NCBI GenBank assembly: GCA_964106645.2
Contig: OZ067039.1
Direction: 5' to 3' (one strand)
DNA: 64,000 bases
DNA from: Podarcis pityusensis
Taxonomy: Eukaryota
The notes below the pieces were generated by a model. It was not told where the DNA came from. It was given only the letters and a program-made list of their open reading frames with translations, and did not search any database. A program made the translations under genes and the position numbers. Of the stretch, positions 1 through 64,000 are shown piece by piece. Each line of letters starts with the position of its first letter. The stretch's first letter is position 1.

Positions 1-459
1 AAAGTTTTGGGTTCTTTGTAGGACATGCTAGCCTGGTATGGTGCAGGAAGGTCTTCATGGCTCTTGAGTTTTGTAGCTTCTTGAGAATTATAATTGGAAG
101 AACTGGGGTTATTTAGGTCAGTTCAGCAAAGCTGATGGTAAATTTTGGAACCCTTTCTAGTGTATGTTTGTATTGCATTCTACTTCTGCTGCTACTCCAA
201 TGAAGCATATCTCAAACTTGGTGGCAGTTGTTTGGACATTATGCATCTAGGGGGGCATGTTGTTCAGGATTTTAGTGTAGGTTTGCGTGTGAAGAACCTA
301 CCCACCCCGTCTCTATAATATATGTACTCAGTCTCTCTTTCCCTCTTGCTGTTTTTTTCCTCAGACTGGACTGGTGGGGTCTTGTTAGTTCTTCTTAAGT
401 ATCACTTTTTGAAACATGTTTTGATACCCTTCAGTCACAATGAAATATTTTCTTGGCAG

Positions 460-509
460 AGTCACCAAAGATGAGACAGAGACCCCCTCCTCGTCGAGAT
501 CTCACAATA
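460..509 (+). CDS. SH3PXD2B: SH3PXD2B (Tks4) third-to-last coding exon, 50 nt
   Basis: Acceptor tttcttggcAG (457-459) and donor GTAAGT at 510. Encodes ..SPKMRQRPPPRRDLTI, matching recalled Tks4 sequence upstream of SH3-3. Too short for the ORF track. Confidence 0.93.
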
Positions 510-1884
510 GTAAGTATTGCCCCCAGTTGCTTTAAGCTGGGGAGTTCTGGTGCATTATTAAATACATAGAACAAAAATAAGCTAGACCAGTGGTGGTGGT
601 AGAAAGGGACACAGCTTGTCTTGCCGCATTTTGCATTTTGGCATAGATTCCCATGTGCAAACATGTCCGTATATGTAACTTGCTTCTTAATGAATGGATG
701 AATATGGAAGTGATAAAATAATGCTCTGGCAAGGATCAGACCATTGCCGCAATATATAAAGGGGGAAATAGTGCTTTCTGCATGCATGCCCAGTGCAATT
801 GATCCCATGCACAAAATTCATTGCATGAGAAGCTTCCCTAATCTTCCTCCTTGTGATCCACATGTGCAGTGGTTCTACCTAATATAGCTGGTGCAGGAGT
901 GAGGCTTAAACCCCCCCCCCCCATCTGCTTTCTTCTGTCAAGGGTCTCTTGCCTTACGAATGAGTATATACCATTCTGTTTTGAAGTAGCTGCACAGGCC
1001 TCTTCTGTTGTGTTTATGGCCAGCAGATAGCTGCAGCTGCCCACAAAATATACTTCAGGTGTGGCAGTTTCCATAGCACAGGTGCTCTGGAAATAAGCCT
1101 ACTTACCTACCATATATGACAATGTGCACTGCATGTATATAGAGTATATATGCTTAATCTGTCGTGGGAGCATGGACTAAGGAAAGCTTTGCTTATAAGC
1201 CTCATGCATGTGTTTCTCTATGCATACAACTTTCCCTCAAGTTCAGAGATTGACCAAGGAAACGTTGCCTTCTCCATGAGGCCCTGGAGCACACACAGCT
1301 GGCAGGTCAGCAGTTGAAATATGTCCTGTATAGATGTCCCTGAAATAGATTTTGTTTTTTAAAGCAAACTTGGCCCATTTTCCATGTCATTCCTTTTATA
1401 TCATAGTATTAGAAAGTGACTATATTCACTGATAAAAGAGTCTACAGAGAGTTGAAAATAAAACCCCACAGAGGGAACTCTTAGGGTAAGAAGATCCCTT
1501 GGGGAAAAGTGAGGGGTTTTTGCTTCTTCAGCGATAGTTTTCCCAGGAGCAGCCATTCAAAGCAGGGCTGAAGCTGGGATTACTTCTCTGCAGACCTGAA
1601 TTTTAATCTGAGCTGCCCAAGAATCCATGAGCTTCTAAGGCTCTCCTCCCCTTCGAGGCAAGGAGTATGACGTCTGGAAGTTCATTTCCAGGCCCAGACC
1701 TGCTAAACATCTCCAGCATCTTTAATCCCGTGTGGCCTCTCTTGAAAGATGAGCTTGTCAGCAGTAACTGTAAAATCAGTGAAGCCACATGAACCTGCCA
1801 GCCAAATGCTACCTTCCTTGTGGGCTATTTTGGAGGGCAGTGGGGTATATTGTCCCTTGTCATCTTCGGACAGAAGTAGGCTGA

Positions 1885-2112
<228 letters not shown>

Positions 2113-2868
2113 TAGTTGTCTGATACAATTGATTTATGCTGATGATTGACAGGGATGAGCAGTGCTTTTTTTCCTAAAAAAAAATGTTTAGGAGTACTCT
2201 CATTTTGACTCAAGAAAATCACCATTTTATAGTTCAAATCGGGGAAAATAAATACAGTAAATGGACAAAGTACAAAGATTCACAAATTGTTTAGGGGTAT
2301 GCGTACTCCTGCACCCGCCACCAGAAAAAAGCACTGGGGATTAGGGTCAAATTTCTGTCCTTCTATCGGTGAGTAAGGAAGGATAATCCTCCCTGGTGTG
2401 CTGTGTTCTAGTCTGACTGGTATGTTCGTATTCCGTTTTAAAAGGTGTGTGGAACAGCTCACCTTTCCATCCTCCCTCCACACATGCACAGCAGCCCCTT
2501 TCACTGGGAGAAGGTAGAAGTATAAAAATGAGGTATTCTCTGCTTCTCCGCCATGAATGGAATGTCTGCTGAAACTGCAACCATCTTTCATCTTCTGGTA
2601 ATGCAGGCAGTGATCTTCTCCAGCTGCCTGCTCACCCTGAACTTTCACATTTTCCTTCATCAGATTTTTGCCTTATCAGCTTAAAATATTTGCATACTGC
2701 TTACTATTTATTCATTTATTGCACTTCTCTCCCACTTTTTATTTCCCCATCCCCAATTAAAATTACATTTTAAAAATATTTTTATTTATTTTATATATGC
2801 AACCACTATATTCAAGAATCTTGAAGTGATTCGCTCCATAAAAACACACACGCAACTACACTACTACA

Positions 2869-2871
<3 letters not shown>

Positions 2872-2901
<30 letters not shown>
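2872..2901 (+). repeat. (TG)15 microsatellite
   Basis: Read directly. Confidence 0.95.
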
Positions 2902-2902
<1 letters not shown>

Positions 2903-2992
2903 ATTTAGAAATGGGGATGTTAATTAGCTGTATCAGCCTTTAAAAATTTGGAGTTTAGTATCCTGCTGGTGGTACCTCATCTATGGCTCATT

Positions 2993-3010
2993 GCTGACAC
3001 CTAGTGGCCA
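2993..3010 (-). promoter_or_regulatory. Candidate CTCF site
   Basis: The minus strand reads TGGCCACTAGGTGTCAGC, close to the CTCF core CCACYAGRKGGCR. Motif match only. Confidence 0.5.
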
Positions 3011-3776
3011 AGTAGTTTTCTTGGCCAATTGGATTATTGTGCTGTGAAAGGTGGCCTACTTTTGATGCTCTGTATACATATGCATGTGTGGATGCTCAGG
3101 TACAAGAGTGATTCTCATTTAATAGTGCAAACTAGCTAGAAGTACATGATTATATTTTGTATTGCACAAGGGCCTCAGCCATTTCATACATTATACTGAG
3201 ACAAGCCCAGTTGTGTTACTGAGTGTTAACTCAACAAGGAGTTGCAGCCATTCTATGGCTCCTGTTGCAACAGATGCATGCATGGCATCCACATATTACA
3301 TTTCTAGGTGTGCACAAACACAAAATTACTTGTACACCTACGAAATGTCCTTTGTGAAATGATTCTCGCCTTCAGACAGTTAGATAAATTCAACAACAGA
3401 AGATTCTGTTAAGCAGAGTGAAAGGCCAAGGTTAGGACAATATAAGAAGTTTAAAGAGCAATATAAGGAAGCTACAGCTTTCTGCAGTTCCTTATCTATG
3501 AGAGGAAATGCCAAAAGATTCAAGGCTGAAATGAGACTCCATGGCAATTTAAAAAGATGGTTTTGAAAGTGGAAGCTCTTCCTTAATCTCCACCACCACC
3601 TTTGCTCCTAGAATTGGGAGGGAGGCAGAAAAGAAATTGCTGGGGCATGGCTTCATCCTTGGGCTGGGGGTTAGACACCTCTGTTCTTAAGTAACCCCCT
3701 CAGCTTTGATGTGAGCAGTTGAAGCAACTGGTGCGGCAAGAGATCTAAGGCATGGCGTTTCTCTTTCCTTCCGCAG

Positions 3777-5315
3777 GTCATTGAGAAGAACCTGAGTGGT
3801 TGGTGGTACATCCAGATAGAGGAGAAGGAAGGCTGGGCACCAGCTACTTTCATTGACAAGTACAAGAAAACTAGCAATGCATCTAGGCCTAACTTCTTGG
3901 CACCGCTGCCGAATGAAATGGCGCAGCTCCGGCTTGGTGACAGTGTGGCAGAGAGCAGCTCTAATGGAGAAGCCTTTGGGCCGTCCAGGCCTCTGCCTGA
4001 AGCACCACCCAATGACATAGACAGTGCAGGGAAATGGAAAGCGAAGGAGGTTTCCAAGGGTGCCCTGCCAGAGAGCAGCGATGCATCTCTCTCCGTAGGG
4101 TACGAGGAGATTTGTGATCGGGACACCGAAGAGAAGCCGAGCCTCCCTCCGAGGAAGGAATCCATAATTAAATCCGAAGAGGAGTTGATAGAAAGGCAGC
4201 GGTTGGAACAGAGGCCACCTCCAAAGCCTCCTGGCATGATTTTGCCTGCGATTCCCCCCAAGCAGGCTGTTCCTCCGAGGGACAACAGGAAGCCAGAGCT
4301 CAAAACAGAGAAGGGGAAACTGTTCCAGCTGAAAAACGAAATGGGGCTAGAGTGTGGGCACAAGGTGTCTCCCAAAGAGGTGAAGAAGCCGAACCTTCGG
4401 CCCACTGTTAAGCCTGCCAAGCCAAAAGTTGAGCCCCCGGAGGACAAGCCTGAGCTCGGGACCCCAAACCCTTTCCTGAAATCAAAGCCTCAGGTCAGAC
4501 CCAAGCCAGCAGCAGCCCCTAGGACAGATCCCCCTCAGGGAGATGACAAACTAGACATTTGCAACCTGAGGAGCAAACTCAGGCCTGCCAAGGCGCAAGA
4601 GAAGCCTTCTGATCAGGACCCCACGGCTGGCGAGAGTGCCTTCAGTAACAACGCACTTCCTGTGGAATCTTCCGTCCGGTCTCAGGAAAGGCCAGCTGTG
4701 GAGATGAGGCCTCCATCCAGACCAGACAGCCAAGTCTTCAAGGAGGCTGCTTCATCCAAAGTTCCTTTTGGCTCCGCAAAGCTGAGTGAGGCTGATTCCA
4801 AGGGTAGCTTTCCAGCTTCCAGGGAACCACCTCAGCGGCCCGTAGTGCCACCCAGGAGGCCTCCTCCTCCCAAGAAAGCCTCCACACCATCGCCTGCATC
4901 TTCGTTTGCCCCCTCTCCAGAAAATAAAGCTCCACAGAGGGAAGTGCCTGAACTGAGAGCTGCCTCTGTCCCTGGCAGGCCGATGCTGGTTCCACCAAAA
5001 GCCAAAGGTTTCCTGCCAGCTCCGTGCCAAGATGAAGCCAAAGCGAAAAGCGGCCTAGGCCCAAAGGGAATCCCCAAGCCTGTGGAGAGGGAGAGAGGAT
5101 CCGTCCCCATCACCAGTTCAGACATCTCCAGAGAAGCCCTCTATGTGGCTGTGGCAGATTTTGATGGCGATGAAGAAACCAGCAGCTTTAAAGAAGGGAC
5201 CTTGTTTGAAGTCCGAGAGAAGAACAGCAGCGGCTGGTGGTTCTGCAAGGTCCTTGCTGGAGCGCCATGTTGGGAAGGCTGGATTCCTTCCAATTATCTC
5301 AGAAAAAAGCCATAA
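3777..5315 (+). CDS. SH3PXD2B: SH3PXD2B last coding exon: end of SH3-3, Pro-rich linker, SH3-4
   Basis: Acceptor ttccttccgcAG (3774-3776). Reads [31 protein letters not shown], in frame with ORF 3897-5315, and ends ALYVAVADF...[14 protein letters not shown]. The terminus matches Tks4, not Tks5. Confidence 0.97.
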
Positions 5316-5716
5316 GCCCTTCCATTTGTCTTCAGATTAAGCAGCAGCTCAACATTCCCCATTTTAGTATCAAAATATTTAATTAGTTTATTTATAGTTT
5401 TTCATAAGGCTGGCTCTATTATTATTTTTTTAAGTATCTGGGACACCATACATTCCAACTTGTGTCATTTCCAAGAAAGAATAGCAAGAGAAACAGGCCT
5501 TCCTATTAGTGTAGTTTTGCTACTGTTGCTACTCTTGGCAGCTCATTCCCTAAATAATTTTTAAGAGGTTAATTCACAGAGACACACACAATTGATCCCT
5601 TCCCCAGCCTCCATGTGGTTTAGGTCCACCTGCCCCTCACAGGGCTGGCTGATAAAAAAAAGTGTTCTTTAAAATTGTCTCTCAAGTTCTGGAACACACA
5701 GTAGCACACAAAATGC

Positions 5717-5720
<4 letters not shown>

Positions 5721-5758
<38 letters not shown>
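5721..5758 (+). repeat. (AC)19 microsatellite in 3'UTR
   Basis: Read directly. Confidence 0.95.
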
Positions 5759-5761
<3 letters not shown>

Positions 5762-7152
5762 AGAATGTAAAAACCTGCGAGATGATTTGTTTTCAGCTTG
5801 GTGAGGAAATGGAAGTGAGTCCCACTAACCAATGAATGGAAATGAGAAATTGAAAAGCCACTGTTTGTGCTGAGTTCCCTTGTTAAATACCATGTGCCAC
5901 ATTTTGCTGTTGTTCAGGTGCTAATAGGCCTCTGAATAAGTAATTTGATGTTCTAGGATATGCCTAGGTGGAAAGGCCCGTCCAAGTAGCTGCTAAGAGA
6001 TTCTTTCTAGCCTTGTATAAGTATCTTTTGCCCCATATTTGAGCAATCCTTCTGCCACTGTAGGTCCCACATTAATGCCTCTTTTGATGTCTGTTGTGCT
6101 GACCTCTTTGTATAGGCTCCCCTCCCAGTATTATAGTCTCCTTTTAGTAAATAAAGCAGATATTATATTAGGTTATCTATACTGTTCCGCTGTAAGGTTT
6201 CAAATAACTCCCAAGACCTCCTGGCAGGAGGATTGCTAGCAGAACAAAGTGCTGCCTCTTCAGGGACAGATTGCACAGCTGCATTCACGCCTGTACGCAA
6301 GTAGATCTCTAGTGCTGTCCTATCATGATTCCTCAGGTCTGGTAGATGACAGCTGCCAGGATGGTAGCCCTCCAGTGGGTGCTAATAATTTATACTGCAA
6401 GGCTTCCCAACCTGGAAGTAGCATCTAGATTTTACAAGGGACGGAGGTTTTGCTGTACCTCTCCCCACTTTATCTATTCCTTATCCTTTTCAAAAAGCAT
6501 GTTTCTCACCCATGTGTTGAGTTGTAGGGTGGAGAGGGGGAAATGTGGATGTTATGCAGCGAGGCTAAAACAATAGTTCTTGGAGCAATGTGAACTGCTC
6601 TGACTTATCTGAGTGGGAAGGCATGTGTCTGATCCTGGCTTCTTTAACTATGGACCATTCCAATTTCTGTGATGCCATGGAAATGGCTCTCATGAGAGGA
6701 GGGCTGGGTTCAGAGCACAATGTGCTTAATACGACATATGTATATTTTGGAGCAGTGGCCATGAGGCATCAGAGAAAGAAATATCAAATGTGCGTTTAGA
6801 AATATATATGTCTTCCCATACTTTGCCCCCCTTTCATTTAATACATGTGTATGTGTATTTATCTCCAGGGTGTGAAAAAGCCAGATGAGCAATGCCTCCT
6901 GCTCTCAATCTTAGATGTTTTCAAACTTACCATTGCTGCAATGGATCAGTGGTTTTATTTTCAGAAATATAAACCTGGATAGATTCACTGCTGATCTAAC
7001 AGTAAAAAAAGAAATCATGTTTGCATTGACCAAGAGAGGATCAGTGATTTCCCATGTGTGTGTTATTGGTTTGAGTCTGCCTAGTTTGGTCTCCCATGGG
7101 CTGAACTCTACTTACCTGCTTTAATCAGGTAGTATGCAGATTTAACTTAAGC

Positions 7153-7290
7153 CAACCTTCCCCAATCTAGTGCCTTCCAGATGTTGAACCACAACCCCCA
7201 TCATATGAGCCCCAGCCAGTAGGGCTAATAGTTAGGGGTGGTGAGAACATGCAACTCGACACCTGGAGGGTACTAGTTCGAGGAAGGCTG
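7153..7290. mobile_element. Short palindromic hAT-type MITE
   Basis: Termini CAACCTTCCCCAA...GAGGAAGGCTG with internal CCTTCCAGATGTT / ACACCTGGAGGG arms. Same family as 9384-9507. Confidence 0.75.
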
Positions 7291-7511
7291 GCTTAAGTTA
7301 AATCTGCATACTGTCATAAATCTTCCTATATAATGGGTATTTTTAAAAAATGGAGGATTTAGGAGTCCATCTCCTAACTTTGCTTTCTGAAAATCAGCAC
7401 TTGAAGTTCACTTCATGTCATTTTCCCTAAAGACATGTTGCTTTGGTCCCAGCTTAGATACAGGTACTGTCCTTTTAGTGCTGTAGTGTTTCTTTTGTCC
7501 ATCCCTTAGAT

Positions 7512-7565
7512 CAGCGGTAGCCAACATGGTACCCTAAATGATGTTGGGCTACAACTCCCATCACC
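7512..7565. mobile_element. Left half of a hAT-type MITE split by an L2 insertion
   Basis: CAGCGGTAGCCAACATGGT...GGCTACAACTCCCATCA, preceded by CCTTAGAT. Confidence 0.65.
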
Positions 7566-7574
7566 AGCTTCAAG

Positions 7575-8703
7575 CAACTTCAAGCATTCTTTGAGGATGC
7601 GGATTATCTAGATCCATTCTAGTCTGGATTCTGGCTTGGTTTGGAGACAGATCAGCCTTGGTTGCCCTGATAAATTACCATTGTCTAGAGAAGGATAGGG
7701 GGAGTGTGACTGTGTTACTCTTTCTTGATCTCTGTGACCTTTGATACCATCTGCTATGGTGTTCTTGGACTGGCTCTGAGAGATGGGACCTGGGGGCATG
7801 TTCTTCAGTGGTCCGTTCCTACCTTCAGAGCCTGTTTCAGAGAGTAGCACTGGAAGATTGCCTGTTGGCTTCCTGGCAGTTATGTTAAGAGGTCCCAAAG
7901 CTTACCATCTTGTCCCCAGTTCTGTTTAATGCCTATATGAAGCCTTTGGGTGAGGCCATTAGAATATTTGGAGCTAACTGCCATTGATAAACTGGTGTCA
8001 CCCAACTCTTTCTCTTTGGCATTTGAGTCGGGTATGGTGTGCAAGCCCAGAGCCAGTGTCTGGACTCAGTGGTGGGTTGATAAACTGAAGCTGAATCCTG
8101 GTAAGTCTCAGGGCCCTGTGTGTGTGTGCACCTACTGTCCAGGATAGAGGTCAGTTACCTGCTGTGGGTGGGGTTGCACTTCCTTTGAAGGGACAGGTAT
8201 GTAGTCTGAGAGTGATGCTTGATCCATTGTTATCACTGGAGGCTCCAGTACCTTGGAATGCTTGGTAGTTTTGGCTGGTGTGCCAGCTATGGCTGTTTCC
8301 GGACAGGGATAGCTTAGCTTCAGTGGCCCATGCAGTGGTCCCCTTGCAATGGAATTGCTGCAGTGTGCTCTGTGTAGAGCTTGTGTTTGGTTGGGAAGCT
8401 GCAACGGATGCAGAATGTGGAGTCACAGCTTATGGCCAGGTTGCCTTCTGGAGAGAACTGCACTGGATGGCAAAAAGCTTTACAGGACCAAATTTAAGAT
8501 TTTACTGTTAAGAGTATAAAGCCCTAAACAGCTTGGTACCAGGGTATCTGATACATCACCTCTATGTACCTGTATGTTCACTGCAGTATTTTATTTTTCA
8601 AAACTGTATTTTTACTTTTGTTGTTGTTGTTTTGTTGTTGTATACTGTTATGGCATTTTGTAACATTTAGCAGTTATCAATATTCCAAAATTAATTAATA
8701 AAT
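7575..8703 (+). mobile_element. Degenerate 5'-truncated L2-clade LINE (RT remnant and tail)
   Basis: Decayed RT-region motifs in the expected order: LLDL..FDT (~7720), GVP..ILSPVLFNAYMKPLGEAI (~7890-7960), KLKLNPGK (~8082), PLKGQVCSLRVMLDP (~8182), LHW..YKALNSL (~8458-8535). Ends in an AT-rich tail (TAATAAAT). Boundaries approximate. Confidence 0.8.
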
Positions 8704-8709
8704 CGGCTA

Positions 8710-8779
8710 AACCAATGATCAGGGTTGATGGGAGTTGTAGTCTGACAATGTCTGGAAGATACCACGTTTGTTATCTCTA
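8710..8779. mobile_element. Right half of the split hAT-type MITE
   Basis: TGATGGGAGTTGTAGTC...ACCACGTTTGTTATCTCTA is an imperfect reverse complement of 7512-7563. Followed by TGTTAGAT (6/8 match to the left flank). Confidence 0.65.
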
Positions 8780-9383
8780 TGTTAGATAAGTCTCATTCAT
8801 CTTTGCATGGCCAGTAAGCAAGGTATCCTTTGTACCATATGGGAGATGAAATTTGATTATTCACTTTTTGTGCTCTGAACCTATGATAACTGCTCTAGTG
8901 ATGTCATCAGATAGGTAAAGAATTTGCAACCCTGTAATGTCATCTCAACACGTACTGCCCAGGTGCTTTCCCCCTCTTCTCTGTTCGATTATATGTGTGT
9001 GGTAGTAAACACTACAACACGATGCCAAAATAGATTGCTTTATACCAAAATAAATTACTGTGAAAAGAAGCAACTTGACTCATTCCCCCACCCACCCCAG
9101 TCTCAGTTCCAAGGGCCTTTCTTGTTCACATTTTGCTAGATCTTGAGGTGCTTCCTCGCGAGTCCCAGTTGCTCTCCTTCCACACACCTCTCTATCCTTG
9201 GCAAAACCTTCACAGAAGGGGCCCCGGACTGATAGTGCTGTGTCTGAAAGCAGTCCATGACACACACACCTCTGTGCCTCATTTTTTATTATTGCACAGG
9301 ATGCAGACAATAATACTGACCTAACTTGCTGGGCATGAGAAGCATTGGTGAGCTAACCCTTCCCTCAGTACTTTGTCCTAGGC

Positions 9384-9507
9384 CAGCCTCCCACAACCAG
9401 TGCTCTCCGGAAGTGGTTGGACTACAATTCCCATTAGACCCAGCAAACAAGGTTAGGGATGTTGAGAGTACAACAACATCTGGAATGGCACAGGCTGCGG
9501 AAAGCTG
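9384..9507. mobile_element. Short palindromic hAT-type MITE with 8-bp TSD
   Basis: Termini CAGCCTCCCACAACC...GGCTGCGGAAAGCTG. Flanks TCCTAGGC / TCCTATGC match 7/8. Confidence 0.8.
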
Positions 9508-10393
9508 TCCTATGCTGAATTGGGGGGGGGCAGGGTCATTCTAATTATTGCCTGTGACACATAGGTGAAACTTGCCCACAGTCACATACTGTGTTTTCCT
9601 TCCACCAAGCTCACTAAATCACATCCCAGGGTAACTAACTTTACTATGGGGATAAAGGATATTCAGCCTTTTGCTTACCAAAGCCAGCTTTGCAGCCCTC
9701 TGACTGGGATGTTGGAGGCAGAGGGAGGCTGCCTAAATGGCCTTGCCTTCCTGTGCAAACATTAGAAGCCTGTTTTAATGTCTCGTATTATGTAAACTTG
9801 TATCAATCTGTACTTTACCGTGGGTGGGATTTGGGGTGGGGGGAAGGGTTTCTGAGGATGATAGATGTAGCCTGTGTAAAATATCATGTATACTTCCAAC
9901 ATTAAAGGGTGGTGACTGTTGGGGTTTTTTTAGGAAAAGAAATAAAAAAATGAGCTTGACTGGTTTCAAGCAGAATTGTTACAACACTTTTGCTTTTTTC
10001 CTTCTGTCTATCCGACGTGTCAAATGCTGTTTTAACAGAACAAATGCCTTACTTAGGGGCCTGCAAGGCCCCCCCACTCACAGTCCTAGAAAGTGGCCTC
10101 TATCTGTCTCTCAAAAGAAGCAAGAGTATTACTTGCTCTTGGTGTAATCTTTCCAGAGCTAAGTTTTTACCAAGGTTGTACTGTTTCCTTCTCTGCCATA
10201 CCTGCTAGAGAAATGGGAATAATGCATTATTTCAAGCGTGAATTTATTAAACATACACGGGGGGGGGGGGGCCTTGCTTCTGCCAAGGCTAGACCTGTTG
10301 CAGTGACCTTTTTACCTTTTGGAGTAGTTTGAATGCTCAAGCAGCAATGGGGATACAAGTGGTTTGTTAAACGTTCTATAAAGCTTGTTCGAA

Positions 10394-10399
10394 AATAAA
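10394..10399 (+). terminator. Candidate distal polyadenylation signal of SH3PXD2B
   Basis: AATAAA with a GT-rich tract (gttgtggtgt) about 40 nt downstream. Confidence 0.5.
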
Positions 10400-10504
10400 A
10401 AGTCCTTCACCCAAAGTTTTCACAATGAAAGGTAGTAAGTTGTGGTGTCCCATAAGGTCCTCTTTGTTCATAAATTACCTGCAGCGAGGAATTGTGAAGC
10501 GGTC

Positions 10505-10590
10505 ACATGTGTGGATGGCATCAAAGGATCTCAACTGGACTGCAAAGAGCTCCAAAAGTGTTTGTCCAAACTGGGTGAGTATGCAACAAC
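10505..10590 (+). mobile_element. Short CR1-like RT fragment
   Basis: gactgcaaagagctccaaaagtgtttgtccaaactgggtgag translates to DCKELQKCLSKLGE, resembling CR1 ORF2. Confidence 0.45.
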
Positions 10591-13489
10591 ATTCCTAACT
10601 TCGTAGTACACGTGGTGACACTGCTGGGAAGTTCAGTGAGAATGTGGGGTCAATGTACAGCATCAGGGGTAGCAAACTGCACCATCCACCTCTGCCTGCC
10701 ATGCGTATAGTGGCTGGGCAGCTGCTGGCCTGTCTGCAGCTGCTGCTCAGCTGCAATGGTCCCTTGCTCCTGCTGCTGTTCCCAGCTTATCCTGGGCTGC
10801 TCCCCCACACCCAGGCATGGAGTGCAGCTGCTGCAGGGAAGCAGCAGGTGCCTCTCCAGCAGTTTATTGGAGCATCAGTGGCCTTCCATACGCCACTATG
10901 GGCGCACCACTCCTTATTCTGAGGCAAGGGTCCTTCCTTAGCGTGAGGCATTGTCATGGTCAAAGCAGTGTTGGTGGAGGCCATTTCTGTGGCTATCTCA
11001 GCTTCAAGGTCTCACTCCGGGCCCCTTCCTCAGAGCACAGCAGTGAGGGCAAGGATGGTTCTACAGCTAGGTGGGGATGGCAAGTCAATCTATTGTGCCA
11101 GTGCTGTGATCATATGAAGGTTTGCCAAAATACCCCACCCCTTTCGGGGAGGGATTGCTATAGGGTAGAATTCAATGTCATGCTATGGCAAATGTCCCTT
11201 CTGACCCAGTGTGTGCCAACGGAAGCCCCCATGCAAGACTTGTGCTGACAGTACTTATTAGGCTAATCCCATCCATTGTATGTGGGAGGGGGTAGAACTC
11301 AGAATCACCCAATGAAGACGGGGCATCTAACTGGGCATGGAGTGTTGATGTGCTGCTATGGGGTATGGGCAGGGAGAAAAAGAGAATGGAGCATCTTCAC
11401 TCTACACTGCAACACTTTGCTGCATTTCTCACACCTGTGTATGTATGTAGATAGATTTTCCAGTTTATTTGCCCAATAAACAATGCAGTATAGAACAGAA
11501 AAAGAATGTTGTGCCACTTAATATCATTTTGCAGGAAGGCAAGCAGTAGGGAGGGTTGTCATAAGGCCTATAGCTGGAGTCTAGATGTTCGTGCAACAGT
11601 GGCATCCAGTATCTTTGCTCCAGGCCAACCTCAAGAACAGGGAGCTGAATTCAGGGGTAAGTACTAAGCCTATTCACCCAGCTCCTCAGAGTCATCCTCC
11701 TAGGCTATATTGCTTGTTAAATTTGCCATCCCATGGAGTAGTCCCCCTGTTGCTGAGCTATTAAATTACATGCTTGTTTGGAAAAAAACGAAGTCTCTCA
11801 TATACTACTTTAGAAATTTGTGCACAGATCAAAAGCTTGTGTGGTTTCCAAGAGAAGTTAAGTCATTCAGTGGGGATCACTTTGTTTTGCACATCACTCC
11901 AGGACCTAACATTCTGGACGTACCAACAGTAAGAAAGGAGCAACTGTTTTGAGTTCCAGGAGGGAAAGATAAGGAGCCCCTTTTGTGCTTATGATATGAC
12001 CTGCTTCTAGCCTTCTTTAGTGCAGTTCTGAGCTTCAAATGACCACTATGTGGTGCTATTAATGCAATTACCCAAATCTTGTTTCCCCCATTGCATTAAG
12101 CCTTGTAACTGTCGAGTAGCACCTGTTAGCTAGAGGCAGCGGTGGAAGTGAATTTCTGGTCTTCAGCTGCTGCCTTTGATCTCTTCAGTTAGTCCCTGAT
12201 AAATTACTCAGAAGCAACATAGCAGAAATGGAAATGCAGAAAGCTGAGTAGTTTTGCATGTGCCTTAAGGCTTGGTTATAATTACGTATGGGGTGCCTGA
12301 CTCTCAACAATCCTGCCCTTGTGCTGTTAGGAGCCAAAGGAATGGCAGTGCTACTTGGCATTTAGCAGCCCAGACCCATGTTATATTGTAGGAGATAAAG
12401 GCTTCTTATTGTAGTATATGAGGTGAAAGTCACGGTGAAGACCAGAGGGCTAGTATTATCAACTGACTGCAGGATGGCTTCCCATACCAACCCCCACCTT
12501 CAGTTGTCCTAGCACTCCAGTTGCAAATTTTACTTGGTTGAATGTCTCTCACTTTTGCCTCGTTCCTAAATTGTGCTTGGGCTTGACAGACAGCAAAGCA
12601 CATGGCAAGGAAGTATCTTGGGCTTGAATTGATTGATGGGGAGCCATTGTGTTCTGTTCACTGTAGTCCAAGCTGCACTGTGGGTGGCAGCCAACCTTAC
12701 GGTGTTAATAACCCAAAAACCCATCAAGTCTCAACACTGGCTTCCTTCCCAATGGAGAGGCACATGGAGCAGATTGCACCACACCCAGAATTCCCTGGAG
12801 CCCTGATAAAGAGAAGGTTCTTGGCAGCAACTTGGAACTTTGACCTGTTATAATGATTAAACTGAAATTCAAATGCATTCACCATTTCCAGACAGCATTA
12901 ACTGCCATGCTTGTGTCCAAATAACCAAGCAGGTTGCATTAGAAGTGGTTTTAGATTATTTACTTCCATTGTTTGTTTGTTTCTCTCTCTGAGAAACTAA
13001 GACCTGGAAGGGCCACCTAAATGAGCAACAGCACAGTGGGATGGAAATGATGGAAGTATTGTGCTTTTCAAGCCGTGTTCTCAATTACATTAATTGTGAC
13101 AGAGACACACTTTTTCTGGTTGCTTGCCCATCATTGGTCTTTTATTTGCTCCCAAGAGTTGTTGAAATATGTACAGGAAGTCCAAGTCGCACGTCTCACT
13201 TGTTTCCACACATAACTGCTCTTAAAGTGGAAGCCTTCCATGATTAGCTTAATGTCTGAAAAGTGTATAAACCCAGTAATAGACAGCATGGCGAATTTGT
13301 GAAAATTCATTTTGGCAGAGGTGACCATGTGAGTAGCAATTCTATGCTTCAGTTAATGGGATATAAGGCAGCACAAGTGTACACAGAACTCGTGTTACAT
13401 TCTTATGAGCAATCTCCTCTGATATTAGCATCTAAGGTGGTATCCTGCTTTCAGGGCCTGATTGTTTACGTGTCCTGATAGGGTTGCTT

Positions 13490-13631
13490 AAATGTTGACA
13501 TGTTTTTTGTCTGCTGACTTTTCAGTTGTTTTAAAATGCTTTTTATTGATAACTTTAATATTTCTTGGCAACTGCCTAGAGGTTTTATTACAACCAAGTG
13601 GTATATAATTTTATTAAATAAATAAATAAAT
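13490..13631 (+). mobile_element. L2-like 3' tail ending in (TAAA)n
   Basis: T-rich region, then aactgcctagagg...aagtggtatataa and a (TAAA)n tail. Confidence 0.5.
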
Positions 13632-14613
13632 ATTACTTATTAACTGAAGGACAGAAAAGTAATATCAATTAAAAACCTTTTGCACCTTCAGGTAATTAGT
13701 TAGCCTAAGATGTTACAGTTAAGTCTTGGTATTTTCACTCTTTGCAAGAAATATGCTAATGCAAAGAGACGGTGCCCAGTTATTGAAGTGACTGAATGTC
13801 AAGCAAAAATGGTTTGGGAGTTGTCTCTACTGTATGCTTTTTGTAACCTTCCAGGGCCTCTCGCCATCCTTCCATGTCACAAGCATTAGAATCTGTCAAA
13901 TTATCTACAGTGAAATGGAAAATGATGTGACAACCTAGCTTAACGTAAGCCTGGGAGGATTTGCCGACAGCTACAGGTAGGCAAGGGACCATGACTCCTT
14001 TTAGAGTTGAAAGATGCTGAATTGATGGCTTCTCTTTTTTAAAAAAAAGGCAAGCTGTCTTGGAAACTCCTGAACTATCCATTTAGCTGTCTTGCATTCT
14101 GATATTGTTAGTGTCTGTGGCCCCACTGTCTGTGTCATATGTAGAGGAGTTAGGACTCTTGCGCAGGAGCAGAGTGTAGTGATACAAGTGGTAAAGTCAC
14201 TCTTGTTAGTGTACTTTGCAGTCGTGGAACCAGAATAGCCTTTTCAGCTCTCGTAGTTGACATGGTAAATAAACATTGAGTTTGGAGGATATGTTGGATC
14301 CCCTTTTGGGGCTAACTCCTGCTAATTTTCCATACTGGCTTTGCACATAACACCTTTGTGCGTGAGAGTAGAGTGAAAAGGTGGTTTACTCTGCATTGGC
14401 GACACTAAGCAGTATGGGTTGCTTCACAAATTTCAGATATTGAACACTAGCCAACATTTTGCTTATCACCCTTCTCAGGTACAGCCTGTGTACATTTCCC
14501 AGTAGTCAGTTTATTAGCAGGCTACTGTGTGTCATTCATATCCCATTTCGTTCAAAAACAGATGGTTGTGTATGCAGATCCACAACAATCCCTCATTCTG
14601 ATAATTCTCTTCC

Positions 14614-14636
14614 AAAAAAAAAAAAAAAAAAAAAAA
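14614..14636 (+). repeat. A23 homopolymer
   Basis: Read directly. Confidence 0.9.
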
Positions 14637-14897
14637 GCTTTTCTTTGCAAGGCTTAGCCTAGTAACATAGGCTTGTAAAGACAGAAGGAAACCTGTCACT
14701 CTTATACTTACGGTTAGTTTCTATAGTTGGTATGTCAATTCATGGTCAAAATTACCTTAGTGTGCAGAGAGAGGCCCTTTCACAGAATGTAATTCGAACT
14801 ATGAACACCACTTGACAACTTGATCATTGACTTCTTTGCAAAATTTACACAGTGATCTGATATGAATGAGCCCATTGAATCTGTATGGAGTCCCTTT

Positions 14898-15063
14898 GTG
14901 CGAGCTGTGGTTAAACTAGGAAGTCTCCTAAACATCAAGGATCTCAAATCAGCTTCAACCCAGATGCTGGGTTGGTCTAAAGCAGGTAACCATATTGTTC
15001 CAGTTTGGACAAAAATTGTAAACTGTTTCATTTGTGGCTTCCTGGTTTAACCACAGCTCACAT
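14898..15063. mobile_element. MITE-like inverted repeat
   Basis: GTGCGAGCTGTGGTTAAACTAGGAAGTC (14898-14925) pairs with GGCTTCCTGGTTTAACCACAGCTCACAT (15036-15063), about 4 mismatches. Confidence 0.7.
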
Positions 15064-15244
15064 GAACAGGCTAAAGTCATGAGGCATGGTCATCTGAATG
15101 CTGGCCTGGATCCATTGATCTTTTGATTTGTTCTCATTTTCACCCCAACTTTTAACAAGTCACCTTAACAACAGGACCGGTGGTAGTCCTGCATATAAAT
15201 TGGATTTTTACCAGAGGCAACAAAGGGTACTACAGGTGCAGACA

Positions 15245-18200
15245 AACTTAAGCAGCAAATCCCTGTTTATTGAAGGTGAAAGGTCTGGGCAAGAGCCATC
15301 AAAGAAGTTTCAGGTTGCAAGGACCTGCTTCTAAAGCCTATAACAGACATGCTCTCTGCTTTTACCATTTTTTCCACTTCAGGCCGGTGGGAATATTTTA
15401 CAAGCCAACATTTTGTTTCATAAAACAGGTAAAATTTTATATTAATGTAAAACAGAACAAAATAAAAAACATACACACACACACACTACAGATCACAATG
15501 CTAGAGAGTATTAACATGTAGAGAAGTGCAAACTTCCCTCCCCAAAGAATCTGCATTGAAAGTTCTATTACAGAGAGATTAAAATCTGGCTTGTTTGAGA
15601 ATGTGATATACAGATCACTGTCATGAACCAGAAAAATATCAAGAAGTTTCAGAAATCTCAAAACTTTTTAAAAAGCTTTTATACAAAGAGGAGATGGGGA
15701 GGAGGACGGCAGCAAAGTTTCAATTAAAACATAAAATTTTCACTCCAATATAAAAAAAGAGCAAAGTTCTTGGTGAACACATAAAATTCTATAAAAACTA
15801 CCAACCATCGATTAGGGTCTTTTTTTCTCTCCATTTTTAAAAGTAGCATTAAAAAGGATAAAAAGTGCACAGACACCTTATAAGGCACAAACAGATCTTC
15901 TGAACAGATACTTTTCTCAAAACAAAACAAAAAAAGCAATAGCAAGAACAAGTTGCTAAATAGCCTCTACTTCCTAAAAGTTGTCTGTCAGAGTTTGAGA
16001 ATTCCTTGTGAGACTGGAATAAGTAAAGCTGCATGTCCATTAACGCTGCTTCCCCAGCTTGCTTCACAGCAACACTTAGGCTGTGGACTTAACTCTGCCT
16101 AATAAAGCTCATGTCAGATGCTGCTCCTTTTGGTCAGTCTGTTCCCAACAGAAAAGATTAAACACCGTATGTCTTTTCCTCCACTTATTTTGAACTATCA
16201 TAGGTCTACAAATTTCTTTTTCAAAATACCATTGCAGTTGGAAGCTAGTAAAGTAAAAAGGCACACCTTTCCAAGATCGCTTGTAGCACAACTTGTCAAT
16301 GCAGAAGTAAGCTCCATTGAGACTATTGGGACTTACTGGCAGGTGTATGTGGTGTATAGGCTTGCTGTTTGGAAACTAGTTCTAGCCCAAAGGTATCTAA
16401 GGGCAATGCTCAGGGGCGCTTTGCTATGACACAGCAGCTGGCAGAGTTTTACCAAAATTACAGCACTTTAAAAGGGGGTGGGAACAATCCAATCCCGTTA
16501 CACAGGGAGTTGGGAGTAGAATGGAAGGTAGTGATCAGTACTGATCAGCAAACCCACTGACTACAAAAATGGTCACCCTTCCTTAGAATTACATCTCTGC
16601 AAAAATGTAAATTTGTTGACTTCTTTCTGGTAAGCTTCTCCAGAGCTTAACTCTAGCTGCAGTGATGGCACCTACGACAAATAAATTTCATTCAAATTAA
16701 CTCTGATTCATAGTTATGTCGCTCAGTGGCATCTTAAGTAAGCAGGATGGAATTGAGGATGGAATTGAAATGCTAGGAATATATTCATGCCATGTCCCCG
16801 GCAAACATCTGGCACTGTGGTCATGCGCAGCTAGCAGCACCTGAAATAGAGTGAGCGGAAAGACCCCCTTGGAACGCATGTCAGTAAGTGGGCAGCCCCT
16901 TCCATGTTGCTGGCTTGACTCAGCTTCATAAGAAGAAGGTAAGAAGTTTTGCTTTACACAAGTATCTCTATGAAGTATTAACAGCAAATAGACAGCTGCA
17001 TGGTGAAAAATAACTTTTGGAGGATCTGCCTTTCGTGCACAAAGCTTGACAGCAGTGCCAACAATGGCAATGAACTTAGCAGGTGATTAAATAATTGCAA
17101 TCAGCTGAGTGGCTTTGCCCTTTCTCTCTGCTTTTTAACATATTACTGTGCAACTAGTAGCCCAAGTTAAATCTGCTCCCTTTCTCAATTCAAGCATCAC
17201 ATCTCCTTTGCCCGCTAAACTTTTCAGCTGTCCATCATTAACATGCACAACAGGGTCAGAAGCTGACACCAGCAAAAGCTGATTGTGGAGGTCAAGAAAT
17301 GCAAAGATCCACTCTTTAAAGTGGATTCAACAACCTGGAATCATCTTATTAATTGTCTCCTCCATGGTTATAGACTACAGCTGACGGTGCAAAAATTAAA
17401 TGTAAATGCTCATGGAGATTCTTAATCACTGACTAGGACTCCTGTTTGGTTTTAGGAGGCCTCAGTTACTCATCTCATCACAAAGCAGTTGCATTCCATG
17501 TAGGCAAAAGTTGTTTATAGAGTAACTGATGGCATTTTTAAACTAACCTCGCTGCCCTTCACATTTCCGTATGGTAATTAGGATACTCAAAACTATTGTA
17601 AAGTTACTGGAAGTCATCATGCACCACAGTGTTGTCCAAAACCACTCTAAAATGGAAAAGAAACAGGCTTTCCTGTTGACAAAGATATTATCTGCACCTT
17701 AAAGAAAATGGAAACTTATCTGTCTTGTTTGATGCCTTTCCTTATCCAATATGTAACTGTAGCCAGTGGCAATTTAAGACTGCTAGGATTGTGTCATTGG
17801 CATTCATTGGCTTCCAGTGCAGCCCACAAACGATGCTAGTACAGCAACTTTGCCAGGAGCTAAAGGTTAGAAAAGCATTTAAACTAAAGACAGAGGAGAA
17901 GAGAGGCTCAGCTACCCAATGAGGTACAGCTACCATGTTGCTCAAAGGACTATGAGAAGCTTAGTCCACACATTTTTGTCTACAAAGCACTCCGTATTCC
18001 CTAAACATAATTTGTCCCTCTAAAGCCATTGCTGTCTTCCACCTTAAACTATGTATTATTTTCCACACTAAGGGATCCACATGCCTTGTCATTTATGGCC
18101 AAAATTTGCACTGGCTTACATTTCCCTTATTGACATCACAGCATATCAAAGTATGCTGTCCAAAAGGAAAACTGCCTTCTTCCTGCTAGAAGGGCCCCAT

Positions 18201-19865
18201 AGGATCAGAATAGCTGTTTTATGGAAAAGAATGCAGCCATATATTGGGGCTGAGAATGGCTCCTAGCAGGCTCCCAAGTAAGCATTTCTGCCCTGGAAAG
18301 ACCTACAAGCTGCTCCACCACAGTAGATCCTAGGATCTCGTCATAAATCAGATAAAACATCAGGATCACAGCTTTAGAGCATCTGTTGCACAATGGAATG
18401 GAATGCCTCTATTGAGGTGGAAGCAGCAAAAAGCCTGCTCTGAATAAATTCTACTGCTTTTAGATGGCAATGGGACAGGTTGCCTATGGGCAACTACAGT
18501 TGTGTGCACTGTAGCAGGATGCTGCCACACAAAGACTGAGCAAGGAAAGAGAATCGGCGGATAGGTCAAGCAAAGTTGCTTTATTGCTTGCATGGCACCT
18601 CTCCCCTAAAGCCCCAAGACATTTCACATCCCATTCAGGCTAGTGTAGAGTTCAGAGGTTCCTATAACCACAATCAAAATGCATTTATCTTAAAAGCCGG
18701 AGCATCTAATAATAGCTTGCAAATTCTTTTTCCAACAAACAATGCCAAGAAAAGGGCTTTTAAATTTCAGTAAGATGCCTCTATTGTGGAGTAGATGACA
18801 ACTTCCTGGAGAGGAAGAAATGAGAGATTCCACATGGCTGCATACTTTACTGACAAAATCTCTGGGGAGTAATAGAGGAAAACATCCATCAGCTGTTTGC
18901 ACAAATTTCAAGAGAGGGAACTCTGGACATTTGAAACCTAACAGTCCCCCCATCAGCTTTCTTTCTTTGTAGCTTGGTTCTAAGCATGGTTACTTTCTGT
19001 GACGATTCAGAACCGCCATGCAAGAAGCTGCTTCTCTTGTGCATGCAGAGGCTTACTCCTACCAATACGTTAACACTCTCCAGCTACAGAAGTGCTTCAC
19101 AGTTGCTCAGTGCAACAGGAAGCTTCAATCTGTGACTTACAAAGGAGGAAAGTGGGATTGTTTACTTGCTGTGTTCCAAGGACATCGATAGCTTTTTCTT
19201 CCCTATTCCTCATACCTGCTTCCCCTGTTGAACCATAAATGAGAAAAAGTGCCTTGAAGGAAGCAAATGTCATCCATTGCCTATTCCCCACAATTTTAAC
19301 AAGATGACAGGAGTCATTTCACTCCACAGTGCCTCTGTTAAATCTTCCCCATATATTCATCCCTGTTTGAAATTGCCAGAGTGCTGTTTCAGTAATTAAA
19401 CTGCCTAATTCAGTAAATATCCCATGATTATGGTGGGGGGAGGTGCCCAGAATTATTATTATTAATTCAAACAATTGTTTTCTCCAGTATTCCCCCAAAG
19501 TGGGGTTCACTGTCTTATTTTCTTTTGCTGGGTGGGGAGAGACTCCTCATGGCAAAGGTACTTACAGCTCAGCCCCCACCCCCACCCCCACCTTAACCCA
19601 GCAGAGCAGCATCTTGATGAAGCTCTTCCCACTCAGCAGCTGTACCTTCAGCATCTACAAGGACCAGAGTGTTTCCCAGATCACTTAATTATCCCTGATT
19701 GGTTCCTACTGGTCAAAACACGGAAATATAGACAAAAGAGCCACTCTGTAACCAGCACAATAACCCATAAGCGGTGACGGTAAGTTGTGGCAATGAGTAA
19801 CAACATTCTTCCTCCTGCCCCCTCGCCCCCTCCACACACACCCTCAGGACGGCTGGAAATGGGGT
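15245..19865 (-). other. NEURL1B: Putative NEURL1B 3'UTR (~4.6 kb)
   Basis: Lies between the stop codon and the AATAAA at 15271-15266. Repeat-poor, with a U-rich distal part and clustered miRNA seed matches. Confidence 0.6.
15266..15271 (-). terminator. Candidate polyadenylation signal of NEURL1B
   Basis: TTTATT on + (AATAAA on -) at the end of a long U-rich minus-strand stretch, with GT-rich sequence downstream on -. Confidence 0.6.
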
Positions 19866-20110
19866 TTAAGGGCGGTAGATTTTAATAATGTCTTTGATGA
19901 CCCGTCGGCAGATTGGACAGCAGGCATTGAGTTGTTTCTTCAGCTTAAGACCACAGGTGTTGCAGAGGCACATGTGTCCACAGGTGTAGATCACCACGTC
20001 CACCTCGTTGTCAAAGCAAACGGTGCACTCGCCATTCTTGCTGCTTGACGGCTCCGGAGGTGGGAACACGGGAGACACTGGAGGGCTCAGAGGTGAACTT
20101 GGAGCAGTCA
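19866..20110 (-). CDS. NEURL1B: NEURL1B exon 5 (last): C3HC4 RING finger
   Basis: Acceptor ttccttgcAG. Encodes (V)[10 protein letters not shown]...[26 protein letters not shown]...[17 protein letters not shown]. The KIYRP terminus matches NEURL1B rather than NEURL1. Confidence 0.97.
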
Positions 20111-21535
20111 CTGCAAGGAATGGGGAACAGAGAAACCTCGAGTCAGAACCACTTCCCTTTAATCTGAGCCTCTTATGTCAGGCTGCAAAGAAAAATGGGG
20201 AACGCAAAGGGCTGCTTCCTTTAGACAAACGTCCTGTGAACAAAAAGGTCTGGGGGATGTTTTAAAACCAGCAACACTTTGACACAGAGGGGGAACAGCA
20301 GAACTCAAGAAATGTTTGCATATATACCCTTTGTGGGAAGCAAAACCTCTATCAATCCTGTTTCCACATTCATAAAAACTACAGTTTCAAACAGTTGTCA
20401 TTTAGGAGGTTTTAAAAGACCAAAGCCATGCAGTATGACTTGCATGGGGTGCTGCTACATAGACTTTGTCTATCATAATTTGTCCCTGCTGTGGCTGTTG
20501 CAGGAACCACTTATCCATTCCGTTTCGCTGCCTGGCAGTCATACCAGCTGCGGCAACTTTCCGAATCTGGTATTTGCAAGGGGTGGGGTACTTTCTTTAA
20601 AAGTCCATTTCTAAAGTGCATAGCAGAATATTCAGCTGAATTTTATATAGCAGCACATAAAACTTATCACAGAAACAAGCTGGCTTCTTTAAAAAATATT
20701 TACAGTAACTGGCACAGCAGCTCTGCATTTAATGAATGGGATTTGGGGCTGTTCGTAGCTACCTGGCGTTAATATTTGTATGGTCGGAGATTTAATAATG
20801 AATTCAATAAATAAAAGTATAAAAGTACTAAGAAAATGTTTTCAATCATATACTTTGTATTCTAAAGCTCCATTAATAGAATCCTATAGCATGAGCTTTG
20901 AACCAGCAAAGGATGTTTTACCAGCTCTTAATATTTATGGAGCAGAGTAGCTCATGATGATGGATTATGCTGTATTGGCTTTCATCCAGCTGTGGTTCAG
21001 TGGTTGTGAAGTCCATATTTCACTCATCAATAGGAACTTTATTCCTTGCAGGATTTCAGTAGCGCCATGTGGAGTGACATTTGTGTGAATTTTGGGTTGT
21101 TGTTGGTTTTTAATACAAATGATTTTGTATTGCATTTCATGTTCTATCTACCCTGGTTCTGCAAAAAAACACAGCATAGGACAGCTCTTCATACACAAGG
21201 TCATTTCTTGTTACGAATGTCACATGGGGATCATATGACCCCAACCAAGGGAGCCCCTTCTGGAGCAGTTCATGAAACCACTGTGGGAATAGACCAGGGC
21301 TGAGAAACCTGCGGCCCTCCTGATGCTGGACTCATGACCATTTCCATGATTCCCACTCATTGGCCATGCCTGCTGGGACTGATGAGAGTTGGCATCCACC
21401 AAAGATTCCCCACCCTTGAGATAGACAAACAATGGCTCTGTGGGGGCACTGGGGCAGCACCTTGCTCCCCTTCCCCTAGAACAGGCTGCCATGTAATGGG
21501 TTTTCCTGTTCAGGTAAAGTGGGGCATCTACTCTT

Positions 21536-21742
21536 GGGAGCCAGTGTGGTGTAGTGGTTAAGAGCGGTGGACTCATAATCTGGTGAACTGGGTTCGCTTC
21601 CCCGCTCCTCCACATGCAGCCGCTGGGTGACCTTGGGCTAGTCACACTTATCTGAAGTATCTCAGCCTCACTCACCTCACAGAAGGGAAAATGAGATTAA
21701 GGGGAGTGAAAGGCGGGATATCAAGTCCAAACTCCTCTTCTT
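21536..21742 (+). mobile_element. tRNA-derived squamate SINE (Squam3-like) with internal deletions
   Basis: A box TGGTGTAGTGG, B-box-like GGGTTCGCTTCCC, core GGGTGACCTTGGGCTAGTCAC and a (CTT)-type tail. Confidence 0.85.
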
Positions 21743-21805
21743 ACTTATCATGCCATGGAGTTCTGGGTGTGACAGGTTTGTAAAGTAGCTTTAGTTTCTC
21801 TAGGC

Positions 21806-21947
21806 TTCACAGAATTGTAGAGTTAGAAGGGACCATGAGTATCATCTAGTCCAACCCTCTGCAGTGCTGGAATATTTTGCTCTATGTGGGGCTCAAACCC
21901 ACAACCCTGAGCTTAATAGTCCCATGCTCTACCAACTGAGCCATCCC
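21806..21947 (-). mobile_element. Short SINE with tRNA-Lys-like head and CR1-like tail
   Basis: Minus strand GGCTCAGTTGGTAGAGCATGGGACTATTAAGCTCAGGGTTGTGGGTTTGAGCCCCAC resembles tRNA-Lys(CTT). It continues into GGGTTGGACTAGATGA...GGTCCCTTCTAACTCTACAATTCTGTGA, a CR1 3' end. Confidence 0.85.
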
Positions 21948-22258
21948 TCAGGTAGGAAGATGTAACAGATATTTCCTACAGACAGCAACAGGTGTCACCT
22001 CATTTGTTACTCTCAGGGCTTCCATCTGCTTGCATTAAAGTCTAACACAACCCCAACAGCAGCTTCAGGAAATCTGGACGCTCCTCTGTCACAGGAAGAA
22101 AGAGGAAGTTCGGCACACACTGTGCAAATTGCAACATGCCTCGTTCAGGCAAAGCAAGACTCAACTTGTAAGGTCTGGCTCGTAACTTTTGGGCAGGGTG
22201 AAATGTGTGTATTCAAACAACAAGAGTGCAGGAGGCACAAAGCGAAAGGGTCCCTTAC

Positions 22259-22384
22259 CTAGGGATGACTCAGAAGCGGAAGAAGACCTGTTCACGCTGA
22301 AAGCCATATCTGAGTCACTGTCATATTGGGAGCCTCCAGGGGATCCTGAGGGAGAGACTGTCACAGGGCTGGACTGCACAGTGC
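22259..22384 (-). CDS. NEURL1B: NEURL1B exon 4, 126 nt, Ser-rich linker
   Basis: Acceptor tattttcAG and donor GTAAGG. Encodes (G)TVQSSPVTVSPSGSPGGSQYDSDSDMAFSVNRSSSASESSL, phase 1-1. Confidence 0.96.
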
Positions 22385-23485
22385 CTGAAAATACAAAATA
22401 ACAGGTTCCGTCAGCTTCAGGGGTGGGGCAGGAATCTCTCAGGCATGCAGTGCTGAACTGAGTCTACCCTGGGACAACGCCATCCATTTCATCTCCACAA
22501 CAGACTTACTGTGTAATTGGGAACTTGGTATTTTGTAATACTTATTAGCAGGTTGATTTGTTTAAAGACAATGAGCTTCCTCTGGTTCCAAGCTTGCCTT
22601 AACTGCCTCGTTAAAGCTCACTCTATTCCCACCCAATTCAGATAGGGGCAAAAATCTTACTGGCAAGATCCAACCAGGAGGTTGAAGACCAGTGGTGGAG
22701 AATCTCTAGAACATGGGCCCATGAGACTGTTTTGACCAAGCCACACCCACCTGCCCCTACACCTGACACCATACATGTGGGGTATGTGGTTTGGTCCAAA
22801 GCAGGGTTTGCAGGCATCACCAGTCTGAAGAAAAGGAAAAGAGGTCCTGTGAATTCCACTTACAAAGGACCTTGTAAACAGGAACTTAGGACCCCAAGAA
22901 AGATGTCAAGTTACTAAAATACAGCCTACCCCCACCTAGCCAAAAGGGTGCAGCCAACTGAGAGTGATGCCTTCTAAGTCAGGATAGCTAAATGGAACTT
23001 CCCTGCTCAGAAGTGGTACATGTATCCAGACCAGAAGCTGAGAACAAAGTGAGAGTGGAATGTAGCCATAATCCTCATGCCCTGCTTGGCTGCTTTTTGG
23101 CAAGAGAATGCTGGAGCAGAGGAATCTTGGGCTGATTGTGCAAGGCAATTCTGATGTTCTGAATTATGGGACTACAATCAGCCCTATTCCAAAGCAATGC
23201 TAGTTTTCAGCCAGGAATATAAAACTCAAGTAGTGATCTGACCTCTGTATTGGCAAAACGGCCCATAAACTGGTATGTGACCAAAAAGGGGACTGGTGGT
23301 GGTACAAGAGGGCAATCTGCATCTTTGCAACTGTGCTAGGGCCACTGAAGCTGCTTACAGCAGCTTACAGCACTGGCGTAACATTGATCCATACACCAGG
23401 GCCTACCTGAGTGTTCTAGTCAGATGTGACCGAGATCCCTCTCTGCTCCATCGCATGGATCACATAGGCTTGTAGAAACAGTATA

Positions 23486-23726
23486 CAGTGGTACATCTAG
23501 TTATGACCCTAATTCATTCCGCATGTCCATTCTTAACCTGAAACTGTTCTTAACTAGAGGCGTGCTTTCGCTAATGGGGCCTCTTGCTGCCGCTGCGCCG
23601 CTGGCACACAATTTCCGTTCTCATCCTGGGGCAAAGTTCTCAGCTCGAGGTAACTCTAGCAGGTTAGTGGAGTTTGTAACCTGAAGCGTTTGTAACCTGA
23701 GGTGTTTGTAACTCGAGGTACCACTG
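23486..23726. mobile_element. Tc1/mariner (Tigger/pogo-like) MITE, 241 bp
   Basis: TA|CAGTGGTACATCTAGTTA...TAACTCGAGGTACCACTG|TA, with subterminal TTTGTAACCTGA repeats. Confidence 0.88.
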
Positions 23727-24015
23727 TAGAACAGTATGCACATTTACCAGCTTCAGTTTATGAAAAAGTACATGCAAGTTGCCAGACAAGCGGCAGAGTC
23801 ATCTAGTTTTGAATATCTCCCCAAATATAAGATCATGCTTCAGCAATGCCAATGCAAGGCACAGCTGGTGGCAACAAGGGTTTAGCTGGCCTATAAAATG
23901 CCAGAGAGAGAGGCAACAGCCCACTGAAGCCAGGGAGAATGCAATGCCTCTCCAAAGCTGTAAAGAAATCTCAGCGTTACACTACACTACACCCATATTT
24001 TTGAGCTGCACTTAC

Positions 24016-24723
24016 CTAATATTTTGAGTTGATTGATTACACCATGGATCGTGAAAAATACCCACAGTGACTGCGAGGTATCAACGCACATCAGCATCCC
24101 ACGGTTGATCCCGTTTATTCCATGGTGCACTTCTCCATTTGGCAAGACCACAAAGCTGAGGATGTCCCCATTGTTGAGGACTGGGAAACCTCGGCAAACC
24201 ACCCAGTATTCCTTGCGATCCAGAAGGAAGTCTGGATCCGCTGGGAGCTCATTTGTTCGTAAAGTACCAGGATCACAAGAAGTGATGCCAAACGTGAGGG
24301 CTCCATAGTACGGCAGCCCCAGGTGTCCAACTTCCACAAAGAGGCTTTCGCCAATGTGCAAAGGCCGGTCGGAAAACACCAAAGTCCTATTGCTCTCTTG
24401 CCAGTTGGTGCAGGCAGACATCCGGTCCTGAGAAAAGTTAATGTCGGGCCCACGAGTAGGGTGGAAACGCAGATCTGTATCGAGAAAGGCAGGCACCACT
24501 TGGGCAAGCTGCCGTCTGCTTGGACAGCAAGGGATGGTGTGATTATCTGTTGGCAGCGCAGGCATACGGCTCAAGTTCAGATTAGCAATTTTGGCCACCA
24601 CCTGGTTGTTCTCCAGTTCGTTGTTGTTGAAGTTGGCTGAGTCGTGGCTGCTCTGTGGAAGGCAAGTGCTGAGTCGTGCGTTGCTGAGACGGGTGGAGGT
24701 CATCGTCTCGGCAAACATGCTGT
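24016..24723 (-). CDS. NEURL1B: NEURL1B exon 3, 708 nt, second NHR (Neuralized) domain
   Basis: Acceptor gcctcacAG and donor GTAAGT. Encodes (D)SMFAETM...NNELENNQVVAK...LRFHPTRG...LVFSDRPL...LLDRKEYWVV...QLKIL, phase 1-1. Confidence 0.96.
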
Positions 24724-25729
24724 CTGTGAGGCAATGAGAAGGAAAAGCTGTATTAGAGGCAAGCTGAAAATGGCAGCTTACCCTGGCTTGATCGTTGCTT
24801 TTTGGCCACTCCTTCATCATACTTAAAACATCAAATATGATACTTTTCCTAGTCCAACTGTGTTTCCAATTAAAGTGGGAAAAAGGAACATAAAGAAAAA
24901 TATCTGGAAACACAGAATTTTCAAGGCAGTTAGGAATTCTTCCATCAAACAAAGCTCCACCAATATTTGCTATTCTACGGGAGCGCTGTCCAATGGAACA
25001 CCGTACTACAAGCTGGTTGCCTGATGCAGGGGCCTCTATTCCTTGCAGACTTGTATTTGGTGCTCACAAAAAGAGACCTGTTTCTGTTCACTGCCTCACT
25101 TAATTGCAGAAAAGCAGATTCTGCAAACTACACTACCTACTTGAGAGAATAAATATTCCTTCCTCGTCTCATCTCTCTCATACCTCCGCACCCCCACCCC
25201 GTCCTTGCCAATTTAATTCATGTAAGAGAGACTGGAAAGAGTCTCTTTTAATCACTTTAGACCATTAATAATAAATTGTGTGTAATGTACTTGCATGCTA
25301 AAATAGCAGTAGTGACCTTTAAAAAAATGTTTCAAAGCACACTAGACTATTTGTTACTGACAGGCTATGTGAACAAGCGACAAACTCTTTCCCAGCACAA
25401 CTTCCCATCTGATAGTGCCCAATGTAAACAAAAAAACAAAAAAACCCACAAACATTTCTAGCCCCAAAGCATAAAACTAGAAGCACATCACTCCATATGA
25501 ACCATTCCCCTGTATAGTTATTGAGAGTTGATAACGAGAAAAAGAATGGGTATGAGGAAAGCAAAGGGCAAGATACTTCGGCAAATTTTGATTTAGGACA
25601 TTCAGATTTCTAAAAGGAAGAATCATCATAAGATTATTTCCCCAAAATCTTAGATCTATAATCTGGGGGCCACTACCTAGACAGTAATTCATGCTGAAAT
25701 CATGGCATGACTTGTGGATGGCAGCTTAA

Positions 25730-25820
25730 GGCTGCAGTACTGTGCGTGCTTACTTAGGAATAAAACACACTGAATTAAGTGGGATTTACTTCTGGGAAAA
25801 CGTACACAGGTTTACACTGT
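25730..25820. mobile_element. ~90-bp palindromic MITE (GGCTGCAATCC-type family)
   Basis: GGCTGCAGTAC...CTTAC...CACTGAATTAAGTGGGATTTACTTCTG...AGGTTTACACTG. Related copies near 31.75, 41.2, 43.1, 45.2, 51.2 and 61.0-61.2 kb. Confidence 0.6.
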
Positions 25821-28039
25821 TAAACTTGATTTTAAGTTACACATAACTCTGCTGCATTTGCATGTATTTTAGCCTCCTTAAAAGTGGAAATGTATTGAAA
25901 ATTTATCTGAAGTGCTTAAAGTTGATTATCAATGCAATATATGGAAAAATCAAATGTATAAACAGCTTTCAATTTTGATTAGCCACATAGCTTTTCTTGA
26001 CAGAAGGAATCTGGGAGGGGGTGTTAAAGTAAAGCCTGTCTTCCTCCTCAGGATCTCAAGTAGCCAGTTCAATATTTCAAAGGAGTGGCTTTCTCTAATT
26101 GCTTAAGTCATAAAAGCTTCACATCTACAATCTTAAGAGTTGATATAATGAATTCGTACATAGTGCATCCTGCTTTGTGAAGCATCTACAGTTCTATATT
26201 TGGGATACCCTCTGTTCCCGTCTTCCAGCCACTCCCCAATTACTGACACTACAAAAGTGATCCAACTTGGCCCTCACTTTCTCTTACATTTCTACCTGTA
26301 AAATGGTAATAATAGTGATCTATTTCATATGGATGCTCTGAAGGGAAAGAGGCGGCCAAGCACTTTTGAAGGCTCTAATCAAAATTCAGCAAGAGTTAAG
26401 TGCTGTTATGCTCATTTATTTTAATGGGCTTTTGGCACACAGTCCAAATTAATTGACTGTGGCCAACAAGTGCTATAGCACATTGTAAACTATAGTTCCA
26501 CAGACTACAGGGGGAGGGAGAAATGGCCTCGCTTCTACCTGCTGCCTCCACTGACAAGCTAGCCATTGTATAATTCACTTCATAGGAGCTGTGCTCCTTC
26601 AACTCTACCCAGGGTCATAATGCAGGATCTAACACACCACAGACCATAGCTTTCTGACAAGGCTTAGTAGGGCACAGTGAAAATGTAAAGACAATTTTCA
26701 GAATCACGCTAGGTCTTGGTATGGCATAAATACCCACTTATGCAAGGCACAGAATAAATTTCAATAGCCTTTTGGCAAGGCACTTTACTATTCATAGGTG
26801 ATTGTTTAATTTTAAGCAGGAAAAGTGTCCCTTGTTTGGGGTGTGGAAGGACATGGAAAGGGGGCTTTAGAATTTGGGGAGATGGGGAGAGGTTGTGGTG
26901 GTGGTTTTCAAAATTTTAAGAGCCCCAATTTAAACTGTGCCTATTTAAGAATGATTTGAACTATTCTCCATTAATGCATTCATTATGTCATTATTGCTGA
27001 AGCTACGTTATCTTTAACAATCATGTCCACAATTAAGATGACAGGAATGCCAAATCTGTCCTTTGAAGTCAACTGTAGAGCTGCAGATATGTGCAGTAAA
27101 CCAATACCAGAAAGGGGGGAGGGGGTTGTGACAGCTTTATTCAGATAAAGCTGTCATTAGACGCATGTATTAGTGCTCATGTTCTGAGAACACTGGAGGC
27201 AGCAGATTACATCACAGGCAGCATCCAAGATCCCTAGTGCTTTGTAAACACATACTATCAGGCTTGTCTATAAGGACAAAAATAAGTCCACAATCATGGC
27301 TCATTGAGCTGTATTTCTAGGTACGCCAACTGAAGCCAAGCTATCACCTGAGCTCTACAGGACAAGGTGATAAATCAAGAGTGAGGAATCTCTTGCCTGG
27401 ACGGAATAGATTCAAGAAGAGGAAAAACCCAATGCTTTGGAAAAGCTTCCAAACTCTTGGAAAGAGAATTACAACATTGCTGCCCTCGCTGGAGTCCTCT
27501 GATAAGCAGAGAAGCTGGCGTTTCTCTTGTGTCAAGGTGCTGTGCTTTCTAAAAAACCTTGATAGGGCAGGAATGCCACATGAGAGGCTCTAAGTGGCCG
27601 TCACAGGAGATAATGGTTATAAAGCCTGAGCTGGAGAGGGAGGATGAGTCATGGCACTGAATGGTACACACAGCTGGCAATCTGTGGAGCCAATGCAAGG
27701 GGAAAAGGCCTCATGTCATTGGCTTGGTCTCCTTGGTTGTGGGGCTCACAGATCCAAAAGTTAAAAGCTATCTCACACCAAGGGCACCAATGCAACAAAT
27801 ACACCTGCAGTTTTATCAAGTGAGTTTATGTAATAGGAACAGGCTACCAATATAAATACTATGAGCAGTTTCTGGCATTGGTTTTAAATTTCTGAAGTGT
27901 TGGCGTATTAATTTAGGCAACTGTAATTGGGGAAAAAATATCTGTTGCCAGCTTATCTGCCCCATGGTGCAATCCAATTTAACCACGAGGGAGCTGAATG
28001 CCCACCTGAAGATTTCACATTTGCAAGCAGGGGCTTGCT

Positions 28040-28206
28040 TATTTCATTTATTTATTACATTTACATTCCACCTTTCCTCCAAGAGCTCTTGGTGGCACAT
28101 CTGGTTCTTTCCTTCTCCATTATTATCCTCACAGCAAGCCTGTGAGGTAGGCTTGGCAGAGAGACTGTAAGCTTCATACCTAAGTAGGGATTTGAACCCG
28201 AGTCCC
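28040..28206 (-). mobile_element. Older tRNA-derived SINE (MIR/Squam3-related), degraded
   Basis: (TTTA)n tail on the left, ATCCTCACAGCAAGCCTGTGAGGTAGG core and reverse B box GGGATTTGAACCC. Related copy at 63320-63443. Confidence 0.65.
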
Positions 28207-28219
28207 AGTAACAGTGTTA

Positions 28220-28576
28220 GGGACACAGGTGGTGCTGTGGGTTAAACCACAGAGCCTAGGACTTGCTGATCAGAAGGTCGGCGGTTCGAATCCCTGTGAC
28301 AGGATGAGCTCCCGTTGCTCAGTCCTTGCTCCTGCCAACCTAGCAGTTTGAAAGCACCTCAAAGTGCAGGTAGATAAATAGGTACCGCTGTGGCGGGAAT
28401 GTAAACGGTGTTTCCGTGCACTGCTCTGGTTCGCCAGAAGTGGCTTAGTCATGCTAGCCACATGACCCGGAAGCTGTACGCCGGCTTCCTCGGCCAAAGC
28501 GAGATGAGTGCCGCAACCCCAGAGTTGGCCACGACTGGACCTAATGGTCAGGAGTCCCTTTACCTTTACCTTTACC
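28220..28576 (+). mobile_element. Full-length Sauria SINE (Squam1) with 11-bp TSD
   Basis: GGGACACAGGTGGTGCTGTGGGTTAAACC head, B box GGTTCGAATCC and (ACCTTT)n tail. CCCAGTAACAG occurs at 28204-28214 and 28575-28585. Confidence 0.93.
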
Positions 28577-28743
28577 CAGTAACAGGACTGGATGAAAATG
28601 AAAATGCAAGCTTCGTATCCGGGCTTTACACTTTACAACATAAGCACCGCTACCTATCTCACACAGCTTGTTCTGAGAGAAGGGAAACATGACGAAAGGG
28701 TCTATACAGAAGGAGATTTTTTTAACAGACCATATACACCTAC

Positions 28744-29304
28744 CTAGTATTTGCACTTCATGAGTGATTCCATAGACATCTATCAGTGCCCAGAGAGGCC
28801 CGGAGACTTTGACGCCACAGTGAAACAGAATTGGCTCTTCGTCATTAACGCTATAGAAAACTCTCCCATGGCGGTCGACCCAGAACGCCAAGATGTTGTC
28901 TCTTAGTGCAAACCTCTCTGGCAGGGCTTTGGCCCAGAAGCCTGGCCGCGTCACCAGGTCTGGGCAGGCGTATTTTGGTATGTCGTCTGCGCTCATCTGC
29001 GATGGATCGTGAGTGGTGAAGCCAAAGCGCAGGGCCCCGCTCCACCCGTGGTGCACGGACACCAGCTTGAGACGCACTTTCTCGTAGAGGTGGATGGGCC
29101 GGTTGGTGAAAGTGACGCCATTGCAGAAACTGTTCCTCCGAGTGGCTTTGCGGGAATGGGCATCCAGGCGTATGTTTTTTCCTTTGGCCTGGAAATGGAA
29201 TCGCGGAGGTTCAGTAATGGTGAGGACAGACCGCCTCTCATGGCTACTGTTAGGCAGTGTGTAATAAGGCCTGTGGGATACAGAGCGAGCCTGTTGACTG
29301 GTGT
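28744..29304 (-). CDS. NEURL1B: NEURL1B exon 2, 561 nt, first NHR domain
   Basis: Acceptor tatttgcAG and donor GTAGGT. Encodes (D)TSQQARSVSHRPYY...PRFHFQAKGKNIRLD...RRNSFCNGVTFTNRPI...GWSGALRFGFT...LWALIDVYGITHEVQIL, phase 1-1. Confidence 0.96.
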
Positions 29305-29779
29305 CTGCAAATAATAATAAAAAAAAACAGGAAGAAGAGACATTGTTAGGAATTTGCTAATTTAGGTTGCAATGCTAAGAAAACTGCTCGCCCCCCCCCC
29401 CCCCAGCTACTGATATGTGCAGATTCTAGGCTAGATTTTAACAGACTAATCAGATACAAACACACTCCTTATTTGGACAAAGTTCCTCTGCTCCCTGTTC
29501 TTGTAATCCTAGTAAGAATGACATTTTTCCAGTGGAGAAAAATTCTGTCTCTCAGCCAGTGTTCAGCTGGAACTAGTTTTTAAATGAATACATTGCTAGA
29601 CACAACTGACACCTCAATAGAAACACACACACACAAAAACTTAGCACACTAGGTTGAGGTGGGGAGATCCAAACTGCAGTAGTCACACTGCTACATTTGG
29701 GGCCAAAAGAGGAACTGACTAGACAATTTCATTGCTGACATAAACAGATTTGCTCAACAACTGCTTCTATAATTTAAAA

Positions 29780-30008
29780 CATGGGTAGGCAAACTAAGGT
29801 CTGGGAGCCAGAGCCGGCCCAATTGCCTTCTAAACCAGCCCATGGATGGTCTGGGAATCAGCCTGTTTTTACATGAGTAGAATGTGTCCTTTTATTTAAA
29901 ATGCATCTCTGGGTTATTTGTGGGGCGTAGGAATTCATTCATTATTATTTTTTTCAAAATACAGTTCGGCCCCCCACAAGGTCTCCTGAAAAAGTTTGCT
30001 GACCCCTG
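29780..30008. mobile_element. hAT (Charlie-like) MITE with 8-bp TSD
   Basis: Termini CATGGGTAGGCAAACT...AGTTTGCTGACCCCTG. Flanks ATTTAAAA / ATCTAAAA match 7/8. Confidence 0.88.
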
Positions 30009-31379
30009 ATCTAAAACTTGGGGCAATTGTTAAGTAGGCATCCCAGAAGAGAGAAAGCAGCCAGTCTGGAGCCCTGTACCCCAGACAGCCTATGTGTGCT
30101 ACGTGAGAGCAGAGAGGAAGACTGACATAAAGAGAAGCTGCCGATATGTGATAATATTACTTGCTGCCACCCTTCTGTCTCTACTTGGTCCCCAATACAT
30201 GTCCTGTTGGAAGTGACTTGAAGCAACAGTGCCCCCCTCTACCCATGAACTCAGAAGCAGACAGGTAGATTGTATGTTTGAAACAATGACAGCATATCAA
30301 CAAAAGGAGGTGGCAGATTTATCTTAGTGGCACTGAACACCTCCAAGATGACCTGCCCATCATTTAAAAAGAGAAAGTGAGTCACCAAGTTAGTAACTAA
30401 TCTGCAATCAACTGTTGGACCACCCCAGGCAACCAAGCATTTAACCATCCCTAAAAGGCCCCTGGTTCTGAGCTCTAAGTGCTATCTTTGGCCTGCTTAG
30501 TATCCACAACATGCTTTGTAGCTCTAAGAACTAGTTTTCAATTGTATGTTGCTTCAAATGTTGGCTGCTGATGGCTTAAATTCTGAAAATCCATTTGGGG
30601 CATCATAATTGTGTTTTAGCATAAGCAGCATGCATTTTCCCTTATCCAATCTTTATTACACTGAACTACAAAATAAAATAGGGCCGTCAGAAACCCCCAA
30701 AGCTAAATGAAGCAGCCCTAGGGCGGAGGTGGGGGAAATTGGCTCCTAATGAAACTGTTTTTGTAAGTCTGTCCTATGACTTCCCCTTATGGCAGGAACA
30801 GTGTCATGGCAAATATTCAGTAATCATTTCCCTTATTTTTAATGAACGACACACACACAAAATAGCTCAGTGAGACAAGATTAAAGCTTCCACCCTAATA
30901 AACCTCAAACACAAATGTCAAAACAGTTTTATTGTAATTGCAAGTAGCCACATGCCGAAATATTAACATAGCTGGAAAACAAAACTGCACTAAGGTCCTG
31001 CTTGGCACTTTATACTTGGGAGGAATAGGGATTTGTTTAAATATATTTTAAAATACCTTCACAGCAGGAGCTTCAATATTTTTGAATTGATATTGTGCAA
31101 GTGACAATTGTTTCAAATAATGGCAACACCTCTCCTTAAAAACAAACAACACATTCCTAACATTTGTGACTTACTTCTTTTACTTAACAGTAATTAAAAT
31201 GCATACCAAAAAGTATTAGCTGACCTCAGCAGCCACACACTAAACAGCCCAGAAGAATTCTACTTCACAATTGATTTCTGCCAATTCTCTCCCATTATTT
31301 CCCTCCCAACAGCCAGACAGGCTCTTTTGATTGTATAAAAGTGCATTCAGAAAAAGCCCAGTCAGGTGTTGCACTCCTA

Positions 31380-31642
31380 AGCCACGTCCACACCATACAT
31401 TTAAAGCATTATGATACCGCTTTAAACAGTCATGGCTTCCTCCAAATAATCCTGGGAATTCACAGAGCTGCCATTTTCCAGAGTGGTTAAACAATCAATC
31501 CCTCTTCACAAGAACTCTATGTATTGTAGCTCTCTGTGGGGAAGAGGGGTCTCCTAACAAACTACAGCTCCCAGAATTCTTCGGAGGCCAAGGCTGTTTG
31601 AAGTGTATCATAGTGCTTTAAATGTGTGGTATGAATGCAGCC
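31380..31642. mobile_element. MITE with ~60-bp TIRs (possibly PIF/Harbinger type)
   Basis: Left CACACCATACATTTAAAGCATTATGATAC pairs with right GTATCATAGTGCTTTAAATGTGTGGTATG. TA-rich 3-bp flanks. Confidence 0.8.
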
Positions 31643-33109
31643 TAATAGTTGCAGATTCTGAAAGCATTTCACAGGGTCTCTCCTTCTCTACAGACCTTTC
31701 TATGGAAGGAGCTCAAGAATGCAATCCAACCCATTCCAGCCTGCAAACACATCCCACTGTGTTAAGTGGTGTTTATGTACAAGTAAACATGCACAGGACA
31801 GGGCAGCAAGACAGGCATCCTGTCAGTTTTGGTGAGATTATTATTTTTTTTTACCTCCCCCTTAGGACTGCCCTGCTTCCCTGCTTTTTATCTGCAGAAA
31901 TCAGCAGATGGAGGTTTTTATGGTATGGAGCTAAGCATTCTCACCTCCCAATGTCTGCAGTACAAGCTTGCAAAGGGTTTAGAAAACGTGCCAGTATAAT
32001 AATAATAATGATAAAGGAACAAAGCTGGCAACAATACCTCTTGAATGATATCTTTAGCAGGCCAAATCCTTAGCAGCAGCAGTGCCTCTCAGGAGGTTAT
32101 ACAAGCCTGTTTGTAATGTAAACATCCTGCCAAAGGATGACAGATATGTTTTAAGAAAAATTTTCCAAAAGGAGAGAACCAAGATGACTAGCAAATCTAA
32201 ATAAATAACTGGGAGGGAAGTACTTGCACTTCCCAAGTGAACCACATGGGCAATGAACCACTCTCTGGTGCAAGAGATTCAGCTGGAAGAACTGAGAGAC
32301 TAGCAACTTGCTGAAGGTGAAAATAAGTGTTTCTGGCCAGAGCGTCCTGGGAGCATCACTTCTGTTACAGTAACACCTAAGTACGTGGCAGCCATGAAGA
32401 GGTGGGAAACATAAGGTGTTTCAGGAGTTACATGGAAGAGCACATGCAAACAAGTTTATCTTTATATGAGAACTAGAAACAGAAACTGAACTCTTAAGAT
32501 ATTTCTTTTCATTACACTTATCTTAAGAATGGAGATATACGGGAAAGCATGGAGAGGCACATAATAGCGGTACACATAATGAATAGCGAGTTATAGATAG
32601 CCCCAACGGGGTAAACGTTCTCAGGCATTCAGGGCAGCGTTGTTTACACCAATAGCGGAAGCTTTATCGCCACCTTCAATAAGAGCACGATAAGGCCAGA
32701 GAACAGAATCAAAGACCGCCAGGCACAAATGCATTAAGGCCTGTGACACATACACTTTTGTGATTAAGCGGCAAACTGCTCCCACTTATCACTATTGGCC
32801 TATCCAATACACTGTACAACTTGCCTTGTGAATGGGAAAACTCTCCATCTACTTATAGTCAGTACAAGAGCGCAGTTTCTGCACAATCTGATCTAGATAT
32901 ATTGGCACTGACTGCCAAGAAAACCATTCTTAATATCTGCTTATTGAGTTTTTAATGGGTGTCCCTTCCTCCAAAATAGTCATTGTTTCATTCTTCTTAG
33001 TTGACTAATTATATAGTTGGCAACAGCCACAGTCAGACCATAACTCAACTGCCTTGTCCAGGAATGGCTGCCATAAGGAGTGGTGGAGAGAGGAATATTT
33101 CAGTAAATA

Positions 33110-33325
33110 CAGCAAGCCCACAACCTATGTGCATTTAACTTTTGCACATTCAGCTTCATGTGCGGGCAAAATAAATAAATAAAAATAGAAAGGGTGTGAG
33201 GTTCTGGGGGAAATGATTTGGGCAATCCCACTTACCATTGAGCTCAATAGATTTTGACTATGCATAATTTGGCTTTAGGCACAATCCGCCGGAACATAAC
33301 CCCTGCATAAGCTGCCTGCTTACTG
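33110..33325. mobile_element. Degenerate Tigger-like MITE
   Basis: TA|CAGCAAGCCCACAACCTATG...CATAAGCTGCCTGCTTACTG|TA. Confidence 0.55.
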
Positions 33326-33418
33326 TACATCCTGTTGTACAGCAACAAACTGTTTCACTATCTTCAAACACATTCTTCAGCACACCTTCACATAGTTTAT
33401 GATCTTAAGGTATAAAAA

Positions 33419-33449
<31 letters not shown>

Positions 33450-33466
33450 CACACACACACACACAC
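33419..33466. repeat. (GT)12-GCGCGC-(AC)9 palindromic microsatellite
   Basis: Read directly; 33425-33466 is a perfect 42-bp palindrome. Confidence 0.95.
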
Positions 33467-33540
33467 GCATCTACATTTTATATAATCCCTATCCCATTCC
33501 TTGAATGTACAAGCAGAGAAGAATATCAAGCCAAGAAATT

Positions 33541-33544
<4 letters not shown>

Positions 33545-33588
<44 letters not shown>

Positions 33589-33596
33589 GGATGGAT
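33545..33596 (+). repeat. (AGAT)11(GGAT)2 tetranucleotide repeat
   Basis: Read directly. Confidence 0.95.
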
Positions 33597-36500
33597 GATA
33601 GGAATTTTATTATGCATTGGATAAATCTGGAGAATTTTAAGAGGTTGATGAGTAATGTCAAAAGATGGAAAAGCAGTTGTATAGCCAAAACGCTACCATC
33701 ATTCCAAGCTGATGAACGGGAAGTTTAGGCCAGGGGTTATTGAAAAAACAAAACAAACAGGAAAGCATGTTGCGATTATACAATAGGGAATTATCCTGAA
33801 GGAAATGAATGGGTCATATTATCCTTTACTAGAACGGACACCTGTCAGTTACCCTTTTAAAACATACAGCACTTTTTCTTTAGCGGGATTGGGACAATGA
33901 AAGAGCACTGTAAATATAGTTGCCCCATAGCAGGCATCATTTTTGACAAGATATTTTGCAAGCGTAAAACCAGCATCTTCCACAAGAGATGCAGAGGAAA
34001 GAGTGGCAAAAAGCATTTTCCATGCACCAGACATCAACCTTGTCTGACAACACATTCGCATTCCAGTGGGTGCCTCATTCTCTACCATTCTGAAGTCCAC
34101 AGCAAAGGATAGCTTCAATTGGTACCTAAGTAATCGTATCCTATTTCCAGATACTTCTGATCACGAAAGTGTTTTGGACAGTGTATGGGGAAATATCTCT
34201 AGCATTTCAGTAACCAGCCTTGTCAATCTGTGAGTGGTGGACTAATGGCGTACATGTACACCCCAAAATGACAGTGGTAAAATATTGTCATAAATTGACA
34301 TATGATAAGTGAGCATGTTATTGGCTGTAATTACCTCAACTATTTTACATTGATTGGTCAATCTTTGGTGCGGCTGATAGAAATAGAGAATGTGAGATTG
34401 AAGAAGCAGCTCATAGGAAATGAAAGGAGAATATGGACTATTCAAAATGGAATACGAGATGTCTCAGCTCACATAATATCACCATCCTGAGGTTGGAGAA
34501 AGTGGTGGCAGTGGTAGCTGTATTGGTAACCAGGAACACATCTGTTGCAGTGATTATATTTTTAGCTTTTTTCAGAAGACTAGTTTGCAAACAATCCAAA
34601 TCATTCCCCACTCATACTGCAGCCCCTCACACAGTTTAAATCACACTTATTTATATATCTTTTAATTTAATTTAGTGATTTAATCCAGACACATGAGGAT
34701 TTGGAGAAACCTGACTGGAATGGAATTGGGGCCCACAGTGTATCCCTCACTGCTAGTTTTAGAAAAGCTCTTAGCTGCCAATCTCATGGGGATTTCAGTT
34801 GATTTTTTTTAAAAAAACTGTAATACATCCTTAAATCATGGGTTTGGTATTCTTTTCAACATGCATTTTTTTAAAATAAAAAACCCCAACACCAGTTATT
34901 TCTGGTATTGTTTGGCTTTGTAAATGGAAGGACACACAAACCCTTTTCTTTAATGTACATTGTACTAACCTCACTGAAGCCTTTAAAATTCCATTTTAGA
35001 ACAAAACTCTTATTGTGAACAATACTTAAACCAACGAAGATTCCCCAAGACACACACAAACACACTACAGTTTGCATCATCTTGTACAAAGCATTATATA
35101 TTCTGTGTCTTTCTTCTCAGCCACACATATCAGCATTACAACCACACAATGTTCATCTCTTGAACACTCCGGCAGCTTAAATTATTTGGTGTCTCTGGAG
35201 GGTAATGGCAATGATCCAAACTGGAGAAAATGCTGAAATTAAAAGACATGTTTATACAGGACACACTTCTCCTAAAACGTGCACTGGAAGAACGAAAGAC
35301 TATTTGGCTTCAATGACTCATATGGCTGAAAAGGCCAGAAGATAACCTAGCCCAGTGACTTACATCAAGGCAGTCCTGCTACCTAACGACTCATCTTGAA
35401 TTGACCTACATAATGCAGACTATAACATCTCACAAGCAGAGGGCAGCAGAGAGGAGAACCGCTCAAAATGCCCACAGAACAGATAGTACCAAACAATAAA
35501 AGAACCACACACTACAGGAAAATGTGGTGGTGGTGGTTTTCAGTACCACTATCTGAGACAAACAGACTTTTAATCTAGGAGAAAACTTCCTAAATTCAAA
35601 TATGACATTATGTGAGACTTAAGCCAAGAAGAAAACCATCCACAGACTCTCCCCAAAAGTCATTTTAAACAGGGACACTACATCCAACCTCTTTCAAGAT
35701 GTAGGAGGACTTAGTACCTCCAAAGAAATGGGGATGGGGGAGAACCCAACTATATTGAATGTAGAAAATATTTTTTCTTTCACCACAATGAGTCCACAAG
35801 AATAGAGGCACCAGATTAAACAATCTTAAAACACAATTAAAAATCAAACCATGTTTTTTTTTAAAGTTATAGCTTTGTCCAAGGCCACAGTAATACTTTC
35901 CCTAAGCCAACAGAGCCATAACCTAAATCCTAATCAGCTAATGGCCACTTAAAGCCCTGAGGCAGGCCACCTGGTTTCATTTGCACAGATGGAAAGCAGG
36001 AGCAATTGTACTAAAATCTCTAAAGGACATGAGACAAGTACGCCAGAGAGCCATAGCAACAAGTCTCAGAGCTTGCTCTCACAAATCAATTATTGCTTAA
36101 TGCTTTTTCATTCAGCTTTGTCCTCTCCTGGGCATTTAAAAATTGTGTTTCAAGAGGAAACCCATAGTCCCTTTGTGAATATGCTGTGAAGGTTTTAATA
36201 AAGTCAGAATATATGAGAGAGAAGTTTTAATGAGTAAGGTTATCATTACAGAGCCATTCTGAAAAACAGTTTTGTCAACAGTATCTCCTGCAATGGTCCC
36301 CTCTTCCCTGTGACACAAACATCACCACATTAGTATTTTGTCCCATGCACGATGCACATGCATGAACCTTTGAAGTGCAGGTGAGAGTGTTTGGCCAATC
36401 TAAACAAGAAGAATTGAGAACTGAAGGCTCCCACTTTGGTAGCAAGCAACTGCTCTAGTTTAAACTCAGAAATGCAAACCTGTGAAGATAAGCCCTTTAT

Positions 36501-37259
36501 GATTTAGTATCAGAAACGCAGAAAGGTAAAACAAAAACAAATAAAAACCCTCTTAACATTGGAGACAGTATATGTGTAGATAAGCACTACTTAAAATGTG
36601 TTACCAAACTGCTCCTAATTGTTCATTCTTGTCCCACAACAAAGATGCAACTGTGGAAAAGGGCAATGTAGCAGAATTCCAGACACAGGAAATGCTATGC
36701 TATGATTATTCAGAGCAAAATAAGTTAGTAGCTCACAGCTTGGAACAGCACATCCCTTGCCTCTGAAAACACAGCCCTTCTATAGGATGAAACCCAAGAT
36801 ACCTGATGATGAATCAGAATTTGTCCCAACTCTGGGTTACTGGAATCTAACAGACATCAAAACAATGGAAGACTAACGATAAAGGGGAACGAAGTGGGTT
36901 GTTGAAAAGATGGTGTTCAAGGCATTTAAGACGGGCCTAAAGGGAATGATAGATTATTGCAAGAAAAATGTTTATTCCTTCTCCTATTGTGTTCAGGGAA
37001 ATGTTTTAGATGCTGCACTTCAGCCCTGTCTAGTCACAATACATCAGTAGGTGTACATGTCCCAGTTGCGAAGACGCAGAGAAAAGGAAGAGATCTTGAT
37101 ACTGGATGCATTACAAAAGCTTCAACTTTCACACTTTTAAAAGGCCAGTTTTTAGCCCATAGCTATGAAGACAGACTTCCAAGTGTGGAGCTTGTATGCT
37201 CTAAATATTCAGAGAGAATGAACACACAAACTTAGCTGAAACTTTTTCTGAGGTGGAAT

Positions 37260-37590
37260 AAAAGGTAAAGGGACCCCTGACCATTAGGTCCAGTCGTGGC
37301 CGACTCTGGGGTTGCGGCACTCATCTCGCTTTATTGGCCGAGGGAGCCGGCGTACAGCTTCCGGGTCATGGGGACAGCATGACTAAGCCACTTCTGGCGA
37401 ACCAGAGCAGCGCACGGAAATGCCGTTTACCTTCCCGCCAGAGTGGTACCTATTTATCTACTTGCACTTTGACATGCTTTCAAACTGCTAGGTTGGCAGG
37501 AGCAGAGACCGAGCAACGGGAGCTCACCCCGTCATGGGGATTCAAACCACCAACCTTCTGATCGGCAAGCCCTAGGCTCTGTGGTTTAAC
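37260..37590 (-). mobile_element. Sauria SINE, slightly 5'-truncated
   Basis: Reverse complement of the 28220 element from GTTAAACCACAGAG to the CCTTTACCTTT tail. No clear TSD. Confidence 0.93.
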
Positions 37591-37672
37591 TTACTTAATT
37601 CTTATCTGCGAAACAAGGAATAGAACCTATCATTATTTTATGTACACTCAACTGTATGGATGTTACTGAAAC

Positions 37673-37724
37673 GGGGGGGGGGGGGAGAGAAAGAGAGAGA
37701 CAGAGAGACAGACAGAGAGAGAGA
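37673..37724 (+). repeat. G-run plus (GA/GACA)n purine-rich repeat
   Basis: Read directly. Confidence 0.85.
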
Positions 37725-39279
37725 CCTTTCAATGAATGCATCCTATAAGTAACCATTTTATTTTGAGATCCTATTGTTTAAATGATGTGAATCCATTGTG
37801 AGAGCTGGGTGGCGGCTGAATTTTTGACCGACCTCCTCCCTATCCAGAAAGCTCTAAAACACTTCAAAAGGATTTCTGAATAGGAAATAGACTAGGCAGT
37901 GTTAGAACAGCCACAGATTCAAATGCAAGCATTTCCTCTGTGTGTGCTGCTGCTGCTGCTTCTAAAAGAGAGAGACTTCAACTGTCCAATATAGCAAACA
38001 GGGAAAAGTTTTGTTTTTGCATTTTGAACCCTGATCTATACAGTATTGCAATATGTGAAATGTATGGTTTAGTTGTTTTGAGGGGGCAAGGGGTGTCTTT
38101 AATCAGACAAGCCACTCTATTTTTCTCATAGCCAGCTGTCTGGAAAGAAGGATCCCTAGAAGAAAAAGCAGAGTTTCATTACCAAATGAGTATGAGCTAC
38201 ATTCCCAGAGAAAGTGAATTCCATAGAATCTAGGCCAAGGAACGAAGTGAGGGGGGGGTAAGGAAATGAAACTTTACAAACAGCATAAAGTTCACAGAAA
38301 CTGCACCAAAATTCCTCTTACACACAATCTTTCTGCTATTCCCATCCTACAACAACTCGTTATTGTCACTTGAAAAACATGTAATTAGGACTAATATTGT
38401 TACTAAATCATTATCAATCTGGCATGGAAAGACAAAGGAGCCCATTTCCTTCTTGTAGATTCATCTCACAGCTACTTTAGAATAGCTGAAACAGTAAACT
38501 GTGTTGTTTCCAGAGAAAATTTCATGACTTTAGCTTGTGACTTGATCCCCACCCCCACCCCGAAAAGCAACTTAATCATCTATCCCATGACATATCCTTA
38601 GTGCAATGGATCTTTGAGCAGGGCAGTTTCTCTAAAAATAAAATGACTACATTCTCTGAAATGCGAGCGCTTCTACAAAGCCAGAGTTCAGCCACATCAT
38701 TAAAAAGCTGCACACAATAGAACTGTTACCTTGAAAGGGAAAATAACCGCAAGGCCATGTCATCCTGGTTAACTGAGCATCCTTTAGCCATGATAGTGTC
38801 ACAAGACAAACCACAAAAAAGAATGAAAAGCCGATTCATTGAGCTAGTCTCAAAAGCCCCTCATGTTTGCTAACAAAAATTCATAATGAGGGAAGCCTTC
38901 TTTTAACAATGAGCGATAAAAATCCTCACTAAATTAGAGGCAATGGTAGAGATAAAATATTCCATGATAATCATTTCTGCTCCCCACCCACCTTGAGTAA
39001 TGCAGATTATTTATAATAAAATGAGTATTTTCAGATGTCTAAGATACAGTCTTGGCAGTGTCCATTCTCAAGGGCTTACATAGGGCTGTTTCAGGCATAA
39101 TGCTATACCACAGTTTACTGCTACATGAAAAAACAAAAGCAAGACTTAACCTTGTATATTTCTCCTTTCCTTCTGCTCCTCTGGTGCAGCTGCAATGAGA
39201 TTTCATAATTTCTGTTTTAAATTTAAATAGAATAATTTCTGTTTTTAACCATGAATTATAATTAATTTAAACCTTAAAC

Positions 39280-39335
39280 CAGCCTCTCCCAACCTGGGGC
39301 CCTCTAAATGTTTTAGACTACAAGTTCCATCAGTC
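39280..39335. mobile_element. Half of a short hAT-type MITE
   Basis: CAGCCTCTCCCAACCTGGGGCCCTCTAAATGTTTTAGACTACAA, same family as 7153 and 9384. Confidence 0.65.
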
Positions 39336-42300
39336 TGTGACATAATTCTTGATAAGGGACGGTAACAATTCCTCCCCGCCCATTGCCCATATCAGAGAAA
39401 AAGAATGTGGGGGTGAGATGCAGCTCTAAGACAACACAGCGTTCATGAGCACCAGGGGGTTCCTTTCTGCACCAGACTTATCAAACTAACGAATTCAGGG
39501 GCTCGGTCACCAGCTCTGCCTTGTACTCAGTTACATAGGCAAGTTACTTGTCCTTCATTATTAACCATGATCCCACAGCAGCCATTTTGTGGTGGTGCCT
39601 ACAAGAGGTTTTGTGCTGCTTTCCCCCACAAATTATCAGATGTGTGCATGAATTCAAAAAAGTTGTCACCCCCTGCTCTACAAAGCTTTTGGAGTCTATC
39701 AAACAAAATTGACACTGCAGTAGAGAATAGCTCTAACTTCTGATGAACAGAATATTAGAAACACAAAGCACAGAGGCTGGTCCATCTGCCACTCACTTAA
39801 GCAAGTAATAAGTTTCTATAAATAATTTGAATAAAAAACTGCTTGTCCTTCAGCATTTGTTGGTTCCTATTGTTTCCCCACTTCTCTTCCCAGCTCTCTC
39901 ACTTCCACCTCACAAGCTACCCCAAACTAACAAGTAAAGTGTAGCTAGCAATAGTGATTATGACATTCCACTTTTATGTGACTATAGGCTGATATTTGGT
40001 TTTAGATTATGTACTTTCACTGGCCGCCAAAGCTAGTCAGTCACAAAATAATATTGTAACGGTACATTACAACTATCAGCGATACAGCTAACAGGAGAGT
40101 TTATAGAATACAGCTTTCTAGCCTGGCTTTATTTTTCCTCAGCCATATGTACTACGATTCAAGTTCTCTTGGGAGGTAGCTCTTTAATTTAACGGAAGGT
40201 TTTGCTTCTCTCATCTGCAAGTTAAACAGCATTTAAACCAGAACCGCTGACAAGTATTTCCTGTACAGCTATGAGAAGGTCTTTTGCAATGAGTCAGGCC
40301 AATTTCCATCTCAGTCTCGTATGGCTTGCAGTAGCTCGCCAGAGAATCTTAAGATGGCTTTGGGAACAACATAGGATGGATGGAAGAAGCGGCTGTGCAC
40401 CCTCAACTGCCATTTTGTGTAACATCCAAACAATTTGTGGGCATCACATAACATTGGTTATGTTTAGGTTCTGTGGTTTTTTTTAATGAATCTTTGTAAG
40501 GTCAGGTGTTTTGCTTTGTTTTTGAAAAAAGAGAGCATCAAGTGGCCTTCAGTTTGGGTCAAGAGGCCTCCATCTTTAATACCATGTTTTTAGAATCTGG
40601 TAGGTGAGAGTTAAAAGATGGACAGAGAAGGCATAGTGTCTAAGTCACGTTTAGTCTGCTACAATTCCCTCGTCCCCCCAAAATAGTATAAAAGCTACTG
40701 CCTGATAGATAGATGGAAGCCTTGGAAGCTGTTCAGATTGCTGCAATTGATCATAGTCATTTGACACCCAAGTTCCTTTCCCCTTACATTTACTGCAACA
40801 GTAAAGCTTTTTGAAATATCGTCCATGTGCAAGGAATCAGAAGTATGAAAATAAAGGAGGTAGCATTGGGTCACACCTTCAAGCCATAGCCAAAGAAAAA
40901 TGTGCTGTCACCAAGCCAGGCAATTAATCTCACTACATTTAAATCTGCCTGTCAGTTTCTAGACTATACTCATTAATATGCTCTGCAAACATGTTGCAGC
41001 ACTGTGGACCACTAGAATCTACTAATGGAGGCTGGTGTGACCCACAGTGAATAAATTTGAAACACACAATTTTCCTGACCACCCCCAATTTCAATCTGAT
41101 TTTATTCCAAGGTGGGGTTTTGGCTTGGACACTATACTATCCCTTTGACATTTAGCCTGCAAGCCTATGAAGGCTTATTTGGGAGTGAGCCCCACTGAAC
41201 GTGGTGGGACTTCTGAGTAAGCACACACAGGAGTGGGTTGCTAGTTTTCCATATGAGAAGTGTTCCAAAACAACAGACGCCCAGTTCATTAGCCACTGTT
41301 ATGCTGTGCCTTTCCCAAGAGCCTGCCATGGTCTGAACTCAAAAGATCAAGGAAAAAATAGTATTCCAAAAACTGTCAATCTTCTAAAAACTGGCTCTAG
41401 TATCAGTTTTCAGTATTCCACAACAGAAGTATGTCCAAAGATATTATATTAAGTGCTAAATACGATAGTTGTATTAGCATCTAAAAATTATGTGTCAACG
41501 TATTGCACAACACATAATAAAAGACAGACCTCAGCTCAAATTGCTGATGCTACAATCCTGTTGCCTTACATAAACCTATCTTATCAATTTTTCCTTTCTT
41601 GCAGAATGACTAAAACTATACGATTCCTCCCCAGTTCTCTCTTACCAGCTAGCATCATACCCAAGTTCTACAATTCATTTCTATTATAAAAGCTAACTAA
41701 AATTATACAGAAATATAATTCCATCTAGCCTCCATTTCCCAGAATATTAAATATATTTTTCAGAAGGCCATAGTAACACTACAACATTATAAGGTAGATG
41801 AGCAGATAGACTTCTGCTTTTGCATGTGCAAATATCAAAACAACAGTATAGTGTAATAACTAGCAGTAACGTTTTATGTCACTAAGCTTGCAGGAGCATC
41901 TACGGAATATCTGGTTTTAAATTAGATGCAATTATCTTTTCTCCCCTGCCCCCACACTGCACTCATAAAAAATATTGGGTAACAACATGTTTCACTCTGT
42001 CCCATCACCCAGATGTATTGGGGTCATGGAAAGGGTGTGCTAACTTGAACACTATTCACATGCTGGTTGTTTTCTACATAAGCAGGAACAAGGTGAGGGG
42101 TGGAATCGTTGTCTGTGGAAGGCAGGAAATCCATCCCATCCCCTATAGGCACAAAGGGTCACCATGTTACACCAGAAGACTAATTGCTAAATAATTACCA
42201 AAAAAAAAAAAAAAGGAAAATGAAAGGCTTTAAAACAAAGCAACTGCAGCTCAGCATGGGTGACAGTTTTGTCTGACATTCAAAATGGCCATTGAACACC

Positions 42301-44319
42301 ATGTAGAATAACTGAAAGAGATGGGTTCAAATTCTACTGCGGTTATGGATTCTCCATGTCACTGTCTCTCACCCTTAGTCTCCAACCAGTTAAATGGGTT
42401 AATATTTACCATTTATACAAAGTGCTTCGCGTACTGTGATTAACAATGACAATGTTGTGTAAATGCAACAAATTCCTGCAGGGAATTTATTAGCTTCCTG
42501 CCTGCCATCTTCCTAATACTAACAGACCACTCCAAGCACCCTAACAAGGGTACATTTCTCAAAGTATACTGGGAAGAAGCTGCCATGGCCATAAGGCTTT
42601 CAGGGGTTTTTGAGTTAACGTGCCTCCTTTTTGAAGAGCTGGCTCCCATAACACATGCTGAATTTTGGCTAAGGAAACCAGCGTTGACTGTAGGAGCTCC
42701 TGAAGTTTGCTCATGGCCACTTTTGCTTCTCCCCAGTCTGTTTTTCTTTCTGATGAACTGTGCTGAACTAAGTCATGATTTTGCTTAGCATGTCATCTGA
42801 ACTGGAACTCCTGCTTAAGGTCATGATTAGAAAGAGAGCTTAATCGCAAGCTCGGGGCTCCTAGGCAACACAGTAAGCGAAACCTTTGTTTAACACAGCA
42901 CAGTTGTTGTTGTTGTTTTAAAAAAAAAGAGGAGTAAAAAAAGCTGCACATTCTTTTCCAGGAGCCCACAGGACCTGTTGTGAAAGCCAGGTCAATAGGT
43001 CAGTTCCTCCTTGGTGGGCAATAGCTACTTCATGAAAATTCTGCAAGGTCAAAGTTAAAGACCACAAAGTAAATGAGACGTTAAGGCTGCAAATCCTATG
43101 GACCTTTACCTCTGAACATAGCGAGAATTACTTCAGAGTAAGAATGCATGGAGTTCAGGCCTAAGGCATTTTGCTGCTTGAGGTCAAGGGCAAGATGAAA
43201 CTCTTTCCCCCTTCTACATATGGAAGACAACCGGACTGACAGCTGAATCACCCTAGTAAAGGGATAGCAACCTCCACAACACTTGGGTTGGGGGCTAATT
43301 TGTGGTAGGATGGGCTGTGCCAGGAGAATGGCCCCAACATCCGCTGCCCAAGGCCTCACTTTGCCAGCCCTGATAGGATTGTACTACGAAATAGTGTTTA
43401 TTAACCACCATTGTGCTACAGAAAAATTGGGGTGGGGAATAAGAAATCACAGGGATGTTTAAATTCACGTAAGCAAGATGGCAACCCAGTTAGCAGCAGA
43501 CTTAACAAGGGCCATGCATTCAGGGCTTCTGGTCTTTTCCGAGACAGCCACAAATCTCAGAGCGAGCAAGAAACTGTGGCTTCTAGGAAGCAGCTGCTTT
43601 CAACATCCCTGCTCCCAGTATGCTGCTGGATTGCAATCTGGTGCTTCACTTTTTATTTACACACAGTTTAAACAAGGCTCTGGCATAAAGGAGAAAAATG
43701 CTTTGGAAGGAATGCATTGAGTGAGAAAGGTAAATAATGAGTGGACTGCTCTTCAATTATTTTCTTTTTAACAGCTATCAGGACTGTATATAATTCAACT
43801 GCACTTCTCAAAGATGAAATCCATGAAATCCAGAGCAGAAGAGAAGGGGGGGGGGGAGTGTAGAACAGTGACTGTTTATAGTTAATTTGGCGAGGGGGCG
43901 GGGAGATACATAGCTTTCCTACTTGTTATGTTAGTTTATTTCTGTGCCACCTTTTGTCCCAAAAGGCTCTCACAAGAACTAGCAAAGGCAATCCCAAAAT
44001 TCAAACAATAAAATACAGCAAAAGATTAATATCTCAACAACATATCATATTTGTCATATCTATAGTTCAGAAGAGGATTCTTTCCCTAGAAAACGTCCAT
44101 GGGTCATAGGATTTCAGGCAGAGATAAAATGGAGTTTAGCAAATGCAATTCAGTACACAATTCAGCTGGGCCTCTCTGCAAAAGCTAAGAAGAAGAAATA
44201 AGTATTGTTATTTAGGCCAAATCACTATGTCCATTTATGGCACCCACGTGAAGAATTAAGAAATAGTACCATATGGTTACACATGCTGCAAGAAACAGCA
44301 AAAGAGGATGCATTGAGAA

Positions 44320-44486
44320 CAAGAACATAAAGTCTTGTTGCACCTTGAAGGCTAACAAATTGTATTGTGCCATAAGCTTTCATGGACTAGAGCCCACTTC
44401 ACCAGATGCTTCAGATGAAAGCTTATGCCATAATAAGCTTTGTCAGTACCACAAGAATTTTGCTGCAACAGACTTGCAACACAGCT
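44320..44486. mobile_element. Penelope-like-element-derived palindromic repeat
   Basis: AGTCTTGTTGCACCTTGAAGGCTAAC...GCCATAAGCTTTCATG...ATGAAAGCTTATGCC...ACCACAAGA inverted architecture, resembling reptile Penelope terminal repeats as recalled. Confidence 0.65.
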
Positions 44487-44734
44487 ATCCTTGCCCTGTC
44501 AAATGGACCAAAAGTGCTCCTTCTCCAGGCTGTCTTGCATCTCACCATATGGCAAATTATAATGTGCATACATTATTCAAGAATGGAATAGTGGTGTCTT
44601 TGTAGACATACAAACCAGAACTACTGAAATGCAATTTGGAAAGCTGGATCTAGGACAAGGATTAAATGTGTGCAGCCTCAGCTCTGCCAAGTATATGGAG
44701 CAAAACACACACAAAACTACAGCCTCTCCTCCCC

Positions 44735-44875
44735 AACAACAAAGTCTTGTGACACTTCAAAGGCAAATAAATACAAGTGGGCTCTAGTTCACAAAAGCTT
44801 ATAACTCAAATTCACCCATAATTTCTCTTACTATACTGAGACTCTTTGGGATTTGTTGCAACAGAGTGATACAGC
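44735..44875. mobile_element. Second, more decayed Penelope-type repeat
   Basis: AAAGTCTTGTGACACTTCAAAGGC...AAGTGGGCTCTAGTTCACAAAAGCTTAT...GTTGCAACAGA; shares blocks with 44320-44486. Confidence 0.55.
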
Positions 44876-45439
44876 TTCTTCTGTTGAATTTATTGCTCTT
44901 GAATTTGCTAGTAGCATACATTGGAATAGTTCAAAATGTGGAATAATCGTAAGCAATTCTTCTTAATTCTTAAGCCCTGCACAAAAGGGATTTCCCTTCT
45001 CTCCTCCCCTGCACCCCCCAAAATTAGCTGGGGGTGGGTCAGGATAACCCCCTGCTGAACAACACACAGCAGGAGGGGGGGTCATTCCATCCAGCAAGCT
45101 GAAATATTTGTGTTGTTGGAATGTTTGGCATAATGCAAAGTGGAATTCCTCCCACTATAAATAGACTTGTTGGGTGCAATAGTTCTTTTGCAGCAAAATC
45201 CTATACGTATTTGTTTGGACGTAAGTCCCACTGTGTTGAATGGAGCTTTCTTTCACGTAAGGGTGCAAAAGGATTGCAGTTTTAGAATCCTTTATCTTGC
45301 CTCTAAATAAGCTCAGCTTTTCAGTCTTCACGGCATGATGCAAAAGTAACTCCTTTTCAGACCTCTATTTGTACAAAATGGAAAAAGATTTCTGGAGGAT
45401 AATGCTATCAGTGGCTACTGATCATGATCACTATACCAC

Positions 45440-45641
45440 AGAATGCGTGCTAAGAGGAAGGCACGTTTGGCAAACCCTCACCATGATCAACTCCCACCCA
45501 GAAACCTATGTCCACACTGTGGAAGGACATGTGGATCCAGAATTGGCCTCCACAGTCACTTACAGACTCACTGTTAAGACCGTGTTCACGGAAGACAATC
45601 TTACTCTGCTACAAGTGGTCACCAAAGAAGAAGAGAAGAAG
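45440..45641 (+). mobile_element. 5'-truncated RTE-clade LINE 3' end (zinc-finger C-terminus plus (GAA)n tail)
   Basis: Frame 45443-45577 reads MRAKRKARLANPHHDQLPPRNLCPHCGRTCGSRIGLHSHLQTHC*, followed by AAGAAGAAGAGAAGAAG. Confidence 0.8.
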
Positions 45642-45796
45642 CTCAATACCAGCAGGTGGGGGGCAAACAGCAGGACAGGGCTACTGTGCTCAAGTCCCAT
45701 TTTGGGCTTCCCAGAGGCATCTGACTGGCTACTGTGGGAACAGAATGCCAAATTAGTTAGGCCTCAAATCCAGCAGGGGTTTTTGTGTGTTCTTAT
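45642..45796 (+). mobile_element. CR1 3'UTR and tail; upstream piece at ~45390-45437 separated by the RTE insert
   Basis: GGGCTTCCCAGAGGCATCTGACTGGCTACTGTGGGAACAGAATGC...ATCCAGCAGGG...TGTTCTTA is a typical reptile CR1 terminus. Confidence 0.7.
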
Positions 45797-46787
45797 AGGA
45801 GACGGTGGGGGGAAATACTTCACTTTAATCAAACTCAAAATTAACGTTATTCCAGAGTGCAGGGACAGACAGCCGTCCTTTTGACGTAAAAACAATCATC
45901 CTTTGTCACCAGAAAAAGCAAGCAAACAAAAAAATACAAAAGCTGCTGAAGTTTCAAGCACAAGTTGCGCCTTTGCTAAAGAAAGCAATTCGCTGAAATG
46001 GCTCTCTTACAAAACACCTATTAGGAATGCCTACTTTGCCAAAGGGAAAAAAGGTGGCTCGTCTTACACTAGAACCCTGGCCTCATTAAAGCTTAATTGA
46101 AAGGAGCAGCAGGGGGAAGAGGGCAGGCTAGAGTTCTGTGGGTGGATGCAAGCAGTGCCTATTCTCCCCCCCCCCCCGAAGGGCGTTTAGAGGTTGTGGA
46201 AATACACCCCCATTGTGTCACAAATGTCACCTGGAGAAGCCCCATTGAAAGGGCAAGAATCAGACTTAACTTATCTCATTCAGATTCAGCTTTCGGTGGT
46301 CAGTGGGCAAGAAATGTGAACACAGCTCTACACCCCATATTTGGCTCTGCTGGTTACCACTGATCCGCTTATGTGTCACAATGTCTTGCTTCTCAAAAAC
46401 AAAAACAAAAAACCCTTGTCTATCATTTCAGTATCCCCAACGGAACGGTAAAATCTTTGACATATTTCTGCTACATATGAAATATTATAGAGGTTGAAGA
46501 TTCTTATGCTCTAAACCTGAAGCCCGTGGTTAAAATCTCAGTTCAACTATGAAGTTCTCGTGTGAAATTAGCATGCTGCCATATTTCCTCTTTACTGATT
46601 AATAATCTTTCTGGGAAACATTATATGACTTCCACTCAAATGTTATTTTTAATGACAAATGAAGTTTAAAAATCTAAGCAATTTAAATGATGCTCAATGA
46701 GTTCTAATTTTCATTTCTTGGCTGGGTGCAAACATTTTCCTGTCATGTTCCTATTAAATATTGCCAATACCTACTGATTTATAGCCT

Positions 46788-47065
46788 GGATTGGATCCTG
46801 AGAAGCACAGCCAGAAGGAGGTTGGCATAAGATGGGGATTTTCCATCAATTCCTCCCACTGAAAAGCCTCTTTTGAGGATTTAAGGGTCCTCCTGAATGG
46901 AGTGGTCTGTGGCATGTGAGGTGGTAATGGAAAGGGGGAGGCAATTAAAAATCAGGGGGAGGAACCTTCTATGAGCAGTTTTGCAGGGGCCTGCAGAAGA
47001 TAGGAGGGATGGTTAAGTCATCTTCTGCCAACCCTCTTCCATCAGAGCAACTCAGGATGTAAACC
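46788..47065. mobile_element. MITE with ~45-bp imperfect TIRs
   Basis: ATCCTGAG...GAAGGAGGTTGGCATAAGATG pairs with CATCTTCTGCCAACCCTCTTC...CTCAGGAT. Confidence 0.65.
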
Positions 47066-48073
47066 TCTGTTTCTTAGTCCCAATGAGTTAACAGGACTTA
47101 TTTCCAAGTGAACATGACCAAACTGCTGACGCCACAATGGGAGAAAAAGCCAACAGATGTAAAGACCTTTGGGTCAATTTGGCCCAACCTCATATAGTGT
47201 CATTTAGGTATGGCAACCCCATTACTTTTGCTTGCGTCAGACTGTGGCATGCTGGAAGTCTGATTAACTTTAGAGGGGATTGTTCATGTTTCTACAGCTG
47301 GTCTGCATAGCTAAGTAGAACCATGCCATGTTTTGTTCTAGCTCCACATTCATGAACAGGCAAGTGCAAGGCTAACAGTCAAAAGACAGAGCACCACACA
47401 TGGGGTGGTTGTTTTAGATTTTAGTCAGTTTTAGTACACTTAATACAATAAGACTGCTTCTGAAACATATTCATGCATTAATGAGTCTAAAGATAAGTGC
47501 CCAAAGGAAAGGCGTTTCTTGAGAAAACTGCCAATTTTGAGATGAAGGTTATTAGGCAATAACACACAGCTGTTGCACCTCTGGGACGTGAGAGTTCAGC
47601 TGTTCCCTCTTAGAATTAATAAAACAAACCATGAACTACTGACAAACATTTATACTGTTCAGACAAAATGCATCAGGGCCTCTAAAGGAAAATGAAGTGC
47701 CTCTGCTGATCTCAGTAAGGGAAGAGTCACAGCGCAACAGAACCAGATGTAACCATTTAGAGGAGCTTGGGAATGTGCTTGTTTGTGTCTAACTTTTAGG
47801 TACAGAAACCCCGATCTCTGCTTCTACTGCTGCAAACCTCTGAGACCTGTACGTATTATGCAGATTGCTATATATTTTCTTCTCTTAGAAAATATACTCT
47901 GCTAGCCAAGCTGTACCCCTTGAACACTAAAAGGTTTGTTTAATTCCTTCCCTGGGAGTGGAATTTTCCAATGTATTACCTACCGAGTATGGTATTGCTA
48001 TGCTGCTACCAGGACACAGTGGTGGATATTTATTTTAATTGTCCCACTCATTTTAAAATGCCAGTGTAGACTA

Positions 48074-48125
48074 TGGGGAAAGGTCATGGCTCAGTGGTAG
48101 AGCAGAAGGTCTCAGGTTCAATCTT
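48074..48125 (+). mobile_element. tRNA-derived SINE head fragment
   Basis: A box TGGCTCAGTGGTAGAGC and B box GGTTCAATC, with the anticodon region deleted. Confidence 0.55.
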
Positions 48126-50510
48126 CCTGTCTCAAGGGAGAGAGACAGTCAGTGCAGAGAGGGGGTGTAACGTAAGAGTCCTAGCAGTTTACCTTAAAGG
48201 GCTGGATAAAATGTCATGAATGATCAATAGGAGATGTTGTTCCTTCTTGAGGTCAGTAACCCTGGTTCTGGTTTCTCAGTGTGACGCTGACAAACCAAGG
48301 CATTGATTTTGAAGCTTGTTCTGTATAGCACTTACAAATCACCCTATCTTCAACCAGCAGTGGAGGCCATTGCCATCATCTTCAACAAGGCTTTTATTTA
48401 CACACCTAATGTATTTATGCCTTTGACATCAGTGGGATCAAGCTGTTTAAATGCACCCACACAGGCTTTTCAGCATTGCTTATGTCACATCCTGTGCATT
48501 CAGAGCACTTTCCCTGGCAATCCCACTGATGTTACTAAGCCTCTTTCTGAGAACTGGCCTTGAGGACTGTGCCTGTATTTTAACAGCCCAGCAAGTTTTA
48601 GAGACATGCTTCATCAGATTCATTCATTTATAAGATTTCTTACCACCATAGGTTCCCAGGGCGGGTAGCTGCATGGGAGGGAGAGCTGGGGCAAATAAAG
48701 AGGGCTGGGTAAGGATGTCAGAAACTCAAATCTTTCCTTGCTCTTCTATGAAGCTCACTGGGTGTGTGGCTTTGGCAAAATTACTCTCACGCCCAAGGTT
48801 GTTTTCAAACTAGAGTGCTTCTTTGACTTTGCTGGAAGAAAGGTAGGACACAAATACAACAAATACAAGTTAATCCTGTCAGAAAGTCTCCCTGTCATTG
48901 AAAGGACAAAGGGCCAAGCTAGAGACACATAAAAACTTACCCATACAGAGAGCACGGGAAGATTGAATCAGGTGTTCAAGATTGCCGGTTCCCATTGTGC
49001 ATCTGTAATGTTTGGAACCACTAATCCCACGAGTCTCCCCAATGGGTGGAGAGCTCTCACGCCAACACTGTCTATTCCTAGGGGCTGCTGGTGTGGTAAA
49101 ACACTCCACACAATTAAGGAAAGTCACATAATGAGTTGCTCCAGTCACAAAGAGGCTATCTCTGGTACCCTCAAACATGCAGTAGGCATAATGTCTACAG
49201 TAGTCCTCAAGAAACTGGAGGAGATGGAACTACTGTATGAAATTTTTCTACTCCACCAGCCTGTTTTTCCTCTCAGCACTGCACCAGTTCTTCTAAACGA
49301 TGTACAAATTTATTATTCCTCTGCAGCTAACAGAGTGCATCTGTTCATAAATAGCATACTATGTAGTCTAAATTAGCACAGCCAATATATAAACTGCTTT
49401 TATTTGCTTAATTTCAGTTCTTTTTAATCATCTATTCATCTTGCAACTCAAAACGCCACAACAAACTATTAAAACATAAGCAGAGTGATTTGCCATTTAA
49501 TATAAATAAAAGTTAGCTATATGGGGAACTTTATGGAGAAACAAGACTTCTACATTACTAATAGTTTTAGAGATTAAATTACTTACTGTAAGCTGGTCTA
49601 TGTACAGAAAATTATTCAAATTTAGAGCAAAATGCTTCACATTTAGGAAACAAACCAAAGCTAATTTTTTTGCCACATTCAACCCACGTGCTAACTTGCT
49701 TCTCAGAAGCCTATTAGGCAGATGAGCAGAGTCTAATGAGTCCTGACAGTCATGCAGAAAATGGCATCTCTCTACCTTTGAAAAACACACATACACAAAC
49801 TGTATGACAAGACTTTTTGGTAAGCACCACACACACAAAAACAAAACACCCCAAATGCTCAGTAACTGCAGAAATAAAGTTTAAAGAGCAGACAATAAAA
49901 ATGAATCACACACGACAGTACAACACTACAAGATGATCAGGAATGAAGGGGGTTTCAGTCTTTAATATATCAAGAATTAAGCTCGGGGAACAATTCGAGA
50001 AAAAGTGTCTGAGATGCAGATCACTAGCAACTGAGAGTTTGAAAGAACATTAAGTTAAGTTGCTGATTTGTATTAAGAAAAATATATATATGCAGAAACT
50101 TGAAAGGCTTCCACAAACCATTTCTAACCACACACAGAAGCAGGAAGTAAAGGTTTGAAAAGGTTTTTGGGGGGTTTTTCAACCTACCTCTCTTAAGTAT
50201 GTAAAAAAAGGAAGGATGTAAACGTGGCTATATTTGTGTGTCCAAATGTTTACCACACTAAGGAAATCTTTCTGCTGTAAAAGAAACTACAGTATCCCTG
50301 TGTCACACCAAGAGCCATTTCCACTCTTTCTTTAAAAGTTTCACTTCTGGTTTACTTTGTCTGGCTTTAGTTTCTATAGAGGATTCTGGTTGCAAGTTCC
50401 CAGTGACAAAGAACAGTTTTCATACCAGGGATCATTAGGAAAGGAACTGAAAACAAAACCACTCTTCATACAAATCTATGGTGCTTTTAGTTTATTGTGC
50501 TTTTAGTTTA

Positions 50511-50633
50511 TTCTGGTTGCTGCACCTCAAAGAAGACATTGCGGAACTGGAAAAGGACAACCAAAATTATCAGGGGGCTGAAAAAACTTTCCTATGAGGA
50601 AATGTTGTAATATTTGAGGGGGATTAGTTTAGA
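50511..50633 (+). mobile_element. CR1 ORF2 3' fragment
   Basis: Translates as FWLLHLKEDIAELEK...TKIIRGLKKLSYEE, a CR1 ORF2 C-terminal motif. Confidence 0.7.
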
Positions 50634-52039
50634 ACAGCAATGGGGAACCTCCAACCCACAGCCTTAATTCCAGGGTCCTAATTCCCTACGCCCATCTTCC
50701 CTGTATGCAACGTCAGGTAGGATGTGTGCAGGCAAGAGAAAATTTGTAACCTGACATCACAATGACATCAGGTGGGTGGCTACTTCAATTTTAGAAAAAG
50801 AATAGAGGTTACAATCCTAAAGCCGTTTACCTGAGGGTAAGCCTCAATGAAAACCAGTGCTGGATTACCAAAAAGGCAGAGTAGGCACCGGCCCCACGCC
50901 TTTCTAGAGGCACTGCAACAACGGATCAAAATAGTATTGATTTGATCTTGAAAGAAAATTACAATCAAACTTTCTTAGTTCAGTGTTATCCAACTAGAGC
51001 ACACGCATGAGAAACCTCCAGATACAAACCTTTCTGTGTGTGTCGCGAGTTCCCACCAACTCCAGATCCTAGTAGAATATTCGCAAGTAGCCAAGTAGAA
51101 GCTTTGAGATAATTTGCGAGCCCCCCCCCCCCGAGATTTGAACTGCCTAGGGTCGGTCCTCCACAGGGTTTAATCCAGCACTCATGAAAACAACAGGACT
51201 TACTTCTGAACAAACATTTGCAGGATTGCACTGTTAAGAACTGCTGCTCTGTCCTCAAGCCAAGCAGAATGAGAGCACCAGCCACCTTATCCTCTCATCT
51301 AATACCTATCTTTATGACTGGCTACACCACACCATCATTAGCTGAAGGTGGAGGAGTTCAGAGTTCACAAAACCATCACCTGCCCATCAGGAAATAACAT
51401 CTCTGTCATTGTTTAAAATGGAGTGAAAACTTTCATTTGGAAAATTATGGCCTGAGTTATCAGTACACAAAAACCTAATCAAAGTGTCCTTGAAGGATCA
51501 AAAGCTCCGATAAGCATTTACAAGGACAGATGATACATCAAGCAGAAGATAAGTGGGAGATCCTGGCAGGCTCTGCAAGAGGCACAGGAAAACATAAGGA
51601 ACAGAATATACTTCAGAGGCTAAGAAATGTTCTAGTAACATACTTCACTTACGTCATCCCCCAAATGCTGCTAATATCCTCAGCAAAAAATTCTCTTATT
51701 AAGGAATGCACAGCTTACAGTCAAATGTATACAGGGCTTAAAATACCAGAGCTAAGGAACAATTGGTCCCACTGGCTCCACACCACTGGGAGGACTTAGT
51801 TGTGTGCCTACAGCAGGGAGGGAGTGTAAGGATAGAATGTTCCCCAGTGTATTGACCACTACTACTGAATGCAGGTCTCAAAGGCTCCTTTGCCTTCCAT
51901 AAAACTGATCTATCTTCTCTTTCACCTTTTCTGCAGCATTTGTGTGCTCTTCTCAGTGGAAGAATGGGTATTTTTCATAAAAAAACAACAACTGCTGCAC
52001 TCTGCAGGAGAGTCCTCCTGCAGATACCATCCTATCAGT

Positions 52040-52310
52040 AGTTGCATTCTGTTGGATAGGAGAACTGGGCTTGTGGTGGCACCTGCCCCTTAGAACTCCT
52101 TCCCATTACACATCAGACAGGTGCTGTTGCTATTGTGCTTCTGGGGTTTTCAACAAGCCTTTTACATGGAGATATTTCTCCCAGGTTAAATCTGTAGTGG
52201 GTTTGAAAATGGTTTTACATATTAAATTGTTTTATGCATGGAATGGTTTTTAATCGTTTTTACATATGAGTTTGTTTTTTGCATATGGAATTGTTTTAAA
52301 TTGTTTCATT
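52040..52310 (+). mobile_element. Decayed L2-like 3' region with degenerate T-rich tail
   Basis: TGGTGGCACCTGCCCCTTAGAACTCCTTCCC...CAAGCCTTT followed by repeated TTGTTTTA-like units. Confidence 0.4.
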
Positions 52311-55093
52311 CCTGATGTTCTTGCTGGGAAATCACTTTTAGACATTTTACAGGCATCAAATAAATAGACAAAAGTGAGCTAGAGGGATTAATGGCCTCTG
52401 ACTCAATATAGGGGACGCTTCGTAGGCTAAATTCACCTTTCTTAGAAAATATGTACTTTCCCCACACTCAGCTGCCCCAAATATGAGACAGTATACAAGC
52501 AATAGCTTTGGTGCCTGTTGCTTTGCACTGTATAAACATGCACCTAAGCAAGCATGTGAAATAGGAATCTCAAACAAGAGGCATACAAAAATCCTGTGAC
52601 TACCTCCTAGCTCCAGTTCCAGAAGGTATAGGCTGATCCCATAATTCATGAGGCAGTGATGGGGGCGGAGAGGAGGAGAGATTGTGCAAGGAAGCCAACG
52701 GAGAGCATAGTAATTTGGTACATGCTTTATTCAAAGGACAAAATCTTTAAAAGTGAGCTCTTGATTAGCTTTTTTCTTCTTCATCAAATGCAGAGGTGCT
52801 TATACTCTTTCTTATTGAGCCAGAACACCCAGAATCTACATCTATGCACAGGTATGCTGAGGAAATTACATTTTTCTAGAGGTTTTGTACATTAGTTGAA
52901 ACCTCCCCTCATTACCACCACTACAAGTCTTGTCACATTGTGCAATAACACAAAATACCAGAAGTGCAACGCAGTGTGAGGACAATTATCCTCAATTATG
53001 ATAGTTCTACACAGAGAGAGATCTTCTCAGAAGTTCATGAAAATTAATATGCACTTGTTTACTTAAAAATTGCCTACTTTGCAGCTGTCATTCTTTGTTT
53101 GCATGGCCAACTGAACAAAGACTTTGCATATAAAATACATAAATCACTCTCAGAACCCTTAAAAAGTTACTTCCAAAGTTGGATCAGAAGGATGAATCTG
53201 TGCAAGGGAAGGGAAGATAATATGAAAAAGTGCCCGGGGTATAGATGTCCACATGTGTTGAATCAAGACATTTCCAAGTCAAGAGGCAGAAGACCCAATG
53301 AGTCACAACTCAAAAGGGGGGTTACCTTAGTTAAACAGTTAGGGCCTACTGAACTAATGAGGCCTTCTCTTGAACAGAGGTAAACACCACAACAAGAGGC
53401 CAAACACTGACCAAGCAACTGCACATCTTCCCCCCGTTCAGATGACAAGGGAAACAGAGCTGGGTGTAATCTGCATAATGGTGAAACTTCACTCCAAACC
53501 CCTTAACAAATGTTCTCAACAGTTCCTTAGATAAGAAAGTTAGACTAGAAATCTAATAACTAAAGAATAAGAGTTTAATCGGCATTGGGGGGGGGACAGG
53601 CAGCACAACTGCCATGGGGCTAAGCTAAAGTAGCCCATTACTACTTTCTGGTACCAGTCCTGCAGGTAGAAATGGAACAACTATAACAGTGTGCTCCCTA
53701 CTCCCATCCACTGAGATGGTTCAGGAGGATGTTATAATTGATGGTATCAAAAGCTGCCAAGAACTCAAGGAGAATTAAGCAAGCTCAAACTCTCTTTGTC
53801 CTCCCTGATACAGGCCACCAAAGTCATTTCAATGCCAAAACTGGCCTGGAGCCAGACTGAAATGGATCTAGATAATCGGCTTCCTCCAAAGACTCCTGAC
53901 GCTGCACAGACACCACTCTCTTGATAATAACCATTCCCCAAAAGGAAATGTTTGCAACTGGCAGTAGTTGTCACTTGCTTCTGGATCCAGAGAAGGTGTC
54001 TTGAAAAGGGGACACACCACCACTTCCTTTAAAGGCAAATTACAGTTGTCTCTCACAAAAATGGCATTTACAGCTCTTGAGCCTAACCCAGGCAACCCCC
54101 AACCCTTATATGACAGGAAGGTCAGGATTGCATGTGGTAGGCCAAAAAAATTCAAACACCTTGTCCACAGTTATCTAGCTTTAGCTACTGAAATTGATCC
54201 CAAACAACCAGACTTGACATCTCCAGCTGATCCACAATATCTGTGGCATTAAGCTCCAGCAGAACGTGAGGGACTTTTCAAGGTGCCTTGCAAATTAGTC
54301 ACAGCAGGCTTTTGTGCATTCTAGGCTACTCCCCTTAGGGGAAGATCCCACATTCCCACAAGCCCACAAAGCTGTGCTAGAAAGCTACTCAAGTAATAGT
54401 TAAGAAAACTTTCTTCACTGCCCCACAGGTGGCATGATTATGTGTTCAGCTGTTTTCACTGTAATACTTGTGCCACCTGTACTCCAGCAGTCACTTGGCT
54501 TACTCCATCACTCAGAGCCTTCCTGGGGACCACAGAGCCATCCAGGATCCACAATGCTGGAGAGAGCACTCGTGAACAACTGTGCCACTGGCCCTTTTCA
54601 TCTCACTATTCCACAGTGACACCAGGGCTTTGATAGGGGTGCCAGCCATGCCAACTGCCCAATTTCCCAAAGCATTCAGGAATCTTCCTAATTAAAACAA
54701 AACAAAAACCTTCCACGAGAGGATGGTCCTAACTGGTCCTCCACCCCTGCAGGGAGCAATGAGCACCAAGCACCACAAACGTTAAACCTCACCAGGAAAT
54801 GACCAGTCCATGATAACAAGGTAATTAAACACCACCAAACCATCAACCAGCCACCTGCTAGAAAAGACCAGCTTAAGCGTATGTCCTTCCTCATGGATTA
54901 TTTGGCCAGTGATATGTCAACAACCCCATGATTGCAATAGCAGCCAAAAAGTCCCAAGCCAGCTCAGCCAATGGGAATGGGATTCTCTCAGAGTAGATGC
55001 TGAAAATCGTTCAATACAACTGCCCTAGTTTTCCCAAAACCGCCTCAGCCATTCAAACTGCTGGACAGTAGGTTAAAGGTTATTCCATCTCCC

Positions 55094-55098
<5 letters not shown>

Positions 55099-55125
<27 letters not shown>
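55099..55125 (+). repeat. (AC)13 microsatellite
   Basis: Read directly. Confidence 0.95.
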
Positions 55126-58100
55126 TTCTAGTCTTATACCCACTCACAATTTAGCTCCTGCTTTCCTCTCACACCAAAGCCAAACAATAAAGGCGCAACT
55201 CCCCAGTTGCTAGTTCATCAGTGGGGCTATAGGGTAGAAGGGTTTACAGGTAAGGTTGAGGAGCAGGGGCAGTCTCAGGAATGGTCCTCAAGAAGCTTAG
55301 TAAGGCTTTATACAGAAATTTATTGGCTGAGATGTGATATGTGGTATTGGCAAAGACAACAAGTGAGAATACGGTTGCGATTATGGCTGGCAAAGCTGCT
55401 CTGCAGCCTTTCACTTTATAGCAAAATGAGAATGGGATACTGTGAGACATGTGTTCTACAAGTGTGATGTCCCGTCCCCCAACCCATTTGTTTGTTTCTG
55501 TATGCCAGCAAGGGTGAAATGGTAACTCCTTAAACGTTTGCACAGGAAAACTTAAAATAGGTTCCCCTTGTCCATGCCAACTACTGAACTGTGTATTTAT
55601 CTTAGTGTTCCCCATTCTCCACTACACCACTTCACCAAGTTCAAGCCTCTCTGTCCTTACTAATATGGAGCCAACTTTTTGAAGTGTGGTAGTGCCCCTT
55701 TTATTGAAAGATCAAGGGTAACTTTCTGTTCGTCCCCTGTAAATTGAGTAATTGATTAAGATTAGAGTCAGGGCCTTGCGTACAAAACAGACATAAATCA
55801 CAAACTTTAAAAAATGGCCTTGTAACCACACTGTTTAAATATCAGGCAAGGAAGATAAACATGGGTAGAATTACTTCATTGTGCCCTTCTTTCCAGTTTA
55901 AAACCTTGGGTATTTTTTCATTAATCTTTGGCTTGTCAAACTCACATTCAACAGGTACTCAGAGGCAAAGTAAAGCAATTTATATTTTCCAAAAACTGAG
56001 ACACAATGGAAATTATTCTGCCTGGAGATTGTAATAGGATTACGTCCACTGTTACAGCATCTGCATTTCTTGAGAGTAATTCACTTCTTTGGGCCTATGC
56101 TATCGTCTTAGATTTTGTGACGAAACCAATTGTGATCTCATTAGCATTACACATTGCTTTGAAATTAGGCCTTCGTTTTCAGGTTAAGAATAAAATGAGA
56201 AATGGGAGAATATAAGGTTTTTGTGTGGTTCCTTTTGTGACAAATACCAACATAAGAGTCCTTGAAGAGCACCTTAAAGGCTGGCAAATGGATTGTGGCA
56301 CGAGGCTTAACCAGGAGCCAGCTTCATGAGATGCAACAAGTGGACAATGAACAGCTTGTGAGTGGAAGGCTGCCTTCTTGCAGAACATTCCCCGCCAGAG
56401 ATTGCAACACTGCAGCAAGAGGACAACTGCTCAGCAGACTGGCGCTTGCAGAAATAAAATAAAACCACAACTACGTAATCCTGGCAGAAAGAAGCAGAAC
56501 AAAAGCAGTAAATAGATAAATCCAATTATGAAACTAAAGAAGCTGATGCTTTAGACAACACTAAAATGGAAGCATTCTGAATGACCTTTCTACAGTAAGG
56601 TATAGTTTTATCCAGTATATGAACCTGATCTCACACAATCCTGCAAAAAAAGCTTCCTGCAACTGTAATCTGCTAAATTATCATGGTATTGGGGTGGGGA
56701 TTTCTCCTGGGTGGCTGTAACCCATATTCAAGCAGTCTAGGAAAAAGGTCTTGACACAATCAGATTCCATTTAGGAGTCCCAAAAAGAGGAGGAGGAAGT
56801 AATCCGCTCATTCAGAGAACGAATAGGAAGCAAAAGACTATGGGGGGGGTGAGCTGTAAGGATAGATTGAAATTTGACATTGAGTTACATGCCTCTTTCA
56901 GGGAAACCACATGCGAAAGGAGACTGGGCTCCTTCAGTCTTTCATGATTGTAAGACAGACTTCAGCAGGTGAGACTTGCTGAGAAAACAGATCCTGATAA
57001 AACTGCCTCTTTTACACAGCCATGAAAGGTCATAGGTCACTGCCCTCCTCTGCATCTGGTTCACCCCAAAGATGTGTGTCCCCTCAAGGTAAAATTCTCT
57101 GAAAATTAAGGAAGGCATTTGGGGGTGAGGGAAACTGGCAGTGGCAAAATACAGTGTGGGTAATCATCTAAAAATATAAAGGCTGCAAACTCACAAGTGT
57201 TCCATGAATAGTGCCCCCTCTCCTTTTTGCCCTGTCCTATTGGATAACAAATAATAATGAATATTGGGGCAGCTTTTTTTTCATCATGACTCACACCCAT
57301 CACATACCTTGCCACCTTGTGCTCCCAATCATACCAGCCTCTTATTCTAATTATGAATCTGGACTCAGGCAACTAAAACACCAAACAGAGACACAATGGG
57401 AAGTATGGAGCGGAGAGCCCCTTGCCTTTATGGCAATGATGCAACAGGCCCTGCTGACACAGAACTAGTTTAATTCATGAGTGCTGCCAAATAGCAAAAT
57501 GTTCATTTCCATCTTTGATTGGAAACTTTGATTGGAACTGATTTGCAGGCAGATTTTTAGAATACGAACAGGGATGTTATATAATCTTCCAAATGAATCA
57601 TCATCACCAGTCACATTAGGGTTTACATTTTCAAACAAACAAAAAAATGCAGAGACCTAACATTATCTAAGTATTTGAGGACTCTTGATATCAACATTAC
57701 AATGTCAATTTCAGAAAACATTTTTAAATGTATGAATAATCAATGGGCTAGAATAATTTGCATGCTGCGAGAACTTGGGTGTAAAAAGGGAACATCCAAC
57801 CAGTGAGCAAGGCTGTGTACACACTCCTGTATACTCTGCATCCAGCGCACTGCCATGGGTGGTTATTTATTGTGTTGTTTCTTAAGAAACATTGCATTTT
57901 GCTCCAAACCAGCTTCAATCCAAATTGAGAAGCTATGTTTTTAGCTGGTAATAGGCACACAGGCTACAAAACAGACTGAAGACTGAACAACTACGTACAT
58001 TAGAAAGAAAACCATGTATTCAAGGTATTAGCCAACTCATGGCATCTTCTCACACATTTTGTAATCAGGTACCCTTACCATATTAAAAAAAACACAATAC

Positions 58101-61014
58101 CCCACACATGCTACATTCCAGAATCAACTGAGGTGGATTCACATGTGTGTAATTTATTGGTGTTCTTTTCAAAATGCAGTGACACGTTCAGTTCCAAACA
58201 TTTCCCCATAAAGCTGTACGGTTGATTCAGTCTGACGTCTTGAGTCCCCACCACTGCCCCCTCCATTTTCCTGATTGAAGTTAACCACTTTATCCAAACA
58301 AATTAAAGGAATTGTGTATGCTCCTGTCTCCAATAGTTTGCAGCACTCTTCCCTGATTTATACCAGTACGTATCTTATACCATAAAACAAATCTCGAAGT
58401 CCAAACATTAGCTGAGAGGTCAACTAGTACATTTTGCAGTTTGTGCTTGGGACAGCTGCTCAGATTATACCTGCATGCCTTCCCTTTATTCTCTAGAGCT
58501 GTTCAGTACCACCTATCCCACTGACTTTCAAGCTATCCAAAACAGGGCACCTCAAGTACATACGCTCTGCCTATATATTATGGGCCTCCTTTTTGAATGA
58601 GGTTCAGTATAGGGGATTATTCAACAAATGTTTCTCTAACCCACCCCATGCAAACTGGCAAGTATTTCAGCTCCTTCTGGAAATCCAGAACACTCTCTCT
58701 CAGGCTACCTAATAAGGAGATGAGAGGAACAATTAGTCTGAATGAACAAGTCAGAAAATGAGTGCTATCTACTGTCAACCATAGATGATGCCACAAAGGA
58801 CGATGGATGAGGGATGAGGAGGATAACAGATTGGTAGATGGTGTGTGAACTTGCGCCACAAAGAACAGATGGCTAATAAATTATGAGCAATATTGAGCAA
58901 TAACTAAAGATAATATTGGCCATGAAATCAGAAGAGACATATTCTGTGGATTATCCTCAAGATGATTCGGTATGGTCTTGATCAGTTTTAGGTGGATTGC
59001 AAGAAATAGTTGGGAATTCTTTGAAACATTCAATAAATAAAAGAGAAGAAATCTTAAGTACTGAAGTTGTGTTTTGATGCCCAATGTTATGTTATGCACA
59101 TGACCTAATATAGCTGCTTTGAAGTCTAATCAAAGAAAGAAGTGTCTGGATTCTTTTGTTGCAATAGCAATCCCCAAGGAACATTTAACACACACACAAT
59201 ATCTTTAGGATGATATCCTGTTGTCTGGTTATGAAACACAATATAAGTACCATATTTAAGTGGCAAAGCAGAGAAGGTGATAATTAAACGTGCACTAAGA
59301 TAGCTCATTGAGGGGGACCAAAAAGCTTTAAGGAAGAAAAGGTGAAATGAATGTCAAAGGGGAATCTCAGAGCATAGTGAGACAAGATCCACCTGTCAAT
59401 GAAGAGCAAGCAATCAGCTAATTTAGATAAGGGGAAATTAGCTCCAAACCATAAAGGGGTATCATTATCTACAAAGCCACTGAAATATCACAAAATGATA
59501 GGCTGGCATGTTGCTTATAATCCAGCAACGTCAATTCTGACTCTCAGCCAGCTTTTTAAGTCAAAACAAGTCTTACCCATTCATTGCAATGTTGCACACC
59601 AAGTTTATCAGCTGTAGGAAGTACAATGCTGTAAACGATATGTAAGTCATTACAGTGAAATGGCTGAGCCCAAACATATAGCAGACTTCCTTACAATGCA
59701 AGCTTAAACCCATTTTTATTATAATTTAACTATGGCAGCATATTTTATCTATTCCCAGGTGAAAAAGCTATTAAGATGCATTAATATGGTCATCCCACAA
59801 TGGTTTTTCACCACTCTCCCCCCCCCCCCACTAGGGAAAACATCCTAGCCCCATGGGTTTTCCAAAAGGATGGAATGGGAATCATACAGCAGTGAGCTGA
59901 ATCAGCTGTCATATTAAACTAATGTATAGTTTATTGTGATAGGAACAAATGGATAAAGCTTTGGGCTCATGTACTCCGCCTCACTTCTCCTCCAGCTCAG
60001 CCATGAGAAGGCGATTAGAAGTTTTTGTTTTAATCTGTTATTACCTGCCCTTTGTTGTTTCATTCAGACCCAACAAACTGTCCCTAATATTAACAATGGT
60101 TTGCTTAAAATCAGTCAACTTCAAGCATTGGGCTTTGAAGCTGAACAAACCATAATTAAGACCAACAATGAACTCTCATGTTCAGAAACAATGCTACACT
60201 GTGGTTAACCAAAACCACAGGGTTTGTTTTTTTATCTCCTTCTCACAGCCATGCCAGAGGAGGAGAGGGAGCATGTGAGCCTAATGCTCCCTGTGGCTCA
60301 CATCCATCACAATAAATCATGGCCTACTGGGATATCTGAGCTGGTTCAATGTAGGCACCAATCAAGCCAACCTCTCTGCAGGGGGAATGCTAAAGTTATG
60401 GCATCACAACCATCTCTTGGGTTGCCACCCACTTTGCTTCACATGGCGAGATATTTGGAAGAGAGCTTCTGCAGATGATCTCTGTGGAATGACAGGTCAA
60501 TATAAAACAGGAACAAAAATAGATGATTAAGGAATGGCAGTAGCTTCTTTGGAGATCAAAAGAAAGTATAATCTAATATAGAGTTCAATCTTTGGGTGAG
60601 TTATCCTAGCCAAGTCCCAATTTGTTAGTGTGCTATGTAAGGACTGTGGCTCAAGAGATGCATAATACGAGAAGTTTCTTTGGCAAGTGGAAAGGATTAT
60701 ACCTGCAAGCTTTTAGATAAAAGCAATTTTTACCACTACAGAGGGTTAAAAAAAATGTTTAAGTAGCACATTAACTCTTGCATTCAAACCTTTCACAGTG
60801 ATTTCTCAATACATGTATAAAAATGGTATTTCATTAGCCCTGCTGTATTACTCATTCCAGTACTGTGGCAATGTCCTTAACATGTTCAATGTCTGTATCT
60901 TTGCTGTGTTAACTATCAAAATGCTAGCCATGATAACAAAATAAGATGCTTCCTAAAAGCTTTTCTGAATGTTAAGAGCAGAATGGGAATAATAGCTTTA
61001 TAATTTAAGGCTTA

Positions 61015-61198
61015 ACAGTGCAATCCTGTCCACCCATAAGTAAACCCCAGTGAGTTTATTGGTGGCTTACTCCCAAGTAAATTGATAAAGGACTGTGGTT
61101 TAAGACCCAAGATTGAAATCCTATACCCACCTACCTAGGAGTAAGCCATCACTGAAAACTGAGCTTTATATTTAGTAGCAATGTGTAAGACTGCACTG
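61015..61198. mobile_element. Two tandem ~90-bp palindromic MITE copies
   Basis: CAGTGCAATCCTG...AGTAAACCCCAGTGAG...CTTACTCCCAAGTAA...AGGACTG, then GAAATCCTATACCCACCTACCTAGGAGTAAG...AAGACTGCACTG. Confidence 0.65.
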
Positions 61199-62267
61199 CA
61201 GAATGCCTTAAAAGGCAGAAATTGAACTTCAATTCCCCCCCAATATTTCTCATTAAAAGCTACAGTATCTAAGGAATACAGAGGAATGTTGATTATTTGG
61301 GCTTTTTCCATGATGTAAGTGAGAATGGTCTGTCTGGACTTTCTCTGCATGGGATCAGAATAAAACTCTCTCTTCTGCAACTTCAAAAAAGTTCTAATGT
61401 AGAATTCAAGAAAACAAACAGAAAGTAAAGTCAGCAAGGAGCTTTGATGCATCAAATAAACATTTCACTTAAGTGCTGGGTGAATATTAGTCTGGTTTAT
61501 CCCAGCTTTGCTACAAACTGTTGCTACTGTGATGACTGGGCAAAAGAATTTTCTTTTGCTTAAACAAGAAAGCATCTGCTGACACAATATAAAGAAGAGC
61601 TCTTCAAGCTTCTGTAGATGGGGAGATGAAAGATTCCTAAAGATACTGGGACAGTTATATGATCACCCTAAACACCCCTGGCATTTTCAAATGGGAATTA
61701 GCCCAAGAATTTAAATATGCACAGAAGAATCTTTAGTTCTCCAGCAACTGTTGTGGAAGAATATTAAGACATTCCATGTTCCAGAATGGAGGAACATCAC
61801 TTGTGCAACAAAATATAATATAGGCATAATCCTACATATCCACAGAACGTGCGACATAATTGCCACATTTCAAGCTTTAAAGATTCTATCATTTCAATGT
61901 AAATCAACCTCTTTCTCCACAATTTTAAATACTGTATGTAGTAATATGTTCTCTATTTCTCCATATCTTACTCCTAAGAGCATATATAGCTTGAAAAATA
62001 TGTTTTTAACAGCAATCCTGGCACAATGCAATTTCAAGTTGAATGGAGCTTTAATGATGCAAATGTTTTTAAAAGACCCATAACAAAATAACATACCATA
62101 TTTTTCACTCTATATTTTATAAATTCTACAACTTCCCCACAGCAAAGCGAGGAAAATAGATTTTTTACTACTAGGAACTGCTCATACCTAAATAAAAGTT
62201 TTATGTAACTTCCTGCTCATTATTAATATACCATGTTAGTTCTAGTAAAAAAACACACACACACATA

Positions 62268-62606
62268 GCGCTGTGGGTTAAACCACAGAGCCTAGGACTT
62301 GCCAATCAGAAAGTTGGCGGCTCGAATCCCTGCGACGGGGTGAGCTCCCGTTGCTCGGTCCCTACTCCTGCCAACCTAGCAGTTCGAAAGCACGTCAAAG
62401 TACAAGTAGATAAATAGGTACCGCTCTGGCGGGAATGTAAACAGCGTTTCCATGCGCTGCTCTGGTTCGCCAGAAGCGGCTTAGTCATGCTAGCCACATG
62501 ACCCAGAAGCTGTACGCCAGCTCCCTCGGCCAATAAAGTGAGATGAGCGCCGCAACCCCAGAGTCGGCCACGACTGGACCTAATGGTCAGGGGCCCCTTT
62601 ACCTTT
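62268..62606 (+). mobile_element. Sauria SINE, nearly full length
   Basis: GCGCTGTGGGTTAAACCACAGAG...GGACCTAATGGTCAGGGGCCCCTTTACCTTT. Many CpGs retained, suggesting a young copy. Confidence 0.93.
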
Positions 62607-63319
62607 TAAGTGGCTATTGGCAAGGAAGAAAACTGATGTGTATGTTACACCAAAACACTCAGACTCAGAGCAGAATCCAATTAAATACCAATGTGTACAA
62701 GTAATGAGCTTTTGTAATTGCAAAAGTGGTTCTGTGCAATTCCAATTGCACTCTGTAAAGTGTGGGAGCATGAGAAGACTCTGTGCTAGATAAGAGCACA
62801 GGTCCTTCATGAGTCAAGGATGTTAAACTCCCAGCTATTAACATTAATGTTTGTGTAGGTTGCTCTAGTCGAAAGCTTGCTTGATAAAGTTAAGCAGCTT
62901 AGCTTAGCAAAATGACAGAAGTAGCCTTAATAACCTCTTAACCTTTCTGCATGGCACAAAGCTGCTTCTCGTTGCTTTCCACATCAGAAGATGCGGAGCC
63001 CATCACCCTACTGAGTCTCTCTTATTTAACGGGTATAATCATCCTCCCTCCCACATGACAATAACATGTCTAGATCAACCTGACAAACAGTTTGCAGATC
63101 CTATGTTTTCAATGGCTGCAGAGATGCCTATCAGGTTGTCTGTGGCTCTTTCAGTTGGTGGACTTGAAGTTTCCATCAAGTCTGTACCTAGAATGGATTG
63201 TGATCTTGCTTTTTGGCTATTTTGTAAACTCTACAAACTGAGGCAAATAATGTAGAGCAAGGTGAAAATGAATTTGACCCTTTGGATAGTAGAAATACAG
63301 GTATGTGTTTTAAATATAT

Positions 63320-63443
63320 ATACATTTATATCTTGCCCTCTCTCCAGATGTTTTGGGTGACATGCATGGGCCTCCTCCAACCTTTAACCCCTCAGTGACC
63401 CTGTGAGGGAGGCTGGGCGGAGAGACAGTGACTAGCCCAAGGT
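63320..63443 (-). mobile_element. Older tRNA-derived SINE fragment
   Basis: ACCCTGTGAGGGAGGCTGGGCGGAGAGACAGTGACTAGCCCAAGGT core, same family as 28040-28206. Confidence 0.6.
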
Positions 63444-64000
63444 GCACATATTTCTGTGATGCATATAAGCATGGCTGCAGCTAGAGTTTTCAGACAAAAG
63501 CTTCTCTCTCTTGTCCCAGTATTTCATGCAGGGTTCTGAGGTCTGGTACATATTCCAGTGGGGCAGCTACTATACAGATGAATTGCTATACAGGTGAAAT
63601 TTCATCTCTGTAAAATCAAGTGCTTGACTGATAAAATAAGTAATTTATTTGGATGTCTAATCAAGTCCCTAAGATGAAAGAAGAATAGAAATAAACTGTA
63701 AAGTAGAAATAAAGCATCACTTTTTAACTCCAACGAGCAAAATTAAGCCCACTTTCATAGGTTTTGTAGGGCTGCAAAGAGAATTTCAGACTAGGGCTTT
63801 TATGCTCCTCATTATAGAAAGGGAACTTCATAATTGTGTTGTAGGACAGCCACAGTTCAGCAGCGTGCCTCCCAGGCTTTATAAGGCAGCCAAGTATACT
63901 AAATACGACATACGGTATAAGGAAGAGCAAGAGAGAGAAAAGGGAGACAGCTGAAGACACAAGCTCACAGGAGCTCTGAGCAGTAATTCAATACCGTTAA

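Follow-up and report, generated by a model that had tools for sequence, protein, structure and literature searches.

Why should some 230 bp of a lizard intron carry CpG dinucleotides at nearly the expected frequency when the DNA on both sides is strongly depleted of them? The segment lies near the middle of the stretch that we analysed (64,000 nucleotides, hereafter the window). A first-pass annotation made from the letters alone had described a 411-bp CpG-undepleted island at 32523..32933 with codon-like periodicity, bounded by inverted ends containing TTAA, and had suggested a recent foreign insert, an unmethylated enhancer, or a non-native sequence. The unusual composition was found to occupy the first half of that interval, which we therefore divided as follows.

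32523..32750, no strand: CpG-undepleted single-copy core, likely captured foreign DNA (limits approximate, set by composition)
32751..32933, no strand: host-like distal part, not clearly in the insert (judged from the composition of 32736-32933)

Recounting reproduced the CpG figures of the first-pass annotation, with 10 at 32540-32717, 12 up to 32871, and one in the 400 bp after 32872. Over 32523-32735 the 10 CpGs correspond to an observed/expected (o/e) ratio of 0.91 at a GC content of 0.46, compared with a CpG o/e of 0.22 for the whole window. The segments adjoining the core have CpG o/e values of 0-0.24 and TpG+CpA o/e values of 1.27-1.46; this TpG/CpA excess is absent from the core (0.95). 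In contrast, 32736-32933 resembles the host (CpG o/e 0.24, TpG+CpA o/e 1.46) and displays no periodicity (p 0.38-0.67). The proposed 411-bp island thus holds for approximately 32523-32750 and not for its distal part.

Measured along the strand of a neuralized-family gene, the core lies about 3.3 kb upstream of the first exon that encodes an NHR domain. The gene is presumably NEURL1B, and the core would fall in its intron 1. This gene and an SH3PXD2-family gene are arranged tail-to-tail in the window. We take the latter to be SH3PXD2B, although the best PDB match of its exon is the 2A paralogue rather than 2B.

3723-5315, plus strand: last exon of the SH3PXD2-family gene
19890-20083, 23987-25063, 28541-29356, minus strand: neuralized-family exons (two NHR domains and a RING-like exon)
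28745..29200, minus strand: nearest host exon sequence, first Neuralized (NHR) domain (Pfam PF07177, E 1.5e-45; PDB neuralized, E 1e-39)

Several other features of the window were recorded. A high-copy repeat remnant lies at 33105-33330, where contig depth was very high in all four runs of one comparison, and 33157-33291 shows signs of a segment skipped in some contigs. Further along are a (TG)n-(CA)n hairpin with only sub-threshold matches to miRNA families in Rfam (33411-33482) and, after it, a (GATA)n microsatellite (33540-33599). Three CpG-rich, SINE-like copies that are ~90% alike (28253-28659, 37219-37578, 62214-62635), presumably of Sauria type, have 22 matches each in a 464-kb sample of the genome. 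On the plus strand, 45339-45884 holds a stop-free frame of 181 codons with no Pfam match, of which only the last part matches a repeat. In the raw RNA runs, two partial reads (probably one pair) from the single-cell run X21 match ~32608-32662 over ~54 nt at 99%+ before running into other sequence. Their edges fall at AG and GT on the minus strand and could reflect adapter read-through or a cryptic exon in one molecule. Run X23 gave 0 reads over the locus, and the two runs provide no evidence on expression either way.

We next consider whether the core is a genuine and old part of the chromosome. In the 1.5-Gb genome, DNA searches, searches with two translated frames, and a 23-nt pattern allowing 3 mismatches placed it at a single position; the pattern gave one further 3-mismatch match, offset by one control match, and the genome search gives minimum counts. 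In organisms B, C, and D the core was covered by a single contig when likeness down to 80% was allowed. Among the 24 runs listed, 8 were compared, and the core could be assessed in four related species (B, C, D, and E). In organism C, the interval 31900-33216 falls on one contig, which shows 32 differences, up to 3 of them unplaced. A single contig of organism D covers 32060-33065; it has 24 differences and lacks 5 nt at 32568. Most of the island is also represented in organisms B and E, although E has no coverage at 32809-32880. The single contigs of C and D, which join the island to both flanks, establish that the core is integrated in the host chromosome and inherited. Runs X11 and X12 yielded no orthologous contig even for the flanks; filtering is the most likely reason, and neither run was taken to show an empty site.

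The single-copy state of the core and its colinear position in four relatives argue against both an assembly artefact and a recent arrival. It is native sequence, older than the split of five species ~2.4% apart. Four other species, each sequenced independently, have colinear contigs, which refutes the suggestion of a non-native sequence, and the word "recent" does not survive the presence of the core in all five species. No joint skipping the island was seen in organisms B-E because all four carry the core. Among three observations that would refute its reading, the first-pass annotation had named colinear alignment in relatives as ordinary sequence and a lack of homologues and further copies. 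These two were found, but species ~2.4% apart cannot reveal an older empty site.

A second property of the core is a decayed, codon-like pattern on one strand.

32525..32737, minus strand: disrupted frame of 70 codons with 2 stops and a preference for T-ending codons (T at 34/70 third positions)

The minus-strand peptide given in the first-pass annotation was reproduced, as was the excess of third-position pyrimidines on which its periodicity rested (52/71, against 38-39 at the other positions). Its significance is marginal, however, with 126/5000 shuffles and 38/1276 tiles of the window reaching the same value (p about 0.03), and over the full 411 bp the shuffle test lost the signal altogether (p 0.54). 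The preference for T at third positions is stronger than this purine/pyrimidine rhythm and was matched by only 3/708 GC-matched genome tiles. It extends over ~32510-32750, coinciding with the odd composition, and stands at 22/53 in the non-duplicated part of the frame. Neither stop position differs in any relative. Changes along the frame comprise 4 synonymous and 15 non-synonymous, per-frame counts that are uninformative.

Codon models were also applied to the frame. Under a T3-rich model from phiX174, which was selected after the T3 bias had been seen, the score of the minus frame was reached by 8/2000 (synonymous) or 1/2000 (full) dinucleotide shuffles, by 1-2/1838 genome tiles, and by 0/186 CpG-rich tiles. 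A T7 model was weaker (49/2000 synonymous or 2/2000 full shuffles, 25-50/1838 tiles, 8/186 CpG-rich tiles), and a model from lizard exons did not pick the frame out. A TMV-coat-like viral insert of the same genome, described below, does not score under the phiX174 model. Given the post hoc choice of model and the failure to score a known viral insert, these results provide moderate evidence for a coding origin of the core and none for a donor.

Searches for a homologue of the core gave no significant match, in agreement with the first-pass annotation, which had recognised neither repeat nor peptide. Six frames of 300 aa read through stops had no Pfam match. Against PHROGs and NCBIfam, the lowest value in six frames was E 0.017 (phrog_35471, plus frame). 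The full HMMER search covered the minus frame, the plus frame being covered by the word index and family libraries; in it, phmmer against 1.84 billion proteins returned only the core's own ORF (P0002) and P0003, a WD40 repeat that reached its score by adding up five stretches and that we discarded as an artefact. PDB and word-index searches, and searches of JGI metagenomes and GTDB, likewise gave nothing significant, and the best phage or plasmid hit by blastn/tblastn had E 1. One IMG/VR candidate (L004), which looks to us like the end of a baculovirus granulin gene, matched through a single 8-mer search pattern only (E 4e-4 among 8 candidates) and was rejected. Rfam had no match on the island, only on the neighbouring TG/CA hairpin, and no mitochondrial protein or RNA match that would indicate a NUMT appeared in six frames against Pfam or on the island against Rfam. 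A decayed fragment of 50-70 residues can be missed by searches for viral proteins. Literature searches found no description of this locus.

On present evidence, the best account of the core is that it is a short foreign coding fragment that was captured by end-joining repair, was fixed shortly before the species split, and is now decaying neutrally; we give this a probability of roughly 0.5. The foreign insert of the first-pass annotation thus remains the best reading (undepleted CpG, no TpG excess, a T-ending frame, CpG decay), stripped of its recency and of the TTAA-bounded inverted ends, and not supported as a transposon. We infer the foreign and coding origin, the mode of capture, and the timing from the observations given here, and four other explanations have to be weighed against them.

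The first is that the core is a host regulatory element serving the neuralized-family gene, either an enhancer or a small non-methylated island, and that it has been protected from germline methylation now or until recently. The core is single copy and intronic, lies near a developmental gene, and has no foreign homologue that we could find. Non-methylated islands of lizards have mammal-like CpG o/e at lower GC (Long et al. 2013, PMC3583005), and the core resembles them in its high CpG o/e, modest GC, and location. Such an element would be expected to keep its CpGs protected. The core differs from these islands in that its CpGs change several-fold faster than its other C/G bases and that no constraint is seen. 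Across the island, transitions were found at 4/24 CpG bases but 3/155 other C/G bases (Fisher p 0.007), and over 1006 bp at 4/28 and 10/392, respectively (5.6-fold, p 0.01). This 5.6-10-fold range rests on 4 events and considers only CpGs present in this window. Non-CpG events are not reduced relative to the flanks (13/411 inside, 14/595 outside; p 0.44, with low power at 2.4% divergence), and the 5-nt deletion in organism D passes through a CpG. The faster CpG change and the absence of any reduction in non-CpG change point to DNA that is methylated and free of constraint, which disfavours the unmethylated enhancer offered by the first-pass annotation, and the T3 bias would be left unexplained. 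We regard a host element as unlikely.

The same data point to a core whose CpG level is far above equilibrium. Of its 10 CpGs, organism B has lost none since the split, organism C 3, organism D 1 plus one deleted, and organism E 1. A CpG level out of equilibrium argues that the core came from a source without methylation decay. With no TpG excess and yet CpGs being lost in the relatives, the core probably arrived shortly before the common ancestor, an estimate that depends on the CpG level of the donor. CpG decay is apparent in the flanks as well. At 32254-32255 and 32417-32418 this species has TG where its relatives have CA, a pattern that fits one CpG decayed on opposite strands in the two lineages.

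A second alternative is a remnant from the interior of a low-copy mobile element, such as the ORF of a horizontally acquired retroelement or DNA transposon, whose other copies have been lost or are missing from the assemblies. The ORF of such an element would yield both CpGs and codon bias, and most comparable patches in the genome are repeats. In the 464-kb sample, 18 low-GC patches resemble the core (10 or more CpG in 213 bp, o/e of 0.85 or higher, GC of 0.48 or lower), 15 of which have other BLAST matches in the sample, many being evident repeats; the core is among the 3 without a match. A further patch of low GC, at L048:6874-7204 (G000:C2, near 62.007 Mb), contains 18 CpGs and likewise matches nothing else in the 464 kb. 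However, an element with CpGs so intact should have close siblings, and the core has one place in the assembly, single depth in the DNA runs of three relatives even at 80% likeness, and no Pfam match. This origin is distinctly unlikely.

The third alternative is chance in ordinary intron, where weak 3-base periodicity would happen to meet a handful of CpGs and two minor slippage duplications. The duplications lie at the left edge of the core.

32525..32588, plus strand: two short local duplications (32525-32536/32545-32556 and 32558-32569/32573-32588)

The 12-bp duplication that begins at 32525 contains two mismatches (32536, 32548) that are absent in organisms C, D, and E. The motif AATAGCG does occur three times, as the first-pass annotation had stated (32563, 32582, 32651), and nowhere else in the window, but two of the occurrences arise from the second duplication. 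Local duplication makes up part of the leftmost 70 bp, which inflates CpG and motif counts alike. Coincidence would also agree with a core that is colinear, neutral, and without a homologue, and with the marginal purine/pyrimidine periodicity, which was picked post hoc in one of 9 CpG clusters in the window. It sits poorly with the CpG count itself, since the local intron background predicts 1.4 in 213 bp where 10 are seen (Poisson p 2e-6, a value that ignores natural CpG clumping). It must further accommodate the absence of a TpG/CpA excess and a T3 bias that falls on the same 230 bp. We consider such a coincidence improbable.

The remaining alternative, a non-autonomous Kolobok-type element spanning 32527-32929, concerns the apparent ends of the island.

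32523..32532, plus strand: left arm of the inverted pair (10 bp, 6-bp match inside TTAA), probably fortuitous
32924..32933, minus strand: right arm of the inverted pair; its TTAA is private to this species

The exact 10-bp pair described in the first-pass annotation is present in this species, its left arm falls where the odd composition starts, and GA..TC lies inside the TTAAs, giving the RR..YY termini of Kolobok elements. Any inverted pair that starts with two purines produces such termini, so they are uninformative. All four relatives (B, C, D, and E) have G at 32933, making the right end TTAG in 4/4 relatives and the right TTAA private to this species; the pair kept by the relatives is 9 bp. 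In random zones of the same geometry a 10-bp pair occurred in 112/3000 and a 9-bp pair in 328/3000. The right arm lies ~175 bp past the end of the odd composition, and the last 180 bp of the proposed element are host-like. Kolobok elements have TTAA duplications and RR..YY termini (PMC9587614, PMC6004289), and the inverted repeats of KolobokP are 11-18 bp (PMC9587614). The core shares TTAA on both sides and RR..YY termini with Kolobok and T2-MITE elements in this one species. It departs from them in its 6-bp inverted match (11-18 bp in KolobokP) and its missing right TTAA in 4/4 relatives, and no family, transposase, or empty site was found for it. Elsewhere in the genome the paired-end pattern occurs at 3 unrelated loci, each within a Tigger-like repeat; the reversed control gives 2. 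A Kolobok-type element, present in one copy and failing three defining tests, is therefore very improbable. The apparent transposon ends are probably a coincidence and cannot serve as limits of an insert. The result is a useful negative one, showing that a perfect TTAA-bounded inverted pair can result from one species-private substitution. Separately, the 10-mer of the pair has 11 occurrences in 464 kb (1.4 expected) and is found internally in a repeat at 23508-23741 and L007-L009, presumably a Tigger/pogo-like MITE.

We return to the captured fragment as the preferred reading. Foreign DNA or cDNA, from a virus, a parasite, or a microbe, would have been patched into a chromosome break by end-joining repair and then fixed not long before the species split. 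Thereafter it would have been methylated like ordinary intron, losing CpGs by deamination, without a function. End-joining capture would explain the local duplications at the left edge, possibly a junction scar, and also the absence of poly(A), of a true target-site duplication, and of real terminal repeats. A narrower claim, less likely than not, is that the core is the fossil remnant of a lineage of lizard viruses or parasites without a recognisable relative among 1.84 billion protein clusters.

The core displays no sign of function, and its biological weight is small. If it is foreign, vertebrate genomes carry short captures from donors absent from present databases, and CpG disequilibrium together with codon bias can find and roughly date inserts where BLAST-type screens fail. 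If the narrower claim is true, the fossil would be datable evidence of an agent not yet sampled, revealed through composition alone and invisible to homology-based screens for endogenous viral elements (EVEs).

How does the core compare with known captures? Filler or templated insertions arise at junctions of double-strand-break repair, including captures of the NUMT type. Like these, the core is short and single copy, has local duplications at its edge, and lacks poly(A) and a true target-site duplication. It differs in having no mitochondrial protein or RNA match, and its junctions would need an empty site to be read.

Non-retroviral EVEs provide the second comparison. Among the properties by which they are recognised, similarity to a viral protein was not found for the core. 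Orthology in relatives was found, as were non-host composition and a decayed frame, the last two suggestive rather than diagnostic. Short benyvirus-like coat and RdRp EVEs are described in Podarcis, Lacerta, and Zootoca (PMC11521997). They resemble the core in being a few hundred bp long (216-453 bp in four lacertid examples) with broken frames. Searches of the present genome gave no match for Viral_helicase1; RdRP_2 gave none either, in a search whose control likewise matched nowhere. Two coat-like fragments were found.

G000:C17:16078968-16079416 (L054/L057), plus strand: TMV_coat-like endogenous viral fragment in two frames (PF00721, E 8.7e-17)
G000:C2:87818247-87818492 (L058), plus strand: probable second, more decayed coat-like fragment with three stops (39% to P0004, E 0.1)

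The first (G000:C17:16079069) is 67% identical to protein P0004 and adjoins a SINE. Its GC of 0.46 equals that of the core, and its CpG o/e is 0.73. It appears to be of the same kind as the benyvirus-like coat EVEs of Podarcis (PMC11521997). The last 18 residues of the second are closely similar to the C-terminus of P0004. A likeness of the core to tobamo/beny coat proteins, noticed by eye, was rejected when tested against these inserts and P0004 (BLASTP E 2.2; best phmmer E 0.058 over all frame pairs; 51/200 shuffles). The core has a different codon bias from the TMV-coat-like inserts and no sequence similarity to them. They are unrelated to it, and what they show is only that captures of this type happen in this lineage.
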